NCBI GenBank assembly: GCA_963805975.1
Contig: CAWDVR010000002.1
Span: 832,001-896,000, forward strand
DNA from: an uncultured Acidobacteriota bacterium
GTDB lineage: Bacteria > Acidobacteriota > Thermoanaerobaculia > Multivoradales > SZUA-115
Length of the DNA: 64,000 bases
Direction of reading: 5' to 3'
The translations under genes and the position numbers were made by a program. The notes beneath the pieces are model-generated. The model was not told the DNA's origin and made no database searches. It was given only the letters and a program-made list of their open reading frames with translations. Below, piece after piece: positions 1 to 64,000 of the stretch (its first letter is position 1; the number at the start of each line of letters is the position of its first letter).

Positions 1-1274
<1,274 letters not shown>

Positions 1275-1407
1275 AGATGGTCTCAGAACGTGCCTCTAGA
1301 GCGGACTGTGGAGCGAGCAGGCCGGGCAGTCCGGCCGGAGCAGCAGAGGATAGCAAGGCCGGGGCGACAAAGGCGTCGGTCAAAGGCTCAGCCGGGCGGG
1401 GCCGCTT

Positions 1408-2538
1408 TCACTCCCGCCACTCCACCGCCGGCTCTTCCTCGAGCCGCACGCTCCAGACGGCACGATACAGGGCCGCCGGGGTCAGAGCGACGACGATTTC
1501 CTGGCGGACTTCGTCAGCGGCGGGCAGGCCGGCCGGCGTGGCCCAGGAGCGGCGAGGGGCGAGGAGGGCCGAGAGGGCGACGGGCTGCTCCGCGGCTTGC
1601 CGGCGCAGCTCGATGAAGACCAGGGCCGGGCTCGGCGCGACCCAGCGGTCCGCCAGCCGCCGGAAAGCCGCCCACAAGCCCATCTCCGGCACCTCGAGAC
1701 GGCCATCGCCGAGATCGGCGAAACCCTCGACCTCGGTGGGCGCGGAGGGCAGGGCGACCTCGAGGCGGGCCGGGAAGGGGTCGAGCACCAGCCGCGAAAG
1801 CTCGTCGATCGACATCTCCTCACCGCTCGGCACCTGGAGCACGTCCCACACCTGGAGCATGGCGTCTCCCAGCCGGTCGAGCTCCTCCTCTTCGGTGGCG
1901 TTGAGGGCCGGCAGGCTCCGCTTCTCCTCTTCGCTCAGCAGATCCTCGTAGATCTTCCCGAGGCAGGCGCGGTCGCGCTCGGGATGCTCGTCGAGGTAGG
2001 CGTAGAGGGCCGCGGCCTCGCGCAGGTAGACGGCGAGGCTCTCCGACCACCGGCCCAACGCCTCGTCCACCAGCCGCCGCTCGCGCCGCCCCGCACGGCT
2101 GGAGGAGCCGGGCGCGAGGGTTAGCTCCGCCAGGCCCTGCTCGGCGTCGATGCGGTAGCTGGCGGAAACGTCGGTGGAGCCGAAAAACCTCTGGAGGGCC
2201 TCCGGCTCGGTCACCATCGCCGCCCGGCGCACCGAACGGAGCCCGCCGAGGCGCTTCTCCCACCCGAAGCGCTCGGCCGCCGGCTGGAACGCGGCGAAGC
2301 GGGCAGACCAGGGGTCCGTGCCCTCGAGGAGAGCCCCTTCGGCCTCCGAGAGCCGCCGCTTCACCACCGCGTTGGTCTCGGCCTCGACCGCGGCGAGCTC
2401 CACCTCCGCCGTGAGGCGGAGGAAGCCGTTGGGTGCGAAGTCCAGGTAGAGGGTCTCGCGGATCGCCGGCTCGAAGCAGGAGGCGAGGAGCAGGGCCGAG
2501 GCGAGCGGGAGGAGGGCGCGGCGAGCGGATGTCAGCAT
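1408..2538 (-). CDS. Putative lipoprotein, unknown function
   Basis: ORF 1408..2586 trimmed to ATG 2538 (MLTSARRALLPLASALLLASC, lipobox LASC). TATCAT lies 6 nt upstream. GC3-rich coding pattern. Confidence 0.75.
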   Translation of the reverse strand: MLTSARRALLPLASALLLASCFEPAIRETLYLDFAPNGFLRLTAEVELAAVEAETNAVVKRRLSEAEGALLEGTDPWSARFAAFQPAAERFGWEKRLGGLRSVRRAAMVTEPEALQRFFGSTDVSASYRIDAEQGLAELTLAPGSSSRAGRRERRLVDEALGRWSESLAVYLREAAALYAYLDEHPERDRACLGKIYEDLLSEEEKRSLPALNATEEEELDRLGDAMLQVWDVLQVPSGEEMSIDELSRLVLDPFPARLEVALPSAPTEVEGFADLGDGRLEVPEMGLWAAFRRLADRWVAPSPALVFIELRRQAAEQPVALSALLAPRRSWATPAGLPAADEVRQEIVVALTPAALYRAVWSVRLEEEPAVEWRE

Positions 2539-2595
2539 TCTCGGATGATACGGCTGGCGGGCGGGCGCCGCGCCAGCCGTGGCCAACCGCTCAGC

Positions 2596-2913
2596 TCACT
2601 GCATCGCGCCGCAGTAACCACCGTCGTCCAGGGAGCCCCAACAGGCGTCACAACCGTCGAAACAGCAGCCAAGGTCACCGTCGTAGTAGTAGCAAACGCA
2701 CACGTTGCAGTTGCACCCGCCATAGCAGCCACCGGCTGACTGCGTCGCGAAGTTGAACTGCTGCTGCGCGCCAGGAGCGCTGGCGCTCCTGCCCGCACGC
2801 GACATGCTGATCTTCCCCGCCTGGCTCGCGGCATCGACGGCCGCCACGCCCAGGAACACCGCCAATACGAACGCCGACACCACTACCAACCAAGCCCGAT
2901 TACGACGCATCAT
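2596..2913 (-). CDS. Small secreted cysteine-rich peptide (signal peptide, linker, 10-Cys C-terminal domain)
   Basis: AAGGAG Shine-Dalgarno before ATG 2913. Sec-type signal MMRRNRAWLVVVSAFVLAVFLGVAAVDA. C-terminus CYGGCNCNVCVCYYYDGDLGCCFDGCDACWGSLDDGGYCGAMQ. Confidence 0.8.
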   Translation of the reverse strand: MMRRNRAWLVVVSAFVLAVFLGVAAVDAASQAGKISMSRAGRSASAPGAQQQFNFATQSAGGCYGGCNCNVCVCYYYDGDLGCCFDGCDACWGSLDDGGYCGAMQ

Positions 2914-2987
2914 TTCGGACTCCTTTTCTGCCTTAACAGGCATTAGGTTGGCAGGAGCATAGCTCTATTATCCTTGAAGCTCAATAG

Positions 2988-4421
2988 TCAAGGGTCGGCT
3001 CGTGGTGCCGAAACTCGGGCCAGGTCACCGCGGATGTCCCGCGCCAGCCGCTCGGCGGCGGGAGGATCTTCGTTGGCCAGCACGATCACGGTCCAGCCGG
3101 ACTTCCAGTCGCTTTCCAGCGCGGCGTTGAGGCCAGGCGCTCCCCCGGCAACACCGAGCCCGCCGCGGGTACGAAACGGCTCCACCACGCCCAGCTTCCC
3201 GGCCTCGAGCGCACGGGCGAGGCGCCGCAGGTCCTGCGCCGTGGAGTAGCCGCCGCCGGCCGAGGAGCCGCGGCCGGGCAGCGACAGCGCGTTGTCGCGG
3301 CGTGGGGCACGAGGCTCCTCCGGGCGTCTTTCGTTCAGGCGCTCGTCGAGCCGGGTGTAGCCGCGGGCTCGGTTCGGGACCACCTCGTCGGAGGCGAAGT
3401 GGCCGGTGCCGGTCATCCCGGCCGGCCGGTAGATGTGCTCTCGGACGTAGTCGAAGTAGCTCTGGCCGGAAAGCCGCTCGATCACGAGCCCCAGCACCAC
3501 GAACCCGGCGTTCGAGTAGCGGCGGTCGCTCCCCGGCTCGAAAGCCAGCGGCTGGTCGGCGAAGAGCTTCAGGTAGTCGGAGAGCTGGCGGATCTGGTGG
3601 CGGGGAGTGGCGTCGAAGCGGGGGCCGAAGAAGTCCCCCATGCCGGAGGTGTGGTCGAGCAGCCGCGCGATCGTCACCCGTCGCGCCACCTCCGGGTTGG
3701 GGTAGTCCGGCCAGTGGTGGGAGAGCGCGTCGTCGAGCGACAGCTTGCCCGCGGCGGCGAGCTGGCGGATCGCGATCTCGGTGAGCAGCTTGTTGATCGA
3801 GCCCAGGTTGAACCGGGTGTCGACGCGGTTGGGCACCTCGAGCGCACGGTCCGCGAAGCCCACCGCCTTCTCCACGAGAACCGTGTCGCCCTCTGCCACC
3901 AGCACCACGCCCGAGAACAGGTCGTCTTTGGCCAGCGCATCGACCCGGGCGCGGATGGCCGCGAGCGCCTGCTCGCGGGTCAGCGGTTCGGTCGCAACCA
4001 CCTCCGGCGGAGACTGGTCCGCCTCGACCCGTGTTCCCAGCACCCCGAAGGGAGGGTTCGGTTCGAGGTCGAGGTCGAACGTCATCCACAGCGGCTCGTC
4101 TTGCGACTGGAGGACCACCCGCGCCCCGCGCTCACCCAGCGGCTCGACTCTCACCAGGCTCGCCTTGCCCAGGTCGGAAGCGATGCGCGCGAAAGTCTTC
4201 GCTCGCTCTGCTGCCGGCCTCTCGGCCAGCGCCGAGGCGGCGTAGTGCTCGGTGAAGAACCGCTCTGCGGTAGCCGGCTGCACCCCGGCCACGAAGAGGT
4301 CCGCGAGAGCCCGGCCGTGCCGCAGGGCCGCCTCGGAAGCGGTTCCGGCCGCACCGCTCGCCGTGGCGAGGCCGGCCATCGCCAGCACGGCGAGCATCAA
4401 GATCCTGCGTTTGATCAGCAC
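2988..4421 (-). CDS. Secreted serine hydrolase, beta-lactamase/class C PBP family
   Basis: SxxK (FNLGSINK), YxN (RRYSNAGF), LLDHTSG and SSAGGGYSTAQDL motifs; signal peptide. Start placed at GTG 4421, uncertain. Confidence 0.88.
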   Translation of the reverse strand: MLIKRRILMLAVLAMAGLATASGAAGTASEAALRHGRALADLFVAGVQPATAERFFTEHYAASALAERPAAERAKTFARIASDLGKASLVRVEPLGERGARVVLQSQDEPLWMTFDLDLEPNPPFGVLGTRVEADQSPPEVVATEPLTREQALAAIRARVDALAKDDLFSGVVLVAEGDTVLVEKAVGFADRALEVPNRVDTRFNLGSINKLLTEIAIRQLAAAGKLSLDDALSHHWPDYPNPEVARRVTIARLLDHTSGMGDFFGPRFDATPRHQIRQLSDYLKLFADQPLAFEPGSDRRYSNAGFVVLGLVIERLSGQSYFDYVREHIYRPAGMTGTGHFASDEVVPNRARGYTRLDERLNERRPEEPRAPRRDNALSLPGRGSSAGGGYSTAQDLRRLARALEAGKLGVVEPFRTRGGLGVAGGAPGLNAALESDWKSGWTVIVLANEDPPAAERLARDIRGDLARVSAPRADP

Positions 4422-4475
4422 TTTGTTTGCCTTTCCCCGGCTCCCGTGGGTGGGGCCGGATCGCGGAGGCGGGTT

Positions 4476-4492
4476 AGCAAGGTAGCTGCCAA
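4476..4492 (-). promoter_or_regulatory. Putative sigma54 (-24/-12) promoter for the serine hydrolase gene
   Basis: Minus strand TTGGCAGCTACCTTGCT has GG-N10-GC spacing, about 55 nt upstream of the start. Confidence 0.5.
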
Positions 4493-4596
4493 GGTTGGCG
4501 AGCCTCGGCAACACGTTGGCCACGCCAACGGCCGGGCATGACTCTCCTCAATTCGGGAGGCGGTTCCTCAAAGAAGGAGCCTGCGCTCCTCGTCCG

Positions 4597-4625
4597 CTGT
4601 CGCACCTCCGTCACAGGTCTGCCGC
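4597..4625 (+). promoter_or_regulatory. Pho-box-like tandem repeats upstream of the porin
   Basis: CTGTCGC-ACCT-CCGTCAC-AGGT-CTGCCGC: three heptads at 11-bp period resembling the PhoB half-site CTGTCA(T/C). Confidence 0.65.
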
Positions 4626-4733
4626 GTAGACGCGGCCGGGCCAGCCTAGCCTCTGCCCGATCCCGCTGCTCCTTCGAGCGGCAGTCAACGCCGTTCAATT
4701 TCGGAACCCGCGATCCAAATAGAGGAGATCTGT

Positions 4734-6119
4734 ATGCGCAAACCAGCAGTGTTCGTCACCTGTCTTCGGGTCGCCATCTTCTGCGCCCTGGCCCTGGCGC
4801 TCGCCGCCTCGCCGGCCGCCCGGGCGCAGGTGGCCGGGCTCTATTACCAGGAGGTCGAAAAGGAAGGCCGCATCTACGTCTTCAACACTCCCGAGCGCTA
4901 CAAGAGCTGGAGCGACTCGGGCGAGCTGGGCACGGCCATCACCCTGGTCGGCCGCGGCGCCAAGGGCGAGACCGTGGTGGCGGAGAACGAGACCGCCGCC
5001 GACCTCTACCTCTTCAAGCACAACCTGCCCGGCTACGAGCGGCCGACCCCCAAGGCGGAGGCGCCCTTCGACAGCCGGGTCTTCTACCGGGACGGCCGCA
5101 CCAACATCGTGATGAAGGCCGGCACCGTGCAGATCAGCAACCGCGTACAGGCCCGCTTCACCCAGACCGACCCCGAGGTCGGCGACGAGGTGGGCTCGTT
5201 CCGCATCCGTCGCATGAAGACGACCATCGAGGGCAACGCCTACAACAACCTGTGGCGCTTCAAGCTGCAGGCCAACTGGGTGGGCGGCGACGTGGTGACC
5301 AACGTCACCCAGGCCGCCAACGGCGCCGTGGCCCAGTCGCGCAGCCGCGGCCCGATCCTCGAGGACGCCGAGCTCCAGTATGCGAAGAACCCGCTCGCCA
5401 CCCTCTGGGTCGGCCAGGGCAAGTCGTTCTTCGGCCGCCAGGAGCTCACCTCCTCGGGCCGCCAGCAGTTCGTGGACCGCTCGATCGCCTCCGACCGCTT
5501 CGCCGGCCTGCGCCAGATCGGCGTCGGCCTCCTCGGCTCCAACCAGGGCAAGACCTTCGAGTACAACCTGGGCATCTACAACGGCAACGGCATCAACACC
5601 ACGGCCAACGACAACGACGACTACCTCTATGCGGGCCGCCTGCTGTGGACGCCCTTCGGTGAGTACCGGCTCGAGGAGTCTTCCCTCGACTACCCGACCT
5701 CCCCCAAGCTCGCCCTGGGCGCCGGCATCTACCAGAACACCACCGGCACCGGTGCCTCGGAGACCGACGTCGATCGCATCGGCGCCGAGGTCGCCTTCAA
5801 GTACCTGGGCTTCAATGCCAACGGCGAGTACTTCACCGAGACCTCGCAGCGCCTGAACGCGGCCGAGGTGGACACCGACGGCTACTACCTCCAGCTCGGC
5901 TACCTCTTCCCCAACAAGAAGTTCGAGCTGGCCGGCCGGCTCTCCGAGATCGCGCCCGACACCGCCTCGCCCCAGGATCGCACCGAGACCGGCGTCGCGC
6001 TCTCCTGGTATTTCGACCGGCACAATCACAAGCTCCAGGGTGACTATCGTCAGGTCGAGGACGACGCCACCGGCCGCACGGACAACGAGATCCGCCTGCA
6101 GCTCCAGTTGATCTTCTAG
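4734..6119 (+). CDS. Outer-membrane porin, phosphate-selective OprO/OprP-like
   Basis: GAGGAG RBS, signal peptide, FRIRRMK...GQGKSFFGRQELTSSGRQQFVDRS porin O/P-type segments, alternating beta-strand pattern, C-terminal Phe (RLQLQLIF), upstream Pho-like boxes. Confidence 0.85.
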   Translation: MRKPAVFVTCLRVAIFCALALALAASPAARAQVAGLYYQEVEKEGRIYVFNTPERYKSWSDSGELGTAITLVGRGAKGETVVAENETAADLYLFKHNLPGYERPTPKAEAPFDSRVFYRDGRTNIVMKAGTVQISNRVQARFTQTDPEVGDEVGSFRIRRMKTTIEGNAYNNLWRFKLQANWVGGDVVTNVTQAANGAVAQSRSRGPILEDAELQYAKNPLATLWVGQGKSFFGRQELTSSGRQQFVDRSIASDRFAGLRQIGVGLLGSNQGKTFEYNLGIYNGNGINTTANDNDDYLYAGRLLWTPFGEYRLEESSLDYPTSPKLALGAGIYQNTTGTGASETDVDRIGAEVAFKYLGFNANGEYFTETSQRLNAAEVDTDGYYLQLGYLFPNKKFELAGRLSEIAPDTASPQDRTETGVALSWYFDRHNHKLQGDYRQVEDDATGRTDNEIRLQLQLIF

Positions 6120-6153
6120 CGCCGATTCCCTCTCTCCAGAAGGATCCATGCGA

Positions 6154-6179
6154 GGCCCCCGGCGACGGGGGCCGTTTTT
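6154..6179 (+). terminator. Rho-independent terminator of the porin gene
   Basis: GGCCCCCG-GCGA-CGGGGGCC stem with GNRA loop followed by GTTTTT. Confidence 0.85.
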
Positions 6180-6255
6180 CGTTGACACTGGGCCAGGCCA
6201 TAGCACTGCGTACACTGGGCGAGTCACCGACACCGCCCTGCTACCATCGCCGGGA

Positions 6256-7170
6256 ATGGGCAATCTCCTTCTGCTCGCAGTCTGCCTGGTCGCGGGAGTC
6301 TGCCTGCACGCGCTCCGCGTCGTGCCCGCCGACGGTCACCGGCCGCTCAACCAGTACGTGATCTACGTCGCGCTGCCGGCGCTGGTGCTGCAGCACGTGC
6401 ATGCGCTCGAGGTCGACCGCAGCCTGCTCCTCCCGGCGCTGATGCCGTGGCTGGTGTTCGCCGCCGGGACGGCGCTCTTCCTGCTGCTGCTGCGCGCCGG
6501 CGCGATCTCGCGGCCGACGGCCGGGGCGCTAATCCTGACCTCGGCACTCGGCAACACCTCCTTCGTCGGCCTGCCGATGATCGAAGCGTTCTACGGCAAG
6601 GATCTGTTGGGCGTGGGGGTGATCGCGGACCAGCTCGGCACCTTCATGTGCCTCAACGTGCCGGGCATCCTCCTCGCGGCGCGCCTCGCCGCACGGAGCG
6701 AAGAGGAGGCGCGTGCCGGTGCGATCGCCAGGAAGATCCTGCTCTTTCCACCGTTCCTGGCCCTGCTGGCCGCGCTCGCCCTCCGACCCGTGGACTACCC
6801 GCCCTGGGCGGGCTCCCTCCTTGGCCGGCTCGGAGACTCGCTGACCCCGGTGGCGCTCGTCTCGGTGGGCTTGCAGCTCCACCTGGGCGAGCTGCGGAGG
6901 CGGTGGCGAGACCTCTCGCTCGGCTTGGGCTACAAGCTCGCCGTGGCGCCGGCCCTGGCGCTGCTGGTCTTCGGGCTGCTCCTCGGCGCCCGCGGCCCCG
7001 TGTTCCAGGTCACGGTCTTCGAGGCCGCCATGGCGCCCATGCTCACCGGCTCGATCGTGGCCCAGGAGCACGACCTCGACCCGCCGCTCGCCGCTTTGAT
7101 GGTGGGCGTCGGCGTGCCGATCTCGTTCCTCACGCTCTGGGGCTGGGCAAAGCTCCTCGAGAGCTTCTGA
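6256..7170 (+). CDS. AEC (auxin efflux carrier/malate permease) family transporter
   Basis: Highly hydrophobic. Motifs LNQYVIYVALPAL, LGNTSFVGLPMIEAFYG, LTPVALVSVGLQL, FEAAMAPM. Start at ATG 6256. Confidence 0.88.
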   Translation: MGNLLLLAVCLVAGVCLHALRVVPADGHRPLNQYVIYVALPALVLQHVHALEVDRSLLLPALMPWLVFAAGTALFLLLLRAGAISRPTAGALILTSALGNTSFVGLPMIEAFYGKDLLGVGVIADQLGTFMCLNVPGILLAARLAARSEEEARAGAIARKILLFPPFLALLAALALRPVDYPPWAGSLLGRLGDSLTPVALVSVGLQLHLGELRRRWRDLSLGLGYKLAVAPALALLVFGLLLGARGPVFQVTVFEAAMAPMLTGSIVAQEHDLDPPLAALMVGVGVPISFLTLWGWAKLLESF

Positions 7171-7182
7171 GGCGGTGCTCTC

Positions 7183-8518
7183 CTACCCCACCGCCCCCTC
7201 CTGGCCGCGGGTCTCGACGCGGCGCAGGTAGGCCAGGAGCTCGGTGAGCATGGCGGCGGAGACAGCTTCGCGCCGCGCCGCCTCCTGAAAGAGGAGCAGT
7301 GCGGCGGTGGCCTCGCGGTGAACGTCCTGCGCCATGAAGATGGGCACCATCTCCTCGGCGAGCCGCTTCACTTCGGCGGTGCGGTCCTGGTGAACGTAGA
7401 GGAGAGCAAGGTCGAGGCCGGCTAGCGGCTGCGTCGAGCCCAACCCTTCGCGCAGGAAGCCTTGCCGAACCTGGGGAAGAGACTTCGGCCGTCGCCCGTC
7501 GCCGAGTTCCGTATGCGACCTTTGCCCAGCAGCCACTGGCGGCGGAGCTGGGTCCAGAGGTCGGCGAACCGGTGTAGAGGGAGCCGTTGCGCTCGAGACG
7601 TTCGCCAGCCTCCAGTAGCCGTCCCGATTCGGCCAAGTACATGGTGAGGTTGTGCTGCGCACAGAGATGGAGCTTGGGATTGACGCCTGGGTCGATGTGA
7701 GACAGCGCTGCCTCGACGGACGGGATCGCGCGAGCAGTCTCGCCGGCGTTGTACAAGACCCTGGCTCTTCTCGATCGAGCACCTTCGCGAGGCGCAGAGT
7801 GGAGCCGGATCCTCTCGTAGATGCCCTTCGCCATGTCGAGGTAGCCCTCGGCATCTACGAAGCGACGCTGGTCCACTCGCAGCGCGACCCGAACAATGTC
7901 CAGCAGCTCACCTTCGACCAGCGGGTCGGCATTACCTTCGCCGTCGAAGATCTCCAAGGCAAAGGCGAGCAGCGAATCCGCACGCTTCAGGTCTCCCGTG
8001 GCTCGGAGCGCATTGGCGCGATGGCCATGGGCCCGCGCCAGGCAGGTCATGGCCCAGGCGCGGCCGAACTCGGAGTGCGAGATGCGGAGCGCCACCTCGA
8101 AGGCGCACTCGGCGAGCTCGTAGGCCTCGAAAGGGTCTGCCGTGACCTTCCGGGCGCACTCGGTGAGGAAGAGGTCCACCAAGGCCGGGGTGCGGAAGCG
8201 GGTGAGAGCGCGGGTGATCTTGGGCCGGCGCTTCTCGGGCGGGAGCTTCATCAGCTCCTGGAGCTCGGCCGCGGCCTCCGCCTCGATCTCGCCCAGGCGC
8301 TCCACCCGGCGGCCGGCGAGCATGAGGGCGTGGTGGACGAGGCCGGTGGACGAGGAGGGTCCGCGGTACCTTCCTCCGACCCCGGCCGAGAGCTCGGCAC
8401 GGCACGCGTCACAGATCTGCAGATGGTGCTCGATCAGGTCTTCGAGGACGGCCCTGGGCGGGTTCTGGCCGCCGAGCAACGCCAGGTACTCCTGGTAGCC
8501 GAGGTGCGAGCGTGCCAT
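7183..8518 (-). CDS. Zinc-finger (HxxxCxxC) plus TPR-like helical repeat protein; frameshifted in this assembly
   Basis: N-terminal HHLQICDACRAEL (zf-HC2/anti-sigma-like) followed by TPR-like helices (ARAHGHRANALRATGDLKRADSLL). The C-terminus is in another frame (LDLALLYVHQDRTAEVKRLAEEMVPIFMAQDVHREATAALLLFQEAA). Several indels near 7420-7580 must be corrected to join the frames. GGAGG RBS. Confidence 0.8.
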
Positions 8519-8569
8519 GGACCTCCCCTGAGACCCGAGCCGAGTTGAGCGGAATCGCCACTTGTGTAG

Positions 8570-8606
8570 TTCGCGAGAGCCTATTCGCGAGCCGCTGCAA
8601 GATCAA
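8570..8606 (-). promoter_or_regulatory. Putative sigma70 promoter with flanking operator repeats for the Zn-finger/TPR gene
   Basis: Minus strand TTGATC-17nt-TAGGCT. Two TTCGCGAG copies (8570-8577, 8584-8591) flank the -10 element. Confidence 0.4.
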
Positions 8607-8706
8607 GAGGCCGGCACCAAAGTACCGGCGCCGGCCTCTCCACCGCGCAGAAGACATCCGTTCCAGGAATCAAGTTTCGGCCGATCTTCCCCGGCCATTG
8701 GCTCAC

Positions 8707-9030
8707 TCAGCCGTGCGGGTCCATCTCACAGCCTTCGTTGAGCCTGTCACCGGGAGGCGTAGCCGCGCGGCCGTTGGGGTCCATCTCCGGCCCGAAAGTG
8801 AGGAAGTCACCGGGAGGCGTCGCCGCGCTGCCGTTGGGGTCCATGTCCGGCCCATTCTTCGTGGCTGCGGGGAGCAGGCGCGCCTGAACCCACTGCACGA
8901 GATCTCCCAGCAGGCCGGAGATCACTCCTTCCGCGCCGATCCCCATCCCTCGTGGTGCCGCCAGGGCCGGGGAAGCCCCGGCAAGGAGAAGACCTCCGGC
9001 GAGAGCTACGCAAACCATAATGCGACGCAT
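8707..9030 (-). CDS. Small secreted peptide precursor with three G-x-[DE]-M-D-P-[NH]-G repeats (107 aa)
   Basis: AAAAGGAG RBS. Signal peptide MRRIMVCVALAGGLLLAGASPALA (AxA), amphipathic linker GLLGDLVQWVQARLL, then GPDMDPNG / GPEMDPNG / GCEMDPHG-stop. Confidence 0.85.
   Translation of the reverse strand: MRRIMVCVALAGGLLLAGASPALAAPRGMGIGAEGVISGLLGDLVQWVQARLLPAATKNGPDMDPNGSAATPPGDFLTFGPEMDPNGRAATPPGDRLNEGCEMDPHG
8710..8853. repeat. 60-bp tandem repeat (about 2.4 copies) encoding the 20-aa peptide units
   Basis: gccgtgcgggtccatctc (8710), gccgttggggtccatctc (8770), gccgttggggtccatgtc (8830); gtcaccgggaggcgt occurs at 8746 and 8806. Confidence 0.92.
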
Positions 9031-9252
9031 GGCACGCTCCTTTTTTTCGAGGCCGGCCCGCCGAACGGCACCATGCCGGTCGCGACCGCAACCTCTTTGA
9101 CGCAAAGATTGCCGTGCGCAGAGTGTAACCTTCAGACGTAACTTCATTCCTCCAACGGCGTCATAGGCCCGGAAATGTACTTTCTCCAGGGCTGAAGTTG
9201 CTGCCACGGGAGGGCGGGTTCCGCGAGGACGAAAAACTTGGAGTGGCCCGCT

Positions 9253-11722
9253 CTACTCGACTTCGAAGAGCCGCGCCAGGAGGAGCCGCAGGGGGAAGCG
9301 GCCGAGCGAGCCGGCGGCGACCGAGACCTCGTCGAAGCTCTCGACCGGGTCCGCCTCGATCCCTTCGCCCCAGATCGCGACCGGCACCGGGTCGGCCGCG
9401 TGCTGGCCACCTTCGGAGAGCGTGGCGTGGTCGGAGGCCACCGCCACGCGCAGCGGGCCCTTGACGTGGGCGAGCAGCCAGCCGAGGCTTTTGTCCAGTC
9501 TTTCCAGGAACTTGACCTTGAGGTCCGGCCGCTGGTCGTGGGCCGCGATGTCCGCCCCCTTGACGTGGAGCACCACCAGCTCGTGGCTCGCCAGGGCCTT
9601 GGCCGCGAGGCGGAACTTGCCCGGCAGATCGGTGTCGAGGTTGGCGGTCATGTCCGGCGCCGTCATCGCCTCGCCGCCCAGCCAGGAGGAGAGGCCCAGG
9701 AACGTCCGATCGCCGGAGACGGTGGCATGGCGCAGCGGCCGCCCGGCCACCTCCACGGCGGGCAGCGTGCGCACCAGCCCGGCGCCGCGGGTCACCACGG
9801 CGTTGGCCACCGGCCGGCCGGCGGCACGGCGCTTCTTGTTCACCGGGTGGCGGGTGAGGACCCGGCGGGCCTCTTTCTCGAACAGCGCCACCAGGCGGGC
9901 GGTGCGCACCGCGGCGGCATCCCCGGGGTCGGTGGGCCGGGGTGCGAGGGGCGGCCCCGGGGGCGCGCCGTCGCCCGGGTCGCTGCCGAGGATGGCGGGC
10001 GAGAGGCCGGCACCCTGGAAGACGATCGCCAGGCGGTGCTCGGTGGTGGGCTTGACGCGCACGGTGACCCCCTTGGCCTCGCTGCCGGGGAGCTTCAGGA
10101 GGTCGAGGGCGGCGGCGAGCCTGGCGGCCTCCGAGCGGATGCGGCCCGCGCGGCGGTCGGCGAGGCTGCCGTCGCGCGCCAGGGTCGCGAGGTTGCCGCG
10201 CAGGGCGACGTCGCCGGGCTGGAGGTCGATCCCGGTCGCCAGGGCCTCGACCGGGCCGCGCTGCATGGCGGCGGGCGACTGGCCGAAGAGCGCCAGGCTG
10301 CCGGAGGCGGTGTCGGGCACCACGCCGGGGGCCACGGGGTCGGCGAGGCCGGTCTTGCCCTCGCGCGCCAGGCGGTCGAGGTGGGGCAGGCGGGCGGCCT
10401 CGAGCGGCGTGCGCCCGCCGAGCGCCCGCGTCGGGTGGTCGGCCACGCCGTCGATCACCAGCAGCAGGGTGGGCACCCGGCGGGCGCTCCCTTCCTCCGC
10501 GCGGCCGAGCCAGGGCAGCTTCTCCTCGAGCAGGCCGGTCACCAGCCGCAGGGCGCGCGGCAGGGCCGTCTCGCCGTCCGAGGTGTCGAAGAGCGGCATG
10601 TCGTGGGCCTCGGACTGCTCGATCAACTGCGACTGCAGGAGGCGGATAGCGGTGAAGTTCTCGATGTAGCGCCCGGCCGCCCGCGGGGTGGAGCGCGAGC
10701 GGGCTAGGAAGCGCGCGCGGTGGGTCTCCTCGGAGAGCGTGGTCAGGGTGAGCAGCACCTGGTGGACGGCGCCCTCGAGGTCCCGGAACGGCACCAGCCC
10801 CGGCATCAGGTGGACGCCCTCGACCACCACGCTCATGTTCTCGACGATGGCGCGCTCGACCACCGCCCGCACCCCCACGCAGACCCGTGTCGCCTGCTCG
10901 AGAAAAGCCGGTGCGAGGCGGGAAGGGCCGCCGCGCTCGGCCTCCTCGGCGTCCTGGTTGGCGATCAGCTCGAAGCTCGAGGCGTGGAGCGCCGGCAGGA
11001 TGGCGGGCGCGAACAGCATGCGCATCACTTGGCGGATGGTGTCCGTGGCGGTGATGCGGTAGATGCGCAGCAGGGGCGCGATCGACAGCGCCAGGGTCGA
11101 CTTGCCGGTGCCGGTGGCGCCGCCCAGGTAGAGCACCAGGGGCCGCGGCAGGCGGTGGATGCGCCGCACCAGGCGGTAGCGCGCCGCGGCGCCGGCGCCC
11201 TCGTGGCGCTCGACGATCTCGCCCACCCGCCGCGCCACCTCGTCGCTTCGCGAGCCGCTGCACTCCCTCGCGCAGCAACTGACCCTGGAGCTCGCCCACC
11301 AGCCGGTAGGCGCGGTCGAGCTCGACGCCGGCGGCGTGGAGGCTCCGCGCCAGGAGGCCGCGCGAGAAGGGCTGCGGCTCGCCGTGGTAGACGACCTCGA
11401 TCTGCGGCGGCTGCGGCCAGGCGGCGGGCGACAGGCTCGCCAGGCGCTCGGCGCCGACCAGGTTCAGGAGCTGCTCTTCGATCAGATCCTTGAGCTCGGC
11501 GGTCGAGATCGCCCGGCGCTTTCCCAGCTTGCCGCGCACCGCGCGTGCCGTCGCGTAGGCGTCCTCGAAGGGCAGGCCGCGCTGCACCAGGTCGTGCGCC
11601 ACCATGCCGCGCAGAAAGGGGTGGGGATTGCCGGCGCTGTCGCGCACCACGACGCCGCCGCGCCGCACCGCTTCCTCCGCCTTCTTCGCGCCCTCGGCGT
11701 CTCCTTTGCCTTTTTTCGCCAT
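9253..11722 (-). CDS. Fusion of ATP-cone(s) + 2-phosphoglycerate kinase-like P-loop domain + ApgM-type cofactor-independent phosphoglycerate mutase; one frameshift near 11248
   Basis: ATP-cone-like PFLRGMVAHDL and PFSRGLLARSL. Kinase motifs LGGATGTGKST, TDTIRQVMR, LHASSF, VVEGVHLMPG, YIENFTAIR. Mutase motifs LLVIDGVAD, LGGRTPLEAA, HVKGADIAAH, SDHAT, HAADPVP. Kinase and mutase share one frame; removing one base near 11248 joins the N-terminal frame (about 822 aa). Confidence 0.85.
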
Positions 11723-11768
11723 GCCGCGATGCTACCCGAACCGCCGCGGCCGCCCGCGGCACGCCGGG

Positions 11769-11808
11769 TCGTCGCACGGCTGTCACAGCGCCGTCAGACG
11801 GCCGTCCG
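11769..11808 (+). promoter_or_regulatory. Pho-box-like tandem repeats between the kinase-mutase fusion and phoU
   Basis: TCGTCGC-ACGG-CTGTCAC-AGCG-CCGTCAG-ACGG-CCGTCCG: four heptads at 11-bp period. Confidence 0.7.
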
Positions 11809-11917
11809 CCGCCCTGACCGTGCCTGTGGCACACTTCGTGGCCGTGGGCTGGCGCCCGCAGGGAGACGACTGCCGGCCAGAGAACGCCAGGCCAGGAAAC
11901 CTCAGGAAAATCAAGAC

Positions 11918-12607
11918 ATGGAAAGACACCGGGACCAGGAGCTCGCCCAGATCCGCCAGCGGCTGCTCGAGATGGCAGGCATCGTGGAGGAGATGATCGG
12001 CACCTCCATGCGCTCGCTCACCGAGCGCGACGACCCGCTCGCCGAGCGCACCATCGAACGCGACCGCGAGGTGGACCGGCTGGAAAAGCTGATCGACGAG
12101 GGCTGCCTCTCGATCCTCGCGACGCAGCAGCCGATGGCCGTCGACCTGCGCTTCCTGGTGGCGGTGATGAAGATCGTCAACGATCTCGAGCGCATGGGCG
12201 ACTCGGCCAAGAACATCGCCGAGGCGGCGCTGGTGATCAACCGGGAGCCGCCGCTCAAGCCCTACATCGACCTGCCGCACATGGCCCACCTGGCGCGCGC
12301 CATGGTGCACGACAGCCTCGACTCGTTCGTGCAGAAGAACGCGGCCCTGGCGCGCGACGTGTGGCAGCGCGACGACGCCATCGACGCCCTCTACCAGCAG
12401 CTCTTCCGTGAGCTGCTGACCTACATGATCGAGGACCCGAAGAAGGCCGGCCGCTCCCTCCACCTGCTGCTCGTCGCCCTCTACCTCGAGCGCATCGCCG
12501 ACCACGCCACCAACGTCTGCGAGGACGTCATCTACTACGTCGAGGGCGAGGACATCCGCCACGAGGCGACCCGCTACCGCGACGCGGTGGCCGAGAAGAC
12601 GAACTGA
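11918..12607 (+). CDS. phoU: Phosphate signalling/transport regulator PhoU
   Basis: Two PhoU repeats: LATQQPMAVDLRFLVAVMKIVNDLERMGDSAKNIA and YLERIADHATNVCEDVIYYVEGEDIRH. ATG 11918. Confidence 0.96.
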   Translation: MERHRDQELAQIRQRLLEMAGIVEEMIGTSMRSLTERDDPLAERTIERDREVDRLEKLIDEGCLSILATQQPMAVDLRFLVAVMKIVNDLERMGDSAKNIAEAALVINREPPLKPYIDLPHMAHLARAMVHDSLDSFVQKNAALARDVWQRDDAIDALYQQLFRELLTYMIEDPKKAGRSLHLLLVALYLERIADHATNVCEDVIYYVEGEDIRHEATRYRDAVAEKTN

Positions 12608-12623
12608 GGCCCGGCCTGCCGGA

Positions 12624-12762
12624 TGGATTCCCGCTTCCGCGGGAATGACGGAGGGAGCCGGGTCGCCACGACCCCGAGTTGTCATTCCCGCGCCAGAAGG
12701 AATAGCGGAGGGAGCCGGGCCGCTGCGATCTGGGTTGTCATTCCCTCGCAAGCGGGAATCCA
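12624..12762. repeat. REP/BIME-like palindrome cluster (ATTCCC-N8-GGGAAT type)
   Basis: TGGATTCCCGCTTCCGCGGGAATGAC (12624-12649), partial GTCATTCCCGCG (12681), inverted GTCATTCCCTCGCAAGCGGGAATCCA (12737-12762). Linker CGGAGGGAGCCGGG is duplicated. Confidence 0.8.
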
Positions 12763-12807
12763 TCTCCTCTCCTCGCCGTCGCGCCGAGCGGGCTATCCTT
12801 CGCCTGC

Positions 12808-14613
12808 ATGGCTCTCGCTCCCCAGTGGCTCCTGATCGCCCTCCTGGTCGTCGCCGTCCTGCTCCTGGTCTCGAGCCGCGTGCGGCCGGACCTCGTCGCT
12901 TTCCTGGTGCTCGCCCTCCTGCCGCTGACCGGCGCGGTCAGCTTCCCCGAGGCGCTCTCGGGGTTCTCGCGCTCGGTCGTCATCACCATCATCGGCCTCT
13001 TCATCTTGAGCCAGGCGCTCGAGGACACGGGCGTGGTGCAGTGGATCGCGGACCGCCTGCGGGCGCTCGGCGGCGGCTCGGAGGCGCGGCTGGTGCTGCT
13101 CTTCATGGCGGTAGCGGCGGGGCTCTCTCTGCTGATGAACAACCTAGCGGTGACCGCAGTGCTGCTGCCCGCCGCCGTGCAGGTGGGCCGCGAGTCGCGC
13201 GTGGCGCCGTCGAAGCTCCTGCTGCCGCTCTCCTTCGGGACCCTCCTGGGCGGCATGGCCACCTACTTCACCACCGCCAACATCCTGCTCTCCGGCCTCT
13301 TGACCGAGCGCGGCGAGCGCGACCTCCACATGCTGGACTTCCTGCCCACCGGCGGCCTGATCGCCGTGGCCGGCATCCTGTTCATGACCTGGGTCGGGCG
13401 GCGTGCCCTGCCGCGCCGCGAGTCGGCGGCGCGCGAGGCGAGCCCGTATCTGCTGTCGCGGAGCCTCTACGAGAGCTACCGGCTGGGCGAGCAGCTCTGG
13501 GAGGTGCGGGTGCCGGGCGCCAGCCGGCTCGCCGGCTCGACACTCGCCGAGAGCCGGCTGGGCGAGCGGTTGGGGATCACGGTGCTCGCGGTGTGGCGCG
13601 GGCACCGCGCGATCTTCACGCCCCCGCCCGCGCAGCCGATCGAGACCGGGGACATCCTGCTGGTCCTGGGCTCGCGCGAACGGGTGGCGGAGATGGCGGC
13701 GCTCGGCCTCGAGCCCGGCCGCGACCCAGCCACGGGCGCCGGCACGCGGGAAAACATGGTGGACCTGACCGAGGTCCTGATCCCGCCGCGTTCGAGCGCC
13801 GTGGGCAAGACCCTGACCGAGCTCGACTTCCGGAACCGGCACGACCTGACGGCCGTGGCGCTCTGGCGCCAAGGCGCGAGCCACGGCACGGACGTGGGAC
13901 GGCTGCGCCTCGAGGTGGGCGACGCCCTGCTGATGGTGGGCGCGCCGGAACGCATCCGGGAGCTCGAGCGGGAGACCGACTTTCTCGTCCTCCAGAGCAG
14001 CCATGCCGCCCGCCCGAGCCTGCCCCACAAGGCGTCGCTGGCGCTGGGCATCACCGCCGCGGTGCTCGCGGCCTCGATCTTCCAGCTCCTGCCGACCGCC
14101 GCGGCGATGATGCTCGGCGTGGTGGCGCTCGCCTTCACCGGCTGCATCCACCTGGACGCCGCCTACCGCTCGATCGACTGGCGGGTGGTCTTCCTGGTGG
14201 CCGGCATGCTGCCGCTGTCGCTCGCCATGACCAACAGCGGGCTCGCCCTCCGCATCGGTAACGCGCTGGTCTCGCTGCTCGCGCCGCACGGGGCGCTGGC
14301 CCTGGTCGCCGGCCTCTGCCTCCTGGCCGTGCTCCTCACCCAGGTGGTCGGCGGGCAGATCGCGGCCCTCCTGGTGGGGCCGGTCGCGGTGGGCGCCGCG
14401 CTGGCAGAGGGCATCGACCCCAGGGCCACCGCCGTGGCGGTGGCCATCGCCTGCTCCATGGCCTTCCTCACCCCGGTCTCGCACCCCACCAACGTGCTGG
14501 TGATGGGCGCCGGCGGCTATGTGCCGCGCGACTTCTGGAAGGCCGGCCTCGGCATGACGCTGGTCTCCTTCGCGGCGCTCCTCCTCGGGCTCAAGCTCTT
14601 CTGGGGCCTGTGA
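12808..14613 (+). CDS. SLC13/DASS family permease with tandem TrkA-C domains
   Basis: RPDLVA, LSGFS, LMNNLAVTAVLLPA, PSKLLLPLSFGTLLGG, central TrkA-C repeats (GDILLVLG, GDALLMVG), AFLTPVSHPTNVLVMGAGGY. Confidence 0.9.
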   Translation: MALAPQWLLIALLVVAVLLLVSSRVRPDLVAFLVLALLPLTGAVSFPEALSGFSRSVVITIIGLFILSQALEDTGVVQWIADRLRALGGGSEARLVLLFMAVAAGLSLLMNNLAVTAVLLPAAVQVGRESRVAPSKLLLPLSFGTLLGGMATYFTTANILLSGLLTERGERDLHMLDFLPTGGLIAVAGILFMTWVGRRALPRRESAAREASPYLLSRSLYESYRLGEQLWEVRVPGASRLAGSTLAESRLGERLGITVLAVWRGHRAIFTPPPAQPIETGDILLVLGSRERVAEMAALGLEPGRDPATGAGTRENMVDLTEVLIPPRSSAVGKTLTELDFRNRHDLTAVALWRQGASHGTDVGRLRLEVGDALLMVGAPERIRELERETDFLVLQSSHAARPSLPHKASLALGITAAVLAASIFQLLPTAAAMMLGVVALAFTGCIHLDAAYRSIDWRVVFLVAGMLPLSLAMTNSGLALRIGNALVSLLAPHGALALVAGLCLLAVLLTQVVGGQIAALLVGPVAVGAALAEGIDPRATAVAVAIACSMAFLTPVSHPTNVLVMGAGGYVPRDFWKAGLGMTLVSFAALLLGLKLFWGL

Positions 14614-14634
14614 GGGGACGCCGTCAAGCCGCAG

Positions 14635-15252
14635 CTACGGCGAGCCGAACCGGAAGCCGAAGGTGACGCTCGCCTCGTAGTCCGTCGCCTCGTAGGACAC
14701 CTCGAAGTCGTCCGCTTCCTCCTCGTCGCCGAAGTAGCGGCGCGCCCGGACCTCCGGGCGGATATAGAACCGCTCGCCCGCGTCCCACTGGTAGCCAACG
14801 CCCAGGTGCGCGGTCAAGAGATCCTCGGTGTCGGAGATGCTCGCGGAGACGTCGAGGAAGGTGAACTCCAGGTCGGCGTCGATCCGCGCCCAGCCGGGGC
14901 CGCCGAAGACCACGAGCCCGCTGCCGGTCGGGTACCACTGGAACGAGAGATCGAGCGTGGTCAGGTCGGCCTCGAAGTCGATGTCGATGGGGAACTCCGG
15001 GTCTTCGTCGATGTCGATCGGGAAGGCGTCCGCGAGGTCGACCCGCCCCACACTGGCCTCGAAACCGAAGTTGGGGTTGAACCGGTAGCCGCCCCGGATG
15101 CCGAAGACCTCGGTGCGGTCCGCGTCACTGTCGTCCGGCTCGTAGATACCGCCGAAGACCCCCAGGCTCCCCTGGGCCAGGGCCGGCGGCGCCCCGGCGA
15201 TGAGGGCCAGAGCGACGAGGGCCCCCACCCAGACACAATGCTTGCTTCTCAT
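14635..15252 (-). CDS. Small outer-membrane beta-barrel protein (OmpA-like transmembrane domain)
   Basis: GGAGG RBS, signal peptide, GIRGGYRFNPNFGFEASVG, C-terminal strand ASVTFGFRF. Confidence 0.85.
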   Translation of the reverse strand: MRSKHCVWVGALVALALIAGAPPALAQGSLGVFGGIYEPDDSDADRTEVFGIRGGYRFNPNFGFEASVGRVDLADAFPIDIDEDPEFPIDIDFEADLTTLDLSFQWYPTGSGLVVFGGPGWARIDADLEFTFLDVSASISDTEDLLTAHLGVGYQWDAGERFYIRPEVRARRYFGDEEEADDFEVSYEATDYEASVTFGFRFGSP

Positions 15253-15389
15253 GGCATTCCTCCCGTTGGAAAGCTTCTCTTACGTATACGCGTTTTATGT
15301 ACCCGAGGTTACGCTCCCCGATGGGCTCGTCCCACAGGCTACAGGGAAATGCGCTGGAGAGAGGCCAGGTCCGTCAGTGAATCGGCGGC

Positions 15390-17440
15390 TCAGGGGGCGT
15401 CGCGGTGCCGAAGCAGGCGCGCCAGCAGCACGAGGAGCGCCGCCACGGCCGCGACGAGAATTCCCCAGAAGAGCAGGCGGTCGCGGCGGGATGGGTCGGT
15501 GCCCGTCAACTCCTCGGGGCCGGGCGCGATCTCGTGCGCCGCGGCGCCCACCAGCCGGGGAGCGAGGAGCGCCAGGTCGTAGCGGGGTGCCGCGAGGCCC
15601 GGCTGCCCGTAGAAGAGCTTCACCTCGCCCTGGCCGACGAAGAAGCGCATCCGCCAGGCCGGCAGCAGGAGCTGCGGCGCCGCGAGCGGCAGCGGGCTGT
15701 TGTCGCCGTCGTCGATCAAAAGCACCAGCGTGTCGCCGGCGAGCGGCGGCAGCTCGAGCGTCAGGGCCGGGGCCGGCGTCTCCGGATCGGCGTGCCGCCA
15801 GGTCCCGCTCGCGATCCGTAGCGGGCCGCGTTCCGCCCGCCCCTCCCCCACCCGCGCGCTCTCCACCTCGACCCGGCGCTCGAAGACCCGCGCCCGCGTG
15901 GTGAGGACCAGCCGTGAACCCGGCAGCCCGGCGTACGGCAGAGCCAGCCGGTAGCCGGACACGCGGCCCCGCTCGCCGGTCTCGTCGGCAAGGCTTTCGA
16001 GCTCGAGGTCGAGCACCAGCGGCTCGTCGCGCTTCTCGAGCAGGTAGGGCACCTGCCGGCCCTGGGTATCGCCGAGCCGCACGTCGGCCAGCCCGGGGCT
16101 GTGGGCGAGCACCGCGGCGTCGAGCGCCAGGGCGTTCAAGCCCGGCTTCGTGCCCGGTACGGCGCGGCGGTAGCGGAAGCCGGCGGTCGCGAGCGGCGCA
16201 CCGGAAAGCTCCACCGGGGCCGCCGTGGGCGCGGCCGCCGAGGATGGGGCCTCCTCGACCGGCTTCCACCGGGCCTGCCGCGCGGAGACGGGCGAGACCC
16301 GGCCGCGCAGGGCCTCGAGGTCGTAGCGCGGCGCCCGCGCCTCCGGCCTGCCGAAGCGCGCGGTGAGCGGCGCGCCGTCCTGGCTCTCGAGGTAGATCCA
16401 GGGCAGAGGCGCAAAGGCTCCGGAGACGGCCACCAGCTCGAGCGGCGGGTTGTCGCCGTCGTCCACCACCAGCTCCAGCTCGGCTCCCTCCGGCGGCAGG
16501 ATGGGGATGGCGAGCGCCTCCGCCGCCAGCCCGCCCCGCGCCACCCGCCGCAGAACGGCGGTGCCGAGGGGAACGGGCAGCACCCTGGCGCCGGAAGAGG
16601 ATGCAGTGGCGGGCGGGCCGGAGAGCCGCGCCTCCGTGACCCGCGCCTCGCGCAGCAGGTAATCGCCCGCCACCTCCAGCTCGATCGCGACCAGCGGCAG
16701 GTGCGAGCCGGGCGGCCGCAGGCGGAAGCGGCTCTTGCCCGGCTCGCTCGCGCGGCGCTCGAAGGCGAGGTCGATGCGCTCCGCTGCCGGCGCCGGAGCG
16801 CTGCGAGCTGGCGCGCCTCGGCCCGCGCCGGCATGGGCAGCCGGCCGCTCGCCCGATCGTCCCATTCGAGCCGCAGGTAGCGGTAGTCGCCGGCCGCGAA
16901 GCCCACGACCGTGCGGCGCAGGCGCTCCTCGGGCAGATCGAAGAGCGTGCCCTCCGGCGCGAGGAGCGTCCAGCGCTCCCGGTCGCCGCTGCCTTCGAGG
17001 CGGAAGCGCTTGAGAAACGGCGCCGGCAGCCCGGAGATCTCCAGCCGATCGACGAGGAGTGGCGCTCCGAGGTCGACCTCGAAACCGCTCCTGTCCTTGG
17101 TGGCGGCGACCGCCAGCAGGCGCCCGGCGACCCGGCGGGGGCTGGCGCTCTCGGGCGCCACCAGCAGGTAGGGCACCTCGCGCCCCTGAGCGTCGAAGAG
17201 ACGCAGATCCTCCAGGCCGCGCTCGAAGCGCCAGCCCACGCCATCTTCCGCCCGCTGATAGATCAGCGGCTTGGCGCCCGAAAGGAGCGGCGCATCCACC
17301 GCCACCCACGCCGGCCCGGGGCCTTGCGGCACCAGCCGGCGCTCGAAGCGCGCCTCCGCCTCCTGGGCAGCCGCGGTAGCCGTGCTCGCGAAGGCCGCCA
17401 GGAGCCCGGCGGCGAGCAGAGCCCGTCTCGCCGCCTTCAC
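15390..17440 (-). CDS. DUF3999-like exported protein with C-terminal membrane anchor; one frameshift near 16800
   Basis: GTG 17440 overlaps the upstream stop (GTGA). Signal peptide. Duplicated motifs DLRLFDAQGREVPYLL / DVRLGDTQGRQVPYLL, DDGDNPPL / DDGDNSPL, APRYDL twice. C-terminal TM helix. The two halves are in different frames. Confidence 0.75.
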
Positions 17441-20400
17441 TGCTCTCCCTCGCGCGGCGCCAGCACGAAGCGCTGCAGCAAGAGAGCCACCAGCGCCAGG
17501 CAGACGGCCAGACCCACGAAAGAGGCCACGCGGTAGAGCCCGCCCAACTGCGAGAGGTCGTAGAGGAACGCCTTGAGCACCGTGGCCGAGAGCAGCACGA
17601 TGGCGCACACCCGCACCACCTTGTGCCCGAGGTAGAGGCCGGCCGCCAGCAGGCCCATGGCGAACACCCCCCAGCCGATGGTGTAGGCGAGGTCCTCGGC
17701 GAGGCTGCTCTCCCCCGAGAGGAAGCCGAACGTCAGGGTGGTGCCGGTCGAGAAGAAGTCGGCGATCTCGATGTTGAGCAGCAGGAAGAGGAGCACCGTG
17801 CCGGCGCCGGCGAAGAGCGGCCTGGCACGCAGGCCCTCGAACAGGCGGTCGTCCTTGCCGGAGAGCAGCCACACCGCGAGGAACAGCGACGCGACGGCCG
17901 CCAGGTAGGTGTAGAGATACCAGTTCCAGATCGGCACGTCGCTCCGCGGGTGGTAGGTGAGCACCGCGGGGTTCGCCGCCAGGCGGAGGAAGACCGCGGC
18001 GAAGAGGCCCACCGCCCAGGCCAGGAGCCCGCGGTGCGCCAGGCGGCGGTAGGCCCAGACGAGCGCGGCGCCGAGGAGCGCCCAGCCGACCGTGATCCAC
18101 TCCTTCTCGAGCTGCAGCGGGATCGCCACCGTGACCAGCGCCAGCACCGCGCCCACCACCATCGCCAGCCGGCCGGTGTCGCGCTCGGCTGCGGGCTCGG
18201 TCGCCAGCAGCCGCCAGAGCATCACGGCGAGCACCGCCGCGAGCGTCACCGGCAGGAGTCCGATGACCCCCTCCGCACCGCCGCGCACCATGGCGTGGTG
18301 GCCGAAGAAGAACGCCGGCGCGGTGGCCAGGATCGCCGCCAGGTAGGGCGCGCGCGCGGCCAGCGCCCGCCGGCCGAGCACCAGCGGGTAGGCGGCGAAG
18401 GGCAGGTAGAGGAGCCCCGCGAGGAGAAGCTCCTCCGACCAGCGCTCGGCGGCGAAGTGGCGGAGCTGCCAGACGGCGACGGCGAGCGCGGACGGCACCA
18501 CCGCGACGACGGCCAGGACGTGACGGCCGCTCGCCGCCGCGAGCACCAGCCAGAGGAGAACCAGGGCGAGGTGCAGGCCGGCGACGGTAGCGAGGCCCGG
18601 GTAGCCGGGCAGCACGGTGGCGAGCATCACGACCGCCTGCGCCCCGAGCAACCCGAGGGCGGCGGCGAGCTCGAACGACGGGATCGGTTCCCCGCCCGGC
18701 CGCCGGCGGCGCGCCGCGAACCAAGCGCCCACCCCGAGGGCGGCGAGGAGCACGGCGAAGGTGGCGGCGGTTGCCGGCCACGGTGCCTGGCGGGCGGTTC
18801 CTGCCCAGACCAGGAGGAAGAGCTCGGAGGCGACGAGCCCGCCAGCCAGGAGCAAGCCGTCCGCACCGGCGAGCGCCGCGGCGGCGAAGGCCAGCGCCAG
18901 CACGCCGAGCACCGCGAGGAGCGGCCAGGGCTCCGCGGCGATCTCCGGCCGCACGGCGGCATAGAGCATCAGGAGCGGTGCCGAAAGAGCGAGATAGGCG
19001 CTCCCTCGGAAGCCGCTGCCTTCCTCTCCCAGCCGGCGCACGACGAGCGGGATGGCGAGGTAGAAGAGAGCGAACACGGCGAGCACCGCGAGCGCCTCGA
19101 GGATGCGCTCCGGCGCCAGTCGCTTCGCGGTCCAAACCCACTCGCCGACCACCGCCAGCGAGGCCGCGACGAAGAAGGTCTCGGGCAGACGGCGGCGCAC
19201 GGCCACGAAAGCAGCCAGCGCGAGAAGCGGTAGGAGAGCGCCGAAGAGCAGCCAGGGTCGTACGGTGGCTGGCTCGAGCGCCGCCAGCACCGGGAAGGCG
19301 AAGAACAGCAGGGCTCCGGCGTAGGTGCCGCGGCGCGCGTCCGCGTAGAAGCGCGGCCGGCCGAGCCGCTCCGCGCCGAACGGTGCCGCGAGCAGGAAGG
19401 CGATGAAGGCGGCCGCCAGGCCCAGCACCGCCGGCCAGGCCGCGGGGCTGTAGGAGCCGCGGAACCAGAGCGCGAAGACGAGAACCGCCGTGCCGCCGCC
19501 GGCCAGGTGCAGCCACGTGGGGCCACGCCACACCGCGATCGCCGAGAGCCCCAGCACCAGGAGTCCCAGGAAGCCGAAGAGCAGCAGGAAGCGGTCGGCG
19601 TAGGCGGGCACGGTCGCGAGATACACGGCGAAGGCCAGGGGCAGGCTCGCCGCCCAGGCCGCGGTCGCCGTGAAGGCCCGCTCGGGCTCCCCCTCGCCGC
19701 TCGGGCGGCGGGTGAGCAGCACGGCCGCGAAGAGCGCCGGGAAAAGCAGGAAGATGCCGAGCCCCAGGGGCATGCGGGGCGAGTCCAGGAACTTCACCAC
19801 CCACTGCCACTGGTAGAGCGTGGTGGCGGCGAGCGACAGGGCGGCGAGGAGCGGCCAGCGCTTCTTGACCGCCACCCACGCGAGGCCCAGGTTGAGCAGC
19901 ACCAGGTAGCCGAAGAGCGGCACCGTGCGGTCCTCCGGGCCGGAGAGCAGCATCGGCGTGGCGAAGCCGCCCACCAGGCCCAGGAGCGCGATGAACACCG
20001 AGTCCCGGCGGATCGAGAGCAGCACCGCCACCGCCGTCACCAGCCCCATCAGCAGGAACGTCGCGAGGAGCGGCAGCAGGCCCCAGAGCACGTGCGCGGC
20101 AAAGAACGTGGCGAAGAGGATGGCGATGCCGGCGGCATCGAGCGCGTTGGCGGTCACCCGGTAGCGGCGCGCCGCCCTGAGCTCGCAGCCCACCAGCAGG
20201 CCGATGCCGGCGAGCAGGCCGAGCGCCATGCGCACCGGCGGGCTCAGCCAGCCCTGGTCCACCGAGTAGCGCAGGAAGAAGACCGCCGCGACGACCAGCG
20301 CCACGCCGGCGATCCAGGAGAAGAGCTTGACGCCGATCAACCGCTCCCAGTCGAAAGCAGCCTTGGGCTCCGAAGGCGGAGCGGAGAAGGTCGGTATGGG

Positions 20401-20874
20401 CGGGCCAGGCCGCTCCGCGACGGGACGCGGAAGCTCTGGCGTGGGCCGCGGAGGCGCAGCCGCGGCCTCTGGGGCGGCACCGCCCGGCTCAGGAGTCGCG
20501 AGCGGCGCGGCGGGAGCGGCTCCGAGTGGCGGCGGCACGAGCGCTGCCGGAGCGAGCGGTGGTGGAGCTACCGGGGCAGTGGCTCGCTTCGGAGCCTCCT
20601 CCGGCGCGGGAGCGGCCCGCCGCACAGGCTCGGGCGCCGGGGCCGCGGTGCTGTCGGGGGCGCCGGCCGTCGCCTTGGCCAACGTCCCCCGGAGCGCCGC
20701 GATCTCCCGTTCCAGGCCGGCGAGGCGCTGCGAAAGGTCCGCCGCGCCGGCCTGCTCCTCGAGCTCCCGGACCCGACGCCGCAGGCCCCAGGCGAGCGTC
20801 ACCGACACGAACGGCGCCAGCAGCAGGGCCAGCCCCAGCAGCACGCCCAGGGCACCCAGGCATTCGAGGTTCAT
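17437..20874 (-). CDS. DUF2339 family large membrane protein
   Basis: Pro-rich linker, WERLIGVKLFSWIAGVALVVAAVFFLRYS, LVGGFATPMLLS, C-terminal KAFLYDLSQLGGLYRVASFVGL. GAGGAG RBS. Confidence 0.88.
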   Translation of the reverse strand: MNLECLGALGVLLGLALLLAPFVSVTLAWGLRRRVRELEEQAGAADLSQRLAGLEREIAALRGTLAKATAGAPDSTAAPAPEPVRRAAPAPEEAPKRATAPVAPPPLAPAALVPPPLGAAPAAPLATPEPGGAAPEAAAAPPRPTPELPRPVAERPGPPIPTFSAPPSEPKAAFDWERLIGVKLFSWIAGVALVVAAVFFLRYSVDQGWLSPPVRMALGLLAGIGLLVGCELRAARRYRVTANALDAAGIAILFATFFAAHVLWGLLPLLATFLLMGLVTAVAVLLSIRRDSVFIALLGLVGGFATPMLLSGPEDRTVPLFGYLVLLNLGLAWVAVKKRWPLLAALSLAATTLYQWQWVVKFLDSPRMPLGLGIFLLFPALFAAVLLTRRPSGEGEPERAFTATAAWAASLPLAFAVYLATVPAYADRFLLLFGFLGLLVLGLSAIAVWRGPTWLHLAGGGTAVLVFALWFRGSYSPAAWPAVLGLAAAFIAFLLAAPFGAERLGRPRFYADARRGTYAGALLFFAFPVLAALEPATVRPWLLFGALLPLLALAAFVAVRRRLPETFFVAASLAVVGEWVWTAKRLAPERILEALAVLAVFALFYLAIPLVVRRLGEEGSGFRGSAYLALSAPLLMLYAAVRPEIAAEPWPLLAVLGVLALAFAAAALAGADGLLLAGGLVASELFLLVWAGTARQAPWPATAATFAVLLAALGVGAWFAARRRRPGGEPIPSFELAAALGLLGAQAVVMLATVLPGYPGLATVAGLHLALVLLWLVLAAASGRHVLAVVAVVPSALAVAVWQLRHFAAERWSEELLLAGLLYLPFAAYPLVLGRRALAARAPYLAAILATAPAFFFGHHAMVRGGAEGVIGLLPVTLAAVLAVMLWRLLATEPAAERDTGRLAMVVGAVLALVTVAIPLQLEKEWITVGWALLGAALVWAYRRLAHRGLLAWAVGLFAAVFLRLAANPAVLTYHPRSDVPIWNWYLYTYLAAVASLFLAVWLLSGKDDRLFEGLRARPLFAGAGTVLLFLLLNIEIADFFSTGTTLTFGFLSGESSLAEDLAYTIGWGVFAMGLLAAGLYLGHKVVRVCAIVLLSATVLKAFLYDLSQLGGLYRVASFVGLAVCLALVALLLQRFVLAPREGEQ

Positions 20875-21037
20875 CTCCCCTCCTCAGGCGCCACTCTCGG
20901 CTCAGCTCTGTTCGGTCCGTGTGGCCGGCAGTCTGACACAGGACGGGATCGGTCGCGGCTGGCGATGGGGGCCTGTCAGGGCTTGGATACGCTGCTCTCG
21001 CCGGGGGCTTAGCGCCTAAGGGGGTCGTGTGGCAGCC

Positions 21038-21895
<858 letters not shown>

Positions 21896-21920
21896 TCTTC
21901 CATTCTCCTCAACGGCTCTT

Positions 21921-23609
21921 CTAGACGGCGCTGCCGCGGTACTTCTTGCGCAGGTGGTTGCGGATCGACACCGCCACCAGGTTCATGGCCGTCACCACTC
22001 CGATCAGGAGCAGCGCGGTGGCGAAGACGAGCGGCGTCGTGGCCTCGATGTTCGGGCTCTGGAAGCCGACGTCGTAGATGTGGAAGCCCAGGTGCATGAA
22101 CTTGCGCTCGAGGTGCACGAAAGGGAAGTGGTGGTCGATGGGGAGCGCCGGCGCCAGCTTCACCATGCCGACGATCATCAGCGGCGCCACCTCGCCGGCG
22201 GCGCGGGCCATGGCGAGGATCATGCCGGTGAGGATGCCGGGCGCCGCGGCCGGCACCACCACTTTCCAGGTGGTCTCGAACTTGGTGGCGCCGAGCGCCA
22301 GCGAGCCCTCGCGCACGATGCGGGGCACGGCGGCGAGACCCTCCTCGGTGGCCACGATCACCACCGGCACGGTGAGGAGAGCGAGCGTCAGGCTCGCCCA
22401 CAGGATGCCGCCGGTGCCAAACGTCGGCGTGGGCAGGGCCTCGGGGTAGAACAGGCGGTCGATCGTCCCACCCATCAGGTAGACGAAGAAGCCCAGGCCG
22501 AAGACGCCGAAGACGATCGACGGCACGCCGGCCAGGTTGTTGACCGCGATGCGCACCACCCGCACCAGCGGCCCCTGCTTGGCGTACTCGCGGAGATAGA
22601 GGGCGGCGAGCACGCCGAAGGGCGTGACCACCAGCGACATGATGAGCACCATCATCACCGTGCCGAAGATCGCCGGGAAGATGCCGCCCTCGGTGTTCGA
22701 CTCGCGCGGCCGGTCGGCCACGAACTCCCAGACCCGGCCGAGGTAGAGGCGGAGCGTCGCCCAGGTGCCCATGGTGTTGGGCTGGAGCGCCCGCACCACC
22801 AGGCCCACCGGGATCTCCTTCCGCTGCCCCTCAACGCTCTCGACCACCAGCACCTCGTGGGTGAGCTCCTGGCGGCGGCCGAACAAGCGCTCCTCGAGCG
22901 CCTGGTACTGGGCCTCGCGCTCGGCCAGGCGGCCACGGATCTCCTCGCGCCGCCGCTCGAGCTCGGCCCCTTCGAGCCCCGCGAGGCCGAGGCCCCGCTC
23001 CTCGAGCCGCAGGCCCTCGATCTCACGGTTGACGTCGCCGATCTCGCCGCGCTCCAGCTTCTCGACCTCCTCGCGCAGCGCGATGGCCCGTTCCTGGAGC
23101 GGTTCGAAGGCGCGCCACACCTCGTCGGCGCCGGTGGCGGTGACGGCGTCGCCGGACTTGAGCTCCATCATGCGGCCGTAGAAGTTGCCCCATTCCAGCC
23201 GTTCGAGCATCACGGCCTCGGGCGGGTAGGAGCGCGCGGTGATCGCGGTCTCGTCCACCCACACGAAGTCGGCGCCGGTCAGGTCCCGGTTGCCGACCTT
23301 GAGGCGGATGCGGTAGAGCGGCTGCTCCGGGTCCTTCCATTCGGAGGGCGGACGGAGCTCCCGCAGGTTGATCTCGCCCAGCACCTGCTCGCCGTCCGCC
23401 ACGGTGAGCAGGGCGAGCTTCTTCTGCCAGAAGAAGCCGAGCCCCTTCGAGCCGATCAGCACCAGGAGCCCCAGGATCAGCACCAGGTTGAGCGCCAGTG
23501 CCCCGGCGCAGAGCCAGGTCATCGACAGGCCGAAGGCCTCGCGGCGGTTGCCGGCGGCGGTCCGGCGGGCGGCGGACGGCTTGGCGGAGGGCGGCGGCGT
23601 GGCGGGCAT
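21921..23609 (-). CDS. pstA: Phosphate ABC transporter permease PstA (long form)
   Basis: [59 protein letters not shown] 23609 overlaps the pstC stop (TGATG). Confidence 0.95.
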
Positions 23610-25864
23610 CAGAGTTGGGAGTAGCGCTGGCGCAGCCGCTGGCGCACCAGCTCGGCCGCGGTGTTGACGATGAAGGTGAGGGCGAAGAGCAGCAGCGCGG
23701 CGAGGAACAGCGTGCGGTAGAGCGTGCCGCCCATCGGCGCCTCGGGGATCTCGACGGCGATGTTGGCCGACAGCGTGCGGAAGCCGTTGAACGGGCTCCA
23801 GTCCATGATCGGCGTGTTGCCGGTCGCCATCAGCACGATCATGGTCTCGCCCACCGCGCGGCCGAAGCCCACCATCACCGCCGAGAAGATCCCCGGGCTC
23901 GCGGTGGGGAGCACCACCCGCGTCACCGTCTGCCAGCGGTTGGCGCCGAGCGCCAGGGACCCGGAGACCAGGTTCTTGGGCACGTTCGAGAAGGCGTCCT
24001 CGGAGATGGCGAAGATGATGGGGATCACCGCGAAACCCATGGCGAGGCCCACCACCACGGCGTTTCTCTGGTCGTAGGCCATGCCGGTGGCCTCGAGCAG
24101 CCAGCGCGGGAAATTGCCGCCGAAGAGCGCCAGCTCGACGGGCACCGAGAGCTCGACCGAGAGCCACAGCCCCAAGGCCACGACGAAGATGAAGATCAGC
24201 GCCTCGACGCCGCTCGGGAAGCGGCCGCGGAAGGCTCTCGGCAGCCGGTGCCAGAGGGCGCCGGCACCGAGGATCAGGAGCGGCAGGAGGACCGCCATCA
24301 CCAGCAGCGCGGGAAAGACCTTCTCGAGCCGCGGCGCGAGCCACAGGCCGGCGAGGAAGCCCAGCACCACGGTGGGGAGCGCCGCCATGATCTCGACCAT
24401 CGGTTTGACGAACCTCTGGTACGAGGGGTGGAGGAACTGCGAGGTGTACATCGCGCCCAGCACGCCGAGCGGGAGGGCCAGGAGCAGCGAGTAGAACGTG
24501 CCCTTGAGCGTGCCGACGAGGAGCGGCGTGAGCGACAGCTTGGGCTCGAAGTCGTCCGTGCCGCCGGTCGACTGCCAGACCTGCTCCGGCTTCGGGTAGC
24601 CCTCGTACCAGACCTTGCCGAAGAGCGTCTTCCAGGTCACCTCGGGGTGCGGGTTGTGGATGGCGAGCACGGCGAGCCTGCCGGGCGCGGCGAGGAAGGC
24701 GCCGTCGGCGCGCGGTGCCAGCACCAGGGCGCGCGCGCCGGCGAGCGGCGAGGGCCCGGTCCACAGCACGCGGCCGGCGGTCGAGTGGTAGAGGCCGAGC
24801 CCGGCGCTCGACGCGGCGAGGAACCCCTTGTTGCGCAGCGATGGCGAGATGGCCGTCACCGCGCCGGGCAGCGGCGGGAAGCTCCGTACGCGGGTCAGCG
24901 CCCAGGAGCCGTTCGCCTGCTCGACCGGGAACCACACCGAGAGGCTGCCGTCCGCCTGGCCGACGACCAGCGACTGCTCGCCGATCAGGAAGGTGAGCGC
25001 GGTGACGGCCGCCCCGCCCGCCGAGACCACCTGCGGCGGCCCCGGCTCGGCGGCGAGGTCCCACCACAGGAGAGCGCCGGTCTCCGTGCCGGCGTAGAGG
25101 TGGCGCAGGTCGCGGTCGAGCAGCAGCACCCGGGGCCGGCTCGGCAGCGGCAGGCTCGACGGCTCAAAGCTCTCGCTGACCTCGCCGGTCAGGAGGTTCT
25201 CCCGCGCCGTGCGCCGCACCAGCGCCAGCGAGCCGTCGGCCAGCACCCCGGCCGCGGCGGCTTCGGCGCCGTCCACCGAGACGGCGAAGGTGAAGGGCTC
25301 GGCTGCCTTGCCGAAAGGATCGAGGGTGAACGTGACGGGCTTGCCGACGCCGGCCTCGATGCGGCGCTGGTCGCCCTCGAAGGAGAGGTCCCACGAGAGC
25401 GGAGCGATGATCGCCCGGCCATCGGTGGTCGCGCCGCCGAGCCAGGAAGCGTCGCCGGCCTGGGCCACGGCCACCAACCGGGCCGGCGGAGCGGTCACGC
25501 CCTCGCCGGCCGGCACCGCCGGCAGCAGCGGATGGCTTGCCACCGGCGCGCCGTTCGTGGCGGAGAGCACCCGGACCTCGCCGTCGAGCGTGAGGCCGGC
25601 GACCAGCGTGCGGTACTCGTCGGTCGCGAGGGTGGCGAGGTCGGTGCCCGAGATCGCCACCTCGCCGGCGATCCCCACGCTCGCCGCCCGGGTCAGCGGC
25701 CAGACCTCGACCAGGATGAAGACCAGGATTCCGAGGATGCTGGCGATGATCCCCAGGCCACCGGCGGTGACGAACCAGCGGGCGAGGCGGTCCGCCCAGA
25801 AGCGGCGGGGCGCCGTGCGGCCGGCGGATCGGCGGGGAGCACCGTGTGATTGCGCGGGGGTCAT
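23609..25864 (-). CDS. pstC: Phosphate ABC transporter permease PstC (long form with large extracytoplasmic domain)
   Basis: VWYEGY...WQSTGGTDDFEPKLSLTPL, KPMVEIMAALPTVVLGF, GSLALGANRWQT, RAVGETMIVLMATGNTP. Confidence 0.95.
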   Translation of the reverse strand: MTPAQSHGAPRRSAGRTAPRRFWADRLARWFVTAGGLGIIASILGILVFILVEVWPLTRAASVGIAGEVAISGTDLATLATDEYRTLVAGLTLDGEVRVLSATNGAPVASHPLLPAVPAGEGVTAPPARLVAVAQAGDASWLGGATTDGRAIIAPLSWDLSFEGDQRRIEAGVGKPVTFTLDPFGKAAEPFTFAVSVDGAEAAAAGVLADGSLALVRRTARENLLTGEVSESFEPSSLPLPSRPRVLLLDRDLRHLYAGTETGALLWWDLAAEPGPPQVVSAGGAAVTALTFLIGEQSLVVGQADGSLSVWFPVEQANGSWALTRVRSFPPLPGAVTAISPSLRNKGFLAASSAGLGLYHSTAGRVLWTGPSPLAGARALVLAPRADGAFLAAPGRLAVLAIHNPHPEVTWKTLFGKVWYEGYPKPEQVWQSTGGTDDFEPKLSLTPLLVGTLKGTFYSLLLALPLGVLGAMYTSQFLHPSYQRFVKPMVEIMAALPTVVLGFLAGLWLAPRLEKVFPALLVMAVLLPLLILGAGALWHRLPRAFRGRFPSGVEALIFIFVVALGLWLSVELSVPVELALFGGNFPRWLLEATGMAYDQRNAVVVGLAMGFAVIPIIFAISEDAFSNVPKNLVSGSLALGANRWQTVTRVVLPTASPGIFSAVMVGFGRAVGETMIVLMATGNTPIMDWSPFNGFRTLSANIAVEIPEAPMGGTLYRTLFLAALLLFALTFIVNTAAELVRQRLRQRYSQL

Positions 25865-25880
25865 GTCTCGATGCCTGGCC

Positions 25881-25938
25881 TGTCACCCCGAGCGGAGCGG
25901 ATCGCTCCGCCCGGATCCCTCGCTGCGCTCGGGATGAC
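25881..25938. repeat. REP-like inverted pair between pstS and pstC
   Basis: TGTCACCCCGAGCGGAGCG...GATCCCTCGCTGCGCTCGGGATGAC forms a long hairpin; same family as 61209-61373. Confidence 0.7.
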
Positions 25939-25955
25939 GATACCGGGTAGCAGGC

Positions 25956-26927
25956 TCAGTTCAGCTTGGCGAGCTCGCCGTCACAGGCCGGCCCGGTCAG
26001 CGGGAAGTAGCCGTCCTTGACCACCACCTGCTGCCCCTCCTTGCTGCAGATGAACTTCACGAACTCGCGCATCAGCGGGTCGGCGGGCTTGTTGGGCGCC
26101 TTGTTGACGTAGACGTAGAGGAAGCGGGCGAGCGGATAGTTGCCGGCGAGCACTTCGTGCTGGCTCGCCTCGTAGGCCGTGGCGCCGCTCTTGGCGGCGA
26201 GCGGCACGGCGCGCACTCCGGACGTCTTGTAGCCGATGCCGCTGTAGCCGATGCCGTAGATGTCCTCGGTGACGCCCTGCACCACGGACGCCGAGCCGGG
26301 CTGCTCCTTGACGGTGTCCTTGTAGTCGCCGCCGCAGAGCGCCTTTTCCTTGAAGAAGCCGTAGGTGCCGGAGGCCGAGTTGCGGCCGTAGAGGCTGATC
26401 GGCCGCGACGCCCAGCCGGCGTCCTTCAAGGTGGCCGCACCCCAGTTGGCGGCGCCGCTGCCGCCGCAGCGCCGGGTCTTCGAGAAGATGCCGTCCACCT
26501 GCGCCAGCGTGAGCTGCTGCACCGGGTTGTCCTTGTTGACGTAGACCGCCAGCGCGTCGAGCGCGACCTTGACCACGGTCGGCTTGTAGCCGTACTTCTT
26601 CTCGAAGTCGTCGATCTCGTTGGCGCGCATCTCGCGGCTCATGGGGCCGAGCTGCGCGGTGCCGGCGATCAGTGCCGGGGGTGCGGTGGAAGAGCCCTTG
26701 CCCTCGATCTGGATGCGTACGTTGGGGTACTGCTTCTGGAACCCTTCGGCCCACAGCGTCATCAGGTTGTTGAGGGTGTCGGAGCCGATCGAGTTCAAAT
26801 TGCCCGAGATGCCGCTGGTCTTGGCGTAGGGCTTCAACGCCGCGTCGATCTCGATCTGCCCTTCCGCGGCGCCCACCGCCAGGAACAGGCCGCACGCACA
26901 CAGGACCGCCGTCAAGCTATGCCTCAT
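25956..26927 (-). CDS. pstS: Phosphate ABC transporter substrate-binding protein PstS
   Basis: Signal peptide, [64 protein letters not shown]. Confidence 0.97.
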
Positions 26928-27059
26928 CGCTGTCTCCTTGTCGTTGATGGAAGCCGAGGAGTGCGGCGCGGCCGGCGCCCTGGTCCCGCGGGGCGAGCGA
27001 TCGAGCCTTTCCTCGCCGCGTACGGTGACAGCGTGGTTTGTCAGCAGACCTACCGGCCT

Positions 27060-27077
27060 GTGACAGCGGCGTGACAG
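27060..27077 (-). promoter_or_regulatory. Pho box upstream of pstS
   Basis: Minus strand CTGTCAC-GCCG-CTGTCAC, a near-consensus PhoB box; an extra CTGTCAC half-site lies at 27025-27031. Confidence 0.8.
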
Positions 27078-27090
27078 CGGGCGCCGGGCG

Positions 27091-27555
27091 CTACCCGCGC
27101 AGCCGGTGCCGCACTCGCCCCAGGAAGCGGTTCACGGGGTGGGAGCGCGGCAGGAAGGAGAGCACCGGGCGGCTCCGCAGGCCGAGCTCTTTCAACAGCT
27201 TGCGCAGCCGCTTGTCCTTGGGATCCACGGCCAGCCCTTCGCGCACGGCGCGCACGGCAGCGCCGCGGTTGTCGAACAAGAGGTAGGTGCGGGCCAAGTT
27301 GTAGTAGTTCTCGCCGCGGTAGAACTCGACCTTCACGGCGTGGCGGCAGAGCTCCAGGCCCTCGCGCTTGCGCCCCTCGAAGCGCGCCATGCCGTAGCCG
27401 AAGTAGGAGTAGAAGACCCCCGGCAGCTCCTCGCGGAAGGTGTCGTTCCGGCTCACCTGGGCGAGACCCGCGAGGCCCTGCTGCCATTCGCCGCGGCGGC
27501 AGGCCTCCACTCCACGCTTGACCGTGTCGAGAACCTCCTGCCGGCTGCTCGCCAT
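27091..27555 (-). CDS. Small TPR-containing protein
   Basis: ATG 27555. YSYFGYGMA...[28 protein letters not shown]...[13 protein letters not shown] pattern; basic C-tail [20 protein letters not shown]. Confidence 0.8.
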
Positions 27556-27651
27556 GAGTCGATAGCCTAATGCACATAGAAACACCGCACAAACGCCGGC
27601 CGGGTGCGGAGCTTTCCGCTCGTGGTACCCTGCCCGAAACGTCTCCACAGC

Positions 27652-29463
27652 ATGGCTGACTCGAACCCTCTGACCACCTCCGTCCCCGTCGGCGCGGACA
27701 AGGTCCAGCAGCTCCTCGAGCTGGGCAGCTCCTTCGCCGACCACGGCCAGTGGCGCGAAGCCGCCGAGATGCTGGTCCTCGCCCTGCGCCTGAAGCCGGA
27801 CTGCGCCGACGCCCGCGAGCAGCTCGCCCGCGTGCGCCGCGCCCAGCGCCAGGGGCAGTTGCCCGCCGAGGGGGCGACGCTGCGCGAAGCCGCCGGGGAG
27901 GAGTTCCGGCGGCGCGCTCTCGACGGTTCCCACTTCCTGGGCCTCGCCCGGCTCTACGAGCAGAAGGGCGAGATCCGCCAGGCGATCGAGTGCCTGGAGA
28001 TCGCCAAGGCCAAGGCGCCTTCCAACCCGGCGCCCCACAAGCTGCACGGCAAGCTGCTGCTGCAGCGCGGAAACGCCCAGGCCGCCGCCCGCGAGCTCGC
28101 CCGCGCCGCGCACCTCGACCCCTTCGACCGCGAGACCGAGGAGACCCTGGGGCTCGCCGAGCACCAGCAACGGCGCTTCGCGCCGGCGGCGGCGGCCACC
28201 GCCCGCGCCTTCCTGCTGGTGGGCGACCTCCAGTCCGTGGACGCCGTCCGGCTGCGGCGCCGGTTGATGACGCTCCGGCGCATCCTCGGCTGGGGAAATC
28301 AGGAGACCTCGCGGCTCTTCGATCAGGCCCGCGAGCACCTGCAGACGGCGCGCGACCGCCTGGAGTGGCGGCGCGAGCGCTTCCCCGAGGAGGAGGGGCT
28401 GCCGCACGGCGGCGCCTGGTTCGGCGCCACGCCGGCCCACGCGCGCCCCGGCCTGATCGCGCTCGCCGCCCGGCTACGCCGGCTGACGGCGCTCGCCAGC
28501 CTCGCCGACGGCGAGCTCTTCCGCTTGACGGCGGCGGTGCAGGAGGAGATGCACGCGGCGGGCAGCCTGGTCTTCGCCCAGCGCGGCGACGGGCGCGATC
28601 TCTACCTGGTCGAGGAAGGCATGATCCGCCTCGAGCGGACCAGCGGCTACGGCACCTTCCCGCTCTCGACCGTCGCCCCCGGCGAGCTGGCGGGAGAAGC
28701 CTCCTCGCTGCTGCGCCAGCCCCGCGGCACGGACGCCGTGGCGCTACGGCCCTCGCGCCTGCTGCGCATCGACTCCGCGACGCTCGAGCGCCTGAGCCGC
28801 GAGAGCCCCGAGCTCTCGCAGCAGCTCCTGTGGTGCTTGTGGCACTCGCTCGCCGGCAAGCTCCGCGCCGCCAACGAGCAACTGCGCGAGATCTTCGCCG
28901 CCTCCGCCATGCCGCACGACGCGCTCGCCGCCCGGCTCCAACCGGCGACCGCCGGCGAGCGCGTCCACCTGGCGTCGCAGGACAAGGTGCGCCTGTTCCG
29001 CGAGCAGGGCCTGTCGCAGCGCGAGCTCGCGACCTTGGCCACCTTCTCGCGCGAGAAGCGCTTCGCCGCCGGCTCCTACCTGTTCCGTGAGGGCGACCCC
29101 GGCGACGAGCTCTACGCCGTGGTCGAAGGCCGGGTGCTGATCAGCAAGTACATCCCCGGGGGCGGCGACGAAGCCCTGGCGATCCTGCGCCGCGGCGAGT
29201 TCTTCGGGGAGATGGCCTTGATCGACGGCCAGCCACGCTCCGCCGACGCCCGCGCCGAAGGCGGCGCCGCCACCGTCCTCGCCCTCGACCAGGCCACGCT
29301 CCGCGACCTCCTGGCCCTGGACCCCGCGGCCTCGGCCGACTTCCTCCGCCTCCTCTGCCGCCTCCTAGCCCGCCGCTTGACCGAGGCGGAGGAGAAAGTG
29401 CTGGGGTGGCGGATGCTGGGGGGCGGGGCAACCGAGCAGGGCGGCGAGGACCAGCCGACCTGA
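27652..29463 (+). CDS. TPR protein with two C-terminal cyclic-nucleotide-binding domains
   Basis: N-terminal TPRs. CNB1: VFAQRGDGRDLYLVEEG...GELAGEASSLLRQPRGTDA. CNB2: LFREGDPGDELYAVVEG...GEFFGEMALIDGQPRSADARA. No HTH seen. Confidence 0.88.
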   Translation: MADSNPLTTSVPVGADKVQQLLELGSSFADHGQWREAAEMLVLALRLKPDCADAREQLARVRRAQRQGQLPAEGATLREAAGEEFRRRALDGSHFLGLARLYEQKGEIRQAIECLEIAKAKAPSNPAPHKLHGKLLLQRGNAQAAARELARAAHLDPFDRETEETLGLAEHQQRRFAPAAAATARAFLLVGDLQSVDAVRLRRRLMTLRRILGWGNQETSRLFDQAREHLQTARDRLEWRRERFPEEEGLPHGGAWFGATPAHARPGLIALAARLRRLTALASLADGELFRLTAAVQEEMHAAGSLVFAQRGDGRDLYLVEEGMIRLERTSGYGTFPLSTVAPGELAGEASSLLRQPRGTDAVALRPSRLLRIDSATLERLSRESPELSQQLLWCLWHSLAGKLRAANEQLREIFAASAMPHDALAARLQPATAGERVHLASQDKVRLFREQGLSQRELATLATFSREKRFAAGSYLFREGDPGDELYAVVEGRVLISKYIPGGGDEALAILRRGEFFGEMALIDGQPRSADARAEGGAATVLALDQATLRDLLALDPAASADFLRLLCRLLARRLTEAEEKVLGWRMLGGGATEQGGEDQPT

Positions 29464-29468
29464 AGCAC

Positions 29469-30071
29469 CTACAGCAAGCGTTCTGTGAGTAAGTTCAGCA
29501 GCCGATCGAACTCTCGGCATAGTTTGTCGAAGGAGCGTGAGCGACGCGCTTCGTCGAGGTCGAACAGGCCCGCAAGGGCCGCTTGATCCACGGTTTCCGA
29601 GTAGGTCCCGTGCCCTGTCATGTGGTTGGAAAGCCAGTCCTTCGCCCCCCGTACAGACTCTGGGTCCACCGGACGAGTCAGATTCGCGGCGAGGGCCCTC
29701 TGGCCGGCGATCGACTGTGCGGCTGCGAGGAACCAGGCTTCGAACTCACGGTTGGCCAAGACCACTGCACAAGGAACCTCGAGAATCGCCTTCTGCACGC
29801 GATCCACGAGCTGGGGCGCGAGGTGCTTGGGGCAATCATCATCGCTGTCGAACAGCACGAGAACAGCCCCACGGCGGCGCGTTTTGCGCGCCGCAAGCTC
29901 GCAGTAGCGCTCCAGCTCACCGGCCTTGTGCAGCTTGGTTCGGGGGAAACGGATCGGTCGGTGAATTGTCGGGTAGACCAGCCTCTGGCGCGTGAGCGCT
30001 AGCCTCCGTAGGAGGACCGGCAGCGCCTCCACGTCACCATCGCCTTCGACAATGCTCGCCAGCTCGATCAC
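29469..30071 (-). CDS. DUF4276-like/TOPRIM-like protein
   Basis: IVEGDGDVEALP (TOPRIM Glu), LFDSDDDCP (DxD), REFEAWFLAA, YSETVDQ, RSRSFDKL. GTG start overlaps the ATPase stop. Confidence 0.75.
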   Translation of the reverse strand: MIELASIVEGDGDVEALPVLLRRLALTRQRLVYPTIHRPIRFPRTKLHKAGELERYCELAARKTRRRGAVLVLFDSDDDCPKHLAPQLVDRVQKAILEVPCAVVLANREFEAWFLAAAQSIAGQRALAANLTRPVDPESVRGAKDWLSNHMTGHGTYSETVDQAALAGLFDLDEARRSRSFDKLCREFDRLLNLLTERLL

Positions 30072-31291
30072 GGCGGTGGCGCGAATTCCTCAAACAACAT
30101 CTGTTGCACTCTAGAGGGGTCGGCCATCTGCGCCGGGTCAGGCAATAGCTGATTCATCCGCAGGAGCTCCCCAGGTGTGAAGAGCTGATCCTTGAGCACG
30201 GCGCGCCCGGTCTCGTCGATAGGCCCGATCTTGGTGGTTCCATGGTCCGAAACGACCGCGAGGAGGGAATCGGTGTCAATATGGCGATTGTCGAGCAGCT
30301 CGGGGCTATGGCTGGTGACGATCACCTGAGTGGATCGGCTAGCCTCGATCAACGCATCGAGAAGAGTTCCGGCAGCGGCAGGATGGAGCCCAGCTTCTGG
30401 CTCCTCGATTCCCACCAGAGGAATCGAAGCTGCACTATTGGCACCTTGAAAGAGGGCCACCAGCAGGCCCAGAGCGCGGAGAGTACCGTCTGACATGTTG
30501 ACCGCCGTGAATCTCCAGGAGTGCTTGGAGCCGGCGACATCCTGTCGAAATTCCACTGTCTCCTTGTGGCCCAAGGCCCTGGCGTCGACAGCGGTGATTC
30601 CGGGAACCACCACGGACAAGTACTCCTCGACCCTCTGCTTGACCTCAGGCGAGTTTCTGGCCAGCTCCGCCAGCACACTTGCCAGGTTGCTGCCATCGCG
30701 CTTGAGCAGGGTACCCTCATCAGGTTGTTGGAGATCCTTGATGAGATCTGGATTCAAATTGTAGAAGCCCATTCTCGACAACTGATCAAAGAGGGGTCGA
30801 AACTCGGGCAAACCGGCCGCCGCGACCAGGTAGAGGCGGTCCCTGGCAGCCGGAGGTGCAACTGCCATCGACGCGTCAACTACTTCGCCGTGGCGCACAC
30901 GATAGTGAGAGGCGCCCACTAGAGGGTCGTAGATCTCGCAGAACTCCTCTTGAACGACGTAGCCACCGCTCCTGAGGGCGCCGATCTTGTAAGAAAAGAC
31001 TGCGAAGCCATGAGCAGGAAGCTGGACCTCGAGTCGACATCCGAAATGAGTCGGATGTCCACCGGAGCGTCGCCTCACTTCACCGATGCCGCTCCGATCC
31101 TTGAGTGCAAGGTCGAGAGTGGTGCGAAGGCTCTCCGCGACCAGCCGTAGCGCGTCCAGAAAGTTGCTCTTTCCTGCGCCGTTTGGGCCTACCAGAAATG
31201 TGAGCGGACCGAGCCGCACATCGCAAGCCGCGATGCTCCGGTAATTCTCGAGGACGACTCGAGCAAGAAACGCTCGTTTCACGTCTGGCAT
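30068..31291 (-). CDS. ABC-type (AAA_21-like) ATPase
   Basis: LENYRSI, Walker A VGPNGAGKSNFLDAL, signature MSDGTLRAL, Walker B/D-loop GIEEPEAGLHP, H-loop VTSHSPELLD. ATG 31291. More A/T-rich than its flanks. Confidence 0.9.
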   Translation of the reverse strand: MPDVKRAFLARVVLENYRSIAACDVRLGPLTFLVGPNGAGKSNFLDALRLVAESLRTTLDLALKDRSGIGEVRRRSGGHPTHFGCRLEVQLPAHGFAVFSYKIGALRSGGYVVQEEFCEIYDPLVGASHYRVRHGEVVDASMAVAPPAARDRLYLVAAAGLPEFRPLFDQLSRMGFYNLNPDLIKDLQQPDEGTLLKRDGSNLASVLAELARNSPEVKQRVEEYLSVVVPGITAVDARALGHKETVEFRQDVAGSKHSWRFTAVNMSDGTLRALGLLVALFQGANSAASIPLVGIEEPEAGLHPAAAGTLLDALIEASRSTQVIVTSHSPELLDNRHIDTDSLLAVVSDHGTTKIGPIDETGRAVLKDQLFTPGELLRMNQLLPDPAQMADPSRVQQMLFEEFAPPP

Positions 31292-31311
31292 TGTTACATA
31301 CCGGCGCCGCC

Positions 31312-32571
31312 CTACCCCACCTTCGGCAGCCCCACCGTGACCTGGATCTTCTCCGGATGGAGGTGGCGGCGGGCGGCGGCTAGGGTGGTGGCGCGGTCGG
31401 GCCGGCGGAGCTCGGCCTCGCGCCAGTCCGGGTCGTCGAGCGGCAGGCCGTAGAACTCGGTCTCGGCCAGGATCTCCGCCCACTGCCGGGCGGTCTCGCG
31501 GCGGAAGGGCTCGCGGCCCAGGAGGTAGGCCCGCGCCTCCTCGAGCTCGTCTTCCCCCGGCCCCTCCTCGAGGAAGCGCACGACCTCCTCGATCACGCCG
31601 CGCTCGGCCTGCGCCACGGTGGCCGGCGAGGTGCCGACGTAGGCGACCAGCCGGCCCGGATCGAGGCCGGCACCGGCCATGGTCTGCGCGTAGGCGGTGT
31701 AGGCCAGGCCCTCGCGCTCGCGGATGCGGGTCGGGATGCGGCCGGTGAGGCCCGAGCCCGCGCCCAGCACCACGGCCGCCAGCTCGAGCGCCGCCGCGTC
31801 CGGGTGCCGGCGCGCCAGGGTGAGGTGGCCGAGGTAGAGGTGGGCCTGGTCCACGCCCTTGAGACCGACCTCGCGCCGTGGCTCGCTGGCCGTGGGAAGC
31901 GAGATCTCGGCCTCCGGCGCGCCGCCGCCGACCGCGGTGCCGAAGAGCTCGGCGGCCCGCGCCGTCACCGCGTCCTCGTCGATCTCCCCCGCCACCGTCA
32001 CGATGGCGCCGCGGGCGAGCGTCGCGCGGTGGCAGGCGCGCAGGATCTCCGGCGTCAGGAGGGCGAGGCTCTCGGGGTCGCCCTGCAGGCGCCGGCCGCG
32101 GGGATGGGGCGTGTAGAGCTGCTCCATGAAGCCCCAGGCGGTGCGCACCTCGGGCTGGTCGCCCATGCTCTCGAGCTCGGCCTCGGTCTGCCGCCGCAGC
32201 CAGGTGCAGCGGTCCTCCGGAAAGGAGGGCTCGAGCGCCAGCTCGGCGGCCCACTCGAGAGCCAGCTCCCAGTCCGACGCCAGGGCGTCGACCGCGACGC
32301 TCTCGGACTCGAAGGTCCCGGCGGTGGTCAGGATCATGCCCTTGGCCTCGAAGTCCTCGCCCAGGCGCCGCCAGTCGCGGCGCCGCGTGCCCTCGCCCAG
32401 CATGCGGCCGGTGACGTAGGCCTCGCCGGGCAGGCGCTCGCGCCGCGCGCCGCCGGGCAGCACGACCCGTACGGCGACCACCGGCACGCCGGCCACGTGC
32501 CGCGCGCGGATGGTGAGCGCGCTCGCGGGCCGCGCCTCGACGGCGGCCTCCGGGCTGATCACGGCGGTCAT
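31312..32571 (-). CDS. M16 (pitrilysin/MPP-like) peptidase, non-catalytic subunit
   Basis: M16 fold segments (MLGEGT, LALEPSFPE, QAHLYLG, IREREGLAYTAYA); lacks HxxEH; ATGA-coupled to the upstream subunit. Confidence 0.88.
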   Translation of the reverse strand: MTAVISPEAAVEARPASALTIRARHVAGVPVVAVRVVLPGGARRERLPGEAYVTGRMLGEGTRRRDWRRLGEDFEAKGMILTTAGTFESESVAVDALASDWELALEWAAELALEPSFPEDRCTWLRRQTEAELESMGDQPEVRTAWGFMEQLYTPHPRGRRLQGDPESLALLTPEILRACHRATLARGAIVTVAGEIDEDAVTARAAELFGTAVGGGAPEAEISLPTASEPRREVGLKGVDQAHLYLGHLTLARRHPDAAALELAAVVLGAGSGLTGRIPTRIREREGLAYTAYAQTMAGAGLDPGRLVAYVGTSPATVAQAERGVIEEVVRFLEEGPGEDELEEARAYLLGREPFRRETARQWAEILAETEFYGLPLDDPDWREAELRRPDRATTLAAARRHLHPEKIQVTVGLPKVG

Positions 32572-33932
32572 GCGTCCCCGTCCTCACCGTCTCCCGAATC
32601 GGTGGCCTCGGCTCCTTCGGAACCGCTTTCGCCGGGCAGCGACCAGCCGAGCACCGCGCCCTGCTCGGGGTCGAGATAGCGCGCCGCCGCCTCGGACACC
32701 GCTTCGGCCGGCAGCGCCAGGAGGCGCGCGAGCTGTTGCTCCGGGTGCTCGAGATCGAAGAGCGTCAGGGCGGCGCCGGCCGCGAGCGCCTGCTGGTGCA
32801 CGCGCTCGTGGCCGAACACCCAGTCCGCGACCAGGATCCGGCGGCCCCGTTCCAGCTCTTCGGCCGCGGGGGGCTCGCGCCGCACCCGGGCGAGCTCGGC
32901 CATCAGCACCTCTTCCACCTGCCGTGGCTCGGCGCCCGCCACCAGCTCGGCGGCGACGCCGATGAAGCCCGGGTCCAGGTTCTCGGAGAGCTCGAACGAC
33001 ACCCAGGAGCAGAGCTGGCCCTCGTCCACCAGCGCGCGGTGCAGGCGGCTGGCGCGGCCACCGCCCAGAAGGCAGGCCAGCATCCGCGCCGCCGGGTGGT
33101 CCGCCGCGGTGCCGGCCGGCCCCGGCAGGGCGAGCAGCAGCCGCGCCACGTCGCCGTGCCGGCGCTCGATGCGCACCAGGCCGGGAAGCGGCGCCGGGGC
33201 TTCCGCCACGGGCCGCGCCGGCGGCGGGCCGCCGGGCAGGCCGCCGAAGGCCTTCTCCACCAGGTCGAGCGCCGGCTCTCCCACGTCGCCGGCCACCACC
33301 AGCACGGCGTTGGCCGGTGCATACCACTGCGCATGGAAGGCTCGCACCTCGTCGGGCCCGACGTTTCGGAGGTCGTCCCGCGTGCCGAGCACCGGCCGGC
33401 CGTAGGGGTGGCGCGAGAAGAGCGCCCGGTGCACGGCCATCTCGAGAGCGTCCCAGGGGTCGCCCTCGTACATCGAGATCTCCTCGAGCACCACCTGCCG
33501 CTCGCTCGCCACCTCCTTGGGGTCGAGCGTCAGGCCGGCCATGCGGTCTGCCTCGATGGCCAGCGCTTCTGCCCAGCGGTCGGGCGCGAAGTCGAAGTAG
33601 TAGGCCGTCATGTCGTGGCCGGTGAAGGCGTTGTTCGAGCCGCCCAAGGCCTGGGTGCGGCGGTCGATCTCCCCTGGGCCATAGCGCGCCGAGCCCTTGA
33701 ACATCAGGTGCTCGAGGAAATGCGCGATGCCGCCCTGGCCTGCCGCCTCGTCGCGAGTGCCGGCGCGGTAGAAAAGGGCGCTGGTGACGACCGGCGCGCG
33801 GCGGTTCTCCAGCCGGCAGACGGTGAGCCCGTTGGCGAGCGTACTGACGTGAGCCGTTCCCGGCAGCCGCGGCACGACGGCGGGCCGTGCCGCCTCAGCT
33901 CCGGTGAAAAGGCGCCGCGCGCTCGCTCGCAT
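32568..33932 (-). CDS. M16 zinc peptidase, catalytic subunit
   Basis: TLANGL, GIAHFLEHLMFKGS (HxxEH), NAFTGHDMTAYY, ERQVVLEE, HPYGRPVLG. Confidence 0.92.
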   Translation of the reverse strand: MRASARRLFTGAEAARPAVVPRLPGTAHVSTLANGLTVCRLENRRAPVVTSALFYRAGTRDEAAGQGGIAHFLEHLMFKGSARYGPGEIDRRTQALGGSNNAFTGHDMTAYYFDFAPDRWAEALAIEADRMAGLTLDPKEVASERQVVLEEISMYEGDPWDALEMAVHRALFSRHPYGRPVLGTRDDLRNVGPDEVRAFHAQWYAPANAVLVVAGDVGEPALDLVEKAFGGLPGGPPPARPVAEAPAPLPGLVRIERRHGDVARLLLALPGPAGTAADHPAARMLACLLGGGRASRLHRALVDEGQLCSWVSFELSENLDPGFIGVAAELVAGAEPRQVEEVLMAELARVRREPPAAEELERGRRILVADWVFGHERVHQQALAAGAALTLFDLEHPEQQLARLLALPAEAVSEAAARYLDPEQGAVLGWSLPGESGSEGAEATDSGDGEDGDA

Positions 33933-33939
33933 GCGGGTG

Positions 33940-35999
<2,060 letters not shown>

Positions 36000-36003
<4 letters not shown>

Positions 36004-36242
36004 GGGGCGGACCGTGGATCGGGGTCTGATTCCCGCTCGGCGAGGAGGCGCCGGGCTTCCCCGGCCTCTTCGGCCGGCACCCGCACCCGCGCCTCGCCCA
36101 GACGACCGAAGGTGGCCGGCTCCTGGTGAAAGACCAGAGACTCGACCTCGGCCGCCAGACCCTGCGCCTGGAGGTAGCCCGCGATCAACGCCGCCTCCTC
36201 ATCCGTACCCACCACCGCGACGATTTCCCAGGTGTCACTCAT
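36000..36242 (-). CDS. DUF2007-like small putative signal-transduction protein
   Basis: MSDTWEIVAVVGTDEEAALIAGYLQAQGL...RVRVPAEEAGEARRLL pattern. Confidence 0.75.
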
Positions 36243-36331
36243 CGCCCGAGATGATACCCCAGAGGCTCCGAGCATCGGCTCCCCCGAGCCGACCTTGATT
36301 GTGGAACTTCATGTGGAGTAGGTTCGTCACC

Positions 36332-36565
36332 ATGCAGACGATTCAGGTGGTCATCGACGAAGAGCTCCTGGAAGCTGCGGATCGCCACGCGCGGCGGGCA
36401 AAGGTCAACCGCTCTGCGTTGCTGCGGGAGGCTCTCAGAGGCTACCTCAAGCAGCAGGAGGCAAGAGAGAAGGAGCGGCGGGACCGTGCGGGGTACGAGC
36501 GCCATCCCGACATCGAAGCCGAGTTCTCCGGCTGGGAGAGGGTGGCCGTATGGCCCGAGGAATAG
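36332..36565 (+). CDS. Ribbon-helix-helix antitoxin (CopG/MazE-like)
   Basis: MQTIQVVIDEELLEAADRHARRAKVNRSALLREAL (RHH); overlaps the toxin gene; TTGATT-18nt-TAGGTT upstream. Confidence 0.85.
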   Translation: MQTIQVVIDEELLEAADRHARRAKVNRSALLREALRGYLKQQEAREKERRDRAGYERHPDIEAEFSGWERVAVWPEE

Positions 36566-36882
36566 AGCGCGGTGAGGTCCGGCTGTGCAGCTTTCCCACG
36601 CCGGACAAGGCGCGACCCGTCCTGGTGCTGACCCGAGGCTCCGCGGTCCGCTATTTGTCGCGGGTGACTGTCGCCCCCATCACTTCGAGTATCCGCGGCG
36701 TACCGTCCGAAGTGATCCTCGACGTCGCGGACGGGATGAAGCAGCGCTGCGCTGCCAATCTCCACAACTTGGTGACTGTGGCACAGGAGAGCCTGGGTGG
36801 CCGCCTGGCGCAGGTGCCCGCGGACCGCATGCGGGAGGCTTGTGCTGCCCTCGCCTTTGCGCTGGGCTGCGACGGCGACTGA
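36550..36882 (+). CDS. mazF: MazF/PemK family endoribonuclease toxin
   Basis: RGEV...DKARPVLVLTR...VTVAPITSSIRG...ALAFALG. Confidence 0.88.
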   Translation: MARGIERGEVRLCSFPTPDKARPVLVLTRGSAVRYLSRVTVAPITSSIRGVPSEVILDVADGMKQRCAANLHNLVTVAQESLGGRLAQVPADRMREACAALAFALGCDGD

Positions 36883-36898
36883 GCCGCCGCTTCGAATC

Positions 36899-37705
36899 TC
36901 AGCCCCGCCCGTGGCTCCCGGCCTCGCCGAAGACCCACTTTCCCGCGTCCCACTCGAGCTCGCTCACGGCGAAGCCCTCTTCCCGCACCTCGATCCACCA
37001 GGCGCCGTTGACTTTCGGGCCGTGGCTGCGGAAGCGGCTCGAGGTGCTGGTGCCGGAGTGGAGGATGAGGACGGGCGGGCCGGTGCCGGGGAAGAACTGC
37101 CGGGAGCCGGCCTGGTAGGAGACGTGGGCGTGGCCGGAAAGGATGAGCTGCGCCCCGGCCGCCGCAAGGGCACTCACCACCTCCGCGGCGTTGCCGACCG
37201 GCCGATAGCTCCCGAACTCGGGCGGGTCGATCAGATTGTGGTGCGCGACCACGATCTTGAAGAGCCGCGCCGGGGCCTCCCGAAGCCGGGCCACGGCCCG
37301 CTCGAGCTGCGTACGGGTAATGCGGCCGTCGCGGACGGTCCAGTGGAAGGCGGTGTTGACGCCCACGACCAGCAGCTCCTCGTCGCGGAAGACGGGCTCG
37401 AGATCGGCGTCGAAGTGCCGGCGATAGGCGCGCAGGGGAGCGAGAAAGCGCTCCAGGAACGCCCAGCGATACATGGGCACGTCGTGGTTGCCGGGAACGG
37501 CGAGCACCGGCACCGGCAGGCTGTCCAGCCACTGCCGCGCCTCCCGGAACTGCCGGGCCTTGGCGCGCTGGGTGAGATCGCCGGAGACGACCACCAGGTC
37601 CGGCTTGCGTTCGACGATCAGCTCGGCAACGCCCCGCGCCGCCGCCGGCAGATGCGGCGGCCCGAAATGGACGTCCGAGATGTGGAGGATGTGGCGTGGG
37701 CTCAG
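36899..37705 (-). CDS. Calcineurin-like metallophosphoesterase
   Basis: HISDVHFG, SGDLTQ, VPGNHD, VAHHN, LSGHAH. The first motif lies upstream of the tracked ORF; the best available start is CTG 37705. Confidence 0.88.
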   Translation of the reverse strand: MSPRHILHISDVHFGPPHLPAAARGVAELIVERKPDLVVVSGDLTQRAKARQFREARQWLDSLPVPVLAVPGNHDVPMYRWAFLERFLAPLRAYRRHFDADLEPVFRDEELLVVGVNTAFHWTVRDGRITRTQLERAVARLREAPARLFKIVVAHHNLIDPPEFGSYRPVGNAAEVVSALAAAGAQLILSGHAHVSYQAGSRQFFPGTGPPVLILHSGTSTSSRFRSHGPKVNGAWWIEVREEGFAVSELEWDAGKWVFGEAGSHGRG

Positions 37706-37953
37706 AGGACTTCGTCACCCAGGAGCTGGTTGACCTGACGGGTGATCTGCGCCGCGGCGAAGGTCGAGAGCACTTTCATCACCCAATCCCCCTTGGCGCG
37801 GCCCAAGGCGAAGCCGCCGAGCGCGGCGAGCAGCACGGCCGGGATGGGATGGGCCCGCACCAGCTCCTGCCAGTCGAAGTTCTCCGGCAGCAGGTTGCCC
37901 AGCAAACCGCCGTCCGCGTCGTCTCTGTCCTCGGTCGCAGCATCCTCGGTCAC
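37702..37953 (-). CDS. Small hypothetical membrane-anchored protein
   Basis: GAGGAG RBS, GTG start; DWQELVRAHPIPAVLLAALGGFALG resembles ElaB/YqjD-type anchors. Confidence 0.7.
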   Translation of the reverse strand: MTEDAATEDRDDADGGLLGNLLPENFDWQELVRAHPIPAVLLAALGGFALGRAKGDWVMKVLSTFAAAQITRQVNQLLGDEVL

Positions 37954-37981
37954 GGCAATCTCCTCAGCATTCTCTAGAGGT

Positions 37982-38006
37982 GACCGGGGAGCGAGGCTCC
38001 CCGGTC
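37982..38006. terminator. Perfect 11-bp stem-loop downstream of the ElaB-like gene (terminator or mRNA stabiliser)
   Basis: GACCGGGGAGC-GAG-GCTCCCCGGTC; no clear U-tract. Confidence 0.5.
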
Positions 38007-38048
38007 TCGAGCAATCGGACCCTCGAGCGATCGGATCAGAGCCCGTGG

Positions 38049-38432
38049 CTAGTCGTCGTCATTGCCGCGGCGGCGCAGCAAGAGGCCGATCGCGAAGCCC
38101 ACCGAGGCGGCGATCAGGACCGACTTGCCGGGGTTGTCGCGCACGTAGTTGGTGGCGTCGTCCACCAGGCCGTCGAAGTCCTTCTTCACCTTCGAGTAGC
38201 CGCTCTTCAACGAATCGGTGGTGTCGCGGTAGCGCTGGCGAGCCTTCTCGGAGGCGCGCTCGGCGCTCCGGCGCAGGCTCTCGGAGAGCCGCTCGTAGCG
38301 ATCGCTGACCTCTTCACCCACTTCCTCGAGCTTCTCGCGGGTGCTCTCCAAGCCTTCCTTCGCCTTGTCGATCACATCGCCCGCCGCCTCCTTGGCGCGA
38401 TCGAAGGGATCGGTGAGGGTCTCTTTGGCCAT
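38049..38432 (-). CDS. ElaB/YqjD/DUF883 family tail-anchored stress protein
   Basis: GAGGAGG RBS; helical charged repeats; C-terminal YVRDNPGKSVLIAASVGFAIGLLLRRR. Confidence 0.85.
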   Translation of the reverse strand: MAKETLTDPFDRAKEAAGDVIDKAKEGLESTREKLEEVGEEVSDRYERLSESLRRSAERASEKARQRYRDTTDSLKSGYSKVKKDFDGLVDDATNYVRDNPGKSVLIAASVGFAIGLLLRRRGNDDD

Positions 38433-38610
38433 CTGCTTTGCCTCCTCGTCCAGCCCGGCCCGCTGTGGCCAGCGCTCAGAACCAATGTCAGAACCAAAAT
38501 GGTTGAAGCCTGCTCCTCGACGCGTGCGAGGCGCCTTTACTGTAGCGCAGAGAGGCGCATCGGCCAATGGGCGCCTCCGACCTGCGTGCTATGCTTTCCG
38601 GCCTCGAGCC

Positions 38611-40005
38611 ATGGCGACTGTCACCTTCCTCGGAGCTTGCGGCGTCGTCACCGGCAGCTCGACCCTGCTCGAGTGGGGCGAGACGCGCGTCCTCGTCGAC
38701 TGCGGCTTCTACCAGGGCGACGACGAGCTCGAGCAGCGCAACTGGCAACCTTTTCCCTACCAGCCGTCGGCGATCGACGCCGTCATCCTGACCCACGCCC
38801 ACCTCGATCACAGCGGCCTCCTGCCGCGGCTCGTGGCGCAGGGTTTCCATGGGCCGATCTTCGTGGCGCGCGGCGGCCGGCCGCTGGTGCCGCTGGTGCT
38901 CGAGGACTCGGGCGAGATCCAGGAAGAGCAGGCCCGCTACGCCCGGCGCCAGGGCTACAGCCGGCACCCGGTCCCGGCGCCGCTCTACACGCGGGAGAAC
39001 GCCCTCGCCGCCATCCGCCTGCTCGAGGCCCGGCCCTTCGACGAGGACATCGAGATCGCCCCCGGCATCCGGCTCCGCTTCACCCGCGCCGGCCATCTGC
39101 TGGGCGCCGCCTCGGTCGAGGTCACCGCCAAGGCCGGCGACGGGGAGCGCCGCACCTGGTGCTTCTCGGGCGACGTCGGCCGCTACGGCGTGCCGATCCT
39201 CAAGGACCCCGAGCCACCGCCCGGCGAGCACTCGGCCCTGCTCCTCGAATCGACCTACGGCGACCGCCACCACCAGGAGAACGACTCGACCGAGCTCCTG
39301 GGCGGCATCATCGCCGACACCTTCGCACGCGGCGGCACGGTGATCATCCCCGCCTTCGCGCTCGGCCGCACGCAGGAGGTGCTCTACCACCTGCGGGCGC
39401 TGGCCGAGGCCGGCAAGATCGACCCCCGGGACGTGTTCATCGACAGCCCGATGGCGATCGACGCCACCGAGATCTACGAGCGGGCGCGCTCCGAGCACGA
39501 CGAGGATCTGGCCGAGCTGGTGGCCCGGCACGCGAGCCCGCTCGACCGCGCGCTGTTCCAGCGCTGCCGGAGGGTCGAGGAGTCGAAGGCCCTGAACATG
39601 CGCCGCGAGCCGGCGGTGATCGTCGCCGCGAGCGGCATGGCGAACGCCGGCCGCGTGGTGCATCACCTGCTCCACCGCCTGGGCGACCCGGCGAGCGCCG
39701 TGGTGTTCTCCGGCTTCCAGGCCGCCGGCACCCGCGGCCGGGCGCTCATCGACGGCGCCACCTCGGTGGGCATCCACGGCCGGCACGTGGAGGTGCGGGC
39801 CAGGATCCACGGCTTGACCGGGCTCTCGGCGCACGCCGATCAGGGGGAGCTCCTGCGCTGGTGCCGGGCGCTCGCCAGGCCGCCCCAGCGGATCTTCCTG
39901 AACCACGGCGAGGACCCGGCGCGCAAGGCGCTGGCGGCGGTGATCGCCGAGCTGGGCTGGCCGCGGCCGGAGCTGCCGCTCTCGGGCACCACGGTCCCCT
40001 GGTAG
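38611..40005 (+). CDS. MBL-fold beta-CASP ribonuclease
   Basis: FLGACGVVTGS, VDCG, LTHAHLDHSG, AGHLLG, FSGDVG, ESTYGDR, PAFALGRTQE, ASGM, LSAHADQ, NHGE. Confidence 0.93.
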   Translation: MATVTFLGACGVVTGSSTLLEWGETRVLVDCGFYQGDDELEQRNWQPFPYQPSAIDAVILTHAHLDHSGLLPRLVAQGFHGPIFVARGGRPLVPLVLEDSGEIQEEQARYARRQGYSRHPVPAPLYTRENALAAIRLLEARPFDEDIEIAPGIRLRFTRAGHLLGAASVEVTAKAGDGERRTWCFSGDVGRYGVPILKDPEPPPGEHSALLLESTYGDRHHQENDSTELLGGIIADTFARGGTVIIPAFALGRTQEVLYHLRALAEAGKIDPRDVFIDSPMAIDATEIYERARSEHDEDLAELVARHASPLDRALFQRCRRVEESKALNMRREPAVIVAASGMANAGRVVHHLLHRLGDPASAVVFSGFQAAGTRGRALIDGATSVGIHGRHVEVRARIHGLTGLSAHADQGELLRWCRALARPPQRIFLNHGEDPARKALAAVIAELGWPRPELPLSGTTVPW

Positions 40006-40010
40006 CTACC

Positions 40011-41876
40011 TCACGGCTGGAGATCCGTCGGGAACAGCAGCCGCAGCGGCCGGGTGCCCGCTGCGGGCGGCACCCCGGTCTCCAGGGCCCGGGGCAGATC
40101 GATCGAGAAGGCGGCGCCGCGGCCGAGGTCGGACTCGCAGGTCACGGTCCCCCCCATCCCTTCCACCAACCGCTTGACGATCGACAGGCCCAGCCCGGAG
40201 CCGCCGGTCACCCGCGAGGTGGCGGGCGTCATCTGCGAGAACTGATCGAACAGCCGGTGGTGCAGCTCGGACGGGATGCCCGGCCCCTGGTCGCGCACCG
40301 ACACGGTCACCCGGCCGTCGTGGCTCCCGGCGGCCACCGCCACCTCGCCGCCCTCGGGCGAGAACTTGATGGCGTTCGATAGCAGGTTGCCGAGCACCTG
40401 GAGGAGGCGCGCCTCGTCCGCCATCACGCGCAGGCCCGGCTCGATCACGGCCAGGGTCAGGAACACGGGCCGGGTGTCGGCGAAAGCCTGCATCCCCCGG
40501 ACCGCCTCCTCGACGACGGAAGCGACAGGCAGCGGCCGGAGGTCGAACCGCATCTTGCCCACCGCCAGCCGCTGCAGGTCGAGGAGGTCGTTGATCAACT
40601 GCAGCAGCCGCTGGCTGTTCCGGTGGGCCACGGCCAGCAGCTCGCGGGCCCGCTCCTCCCCGCCCGGTAGCCGACCTCCCTCGAGCAGGCCCAAGGCGGC
40701 GATGATCGAGGTCAGCGGCGTGCGCAGCTCGTGGCCGAGGGTGGAGATGAACTCGCTCTTCATGCGATCGATCCGCAGCCGCTCCGAGATGTCGCGGAAG
40801 ATGCCGAGCGTGCCGGCGGGCCGGCCGGCCTCGAGCCGCGGGGTGAGGCTGCCCTCGACCGCGATCTCGGCGCCCGACTGGGTCACCAGCGCGACCTCGA
40901 TCCGGCTCAGCTCCTCTCCCGCCTGGGTGCGGCGCAGGGCGTCCTCGCAGTAGGCGTGAAAACGGGGATGGATCACGTCCCACACCTCGAGCTGCTCCAC
41001 CTCGTGGGCGCGGTAGCCCAGGGCCTCGCGCCAGGCGCGGTTGACGAACTCGAAGCGGCCAGCCGGCGTGACGCTCTGGATCAGGTCGTTGGCGCTGTCG
41101 AGAAGCGCGTGGTACTTGGCCTCGCTCTCGGCGAGCGCCCGGCTGTTGAGCGCCAGGATCTGGCCCGTCTGCTCGATCTGCCGGCTGAGCTGAACCTGCA
41201 CCGTCTTGCCTTGCCGCAGGCTCGCCAGATAGCCGAGCAGGAGACCACCCAAGAGCGTGGCGTAGGCAAGGAGCCTCTGGCCCTGCGCCAGGACGGCCGC
41301 GGCATCGATCGCCTGCGAGCTCACCCAGCTCTCCAGCCGGGCCAGGGCCTGGGGCACCGACGAGAGGACGACCCCTAAGCCCAGGAAGGTCCGGGCGCCT
41401 TTCTGCAGCGTCCACCAGCCGAAAGCCGCGGTCACGGCGAGCAGCAGCCAGGCTCCGAGATCTGGGTGCGTGCTCGGGCGGGCCAGGGCGGCAGCCCCGT
41501 CCGTCGAGATCGAGCGCCCCCAGGCGATCCCAAGGCGATAGAGGTCGAAGCTCGAGACCACTGCCATCGCGGAGCCCAAGGCCAGCGCTTCCCGGTCCCG
41601 TCCGAGCAGTCCCCGTCCCCCCGCCAACAGGGTGATCACCAGAGCCAGGAGAGTGATCGCGGTCTCGGTCTGGACCTCGAAGGCGAGGGCGGCGTGCGGG
41701 TTGCCCTCGAGGAGCCGCGCCAACCCCTCGGCGCTCCAGCTCTCCCCTCGCGGCCCGCTGAGGAGGTGGCCGGCGAGGGACAGCCCGAACGCCAGCGCCA
41801 GCACCGCGACCACGAAGGCGGCGCGCGCCCGGTGCTCGGTCCGCGGCACACCCCACCGGCCGGCGCCCGCGTTCAT
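40011..41876 (-). CDS. Membrane sensor histidine kinase with PAS domain
   Basis: Several TM helices, PAS (FVNRAWREALGY), H-box GHELRTPLTSI, NLLSNAIKFS, DQGPGIP, GSGLGLSIVK. Confidence 0.93.
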   Translation of the reverse strand: MNAGAGRWGVPRTEHRARAAFVVAVLALAFGLSLAGHLLSGPRGESWSAEGLARLLEGNPHAALAFEVQTETAITLLALVITLLAGGRGLLGRDREALALGSAMAVVSSFDLYRLGIAWGRSISTDGAAALARPSTHPDLGAWLLLAVTAAFGWWTLQKGARTFLGLGVVLSSVPQALARLESWVSSQAIDAAAVLAQGQRLLAYATLLGGLLLGYLASLRQGKTVQVQLSRQIEQTGQILALNSRALAESEAKYHALLDSANDLIQSVTPAGRFEFVNRAWREALGYRAHEVEQLEVWDVIHPRFHAYCEDALRRTQAGEELSRIEVALVTQSGAEIAVEGSLTPRLEAGRPAGTLGIFRDISERLRIDRMKSEFISTLGHELRTPLTSIIAALGLLEGGRLPGGEERARELLAVAHRNSQRLLQLINDLLDLQRLAVGKMRFDLRPLPVASVVEEAVRGMQAFADTRPVFLTLAVIEPGLRVMADEARLLQVLGNLLSNAIKFSPEGGEVAVAAGSHDGRVTVSVRDQGPGIPSELHHRLFDQFSQMTPATSRVTGGSGLGLSIVKRLVEGMGGTVTCESDLGRGAAFSIDLPRALETGVPPAAGTRPLRLLFPTDLQP

Positions 41877-41940
41877 GGCCGGGAGCGCGGCGGGTCGGGC
41901 ATGCAGGTAAACATCAATGTCAAGGTTAGTATAAGTAGCC

Positions 41941-42657
41941 GTGGAGCCCGCGCTCGAGACCGTGACGGTCCTGGTGGTGGACGACGACGCGGATGTGCGC
42001 CGGCTCGTCGGCTACACCTTGGAGCTCGAGGGCTTCGCGGTCGCCTCCGTGGCCTCCGCGCAGGAAGCGCTCGCCTGGATCGATCAGCACGGGCTCCCCC
42101 ACCTCGCGGTGGTCGACATCGTGATGCCCGGCGCCAGCGGGCTCGACTTCTGCCGCGCCGTGCAGCGCTTCAGCGACCTGCCGGTGATCCTCCTCACTGC
42201 CGTCCACGACGACGAGACCGTCATCCGCTCGATCGACGAGCTGGCCGAGGACTACGTCAAGAAGCCCTTCAACCCGCGCGAGCTCGCGGCGCGGGTCAAG
42301 CGCGTGCTGCGCCGGATCGGCGACTTCGCCTTTGCCGCGGCGCCCATCACCCGGATCGACCCCGGCCTCGCCATCGATTTCGCCCACCAGACGGCGCTGG
42401 TCGAGGATCGCCCCGTGCCGCTGACGCCGATCGAGGCGAAGCTGCTGCACATCCTGTCCCGCAGCGCTCGCCGCACCGTGCGCACCGACTATCTGCTGCG
42501 CCGGGTCTGGCCGCTCGAGGAGGTGTTCGAGGACACGCTCCGCGTCCACATCCACCGCCTGCGCCAGAAGATCGAGCCCGTGCCGGCCGAGCCCAAGTAC
42601 CTGATCACGCAGCGCGGCATGGGCTACTCGTTCCTGCCCGTCTCGCCGGCTTCCTGA
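41941..42657 (+). CDS. OmpR-family response regulator
   Basis: VLVVDDD, VDIVMPG, LLTA, DYVKKPF; winged helix LTPIEAKLL...LRVHIHRLRQKIE...TQRGMGY. Divergent from the kinase. Confidence 0.93.
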   Translation: MEPALETVTVLVVDDDADVRRLVGYTLELEGFAVASVASAQEALAWIDQHGLPHLAVVDIVMPGASGLDFCRAVQRFSDLPVILLTAVHDDETVIRSIDELAEDYVKKPFNPRELAARVKRVLRRIGDFAFAAAPITRIDPGLAIDFAHQTALVEDRPVPLTPIEAKLLHILSRSARRTVRTDYLLRRVWPLEEVFEDTLRVHIHRLRQKIEPVPAEPKYLITQRGMGYSFLPVSPAS

Positions 42658-42666
42658 GGCCTCCCC

Positions 42667-42695
42667 TTGTAGCCCACCGAAACCGCGGGTAGAAT
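42667..42695 (+). promoter_or_regulatory. Sigma70-type promoter for the tRNA
   Basis: TTGTAG-17nt-TAGAAT, 18 nt before the tRNA. Confidence 0.65.
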
Positions 42696-42713
42696 TCGCC
42701 TCCCGCTTTTCGT

Positions 42714-42789
42714 GGGGCAGTAGCTCAGCTGGGAGAGCACCACGTTCGCAACGTGGGGGTCGAGGGTTCGAATCCCTTCTGCTCCACCA
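42714..42789 (+). tRNA. tRNA-Ala(CGC)
   Basis: Acceptor GGGGCAG/CTGCTCC with G3:U70, D-arm AGCTCAGCTGGGAGAGC, anticodon arm CCACG-TTCGCAA-CGTGG, T-loop GTTCGAATC, encoded CCA; 76 nt. Confidence 0.98.
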
Positions 42790-42842
42790 TTTCCGACCTC
42801 ACTCTGCTGCAAGGCGCTGGCGCCCGCGCGCCGCACCGTTGG

Positions 42843-42858
42843 TGGCACCTCCATTGCA
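42843..42858 (+). promoter_or_regulatory. Sigma54 promoter upstream of katE
   Basis: TGGCAC-CTCCA-TTGCA matches TGGCAC-N5-TTGCW exactly, 28 nt before the ATG. Confidence 0.7.
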
Positions 42859-42886
42859 CTGTGTGTCTCGCAATGGAAGATCCGGC

Positions 42887-45226
42887 ATGAAGGACCCACG
42901 CCACGGCCGCCCTACGCCCGTCCCGACGGGGGCCTCCAAGAAAACCGCAGCGCGCCCGCCCGCAGAGGAAGCCCACGACCCGTTGCCTCCTCGGGTCCGT
43001 GACGCCGACGCGCTGGCTCGCGCCTTCCCATCCAACCCCGGCAAGCGACGCGAGTACGGAAACGGAGCACGGAAACCTCCCACCGGAGCCATCGCGGCCG
43101 ACTCCGAGATTCCTGGCAGCACGACCAGCGAGACGGCAAGCTCCGAGAAAACCGGGGGCCCCGCGAAGCGTGGTGTCCAGGCGGGACACGGCGCCCTGGA
43201 CCGCGTTCGTACCGACGCGGCCGGCCGGCCGCTGACCACCAACTTCGGGCAGCCGGTCGCTGACAATCAAAGCTCGCTGAAGGCCGGAAGTCGCGGCCCG
43301 GCTCTCCTCGAAGACTTCATCCTGCGGGAGAAGATCACCCACTTCGATCACGAGCGGATCCCCGAGCGAATCGTCCACGCTCGCGGTTCCGGGGCGCACG
43401 GTCTGTTCGAGTGCTATCAGTCGCTCGAGAACTACACCCGCGCCGCATTCCTTTCAGCCGCCGGCAAGCAGACACCGGTCTTCGTCCGTTTCTCCACCGT
43501 GGCGGGTGAGCGCGGGTCGACCGACACCGCCAGGGACGTACGCGGCTTCGCCACCAAGTTCTACACGGAAGAGGGCAATTTCGACATCGTCGGCAACAAC
43601 ATCCCGGTCTTTTTCATTCAAGACGCGATGAAGTTTCCCGACCTGGTGCACGCCGTGAAGCCGGAGCCCCACCATGGCATGCCCCAGGCCGCCAGCGCCC
43701 ACGACACCTTCTGGGACTTCGTCTCGCTGATGCCCGAGTCGACCCACATGCTCCTCTGGCTGATGTCCGACCGGGCCCTGCCGCGAAGCTTCCGGACCAT
43801 GCAGGGTTTCGGGGTTCACACCTTCCGCTTGGTGAACGCCCAGGGCAAGTCGCACTTCGCCAAGTTCCATTGGACGCCCGTGGCCGGGACCCATTCGCTC
43901 GACTGGGATGAATGCGTGAAGATCTCGGGCGCCGACCCCGACTACCATCGGCGCGACCTCTGGGAGTCCATCGAAGCGGGGGTCTTCCCCGAGTACGAGC
44001 TCGGCTTCCAGATCTTTACCGAGCGCCAGGCGGATACCTACGATTTCGACGTGCTCGACCCAACCAAGATCGTGCCCGAGGAGATCGTTCCGGTGACGCC
44101 GGTCGGTCGCATGCGATTGCATCGGAACCCCGACAATTTCTTCGCGGAGACCGAGCAGATCGCTTTCGGTGTCCAGAACTTGGTCCCCGGCTTCGACTTC
44201 TCGAACGACCCTCTGCTGGCCGGGCGCATTCACTCCTACTTCGATACCCAGCTCTCTCGCCTCGGCGGGCCGAACTTCCATGAGATTCCGATCAATTCGC
44301 CGCTCGCGCCGGTGCACAACAACCAGCGCGACGGGCTGCATCGCCAGGCGATCCCACGCGGGCGAGTGGCGTACGAGCCGAACTCCCTCGGTGGCGGCTG
44401 CCCGTACCAGGCGGGAGCTCAGGGGTTCACCTCGTTCCCGGAACCGGTAGAAGAAAGCAAGATGCGCGGCAAGCCGGAAAAGTTTGCCGAGCACTATGCC
44501 CAGGCGACTCTGTTCTGGAACAGCCAGGCGGCCTACGAGAAGCAGCACATCATCCGTGGCTTCCGCTTCGAGCTCACCAAGGTGGAGACTCCGGCGATCC
44601 GCGAGCGCACCGTCTCGATGCTGCGCAACGTGTCGGATGAGCTCGCGCAGGCCGTCGCGACGGGGCTCGGCATCGCACTTCCCCGAGCGATGCCGCGGCT
44701 GGTGCCCCCTGTATCCGCCATCCGTGAATCGCCGGCGCTGTCGCTGACCTCCCGGCCCGGCGACGGTTCGATCCGCGGCCGGAAAGTCGCGATCGTCGTC
44801 GCGCCGGGCATGGAGGCGAAGTCCGTGGCCTCGGCCGAGGCGGCCCTCCTCGCACGGGGCGTGATCGTCCGCAAGGTCGCTGCGCGGCTCGGGAACGTCA
44901 AATTGTCGAGCGGCGTCCTGGTCCAGCCGGAGGTCACGTTCGAGACCTCGCCTTCGATTCTCTACGACGGCGTCGTCGTTCCCGACGGCGAGAGCGCGGT
45001 CGCGGCGCTCGCTGAGCTGGGGCAGGCGATCGACTTCGTCAAGGACGCCTATCGGCACTGCAAGCCGATCCTGCTCATGGGAGCGGGCGCGAAGCTCGCG
45101 GAAGCCGCGCGAATTCCGACCGACGACGAGGGCGACTGGGCCCTGGTGCGCAAGACGGGACCGTTCATCGAGGCCCTCGTGAGACACCGCAACTGGGACC
45201 GCGCGATCGACCCGCCCGCCGTGTGA
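42887..45226 (+). CDS. katE: Large-subunit monofunctional catalase (HPII)
   Basis: FDHERIPERIVHARGSGAHG, VRFSTVAGERGS, GNNIPVFFIQDAMKFPD, RIHSYFDTQLSRLGG, C-terminal DJ-1-like domain (YRHCKPI). Confidence 0.97.
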   Translation: MKDPRHGRPTPVPTGASKKTAARPPAEEAHDPLPPRVRDADALARAFPSNPGKRREYGNGARKPPTGAIAADSEIPGSTTSETASSEKTGGPAKRGVQAGHGALDRVRTDAAGRPLTTNFGQPVADNQSSLKAGSRGPALLEDFILREKITHFDHERIPERIVHARGSGAHGLFECYQSLENYTRAAFLSAAGKQTPVFVRFSTVAGERGSTDTARDVRGFATKFYTEEGNFDIVGNNIPVFFIQDAMKFPDLVHAVKPEPHHGMPQAASAHDTFWDFVSLMPESTHMLLWLMSDRALPRSFRTMQGFGVHTFRLVNAQGKSHFAKFHWTPVAGTHSLDWDECVKISGADPDYHRRDLWESIEAGVFPEYELGFQIFTERQADTYDFDVLDPTKIVPEEIVPVTPVGRMRLHRNPDNFFAETEQIAFGVQNLVPGFDFSNDPLLAGRIHSYFDTQLSRLGGPNFHEIPINSPLAPVHNNQRDGLHRQAIPRGRVAYEPNSLGGGCPYQAGAQGFTSFPEPVEESKMRGKPEKFAEHYAQATLFWNSQAAYEKQHIIRGFRFELTKVETPAIRERTVSMLRNVSDELAQAVATGLGIALPRAMPRLVPPVSAIRESPALSLTSRPGDGSIRGRKVAIVVAPGMEAKSVASAEAALLARGVIVRKVAARLGNVKLSSGVLVQPEVTFETSPSILYDGVVVPDGESAVAALAELGQAIDFVKDAYRHCKPILLMGAGAKLAEAARIPTDDEGDWALVRKTGPFIEALVRHRNWDRAIDPPAV

Positions 45227-45244
45227 CCGGCGTGGCCCGCTACC

Positions 45245-46508
<1,264 letters not shown>

Positions 46509-46512
<4 letters not shown>

Positions 46513-46919
46513 TGGAGGTCCCGGCGCGAGCTCATGACCTCCCGCACCTCGATCCACAGGTGCTCGACCCGCTCGCCGCCGGCGGACGTGATCGGAGCGC
46601 CTGGCGCGGTCGACGCCTCCGCGGCGATCTCGTAGGCGCGCTCGGGGCTGTCCACGTCCACGATCCAGTAGCCCGCGAGGAACTCCTTGGACTCGGGGAA
46701 GACGCCGTCGGTGATCGGCTTGCCGTCCTTGCCCGCGCGCACCCGCTTCGCCTGGACCGGCGACGCCAGCCCTTCGGTCGCCACCAGCTCGCCCGCGGCG
46801 CGCAGCTTCTGGGTGAACTCGCCCATGAAGGCCATGTTCGCTTCGAGGATCTCCTTCGGCCAGCTCATGTACTGGGCGTAGCCGTCGCGCGGGCTGTTCA
46901 TGATCAGCATGAATTTCAT
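46509..46919 (-). CDS. YciI/DGPF family protein
   Basis: MKFMLIM...GEL...GL...ITDGVFPESKEFLAGYWIVDVDS...IEVREVM; AAAGGAG RBS. Confidence 0.9.
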
Positions 46920-46974
46920 GACGTGGGCTCCTTTGCACATCGGCGGCCCGGAATGGGACCGCCTTCACGAGTAG

Positions 46975-47001
46975 GTCGGAGCCGGGAGCGGGCTTTCGAC
47001 A
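46975..47001 (-). promoter_or_regulatory. ECF42-type autoregulatory promoter
   Basis: Minus strand TGTCGA-17nt-CGAC directly upstream of the YciI-ECF operon, matching the TGTCGA / CG(A/T)C motif known for this sigma group. Confidence 0.7.
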
Positions 47002-47110
47002 TCGGCGCCGATTTTCTCAAGAAAAAGGATCTGGGAACGGCCGAGCGCCGCAAGCGCGGCCAAGACGGCTATCCTCCGGGCGCGATCACTTCGAGGAAGG
47101 ATGGAACAGA

Positions 47111-48025
47111 ATGCGGGAAGAAAGCTTCGACGCGATCGTCGTGGGAGGCGGGCCGGCCGGACTCTCGGCCGCGCTCTGGCTCGGGCGGTGCCGTCGTCGC
47201 GTGCTGTTGGTCGATGCCGGCCGCGGACGGAACGCGGCCGCCCGCGGCCTCCACGGCCTTCTGTCACGCGACGGGCTGGCGCCCGAAAAGCTCCGGGAGC
47301 TCGGCCGGGAAGAGCTCGCGCGCTACCGTGTCGCCGTCCGCGACGGTACCGTGATCGCCGCGCGCCGTCGCGAGACCGGCTTCGAGCTGGAGCTCGAGTC
47401 GGGGGAAAGCCTCGCGGCCCGCAAGCTGGTGCTGGCCACGGGGGTCTACGATCGGCTGCCGGAGATCGACGGGCTCGAAAAACGCTACGGCAAGAGCGTC
47501 CATCACTGCCCTTACTGCGACGCCTGGGAGCACCAGGACCAGGCGCTCGCGGTCTACGGGCGCGCCAAGGCCGGGTTTGCCCTGGCGCGCAAGCTCACGA
47601 ACTGGTCCGCCGACGTCATCCTCTGCACCGACGGTGCATCGGGTCTCCGGGCGAACGAGCGGCGCGAGCTCGAGCGGCTCGGCATCACGGTGCACAGCGG
47701 GCGGATCACCGGGCTCGAGGGTGCTGGCGCGAGCCTCGAGCGGATCCGGTTCGCTGACGGCTCGGCACTCGAACGCCGCGCACTGTTCTTCACCCTGGGC
47801 TGGGAGCTGTGCTCTACGCTCGCCCTCGACCTCGGCTGCCGACTCACACGCAAGGGTTGCATCGCCACCGACGACCACCAGCAGACTCAGGTGCCCGGGC
47901 TCTACGTCGTCGGTGATGCCTCGCGCGACGTCCAGCTCGTCGTCCTCGCGGCTGCGGAGGGTACCAAAGCCGCCCTTCACCTCCACGAGCAGATGGTCGA
48001 GGAGGACGCGGCACAGCACGGGTAG
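47111..48025 (+). CDS. FAD/NAD(P)-dependent disulfide oxidoreductase, thioredoxin-reductase-like
   Basis: VGGGPAGLSAA, LVLATG, HCPYCDAWE (CxxC), VPGLYVVGDA. Confidence 0.9.
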   Translation: MREESFDAIVVGGGPAGLSAALWLGRCRRRVLLVDAGRGRNAAARGLHGLLSRDGLAPEKLRELGREELARYRVAVRDGTVIAARRRETGFELELESGESLAARKLVLATGVYDRLPEIDGLEKRYGKSVHHCPYCDAWEHQDQALAVYGRAKAGFALARKLTNWSADVILCTDGASGLRANERRELERLGITVHSGRITGLEGAGASLERIRFADGSALERRALFFTLGWELCSTLALDLGCRLTRKGCIATDDHQQTQVPGLYVVGDASRDVQLVVLAAAEGTKAALHLHEQMVEEDAAQHG

Positions 48026-48111
48026 GCTCGTCAGACAGTGTACTGAGCGTAACTGTCGCGTGGCCGCGGCCCGGAACGGGCCCCCTCAAGCTCGACGAAC
48101 AGACATTGGAC

Positions 48112-49077
48112 CTAGAGCCGACCCGGACCAACTATCGTGCCGTCGCTCCCGTCACCCCATTCGTGGTACTCCCCAAGAGCGCAGGCGACAGCGGTAAGGA
48201 AGGCGATGCCGCTATCGATTGGGTCGTCGAATGCCTTGGACTTGCGCACCTGCCCATCGCGAGGCCTCGCGCAATGATCGACGGCGTTGGTGGCAATCTG
48301 GTCGATCCAGGCACTTGCTATCTCGGCCGGGAGGCCGCCGGCGCACAACGGAACGAGAAAGCCCTGGAGAGGACGCCGGGCGATAGCGCTGGCATCGTCG
48401 AGCGCGAGACTTCGAGGCGTCTTTGCCTTGTAGGCGCGGACAGTCGACGAGTCGAGCTCGCCGTAGGCACCCAGGACGCCTAGCGCCCAGATTGCTTCCG
48501 ACGGGAACACCTCCACAAGCCCGCGCGGTGAGGCTGGGCCTCCTAGGTACGGCGACAGGTCAGTCACGGTTTCCGCTCGTAGGGCGTCTACGGCGCGAGC
48601 GATCCGACATGGGACCGGGCTGCCTGCTTGAATCCGAAGGTCTGGGTTCCACGCCTTGCGCTTCTCTGGCTCGAGCCTGCTCATGTACTCACGGAGCGCT
48701 CGTTCGGCCGTACGTTGCTCGCAGCCAGTGCACTGATCGCGCGCGATCACCTTGAGGCGAGGCGGTTGGTCGCGCCGCTCACGACACGTGAGCGGCGCGT
48801 CGAAGGCAACGACGACGTGGTCAACGTTGCGATGGCGGGCAATGGTGGCAAGGATTGCGGCACAAAGAAACTCGCCGTCTGGATCGAAGTTCGGCTCTGT
48901 GGAGCATGACGCGCGCGGATTGGGGCACCCGCCCAAGCTGAGGCGCTGGATCGGATGAAGCGTGAGGTCAGCGAGCGTCGCCGAGACGATTGTTTCCCAC
49001 CGGCTGGCAGGTTGACGGCCGCCACCCCACCAGGTGACGTCAACACCAATACAGAGGACTCGGGGTAGCTGGCCCAC
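48112..49077 (-). CDS. DUF429-like predicted nuclease (RNase H-like fold)
   Basis: IGVDVTW, VAFDAPL, LVEVFPSEA, DDPIDSGIA, GDGSDGTIVGP motif series; more A/T-rich than its flanks. Confidence 0.7.
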   Translation of the reverse strand: MGQLPRVLCIGVDVTWWGGGRQPASRWETIVSATLADLTLHPIQRLSLGGCPNPRASCSTEPNFDPDGEFLCAAILATIARHRNVDHVVVAFDAPLTCRERRDQPPRLKVIARDQCTGCEQRTAERALREYMSRLEPEKRKAWNPDLRIQAGSPVPCRIARAVDALRAETVTDLSPYLGGPASPRGLVEVFPSEAIWALGVLGAYGELDSSTVRAYKAKTPRSLALDDASAIARRPLQGFLVPLCAGGLPAEIASAWIDQIATNAVDHCARPRDGQVRKSKAFDDPIDSGIAFLTAVACALGEYHEWGDGSDGTIVGPGRL

Positions 49078-49097
49078 TAGGCACTCACCACCACGGT

Positions 49098-49484
49098 CTA
49101 GACCCTACGCACCGGCCCGGGGTAGCGGGCCAGTTGCGCGTCGCTTGTGAGCAGGGTGATGCCCTCGACCAGCGCTTGGGCCAACAGCAGGCGGTCGAAC
49201 GGGTCCTTGTGGAGAGGTGGGAGGCCATCGATGCTCACCGCATGCTGGCTCGTGACCGGCAGCTCGGTGTAGCCGTTGTCGAGCAACCCGCGGCGCAGGA
49301 GGCGAGGCTCGACGCGCAGGTCATCGCGCCCCAAGGTGTTCTTGATGGCGATCTCCCAAAGGCTCGCGGCACTGAAGAGCAGCTCGTTGCGCGGCTCGTC
49401 GAGCAGCTCCCGCGCCGTCGTGGAAAGCCGCTCGGGCTGGCCGGCCGCCCAGAGCAGGAGGTGGGTGTCCAGAAGGAGCTTCAC
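49098..49484 (-). CDS. vapC: PIN-domain toxin VapC
   Basis: LLLDTHLLLW, SAASLWEIAIK, HKDPFDRLLLAQA, LLTSD. Confidence 0.93.
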   Translation of the reverse strand: MKLLLDTHLLLWAAGQPERLSTTARELLDEPRNELLFSAASLWEIAIKNTLGRDDLRVEPRLLRRGLLDNGYTELPVTSQHAVSIDGLPPLHKDPFDRLLLAQALVEGITLLTSDAQLARYPGPVRRV

Positions 49485-49720
49485 GCCTCGACCCCGAACA
49501 GGGCCGCGATCTCGGCTTCACCCATGCGGTCGAAGTCCTCGGGCACGGCGATCTCGCCTGCCAGAAAGCCCAGCCGCAACGGGGCCACGGGCGCGTCGAG
49601 CGCCGCCACCTTCACCAGCGGCTTGCCCGCCTTGGCGATCACGAACGGCTCGCCTTTGGCGGCCTGCTCCACAAGCTTCGAGAGCTGTGTCTTGGCTTCA
49701 TGGACGTTGACGGTGACCAT
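49481..49720 (-). CDS. Phd/YefM family antitoxin
   Basis: VNVHEAKTQLSKLVEQAAKGEPFVIAKAGKPLVKV; GTGA overlap with the toxin; GAGGA RBS. Confidence 0.93.
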   Translation of the reverse strand: MVTVNVHEAKTQLSKLVEQAAKGEPFVIAKAGKPLVKVAALDAPVAPLRLGFLAGEIAVPEDFDRMGEAEIAALFGVEA

Positions 49721-49733
49721 CTGATTCCTCCGC

Positions 49734-49782
49734 GGACTAAGTCGAGTGGACTAAGTCTAGGCGCCGGCATCCGGCTCGTCAA
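49734..49782 (-). promoter_or_regulatory. TA promoter with tandem palindromic operators
   Basis: Minus strand TTGACG-17nt-TAGACT; two GGACTAAGTC copies (49734-49743, 49748-49757) overlap the -10/+1 region. Confidence 0.75.
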
Positions 49783-49830
49783 CCGCTCTACTCATCGACA
49801 GGGAGCGAAGCCCGCACTCCAGGTTGGGGC

Positions 49831-49867
49831 TTGACAACCTCTCTCATCGTATGTAACCTAATGGTTA
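49831..49867 (+). promoter_or_regulatory. ArsR operon promoter and operator
   Basis: TTGACA-17nt-TAACCT, with palindrome TAACC-TAAT-GGTTA (49854-49867) over the -10 element. Confidence 0.75.
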
Positions 49868-50244
49868 TGGAACTCTCTGGTTATGGAAAGGCCGACTCCG
49901 AGCGCCTCGACGCGACCTTCGCGGCGCTGGCCGACCCCACGCGGCGGGCGATCCTCGCCCGGCTGGCTACGGGGGAGGCGTCGGTGGCGGAGCTGGCCGA
50001 GCCGTTCGCGATGAGCCAGCCCGCGATCTCCAAGCACCTGAAGGTGCTGGAGCGCGCCGGCCTGATCTCGCAGGGCATCGACGCCCAGCGCCGGCCGCGC
50101 CGGCTGGAGGCCCAGCCCCTCGCCGAGGCCACCGCCTGGTTGGAAAAGTACCGCGAGTTCTGGGAGGGCTCTTTCCTGCGCCTGGACGCCCTGCTCGACG
50201 AATTGAAGGCAAACGACAAAAAAACTCGACGAACCAAGGACTAG
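49867..50244 (+). CDS. ArsR/SmtB family transcriptional regulator
   Basis: LDATFAALADPTRRAILARLA...MSQPAISKHLKVLERAGLI; start at 49861 or 49867. Confidence 0.92.
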   Translation: MELSGYGKADSERLDATFAALADPTRRAILARLATGEASVAELAEPFAMSQPAISKHLKVLERAGLISQGIDAQRRPRRLEAQPLAEATAWLEKYREFWEGSFLRLDALLDELKANDKKTRRTKD

Positions 50245-50255
50245 AGGAGACTGCG

Positions 50256-50747
50256 ATGAACGGAAAGGCAAAGCTGGAGATCACCACCCCCACCGAGCGC
50301 GAGATCGTGATGACGCGCGCCTTCGATGCGCCGCGGCACCTCGTCTTCGATGCCTGGACCCAGCCCGAGCTGGTGCGCCAGTGGATGCTGGGGCCCGACG
50401 GCTGGACGATGCCGGTCTGCGAGATCGACCTCCGGGTGGGCGGCAAGTATCGTTACGTATGGCGGCGCGAGTCCACCGCCAGCGAGATGGGCCTGAGCGG
50501 CACGTTCCGCGAGGTCCAGGCGCCGGAACGGCTGGTCTCGACCGAGATCTTCGACGAGGACTGGACCGGCGGCGAGGCGCTGAGCACCCTCGTCCTCACC
50601 GAGCGGGACGGCAAGACGACGGCGACGAACACCGTGCTCTACGCCTCCGGGGAAGCCCGTGACGGGGCGCTCAAGAGCGGCATGGCGGACGGCGTCTCCG
50701 TGGGCTACGACCGGCTCGACGAGGTGCTGGCCGAGATGGCGGCGTAA
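50256..50747 (+). CDS. SRPBCC/AHSA1 domain protein
   Basis: EIVMTRAFDAPRHLVFDAWTQPELVRQW...CEIDLRVGGKYRYVW...PERLVSTE. Confidence 0.92.
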   Translation: MNGKAKLEITTPTEREIVMTRAFDAPRHLVFDAWTQPELVRQWMLGPDGWTMPVCEIDLRVGGKYRYVWRRESTASEMGLSGTFREVQAPERLVSTEIFDEDWTGGEALSTLVLTERDGKTTATNTVLYASGEARDGALKSGMADGVSVGYDRLDEVLAEMAA

Positions 50748-50765
50748 AGAAAGCGGAGACTCTCG

Positions 50766-51500
50766 ATGCCCACGGGAACGACGAAGCCGCAGCGCGCCAC
50801 GCCCGCCTCCTCCTCGCAAGTGGAGAAGGGCGCGATCGACCAGCAGGTCCGGGAAGCGCTCGCCTGGCTCGAGAGCCACGCCACCCGGCACACCCTCGAG
50901 GGCATGGCGCGCTATGGCCTCCCATCGGACCACGCGTTGGGTGTCTCGGTGTCCGACATCCAGGCGCTCGCCAAGCGCCTGGGGCGCAACCACGAGCTTG
51001 CCCTCGCGCTCTGGGGCACCGGCGTCTACGAGGCCCGCATGCTGTGCTCTTACATCGACGAGCCGGCGAAGGTCACCGCCGCACAGATGGACCGCTGGTG
51101 TCGCGACTTCGACAACTGGGGGATCTGCGACACCCTCTGCTTCTGCCTCTTCGACCGCACGCCGCACGCCTGGGCGAAGGTCACGGAGTGGAGCGTCAAG
51201 CGCGACGAGTTCGGCAAGCGCGCGGCGTTCGCTCTCCTTGCCAGCCTCGCCGGGCACGACAAGAAGGCGGGCGACGAGCCCTTCCTCGAAGGCCTGGCGC
51301 TGATCGAGCACGCCGCCGGCGACGAGCGGAACTTCGTCAAGAAAGGCGTGCTCTGGGCCCTGCGCCGGATCGGCGGTCGCAACGCCACGCTCCAGGCCGC
51401 CGCGGTGGCGGTGGCCCGGCGCCTGGCGGATTCACCGCAAGCCGCGGCGCGCTGGGTGGGGAAGAGCGCGCTCAAGGAGCTCGGCCGGGCGAAGAAATGA
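50766..51500 (+). CDS. DNA alkylation repair protein (AlkD-like)
   Basis: HELALALWGTGVYEARML, DFDNWGICD, DERNFVKKGVLWALRRIG. Confidence 0.88.
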   Translation: MPTGTTKPQRATPASSSQVEKGAIDQQVREALAWLESHATRHTLEGMARYGLPSDHALGVSVSDIQALAKRLGRNHELALALWGTGVYEARMLCSYIDEPAKVTAAQMDRWCRDFDNWGICDTLCFCLFDRTPHAWAKVTEWSVKRDEFGKRAAFALLASLAGHDKKAGDEPFLEGLALIEHAAGDERNFVKKGVLWALRRIGGRNATLQAAAVAVARRLADSPQAAARWVGKSALKELGRAKK

Positions 51501-51936
51501 GCACGACGCCCACACGCACACTCGAACCGTAGAGAAACTCCTCATGATCGACCCGCCCAGCCCAGAATCGCTGGTACAGATCCTGCGCGATCACCCGTAT
51601 TCCATCCACCCCGGGACGAGTTCCACAACCTCCTCCTGGCCCGCTTCCCGCGAGCTTGCCAGCCGCCCTTGCCGCCGCCGTCGCCCCCCACGGCCTCCCG
51701 GGGCGAGCCGCGAGGAAGGCGAGCTACCGGCTCGGTCTCGCCCTATCGGCCGGGCGGTGCCAGGGGCCGCCTTCCTCCCGCCGCAGATCCACACGGCAAC
51801 ATGTACCGAGCCAGCGGGAAGAACCTGCACGCGCAAGCATGTACTCCCGCTCGGTACCCCGTGGCGGCCGGCGATCGGGAGACCGTCGAGCGGCGTCGCG
51901 ATGCGGGAGGCGGCACCAAGCCTCCGAGCGGCGTCG

Positions 51937-51952
51937 CGGCACCTTTCTTGCT
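51937..51952 (+). promoter_or_regulatory. Putative sigma54 promoter upstream of the ECF sigma and CBS genes
   Basis: CGGCAC-CTTTC-TTGCT with GG-N10-GC spacing, about 80 nt before ATG 52034. Confidence 0.6.
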
Positions 51953-52033
51953 TTTGCAGCTACCGGCTCGCTCGAAGATTGTCACCACGAGAACCTGGAG
52001 CCCGAGAGGGTTGGCCTGCCAAGTCACGAGATC

Positions 52034-52708
52034 ATGATCCCAGACATCCAGCGCGTCACTCCCGAGACCTCGCCGTTCGCCCGCGGCGCTGGTGGAGCGG
52101 CAGCGACCCTTCTCGCCTTCCGGCCCGGCCTGCCTCCCGGTCCGGCCGACCTCGAGCTGATCGAGCGCCTGGCGGCCGGCGATGAGACCGCGCTAGCGGC
52201 TCTCTACGACCGCTACGCCAGTCAGATCCTGGGCTTTCTGACGCGCCTGCTGGGGCCCGGCGGCGAAGCGGAGGAGGTGCTGCAAGAGGTCTTCCTGCAG
52301 GCTTGGCGGCAGGCTGGCAGCTACCGGCGCGAGCTGTCCTCGCCGCGCGGCTGGCTGCTGATGCGCGCCCGCTCGCGCGCCCTCGACCGCCTGAGGTCGG
52401 CGCAAGCGAGCCGCTGGCGTGAAGAGGCTGTGTGCACCGAAGAAGCGCAGACAGTCGCTCCGATCGGCTGCGACCGCCTGGAGAGCGGCGAGCGCCGGCC
52501 GCAGTTGCGCTTGGCGCTGGGCGAGCTGTCTTCCGGCCAGCGCCTTGCCATCGAGCTGGCCTTCTTCGAGGGGCTCTCCCATACCCAGATCGCCGCCCGT
52601 CTCGGGGCGCCGCTCGGCACCGTCAAGTCGCGGGTGCTCCTCGGCATGCGGAAGCTGCGACAGCTCTTGGCGCCCGGGCAGGCGGCCGCTGTCGCCTCGA
52701 CGCCTTGA
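52034..52708 (+). CDS. ECF RNA polymerase sigma factor (SigK-like)
   Basis: GDETALAALYDRY, AEEVLQEVFLQAWRQA, WLLMRARSRALDRLR, LAFFEGLSHTQIA...PLGTVKSR. Confidence 0.9.
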   Translation: MIPDIQRVTPETSPFARGAGGAAATLLAFRPGLPPGPADLELIERLAAGDETALAALYDRYASQILGFLTRLLGPGGEAEEVLQEVFLQAWRQAGSYRRELSSPRGWLLMRARSRALDRLRSAQASRWREEAVCTEEAQTVAPIGCDRLESGERRPQLRLALGELSSGQRLAIELAFFEGLSHTQIAARLGAPLGTVKSRVLLGMRKLRQLLAPGQAAAVASTP

Positions 52709-52783
52709 CCCAGCCCGAGCCGAGACTCACAGCCGTTCGAGAGATTCATCATCGACACAGGGCCAAAGGCCCAAGGAGGTGCC

Positions 52784-53215
52784 ATGCAAGTCAGCGAGAT
52801 CATGACCCGAGACGTCCAGTGCATCGCTCCGGTAGCGACCCTTCAGGAGGCGGCGTGCCAGATGCGAGACCTCGACGTCGGCTCCATGCCGGTCTGCGAC
52901 GAAGACCGGCTGCGCGGCATGCTCACCGATCGCGATATCGCCATCCGGGCGGTGGCCGAAGGGCACGACCCGGAGAGCACCCAGGTGCGCGAGGTGATGA
53001 CGACGGACGTTTTCTACTGCTTCGAGGACCAGGACGTCAGCGAAGCGGCCCGCATGATGAGGGAGCAGCAGATCCGGCGGTTGCTGGTCCTCAACCGCGA
53101 CAAGCGCCTGGTCGGCATCGTCTCGCTGGGAGACCTGGCCGTGGAGACGCGCGACGACCGGCTCTCCGGCGGTACCCTGGAGGCGATCTCCGAACCCACG
53201 GCCCAGTCCCGGTAG
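52784..53215 (+). CDS. Tandem CBS domain protein
   Basis: AAGGAGGT RBS; MQVSEIMTRDV...GMLTDRDIAIRAVAEG...QIRRLLV...LVGIVSLGDLA. Confidence 0.92.
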   Translation: MQVSEIMTRDVQCIAPVATLQEAACQMRDLDVGSMPVCDEDRLRGMLTDRDIAIRAVAEGHDPESTQVREVMTTDVFYCFEDQDVSEAARMMREQQIRRLLVLNRDKRLVGIVSLGDLAVETRDDRLSGGTLEAISEPTAQSR

Positions 53216-53475
53216 CCGAGCCTGCAGCGGCCCGGCGCCAGATCCTTGGGCAGATCGGTGACATAGACCGTGCCCTGGAGGCTGCCGCTGGTGGCACCCG
53301 CGGGCGGCGGCTGGCGCTCGGCGCTTCCGCCGGAGCCCCGTGGAGGTGGAGGCGAGCGAGCTCCAGCTCGGTCGGCTCACGCGACGTGAAGCGGCAGCCT
53401 TCCGCCGTCGTCTCGACGCGCAGTGCCACGGAGCGCCCGGCGGTGGAAGCTCCCCTCCTCGCAGCCAGGGAACCT

Positions 53476-53523
53476 CATGATCAGACAGCGGCATGATCAG
53501 ACAGCGGCACGATCAGAGAGCGG
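53476..53523. repeat. 16-bp tandem repeat x3
   Basis: CATGATCAGACAGCGG / CATGATCAGACAGCGG / CACGATCAGAGAGCGG, intergenic. Confidence 0.85.
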
Positions 53524-53593
53524 CCGGTTCCCAGTGTCGAGGCCGGTCGCACCGGTGCGCCGCGAGCGGCGGGCTATACTCCGGCCGAACCCG

Positions 53594-54256
53594 ATGAACC
53601 TCCTTCATACCGCGCACGTGCCGGCCGGGGACGGGCCGTTCCCCACCGTGCTGGCCATCCATGGCTGGGGCGCCTCGGCGCACGACCTCCTGGGATTGGC
53701 GCCCGTCATCCACCGCGGCGAGGCGCTGGTGATCTGCCCGCAAGGGCCGGTCGAGGTGCCGGTGGGCGGCTCGGTGCCCGGTCATGGCTGGTTTCCCCTG
53801 CGGCCCGGCGCGCCGCCCAGCACCGAGGAGTTCCGTGCCGGCGCCGAGCGGCTGGACGAGTTCTTCGACCAGGCTCTCGAGCTCTACCCCGTCGATCGGC
53901 AGCGCGTCGCCCTCCTGGGCTTCAGCCAGGGGGGCGCGATGGCCTACGCGCTCGGCCTCGCACGGCCGCAGGCGGTGGCCGGCATCGCCGGGCTCTCGAC
54001 CTGGCTACCGCCGGATCTGGCCTCGGCCCTCCCCCGCCAGGAGGCGCACCAGGATCTGCCGGTCCTGGTCCTCCACGGCACGGAAGACCCGCTGGTGCCG
54101 GTGGAGCGCGCCCGCGAGTCGCGCGAGGCGCTGCGCAGCTTCGGCGTCAGCCTCACCTACCGCGAGATCGCCATGGCGCACGAGATCCGGCCCGAGGCTC
54201 TGCACGTGCTGATCGACTGGCTGGATCGCCGGGTGCTGGCCCCTTCACCCCGCTGA
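53594..54256 (+). CDS. Phospholipase/carboxylesterase (alpha/beta hydrolase)
   Basis: IHGWGA, GFSQGG nucleophile elbow, HGTEDPLVP, MAHEI; TATACT upstream. Confidence 0.9.
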   Translation: MNLLHTAHVPAGDGPFPTVLAIHGWGASAHDLLGLAPVIHRGEALVICPQGPVEVPVGGSVPGHGWFPLRPGAPPSTEEFRAGAERLDEFFDQALELYPVDRQRVALLGFSQGGAMAYALGLARPQAVAGIAGLSTWLPPDLASALPRQEAHQDLPVLVLHGTEDPLVPVERARESREALRSFGVSLTYREIAMAHEIRPEALHVLIDWLDRRVLAPSPR

Positions 54257-54266
54257 TGCGGGAGAG

Positions 54267-55922
54267 CTAGGGTGAGGGGGCTCTCGGAAGCAGCGCCGTG
54301 CGCTCTACGCCGTCGCGGTCCGGCGGCACGGGGATGCCGGCGAGCACCGCCAGCGTGGGCGCCACGTCCACGGTAGAGACCGGCTGGGTCACCTTCCCCG
54401 CCCCCACGCCCGGCAGGCGCAGCAGCCACGGCACCCGGGCGTCGTAGTCGTATGGGCTGCCGTGCGTCGTTCCCGTGGTTCGCAGCGGCAGGAACCCTTC
54501 CTCGAACTGGAGCAGGACGTCCGGGCTGCGGTCGCGGTGAAAGCTGTTGGCATAGAGGCGGCCGAAGCGGTCGCCGCCTCCCCCCGACTCGAGCTCGCCG
54601 CGGGTCCACGCCCGCACCACCCCGGGGCAGGCGCCGGCCAGCTCGCGAACGGCGGCCTCGATCTCGCCGCGCGGGGCCGCCGCCTCGGCACCGGGCTCGA
54701 GGTAGCCGTAGGGGTTGAGGATGCGCTTCCCCCCGAACCGCTCGGCGAGCCGCCCGCCGACGCGTTGCAGGCAGAGCACGGTCTCGGCGCCGAGGCGCCG
54801 GCCCGGCTGCCCGTGGAGCTGCTGGTACTCGGGCAGCGGCACCACGCCGTGATCGGCGGACAGCGACACCAGCACGCGCTCGCGCCCCACCGTCTCGTCG
54901 ATCGCGGCCAGCAGCTCGCCCAGAGCCCGGTCCAGGTTGATCAGGGCGTCCACCAGCTCGGGGCTGTTCGGCCCCCAGGTATGGCCCACCGAGTCCACGG
55001 CCGAGAACGAGACCGCCAGGAGATCGACGTCGTCGTCCTGCCCCAGCTCCTCGCCCGCGAGCAACGCGGTGGCGAAGCGCGCCAGGTAGCGGTCGGCGAA
55101 GGGGGTATCCGAGAGATCCTCGTAGAAGTATTCCTCGGGCGCGAAACGCAGGCCGCCGGAGACGTGAGGAAAGCCGTCCGCGAAGACGCCGCGGTCCAGG
55201 GCTTCGATGCCGAGCTCGGAGAGCGGTGGAGCTCCCGGCGGCAGCTCCGCCGGGAGCCACTCGCGGCCCAGCTCGTGTGCCGCGAGCTGCTGGTCGTTGA
55301 AGGCCTCGAGCCAGCGCGGCTTGCCGCCCCGGTAGTAGCCGGAGCTGGTGATCTCGCCGTCCTCGTAATCCATCCAGAAAGCCGCGTCGGCACCCCGGCC
55401 CCCCAGGAAGATCGCCGAGCGGTCCTTGGCGCTGGCGGTGAACACCTTGGAGCGGCCGTTCGCCCGTTGCAACCAGTCGCCGAGCGCCGAGCCGAGCATC
55501 CTCTGCGGCGACTCGTCGAACTTCTCGTCGTCCACCGCGGCGATCCAGTCTTTTTTTGCCCGGTCCCACCAGCCGTTACTGACGATGCCGTGGTGGGCGG
55601 GGAAGAGGCCGGTCGCGAGCGTCGCGTGGCCGGGCGCCGTGGTGGTGATGGCGTGGTCGTGCCGCGCCTCGGTGAAAACCACCGATTGCTCGAGCAGGCG
55701 CGCCAGGCCGGCCGTGAACAGCGGCCGGAAGCGCTCGAGATAGTCGGCGCGCATCTGGTCGACCACCACGAACAGGATCAGCCGCACCTGAGACCGCGCG
55801 GCCGGGCGAGGCGCCGGTGCCTCGCAGCCGGAGATGCCAAGACCTAGAGCCAACAAGCTAAGAGCGGCGGTCGAAGCGCGGGCCGGGTGCCGTCCGAGGC
55901 GCGATGCGCTGGGGCTGGGCAT
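54267..55922 (-). CDS. Alkaline phosphatase superfamily lipoprotein (PafA-like)
   Basis: VVVDQMRADYL, TTTAPGHATLATG (Thr nucleophile), SAKDRSAI, DSVGHTWGPNS, SADHG, THGSPYDYDARVP; lipobox ISGC. Confidence 0.92.
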   Translation of the reverse strand: MPSPSASRLGRHPARASTAALSLLALGLGISGCEAPAPRPAARSQVRLILFVVVDQMRADYLERFRPLFTAGLARLLEQSVVFTEARHDHAITTTAPGHATLATGLFPAHHGIVSNGWWDRAKKDWIAAVDDEKFDESPQRMLGSALGDWLQRANGRSKVFTASAKDRSAIFLGGRGADAAFWMDYEDGEITSSGYYRGGKPRWLEAFNDQQLAAHELGREWLPAELPPGAPPLSELGIEALDRGVFADGFPHVSGGLRFAPEEYFYEDLSDTPFADRYLARFATALLAGEELGQDDDVDLLAVSFSAVDSVGHTWGPNSPELVDALINLDRALGELLAAIDETVGRERVLVSLSADHGVVPLPEYQQLHGQPGRRLGAETVLCLQRVGGRLAERFGGKRILNPYGYLEPGAEAAAPRGEIEAAVRELAGACPGVVRAWTRGELESGGGGDRFGRLYANSFHRDRSPDVLLQFEEGFLPLRTTGTTHGSPYDYDARVPWLLRLPGVGAGKVTQPVSTVDVAPTLAVLAGIPVPPDRDGVERTALLPRAPSP

Positions 55923-55926
55923 GTTT

Positions 55927-55953
55927 TGAAACCTTTCCCTAAGAGGCTGTCTA
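55927..55953 (+). promoter_or_regulatory. Putative ECF sigma promoter for the GGDEF/EAL gene
   Basis: TGAAAC-16nt-GTCTA in an AT-rich patch, 46 nt before the start. Confidence 0.45.
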
Positions 55954-55999
55954 CTCTCTCACCGTCTCGAGCAACTTGGGTAGTAGAGCCCCACACAGC

Positions 56000-57889
56000 A
56001 TGGAGACCTGCTCCCTCTTATCGCTCGCGGCGTTCACGTCGACGGCGGCCACGCCAGCTTCTTCGAAGCCCGTGCTCGCCGCGGTGGCCGTCCTCCTCGG
56101 GCTCCTGGCCGCGCTTTCGGCGGGCCGGTTCCTCCGCCGTCGCCACCGTGCCCCGGTGCCGGGGGAGGAGGCCCTGGCCGGCCTGATGGCCCATCTGCCG
56201 GGCATGGTGTACCGCTGCCGGCAGGACGGCGCGGTCGAGCTCGCGAGCTCGGGCGCCGCCGAGCTGACCGGCTACACGCCCGAGGACTTTACCGCGGGCG
56301 GCACCCAGCTTCGCGGCCTCGTCCACGCCGAGGACCGCGGCATGGTCGAGGCCGAGATCCGGGCCGCGGTCGAGGCGCGGCGGCCCTACCAGATGATCTA
56401 TCGCCTGCTGACCAGGGACGGCACACAGCGTTGGGCCTGGGAGACCGGCCAGCCGGTGGGCGAGGCGGAAGCGCTCCGCCTCGAGGGGCTCATCACCGAC
56501 ATCACGGCCCGCAAGACGACCGAGGACCGGCTCCTGCACGAGGCCCTCCACGATCCGCTGACGGACCTTCCCAACCGCAGCCTGCTGATCGAGCGCCTGG
56601 GCGGACTGATCCGCCGCTCCCTGCGCCGCCCGCTCCCAGCCTTCGCCTTGCTCTACGTGGACCTCGATCGCTTCCAGTTGATCAGCGACTCGCTGGGCCG
56701 CGAGCTGGGCGACCAGGTGCTGCAGGCCACGGCGCGGCGGCTCCAGGCCTGCCTGCGGCAGGAGGACACGGTGGCGCGAATGGGAGGCGACGAGTTCGTC
56801 GTCCTGCTCGAAGAGGTGGCGAGCGCCAGCGACGCGGTGCGGGTCGCCCACCGCCTGGGCGAGGTGGTGGGCCTGCCGCTCTACCTGGCGGGAGAAGAGG
56901 TGACGCTGACGGCGTCGATCGGCATCGCCTCGAGCCTCAGCGGCTACGAGAGCCCGGAGCACCCGCTGCGCGACGCTGAGATCGCGCTGCGCCGCGCCAA
57001 GGCCCAGGGTGGCGGCGGCCAGCAGCTCTTCGACAGCGCCATGCACGCCGCGGCGCTCAGCCAGATGCGGCTCGAGACCGACCTGCGCCGCGCCCTGAAG
57101 CACCAGGAGCTGCGCCTCCTCTACCAGCCGATCTTCGAGCTGCCCAGCGGGCGCCTCGCCGGCTTCGAGGCCCTGCTGCGCTGGCAGCGTCAGGACCAAT
57201 TGCTGCTGCCAGCCGACTTCCTGGCGACCGCCCAGGAGACCGGCCTCATCGTGCCGATGAGCTGGTGGGTGCTCTCCGAGGCCTGCCGGCAGATCCTCGC
57301 CTGGCAACGCCGCTTTCCGGCACACCGCGCGCTCTACGTGAGCGTCAACCTGACCAGCCAGCAGCTCGGCCGCCCCGATCTCAGGGACCGGGTGCGCAAC
57401 GTGCTCCAGGCCAACGGTCTGTCGCCGCAGAGCCTGCGCATCGAGGTCACCGAGAGCGTGGTCATGGAGCGCACGGACTCCGTGGTGGCCACCCTGGCCG
57501 GTCTCCGCGAGATGGGCATCCACATCTCGCTCGACGACTTCGGCACCGGCTACTCCTCGCTGTCGCTTCTCCGCCAGCTCCCGATCGCCAGCCTCAAGAT
57601 CGACCGCTCCTTCGTCTCGACGCTCGAGGCGAGAACCGCCAGCCTCGAGATCGTGCGCGCGCTGGTGGCCCTGGCTCACAACCTCGGGCTGTCGGTGGTG
57701 GCCGAGGGCGTCGAGACCGCCGAGCAGCGGAAGGTGCTCACCGAGCTCGGCTGCGACGACGCTCAGGGCTTCCTCCTCGCCCGGCCGCTGACCGCCGCGG
57801 CGGTCGAGGAGCTGCTGGCCGAGGAGCTGTTCGCCGACGAGGCGCTGTTCAACGACGACGGCCGGGCCGGCGAGCTTCGTTCCGCCTAG
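56000..57889 (+). CDS. PAS-GGDEF-EAL c-di-GMP cyclase/phosphodiesterase
   Basis: TM helix, PAS (LPGMVYRC...LTGY), HDPLTDLPNR, RMGGDEF, YQPI, FEALLRW, DDFGTGYSSL, LKIDRSF, AEGVET, QGFL. Confidence 0.95.
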   Translation: METCSLLSLAAFTSTAATPASSKPVLAAVAVLLGLLAALSAGRFLRRRHRAPVPGEEALAGLMAHLPGMVYRCRQDGAVELASSGAAELTGYTPEDFTAGGTQLRGLVHAEDRGMVEAEIRAAVEARRPYQMIYRLLTRDGTQRWAWETGQPVGEAEALRLEGLITDITARKTTEDRLLHEALHDPLTDLPNRSLLIERLGGLIRRSLRRPLPAFALLYVDLDRFQLISDSLGRELGDQVLQATARRLQACLRQEDTVARMGGDEFVVLLEEVASASDAVRVAHRLGEVVGLPLYLAGEEVTLTASIGIASSLSGYESPEHPLRDAEIALRRAKAQGGGGQQLFDSAMHAAALSQMRLETDLRRALKHQELRLLYQPIFELPSGRLAGFEALLRWQRQDQLLLPADFLATAQETGLIVPMSWWVLSEACRQILAWQRRFPAHRALYVSVNLTSQQLGRPDLRDRVRNVLQANGLSPQSLRIEVTESVVMERTDSVVATLAGLREMGIHISLDDFGTGYSSLSLLRQLPIASLKIDRSFVSTLEARTASLEIVRALVALAHNLGLSVVAEGVETAEQRKVLTELGCDDAQGFLLARPLTAAAVEELLAEELFADEALFNDDGRAGELRSA

Positions 57890-57955
57890 GCCGGCGCACC
57901 CGAGGCATCCTGTATCCTTCGGCACGGCCGCTGGCAGGCCGCGGGAGGGACCAGG

Positions 57956-59575
57956 ATGGGACCGGATCTTACGGGCAGGGAAGCGCTGGGGCCGATCGCG
58001 GAGGACGTCGAGCGGGCGCTCGCCGCGCTCACTGAAGAGCACATCGTCGAACGCATCTGGGCCCGGGACCCGGAGGTCTGGGGCAAGGGATCCACCGAGG
58101 TCGTGGACCGGCTCGGCTGGCTGACGGTGGTCGACACCATGGCGCCGCGGGCCCTCGAGCTCGCCGCTTTCGCGGCCGACGTGCTCGCGGCGGAGCTCGA
58201 CGACGTCGTGCTCCTCGGCATGGGTGGCTCGAGCCTCGGCGCGGAGGTGCTGCGTGGCGCCTTCGGTTCTGCAGCCGGCTTCCCGCGCCTCACCGTCCTG
58301 GATTCGACCGTGCCCGGGTGGGTGCGCGGCGTGCGCCAGGCGATCGACCCGACGCGCACGCTCTTCCTGGTGGGCAGCAAGTCCGGCACCACGGCCGAGA
58401 TCCAGGCCTTCTTTCAATATTTCTGGGCCGAGACCGAGAAGGTCGTGGGCGCCGCGGCCGGCAGCCACTTCGTGGCGGTCACCGACCCCGCCACGGCCCT
58501 CGGCGCCACCGCCGGCGCCAAGGGCTTCCGGCACGTGTTCGAGAACCCGGCCGACATCGGCGGGCGGTTCAGCGTGCTCTCCTACTTCGGGCTGGTGCCG
58601 GCGGCGCTCCTCGGTCTCGACCTCGAGCGCTTCCTGGTGCGGGCCATGTCCATGACCCGCGCCTCGAACGCCGGCGCGCCCCCTCTCCAGAACCCCGGCG
58701 CGAGGCTGGGCGCCATCCTCGGCGCCGCGGCCCTGGCCGGCCGCGACCAGGCGACGATCTACACCTCGCCGCGCCTCGCGGCCTTCGGTCTGTGGGCGGA
58801 GCAGCTCGTGGCCGAGAGCACCGGCAAGGAGGGCCGCGGCATCCTGCCCATCGCCGGCGAGCCCTTCGGCGACAGCGCCGCGTACCGGCAGGATCGGCTC
58901 TTCGTGGCCCTGCGCCTCGAGGGCGACGACAACGCGGCGCTCGACGCCCATCTCGCGGCGCTCGAAGCGGCCGGCCAGCCGGTGGTCGTGCTGGCCCTGA
59001 TGGACGTCTACGACCTGGCCGGCGAGCTCTTCCGCTGGCAGATGGCGACCGCCGTCGCCGGCCATCTGCTGGGCGTGCACCCCTTCGACCAGCCGGACGT
59101 CGAGTCGGCGAAGCGCATCACCAAGGCGCTGCTCGCCGAGTTCCGGGAGACGGGCCTCCTCCCCGAGCTCGACGCCGGCCCGAGCCTCACCGAGGCCCTG
59201 GCCGCGAAGAGCCCCTCGTTCGTGGCCTTCATGGCCTATCTCCCCGCCTCACCCCGCCTCGAGACCGAGATCACCGAGCTGCGCCTCGCCCTCCTCGACC
59301 GGCACCGCCTCGCGACCACCTTCGGCTACGCACCGCGCATGCTGCACTCGACCGGGCAGTACCACAAAGGCGGCCCGGCGACCGGCCTCTACGTGCAGCT
59401 CGTGCCGGCCGAGGAGGGCGACGACCTCCCCATCCCCGGCGAGCCCTACGGCTTCGGCACCCTGGCCCACGCCCAGAGCCTCGGCGACGCGCGGGCGCTG
59501 GCAGAGAAAGGGCGCCTGTGCCTGCGGATCGCGTGGCGGGAGGGGGCGGCGGAGGGATTGCTCGCGGCGCTCTGA
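57956..59575 (+). CDS. pgi: Glucose-6-phosphate isomerase
   Basis: RLGWL, LGMGGSSLG, SKSGTTAE, IGGRFSVLSYFGLVP, EQLVAESTGKEG, PFDQPDVESAK, HSTGQYHKGG. Confidence 0.93.
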   Translation: MGPDLTGREALGPIAEDVERALAALTEEHIVERIWARDPEVWGKGSTEVVDRLGWLTVVDTMAPRALELAAFAADVLAAELDDVVLLGMGGSSLGAEVLRGAFGSAAGFPRLTVLDSTVPGWVRGVRQAIDPTRTLFLVGSKSGTTAEIQAFFQYFWAETEKVVGAAAGSHFVAVTDPATALGATAGAKGFRHVFENPADIGGRFSVLSYFGLVPAALLGLDLERFLVRAMSMTRASNAGAPPLQNPGARLGAILGAAALAGRDQATIYTSPRLAAFGLWAEQLVAESTGKEGRGILPIAGEPFGDSAAYRQDRLFVALRLEGDDNAALDAHLAALEAAGQPVVVLALMDVYDLAGELFRWQMATAVAGHLLGVHPFDQPDVESAKRITKALLAEFRETGLLPELDAGPSLTEALAAKSPSFVAFMAYLPASPRLETEITELRLALLDRHRLATTFGYAPRMLHSTGQYHKGGPATGLYVQLVPAEEGDDLPIPGEPYGFGTLAHAQSLGDARALAEKGRLCLRIAWREGAAEGLLAAL

Positions 59576-61183
59576 TTACTGTGCGGAGCCCCGCCTCCTG
59601 GGGGGTCGCGGCGGAGGGATGGCAGCGGCCTTGTCCCGCTCGTAGACCACCGTCCAGTCAACGCTCTCGGGGTGAAACCTTGCCACCTCCCTGTAACCGC
59701 TCTGAAACCATGAGGTGGTCGTGATCGGCCCCATGAATCCATCGAGGCCCGGGCGATTGATGACGAACTTCGTCGGCTTCGCGAGGAACGCGCCGAGAAG
59801 ATCGTCCTCTGCGACATAGGGCACAGATCGCGGCGAGACCAGCCCCAGGAGATCCTCCACGGGACGGTCGCTGAAGTAAGCGAGCGTGCCGACCTCGACG
59901 AAGGAGATCGCGTCGGTCGGCTCCGAATGCCCCCGGATCCACTCGCCCGCCTCCCGATAGCCCTCGTAGTGGGGCTGAAACTTCGCCCCTCGCAGCCATT
60001 TCCGCTCACTCGCGACCATGCTCGGGAGGAGCAGGAAAAGCAGCAGGCTCGTGCCGACAATCGCCGTCGGCCTGCCCCAGGCGCCTGGCCAGGCCCGCAC
60101 CACGAGCCGGCCCCCGAAGCAGAGGGAGAACGCGCACCCATAGGTTGCGGCGACGATCAACGGCACTGCGTACCAGGTGGCGAAGACGACTCCGAGAAAG
60201 GGATAGATCAGAGCCGAGGAGAGGCCGTACAGCGCGATCACGCGGCCCACGCGGCCAGCACGGAGGACCATCAGCACCGAGCCCAGGAGGCCCAGCGTTA
60301 CCAGGACTTCGAAGTGTGGCCCGAGATGGCGGCGGACGATCTGCACCGCCGGCTCCCACCACGCCAGCCATTGGCTCTCGACAGGCGGCCGGAGCCTCTT
60401 GGCCAGCAACGTGTTCGGCAAGACCGAGCCGAAGTAAGCCCAGGCCAAGGCCAGACCCAGGAGCACGACTGCCGCGGCCGCCAGGCCGTATCGCCACGGC
60501 AGACGCTTCCTCTCGATCGACAGCACGGCCCCCAAGACGACAACGGCGAGCAGTGAATCCGGTCGCATCCACACTGCGAGACCGGCCAGAGCACCACACC
60601 ACACGGGGGCGCGCTCTCCGATCATCGCCGCCACGGCGAGGAGCGCCAGAACCACGAACACCTCGGCACCACGGCAGCCCCACAAGAGCGTGCTCCCCAG
60701 GGCGAGCGTGCCCCCGAGCACCGCCTCGGGGAGCCAATCCCCCCTCGAGGCCTCGCGCAGGAGCACGACTGCCAGCACGAGCAGAGAGAGCCCGGTCGAT
60801 ATCGTTCCCCACCAGGGAACCGGGATGGTCGTGATGCTACGCAGAGATGCCAGCAGCAGTCCCATTCCCGGCGCCGTGGTGCCGAAGACTCTTTCTCCCG
60901 GATTGAAAACGAAGCCGTTGCCACTCGCGAGATTCTCGGCGTAGCGATAGGTGATGAAAAAATCGTCGAGCCCCGTGCCCCCGAGGTGCAGGACGAAGTA
61001 GCCCGCCAGGGAAAGCCAGAGGCTCGCGACCACAGCCGGAAGCACGATCCCGGTCCGGAGGAGCGCGGCCTCTTCCTGCGGCAGCTTCGCATCGCTAGGC
61101 ACTGAGCTGTCCCGACCTTTCTTGGTAGCCGGCACCGCCAGGATCGGCGACGCATCGGTCTCTTGCCCTGCCTCCGTGACCAT
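59576..61183 (-). CDS. Polytopic GT-C type membrane glycosyltransferase
   Basis: DDFFITYRYAENLASGNGFVFNPGERVFGTTAP, MRPD, YFGSVLPNTLLAK, GTLAYFS...DLLGLVSP; start uncertain. Confidence 0.75.
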   Translation of the reverse strand: MVTEAGQETDASPILAVPATKKGRDSSVPSDAKLPQEEAALLRTGIVLPAVVASLWLSLAGYFVLHLGGTGLDDFFITYRYAENLASGNGFVFNPGERVFGTTAPGMGLLLASLRSITTIPVPWWGTISTGLSLLVLAVVLLREASRGDWLPEAVLGGTLALGSTLLWGCRGAEVFVVLALLAVAAMIGERAPVWCGALAGLAVWMRPDSLLAVVVLGAVLSIERKRLPWRYGLAAAAVVLLGLALAWAYFGSVLPNTLLAKRLRPPVESQWLAWWEPAVQIVRRHLGPHFEVLVTLGLLGSVLMVLRAGRVGRVIALYGLSSALIYPFLGVVFATWYAVPLIVAATYGCAFSLCFGGRLVVRAWPGAWGRPTAIVGTSLLLFLLLPSMVASERKWLRGAKFQPHYEGYREAGEWIRGHSEPTDAISFVEVGTLAYFSDRPVEDLLGLVSPRSVPYVAEDDLLGAFLAKPTKFVINRPGLDGFMGPITTTSWFQSGYREVARFHPESVDWTVVYERDKAAAIPPPRPPRRRGSAQ

Positions 61184-61208
61184 TTCGTAACCTACCCTAC
61201 CCCCCGAA

Positions 61209-61373
61209 GTCATCCCGAGCGGGGCGAGGGACCCGGGGGGAGGCTGGCGCGTTGACGCCGTGAACCGAGCGACGATCGCAACCTCTTCTGATTCTGAGGT
61301 TTGCAAGATCCATCTCGCCGTGATGCCAGGTCAGTTCCCACCACCCAGATCCTTCGCTTCGCTCAGGATGACA
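61209..61373. repeat. REP-like inverted pair
   Basis: GTCATCCCGAGCGGGGCGAGGGACC (61209) and AGATCCTTCGCTTCGCTCAGGATGACA (61347-61373) in inverted orientation. Confidence 0.75.
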
Positions 61374-61438
61374 ACCGGGGGGACATCGACGTCGATCCTC
61401 GGGCCGAACTCGGGCGAGGCTCCGAAGCTCACGACCTT

Positions 61439-61696
61439 TCAGCGCTCCCACGGGTGCCGAAGGCATTCAGTCGTGGCACTCATGGCTTCAGTCTCCTCGA
61501 GAAGGGCCGGATCGGGAGGTAAAGAGCGCAGCAACTGTGAGATCACGGCTCTCGAGACCCACTGGCGCTTCTGCAACGGGCCCAGCACGGCGACCGGCCG
61601 GCCGCCTACGGTGATCTCGAAGTGCTCGCCCGCCTCCGCCCGGCGCAGGATCTTGCCGGTCTGATTCCGGAGCTCGCGCCGCGCGATCGTGCGCAT
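61439..61696 (-). CDS. Phd/YefM family antitoxin (orphan)
   Basis: MRTIARRELRNQTGKILRRAEAGEHFEITVGGRPVAVLGP. Confidence 0.85.
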   Translation of the reverse strand: MRTIARRELRNQTGKILRRAEAGEHFEITVGGRPVAVLGPLQKRQWVSRAVISQLLRSLPPDPALLEETEAMSATTECLRHPWER

Positions 61697-61739
61697 AGAG
61701 CCCGGACCGTACCATCGTTGCGACGGGGCGCGAGGCCTC

Positions 61740-61775
61740 TCCGAAGTGCCAGCCGAATCGGCTGGCACCTCGGGA
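61740..61775 (-). terminator. Long stem-loop after the S8 protease gene
   Basis: CCGAAGTGCCAGCCGA-A-TCGGCTGGCACCTCGG near-perfect inverted repeat just past the stop codon. Confidence 0.6.
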
Positions 61776-61793
61776 GGGATCAAATCGGGAGGC

Positions 61794-64000
61794 TCAGGGC
61801 GTGTAGGTCACCGTGAGCTGCGGCCGGTTGACCACGGTGCGCGTCTCGCCGGGGTAGAAGCCAATGTAGTCGTAGCCCAGGTCGTCGTTGTCGTCCAGCG
61901 TGCAGTAGACCCGTAGTTGGGTCGTGCCGGTCTTGTTGACCGCGGCGAGGCCCGCCGCGTTGAGGGCGCCGGTCGAGGCCGAGCCGTTCGAGGCCGGGCT
62001 CGACATCGTCGCCACCTGGTTCGCGGTGGCCGCGGCCTGCCAGTCGGCAAAGGCGAAGGCGGTCGAGCCGCCGAAGCCGCCGGTCGAGATGTCCGCGACG
62101 CAGGAGCCGTGGGTGGTGAAGGGGCTGGTGCCGGAGATGGTGCCGCGCACCAGGCGCAGGGTGGCGGCGGTGATCGTCGCCGTGTCCGGGATCGAGGAGG
62201 TGTCGAAGGAGACGATCGACTTGTACTGCTCGTCGACGTTGGTGTCGCCGATCCGCAGCGCGGCCGTGTTGTTGTCGGTCGAGTTGCCGCCGCCGCCCAC
62301 GTTGGTCGTCTCGCCGCTCTCCCAGATGCCGGCCGTCCTGCGCCGCCACCGAGTTGAAGGTGACGGTGACGGGGGTCCCCCCGCCGACGCTGGTGACGGT
62401 GACCGGGATCTCGTTCGAGGTCAGCGTCGCGCCGCAGCCGGGGGTGGTGCGCTCCACCAGGAAGTAGCTGCCGGTGGCCGGGAAGTGGGCACAGTTGAGC
62501 TGAGTAGGTGGTCCCCGTCTGGCCGGAGAGGTTGGTGATCGCGCCGCCCGACACCGTGCGGTAGCCCCACTGGTGGGCGCTGGTGCCGCCGCCGGTGTCG
62601 GTCACCGTCGCGGTGCCGCCCAGGCACGGGCTGCCGATCGTGGTGCTGCCGGCCACGGCGATCGTCACGTTGGAGAGCGGCGGCGCGATCGACACCGTCG
62701 CGCTGCCGGCGCCCGGCTGGTTGCAGGTGGCGTTCGACAACGCTGGTGAGCGAGTAGGTGGTGGCGCTGCTGGGAGACACCGAGCGCGTCGCCGGGGTCG
62801 AGCTGACGCCGCTCTGTACGACGCCGTCCGACCAGGTGAGGGTCCACGGCCCGGTGCCCAGCAGATCCACCGTCAGCGTGGCCGGGCTGCCGGAGCAGAC
62901 CGCGGTCGAGCCGGAGACCTTCGCCGGGACGGCGCAGCCCAGGTCGAGGCGGCCGTGGCCGTAGACGTTGTTGGGCACCGCGCCCGCCGGGCTGCTGCAG
63001 GTGGTGGAGCCGAGGGTGATCGGCTTGGCCGACGAGGTGAGCCGGCTCTCGATCGCGGTGACGTTGCCGGAGAGCGACGGGAAGGCCGACAGCAGGAGCG
63101 CCACGCCGCCGGCCACGTGCGGCCCCGCCATCGAGGTGCCGGAGAGCGAGGAGTAGGCGGTGTCGCTGGTGCGGTAGGAGGAGCGGGTGCTGGTGCCGGG
63201 GGCCATGATGTCCGGCTTGATGCGGTTGCTGCCGTCCGCCGTGACCGGGCCGCGGCTGCTGAAGCTGGCGACCGTGTCCGTGCCGGTGTTGAGCGCGCCG
63301 GTGGTGAACGAGGGATCGTAGAAGCTCGGCGGGTCGACGATCGTCGAGCAGCCCGAGCCCGAGTTGCCGGCCGAGACCTCCATCACGATGCCGGCGGTGC
63401 GGGTGTTGGAGACCCCGGTGAGGAGGATGTTGGGCGTGGTGCAGCCCTCGCTCGCCGGGCAGCCCCAGGAGTTGACGGTGACGTGCGGGGCCTTCGCCGG
63501 ATCGCCCTGGCTGGGCGTGCCGCCCACCGGGTAGGGCGCCAGGAAGAACTCCATGCACTCGAGATAGGTAGTGGGCGTGCCGGCACCCTGACGTTCATGT
63601 TGCGGCAGCCGATCCACTTCGCGCCCGGCGCCATACCGACCTGGTTGGCGCCGTCGGCGCCCACCGCGGTGCCCATGGTGTGGGTGCCGTGGCCGTTGTC
63701 GTCGCAGGGCGCGTCGAGTTGGCGCCGCAGACGCCGCCGCCGCTGTGGATCGAGTCGTGCCAGTTGTAGTCGTGGCTGGCGGTGGTGCCGTTCCAGCCGC
63801 GGTACATGTTCTTGAGCGCGGCGTGGGTCCAGCGGTAGCCGGTGTCGGCGCCGCCCACGACGATGCCCTGGCCGGTGTAGCCGAGGCCCCAGACCTGCGG
63901 CGCCCGCACGTAGGAGATGCCGGGCTCGGCGGCGAGGATCGCCTTCTCCGACCATTCCGGATTGAACTCGAGGGGCAACGGCTCGTGGGGCTCGGGGATG
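61794..64000 (-). CDS. Secreted S8 (subtilisin/bacillopeptidase F-like) serine protease with C-terminal beta-rich domains; 5' end outside window; about five frameshifts
   Basis: Catalytic triad ADTG / DDNGHGTHTMG / SGTSMAGPHVAG plus NSWGC, SAGNSG, FSSRGP, KPDIMAPG. C-terminal SFDTSSIPDTATITAATLRL...RPQLTVTY (DNRLRE-like). Frame changes near 63710, 63590, 62740, 62500, 62330. Confidence 0.9.

Follow-up and report, generated by a model that had tools for sequence, protein, structure and literature searches.

The locus studied here raises the question of what a kinase related to 2-phosphoglycerate kinase (2-PGK) does when it is fused to a domain related to the phosphoglycerate mutase ApgM and encoded back to back with phoU. 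It belongs to an uncultured soil bacterium of the Acidobacteriota (genome G000), and lies within the 64,000-nucleotide stretch of DNA that was analysed (the window). The fusion gene and its parts are as follows.

9253..11722, minus strand: fusion gene (two ATP-cone-like modules, 2-PGK-type kinase and Thr-type ApgM-fold domain), about 822 aa with the extra base discounted
11453..11656 (approximate limits), minus strand: first ATP-cone-like repeat, from the sequence repeat and profiles
11150..11407 (approximate limits), minus strand: second ATP-cone-like repeat, spanning the frameshift
11247..11252, minus strand: one-base frameshift, probably an assembly error
10504..11145, minus strand: 2-PGK-family P-loop kinase domain (NMP-kinase fold), with Walker A at 11095-11124
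9256..10476, minus strand: domain of the AlkP superfamily with the ApgM fold; the cap arginines and all six predicted metal ligands are present; Thr nucleophile codon at 10309-10311

The gene starts with an ATG at 11722 on the minus strand, and its stop ends at 9253. The C-terminal frame, from 9256 to 11259, contains the kinase and mutase domains with no intervening stop, so that the fusion is independent of the frameshift and is real. This confirms the one-frame junction given in the preliminary description, and the architecture proposed there (two ATP-cone-like segments, a 2-PGK-like P-loop kinase and an AlkP-superfamily mutase domain) is supported by profile matches, for the ATP-cones by two sequence repeats with weak matches. 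ATP-cones are allosteric nucleotide-binding modules. On the window piece the ATP-cone profile PF03477 gave a weak match (E 7e-4, 20.5 bits versus a cut-off of 25.8), the PRK04220 profile covered two stretches of the N-terminal piece, and Foldseek matched the N-terminal modules weakly to ATP-cone ribonucleotide reductases. Precomputed PF03477 matches are present on about 110 of the 120 homologs listed. The first repeat is unmatched in the 16 loci of a clade located beside nqr and valS (the nqr/valS clade), where the matches begin at residue 90-108.

The single extra base at 11247-11252 is probably an assembly error, as judged from the intact homolog of a same-genus genome (P0002 in G223, open over 825 aa) and from five close-relative contigs (runs X1, X2 and X3), in which one base is missing at 11247-11250. 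The fusion is in one frame in all five genomes of the family tested, and 113 of the 120 homologs listed exceed 780 aa; within G000, four of 67 genes tested are frameshifted, the fusion gene included. Since the relatives have one open frame, a programmed frameshift is not needed. The shift could instead be a very recent real mutation, making this strain's copy a true recent pseudogene; together with, or in place of, the carbon-shunt role considered below, this is quite improbable. It keeps a place because a search for sequencing reads from the strain found none (37% of the words were present in the best run, small shares in runs X7 and X8) and gave no informative RNA reads for this stretch either, and it is opposed by the excess of synonymous over non-synonymous codon changes relative to G223 in both gene pieces (36:17 and 137:90).

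Comparison of the kinase domain with NCBIfam gave matches to PRK12337 (E 6.7e-58) and PRK04220 (E 4.7e-53), both below cut-off. The cut-offs of the 2-PGK equivalog models NF003259 and NF008994 were not reached either by P0002 (247 versus 343 and 276 versus 603) or by the window piece (180 and 196). The fold is NMP-kinase-like according to Foldseek. The 2-PGK family also includes a mevalonate-3-phosphate 5-kinase. An N-terminal ATP-cone, Walker A, the TD..R..MR and EGVH motifs and the family-specific polar residues are all present. Because cyclic 2,3-diphosphoglycerate (cDPG) synthetase needs a feed of 2,3-bisphosphoglycerate (2,3-BPG), kinases encoded next to it provide a reference for the 2-PGK active site; the neighbouring synthetases were identified from 8ORK, 8ORU and 9SXB (E about 1e-85). 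Fifteen residues (K207, T226, D227, R230, R234, S248, Q279, R293, E297, G305, H307, H337, R344, R350 and Y355) are invariant across 24 fusion kinases and 22 synthetase-adjacent kinases, and the best inference from sequence is that the substrate is 2-phosphoglycerate.

In a tree of 88 rows, the fusion kinases and those otherwise paired with a Thr-type ApgM group apart from the synthetase-linked kinases (FastTree support 95, midpoint root). The label "archaeal-type" used previously thus fits the two families, and does not fit this kinase, which belongs to a distinct bacterial clade accompanying the Thr-type ApgM. The 2-PGK and cDPG synthetase pathway is described in PMC10690619 and bioRxiv 10.1101/2025.02.21.639460. 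The fusion shares with the Methanothermus fervidus 2-PGK of that pathway an ATP-cone followed by a P-loop kinase, and the polar residues of the synthetase-linked homologs. It differs in having two cones and an ApgM-fold domain, in its sub-cut-off scores and separate clade, in its hosts (bacteria of soil or the sea), and in its position near pho and polyphosphate genes, with no cDPG synthetase found.

The pair could also act on some other phosphorylated small molecule, or use a polyphosphate donor, the likeness to phosphoglycerate enzymes being ancestral. Both halves score below curated cut-offs, and both families do have diverged members, such as the above mevalonate-3-phosphate 5-kinase, PhpG and rice LPA1, which affects phytate (PMC6417671). 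We consider this unlikely, as the polar active-site residues match those of the synthetase-linked kinases, the kinase scores 180-196 bits on the 2-PGK models versus 33 on the mevalonate-3-phosphate 5-kinase model, and the cap arginines of the second domain are unchanged.

The second domain scores close to, and below, the TIGR00306 cut-off (313.9 bits versus 320) and below that of PRK04024 (325 versus 489), while PF10143 and PF01676 match it above cut-off; the mutase of a split homolog (L095) passes TIGR00306 with 338. The six metal ligands and seven cap Arg/Lys residues are conserved at 99-100% in 114 rows. The structural model of the domain (pLDDT 96.8) has the ApgM 3idd as its top match (Z 35.2, rmsd 6.4, 360 residues aligned), the next match having Z 20.1. 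The AlkP superfamily is treated in PMC3249071. The whole fold, the metal ligands and the cap arginines are shared with the ApgMs of known structure (2zkt, 3idd and 3kd8), and the fusion domain differs in its tie to a kinase, in the presence of a separate mutase in all 31 carriers checked, and in the nucleophile loop, which reads D-T-A-x-G-S/T in the fusion versus G-S/T-D-x-x-H in ApgM.

Pyrococcus horikoshii 2zkt (AGSDTAHL) and P0002 (VPDTASGSL) align without gaps at this loop, and the window loop is identical to that of P0002, placing Thr in the position of the Ser nucleophile. D-T-A is present in 114 of 114 rows, with no His at +4, where 2zkt has G-S-D-T-A-H; the G-S-D-x-x-H loop of the solved ApgM structures is absent from the fusion domain. 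The replacement of PGSD by PDTA pointed out in the preliminary description therefore stands as an alignment result, and does not stand as a special feature, since Thr is likewise found in 48 of the 58 close stand-alone ApgMs whose nucleophile is preceded by Gly. Thr was accordingly rejected as a sign of new activity. Loss of the +1 acid as a functional mark is only suggestive, and the loop changes as a whole are not diagnostic, as counter-examples exist: a second fusion type retains Asp(+1) in two of three rows, the housekeeping ApgM of G000 has Gly at +1, and seven stand-alone ApgMs have G-T-D with Thr at +4. In a quick IQ-TREE analysis of 106 rows (12 of the 114 fusion rows, leaving out fragments of the fusion and most of the almost identical SAR324-type rows), the kinase-linked ApgMs form one clade (SH-aLRT 93) nested in the Thr-type ApgMs. 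This clade lacks the Gly at -1 and the His at +4 that the loop normally has.

The possible destinations of 2,3-BPG were then compared across genomes. An 18-sequence HMM, run on all frames of at least 60 aa in G000 (96% complete), detected no cDPG synthetase, extending to the genome an earlier remark that the window has none, and none was found in 121 genomes of the order with a single query, which recovered 23 of 23 known synthetase loci in a local control. On these searches of G000 and the 121 genomes, a cDPG route was rejected. 2,3-BPG is also the cofactor of GpmA. GpmA was found in none of 31 carrier genomes and in two of 17 non-carriers, and supply of 2,3-BPG for GpmA priming was rejected on this basis. 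A separate mutase is present in all 31 carriers (a second ApgM in 29, GpmI in two); G000 itself has a separate ApgM on contig C4, above the PRK04135 cut-off, and a third ApgM-like gene on C5. Since these genomes already have a mutase and the searches turned up no known consumer of 2,3-BPG, the most economical candidate for removing it is the fused domain.

The surroundings of 2-PGK genes in general were surveyed in the best 80 of 417 kinase loci, several of which are short contigs. A synthetase is present in 23 and a Thr-type ApgM in 10, with both in none. Among the same 80 loci, a metallophosphoesterase is present in 11 of the 23 synthetase loci, a Ppx/GppA gene lies directly upstream of the 2-PGK gene in six, and a Ser-type ApgM is nearby in four synthetase loci.

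We tentatively favour the interpretation, drawn from these comparisons, that the fusion is an ATP-gated make-and-break kinase/phosphatase cycle on 2,3-BPG, although we hold it with slightly less than even confidence. The kinase would convert 2-phosphoglycerate and ATP to 2,3-BPG, the ApgM-fold domain would hydrolyse 2,3-BPG through a phospho-threonine with release of phosphate, and energy status, read by the ATP-cones, would decide which way the enzyme runs. In this scheme, 2,3-BPG would be a rapidly cycling buffer or signal for phosphate, alongside uptake by Pst and storage as polyphosphate. We infer phosphatase rather than mutase chemistry, allosteric control and the physiological role as likely.

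The main competitor is a channelled synthase, in which an ApgM mutase passes 2-phosphoglycerate to the kinase, so that 3-phosphoglycerate is converted to 2,3-BPG as a store or signal that another enzyme removes. Both the fold and the full set of mutase residues are intact, and the residues relevant to a phosphatase are the same residues that a mutase needs. A Thr-type stand-alone ApgM (P0284) can pass the PRK04024 mutase equivalog cut-off (494.9 versus 489), one stand-alone kinase (L134) abuts a GpmI-type mutase, Ser-type ApgMs occur near the four synthetase loci mentioned above, and a channelling mutase could equally coexist with a housekeeping one. The fused domain is, however, the sole mutase in none of the 31 carriers checked, in all of which a separate enzyme already supplies 2-phosphoglycerate, and neither a synthetase nor GpmA was found as a user of the product. 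The GpmI-type protein of L134 itself carries changes in the nucleophile loop (S62 to T and E63 to A versus 1ejj, a single case). A model of the full-length protein (pTM 0.47, shallow alignment of 22 sequences) is uninformative on domain contacts and lends no support to a fixed channel. Of the two options in the preliminary description, channelling or a kinase/phosphatase pair, the comparative data thus favour the second: a separate mutase in all carriers, together with the lack of GpmA and of a detected cDPG synthetase, makes a phosphatase more likely than a channelling mutase. A channelled mutase would nevertheless leave the same genomic pattern except for the missing sink, and we regard it as doubtful rather than remote.

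To follow the inheritance of the module, its distribution was examined. Strong 2-PGK matches (E <1e-50) are present in 31 of 48 genomes of the same order, versus none of 152 genomes representing the class's other orders (one of which, G004, is unpublished), and the carrier frames are always 746-904 aa. As 24 of the 31 carriers belong to one genus, the carrier counts are not independent. The 79 homologous loci collected (from the best 80 of 245) are labelled Thermoanaerobaculia or Candidatus Multivoradales, except for three with other-phylum labels; the range outside Acidobacteriota comes from word-based searches, and L001 and G223 seem to represent one genome. The kinase and mutase also occur as adjacent genes (L095-L097), with close mutase homologs labelled SAR324, and in a second, divergent fusion type (L141, L159 and L160). 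From these sequences, the kinase and ApgM form a co-inherited two-part module. The ESM Atlas contains a 258-member cluster with an automatic name. A plasmid search gave one weak Deinococcus match. According to PMC1274311, Thermus and Deinococcus have COG2074 and COG3635 in common with archaea. Titles and abstract beginnings, in a search with subscription journals mostly outside it, gave no description of the fusion or of a bacterial 2-PGK tied to phosphate genes. The module is conserved and built from known families, and is so far uncharacterised and likely undescribed.

The window contains several other phosphate genes and candidate control elements.

4734..6119, plus strand: phosphate-selective porin O/P, with a Pho-like box at 4597-4614; same phosphate region
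11729..11734, minus strand: candidate -10 element TAGCAT, six bases before the fusion ATG; kept in L001, L048 and L068
11769..11808, plus strand: Pho-box-like array of four 11-bp units, best pair 11780-11797, oriented toward phoU
11918..12607, plus strand: phoU, the divergent neighbour (TIGR02135 above cut-off)
21038..26927, minus strand: pstSCAB operon, with a perfect two-heptad box at 27060-27077; same phosphate region

The link to phosphate genes claimed earlier is borne out in the 79 loci (from the best 80 of 245): 34 lie no more than 8 kb from phoU, pst, porin, ppk1, ppk2, CHAD or Na/Pi genes, compared with about 1.7% of G000 equally near such genes (a background from one genome). Among the loci from this set with at least 4 kb of upstream sequence, markers are present in 28 of 58, or 28 of 43 when the nqr/valS clade is removed. 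CHAD is a polyphosphate-binding domain. The frequency of ppk1, ppk2 and CHAD among the neighbours (15, 9 and 10 of the 79 loci from the best 80) is a point for the alternative with a polyphosphate donor. A SixA-like histidine phosphatase, encoded immediately upstream in 16 of the 79 (from the best 80 of 245), could take the hydrolase role in place of the ApgM domain.

A strict phosphate marker is missing in the other 45 of the 79 loci (best 80 of 245), which include the 16-locus nqr/valS clade and several short contigs. The fusion could be a central-carbon shunt or an ATP-spending cycle that has no role in phosphate control and an inherited gene order. The nqr/valS clade, 10 further tree rows with at least 4 kb upstream and no marker, and the apparent lack of a Pho box belonging to the fusion itself are consistent with this. 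In a tree covering 76 of the 79 loci and the window, however, at least five ways of arranging the phosphate genes are spread over distinct clades: phoU divergent; phoBR divergent, with pst; pst on either the upstream or the downstream side; ppk1-sixA-CHAD-ppk2; and Na/Pi. A member of the second fusion type (L159) also adjoins pst and phoU. This alternative, alone or with the recent pseudogene above, is accordingly improbable, while the phosphate linkage itself may be one ancestral cluster that was reshuffled. It had been considered that the fusion might prove common and unlinked to pho genes; it is common within one order, and linked except in the nqr/valS clade.

Fusion and phoU are separated by a 195-bp gap (11723-11917). 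The E. coli Pho consensus heptad is CTGTCAY, and this was the sole consensus used. The array has four GTC cores with an exact 11-bp period and 3, 0, 2 and 3 mismatches, so that, of the four Pho-like heptads proposed earlier, two are good and two are degenerate. A two-heptad pattern with at most two mismatches has three matches in the window versus 0.70 expected (at least three in six of 100 shuffles), located ahead of the porin gene, phoU and pstS; the genome has three sites with at most one mismatch, the pstS site among them. The array is 47-86 bases upstream of the fusion ATG, oriented toward phoU, and the site is retained in close relatives (L179, which is not phoU-divergent, was left out of this comparison). 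Scanning 400 bp upstream of the fusion in the 67 of the 79 loci (from the best 80 of 245) with enough upstream DNA gave a box with at most two mismatches in three, all with divergent phoU. By its orientation and its restriction to divergent-phoU loci, the box is best assigned to phoU. A role of the box as a control site of the fusion itself is unsupported; shared control of both genes by the same box is possible. A sigma-70 scan upstream of the fusion found no full promoter, and the position of the candidate -10 element, six bases before the ATG, suggests a leaderless transcript.

The kinase/phosphatase cycle that we favour has a eukaryotic counterpart in design. PFK-2/FBPase-2 combines an NMP-kinase-fold kinase with a histidine phosphatase of the phosphoglycerate mutase family, and makes and removes a bisphosphate. 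The analogy is one of design only, as the second domains are non-homologous (a histidine phosphatase there, an AlkP metalloenzyme here), the substrate differs, and the phosphatase activity of the fusion is predicted. A bolder and rather unlikely extension is that the fusion is a bacterial counterpart of PFK-2/FBPase-2, gated by ATP-cones, that makes and destroys 2,3-BPG as a second messenger reporting phosphate and energy status, with connections to PhoU/Pst and the polyphosphate enzymes. The 2-PGK family would then have recruited an opposing hydrolase more than once (Thr-type ApgM, the Thr-type GpmI of L134, metallophosphoesterase and Ppx-like proteins), and the fusion would be a bacterial model for the reaction of plant LPA1. 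In PMC6417671, rice OsLpa1 is a 2-PGK-like P-loop protein with a genetic tie to phosphorus storage, and 2,3-BPG is mentioned as a possible effector. OsLpa1 differs in being a plant protein, for which the available part of that paper mentions no ApgM domain or ATP-cone.

The 2-PGK reaction has been described for the cDPG pathway of thermophilic methanogens, and cDPG has been discussed as a carbon and phosphate store (PMC1224877). Here, a bacterial order has the kinase, with the synthetase not found; the kinase is joined to a dedicated enzyme of the AlkP type, and phosphate genes are often nearby. If 2,3-BPG is cycled as proposed, bacteria would have a third pool or signal for phosphate in addition to Pi and polyphosphate, and the automatic label of phosphoglycerate mutase would be wrong for many proteins. 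It would also bear on the role of 2-PGK homologs without a synthetase, including plant LPA1. The module likely points to an undescribed small-molecule branch of bacterial phosphate housekeeping.

Several further features of the window lie near the fusion gene or the pst genes:

7130-8518: TPR-rich gene with several apparent frameshifts
12608-12760 and 8860-8707: inverted-repeat-like element and an ORF with GPxMDPxG repeats
27060-27555, minus strand: 154-aa ORF immediately 5' of the Pho box of pstS
27580-29460: TPR and double cNMP-binding protein, near pstS

The several frameshifts that seem to be present in the TPR-rich gene are consistent with indel errors in the assembly. The region separating phoU from the SLC13 permease gene holds the inverted-repeat-like element, which contains two TTGTCATTCCC units. 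ORF 8707-9207 (166 aa) ends in repeated GPxMDPxG units, and gave no match in the Pfam search of the window. Of the 79 fusion-homolog loci, 8 have a homolog of the TPR/double cNMP-binding protein upstream of the fusion, and 5 of these 8 lack phosphate markers (pst, phoU, porin, ppk1, ppk2, CHAD and Na/Pi genes within 8 kb).

Sixteen homologous loci (L047, L052, L054 and 13 more) form one clade, in which matches to the fusion begin at residue 90-108 and the first ATP-cone appears to be absent. In this clade the fusion gene follows an nqr operon and has no phosphate genes among its neighbors. In L095-L097, the kinase and Thr-type ApgM are a split pair, preceded by gcvH, a phosphonate monoester hydrolase homolog (matching 2w8s, E = 1.9e-138) and moaE. 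In L101, the kinase is not followed by a mutase.

Two loci contain other mutase-like proteins:

L134:4974-7942: stand-alone two-cone 2-PGK and adjoining GpmI-type mutase
G000:C5:179683 (L082): third ApgM-like protein of the genome containing the window

The nucleophile loop of the L134 GpmI-type mutase carries Thr in place of Ser62 and Ala in place of Glu63, and a second mutase family may thus have been recruited convergently beside 2-PGK. The L082 protein has altered cap residues, and its gene is flanked by ATP-grasp-like and thioesterase-like genes (neighbors identified by eye), probably marking a biosynthetic cluster. A sister clade in the ApgM tree comprises 13 stand-alone Thr-ApgMs with T-H/Q-x-G loops, including P0312, P0314, P0326, P0327, P0331 and P0336.

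Six loci (L121, L125, L126, L128, L129, L135) contain a stand-alone two-cone 2-PGK with a Ppx/GppA-family gene immediately 5', and neither ApgM nor cDPG synthetase within the locus. The gene order metallophosphoesterase, cDPG synthetase, 2-PGK was found in bacterial loci including L138, L142, L146, L148, L156 and L165-L167. The metallophosphoesterase, present in 11 of the 23 synthetase loci, is a candidate cDPG hydrolase. Portions of the cDPG-pathway literature hold cDPG to be exclusive to methanogens. The occurrence of these bacterial gene clusters suggests that cDPG is also made in bacteria.
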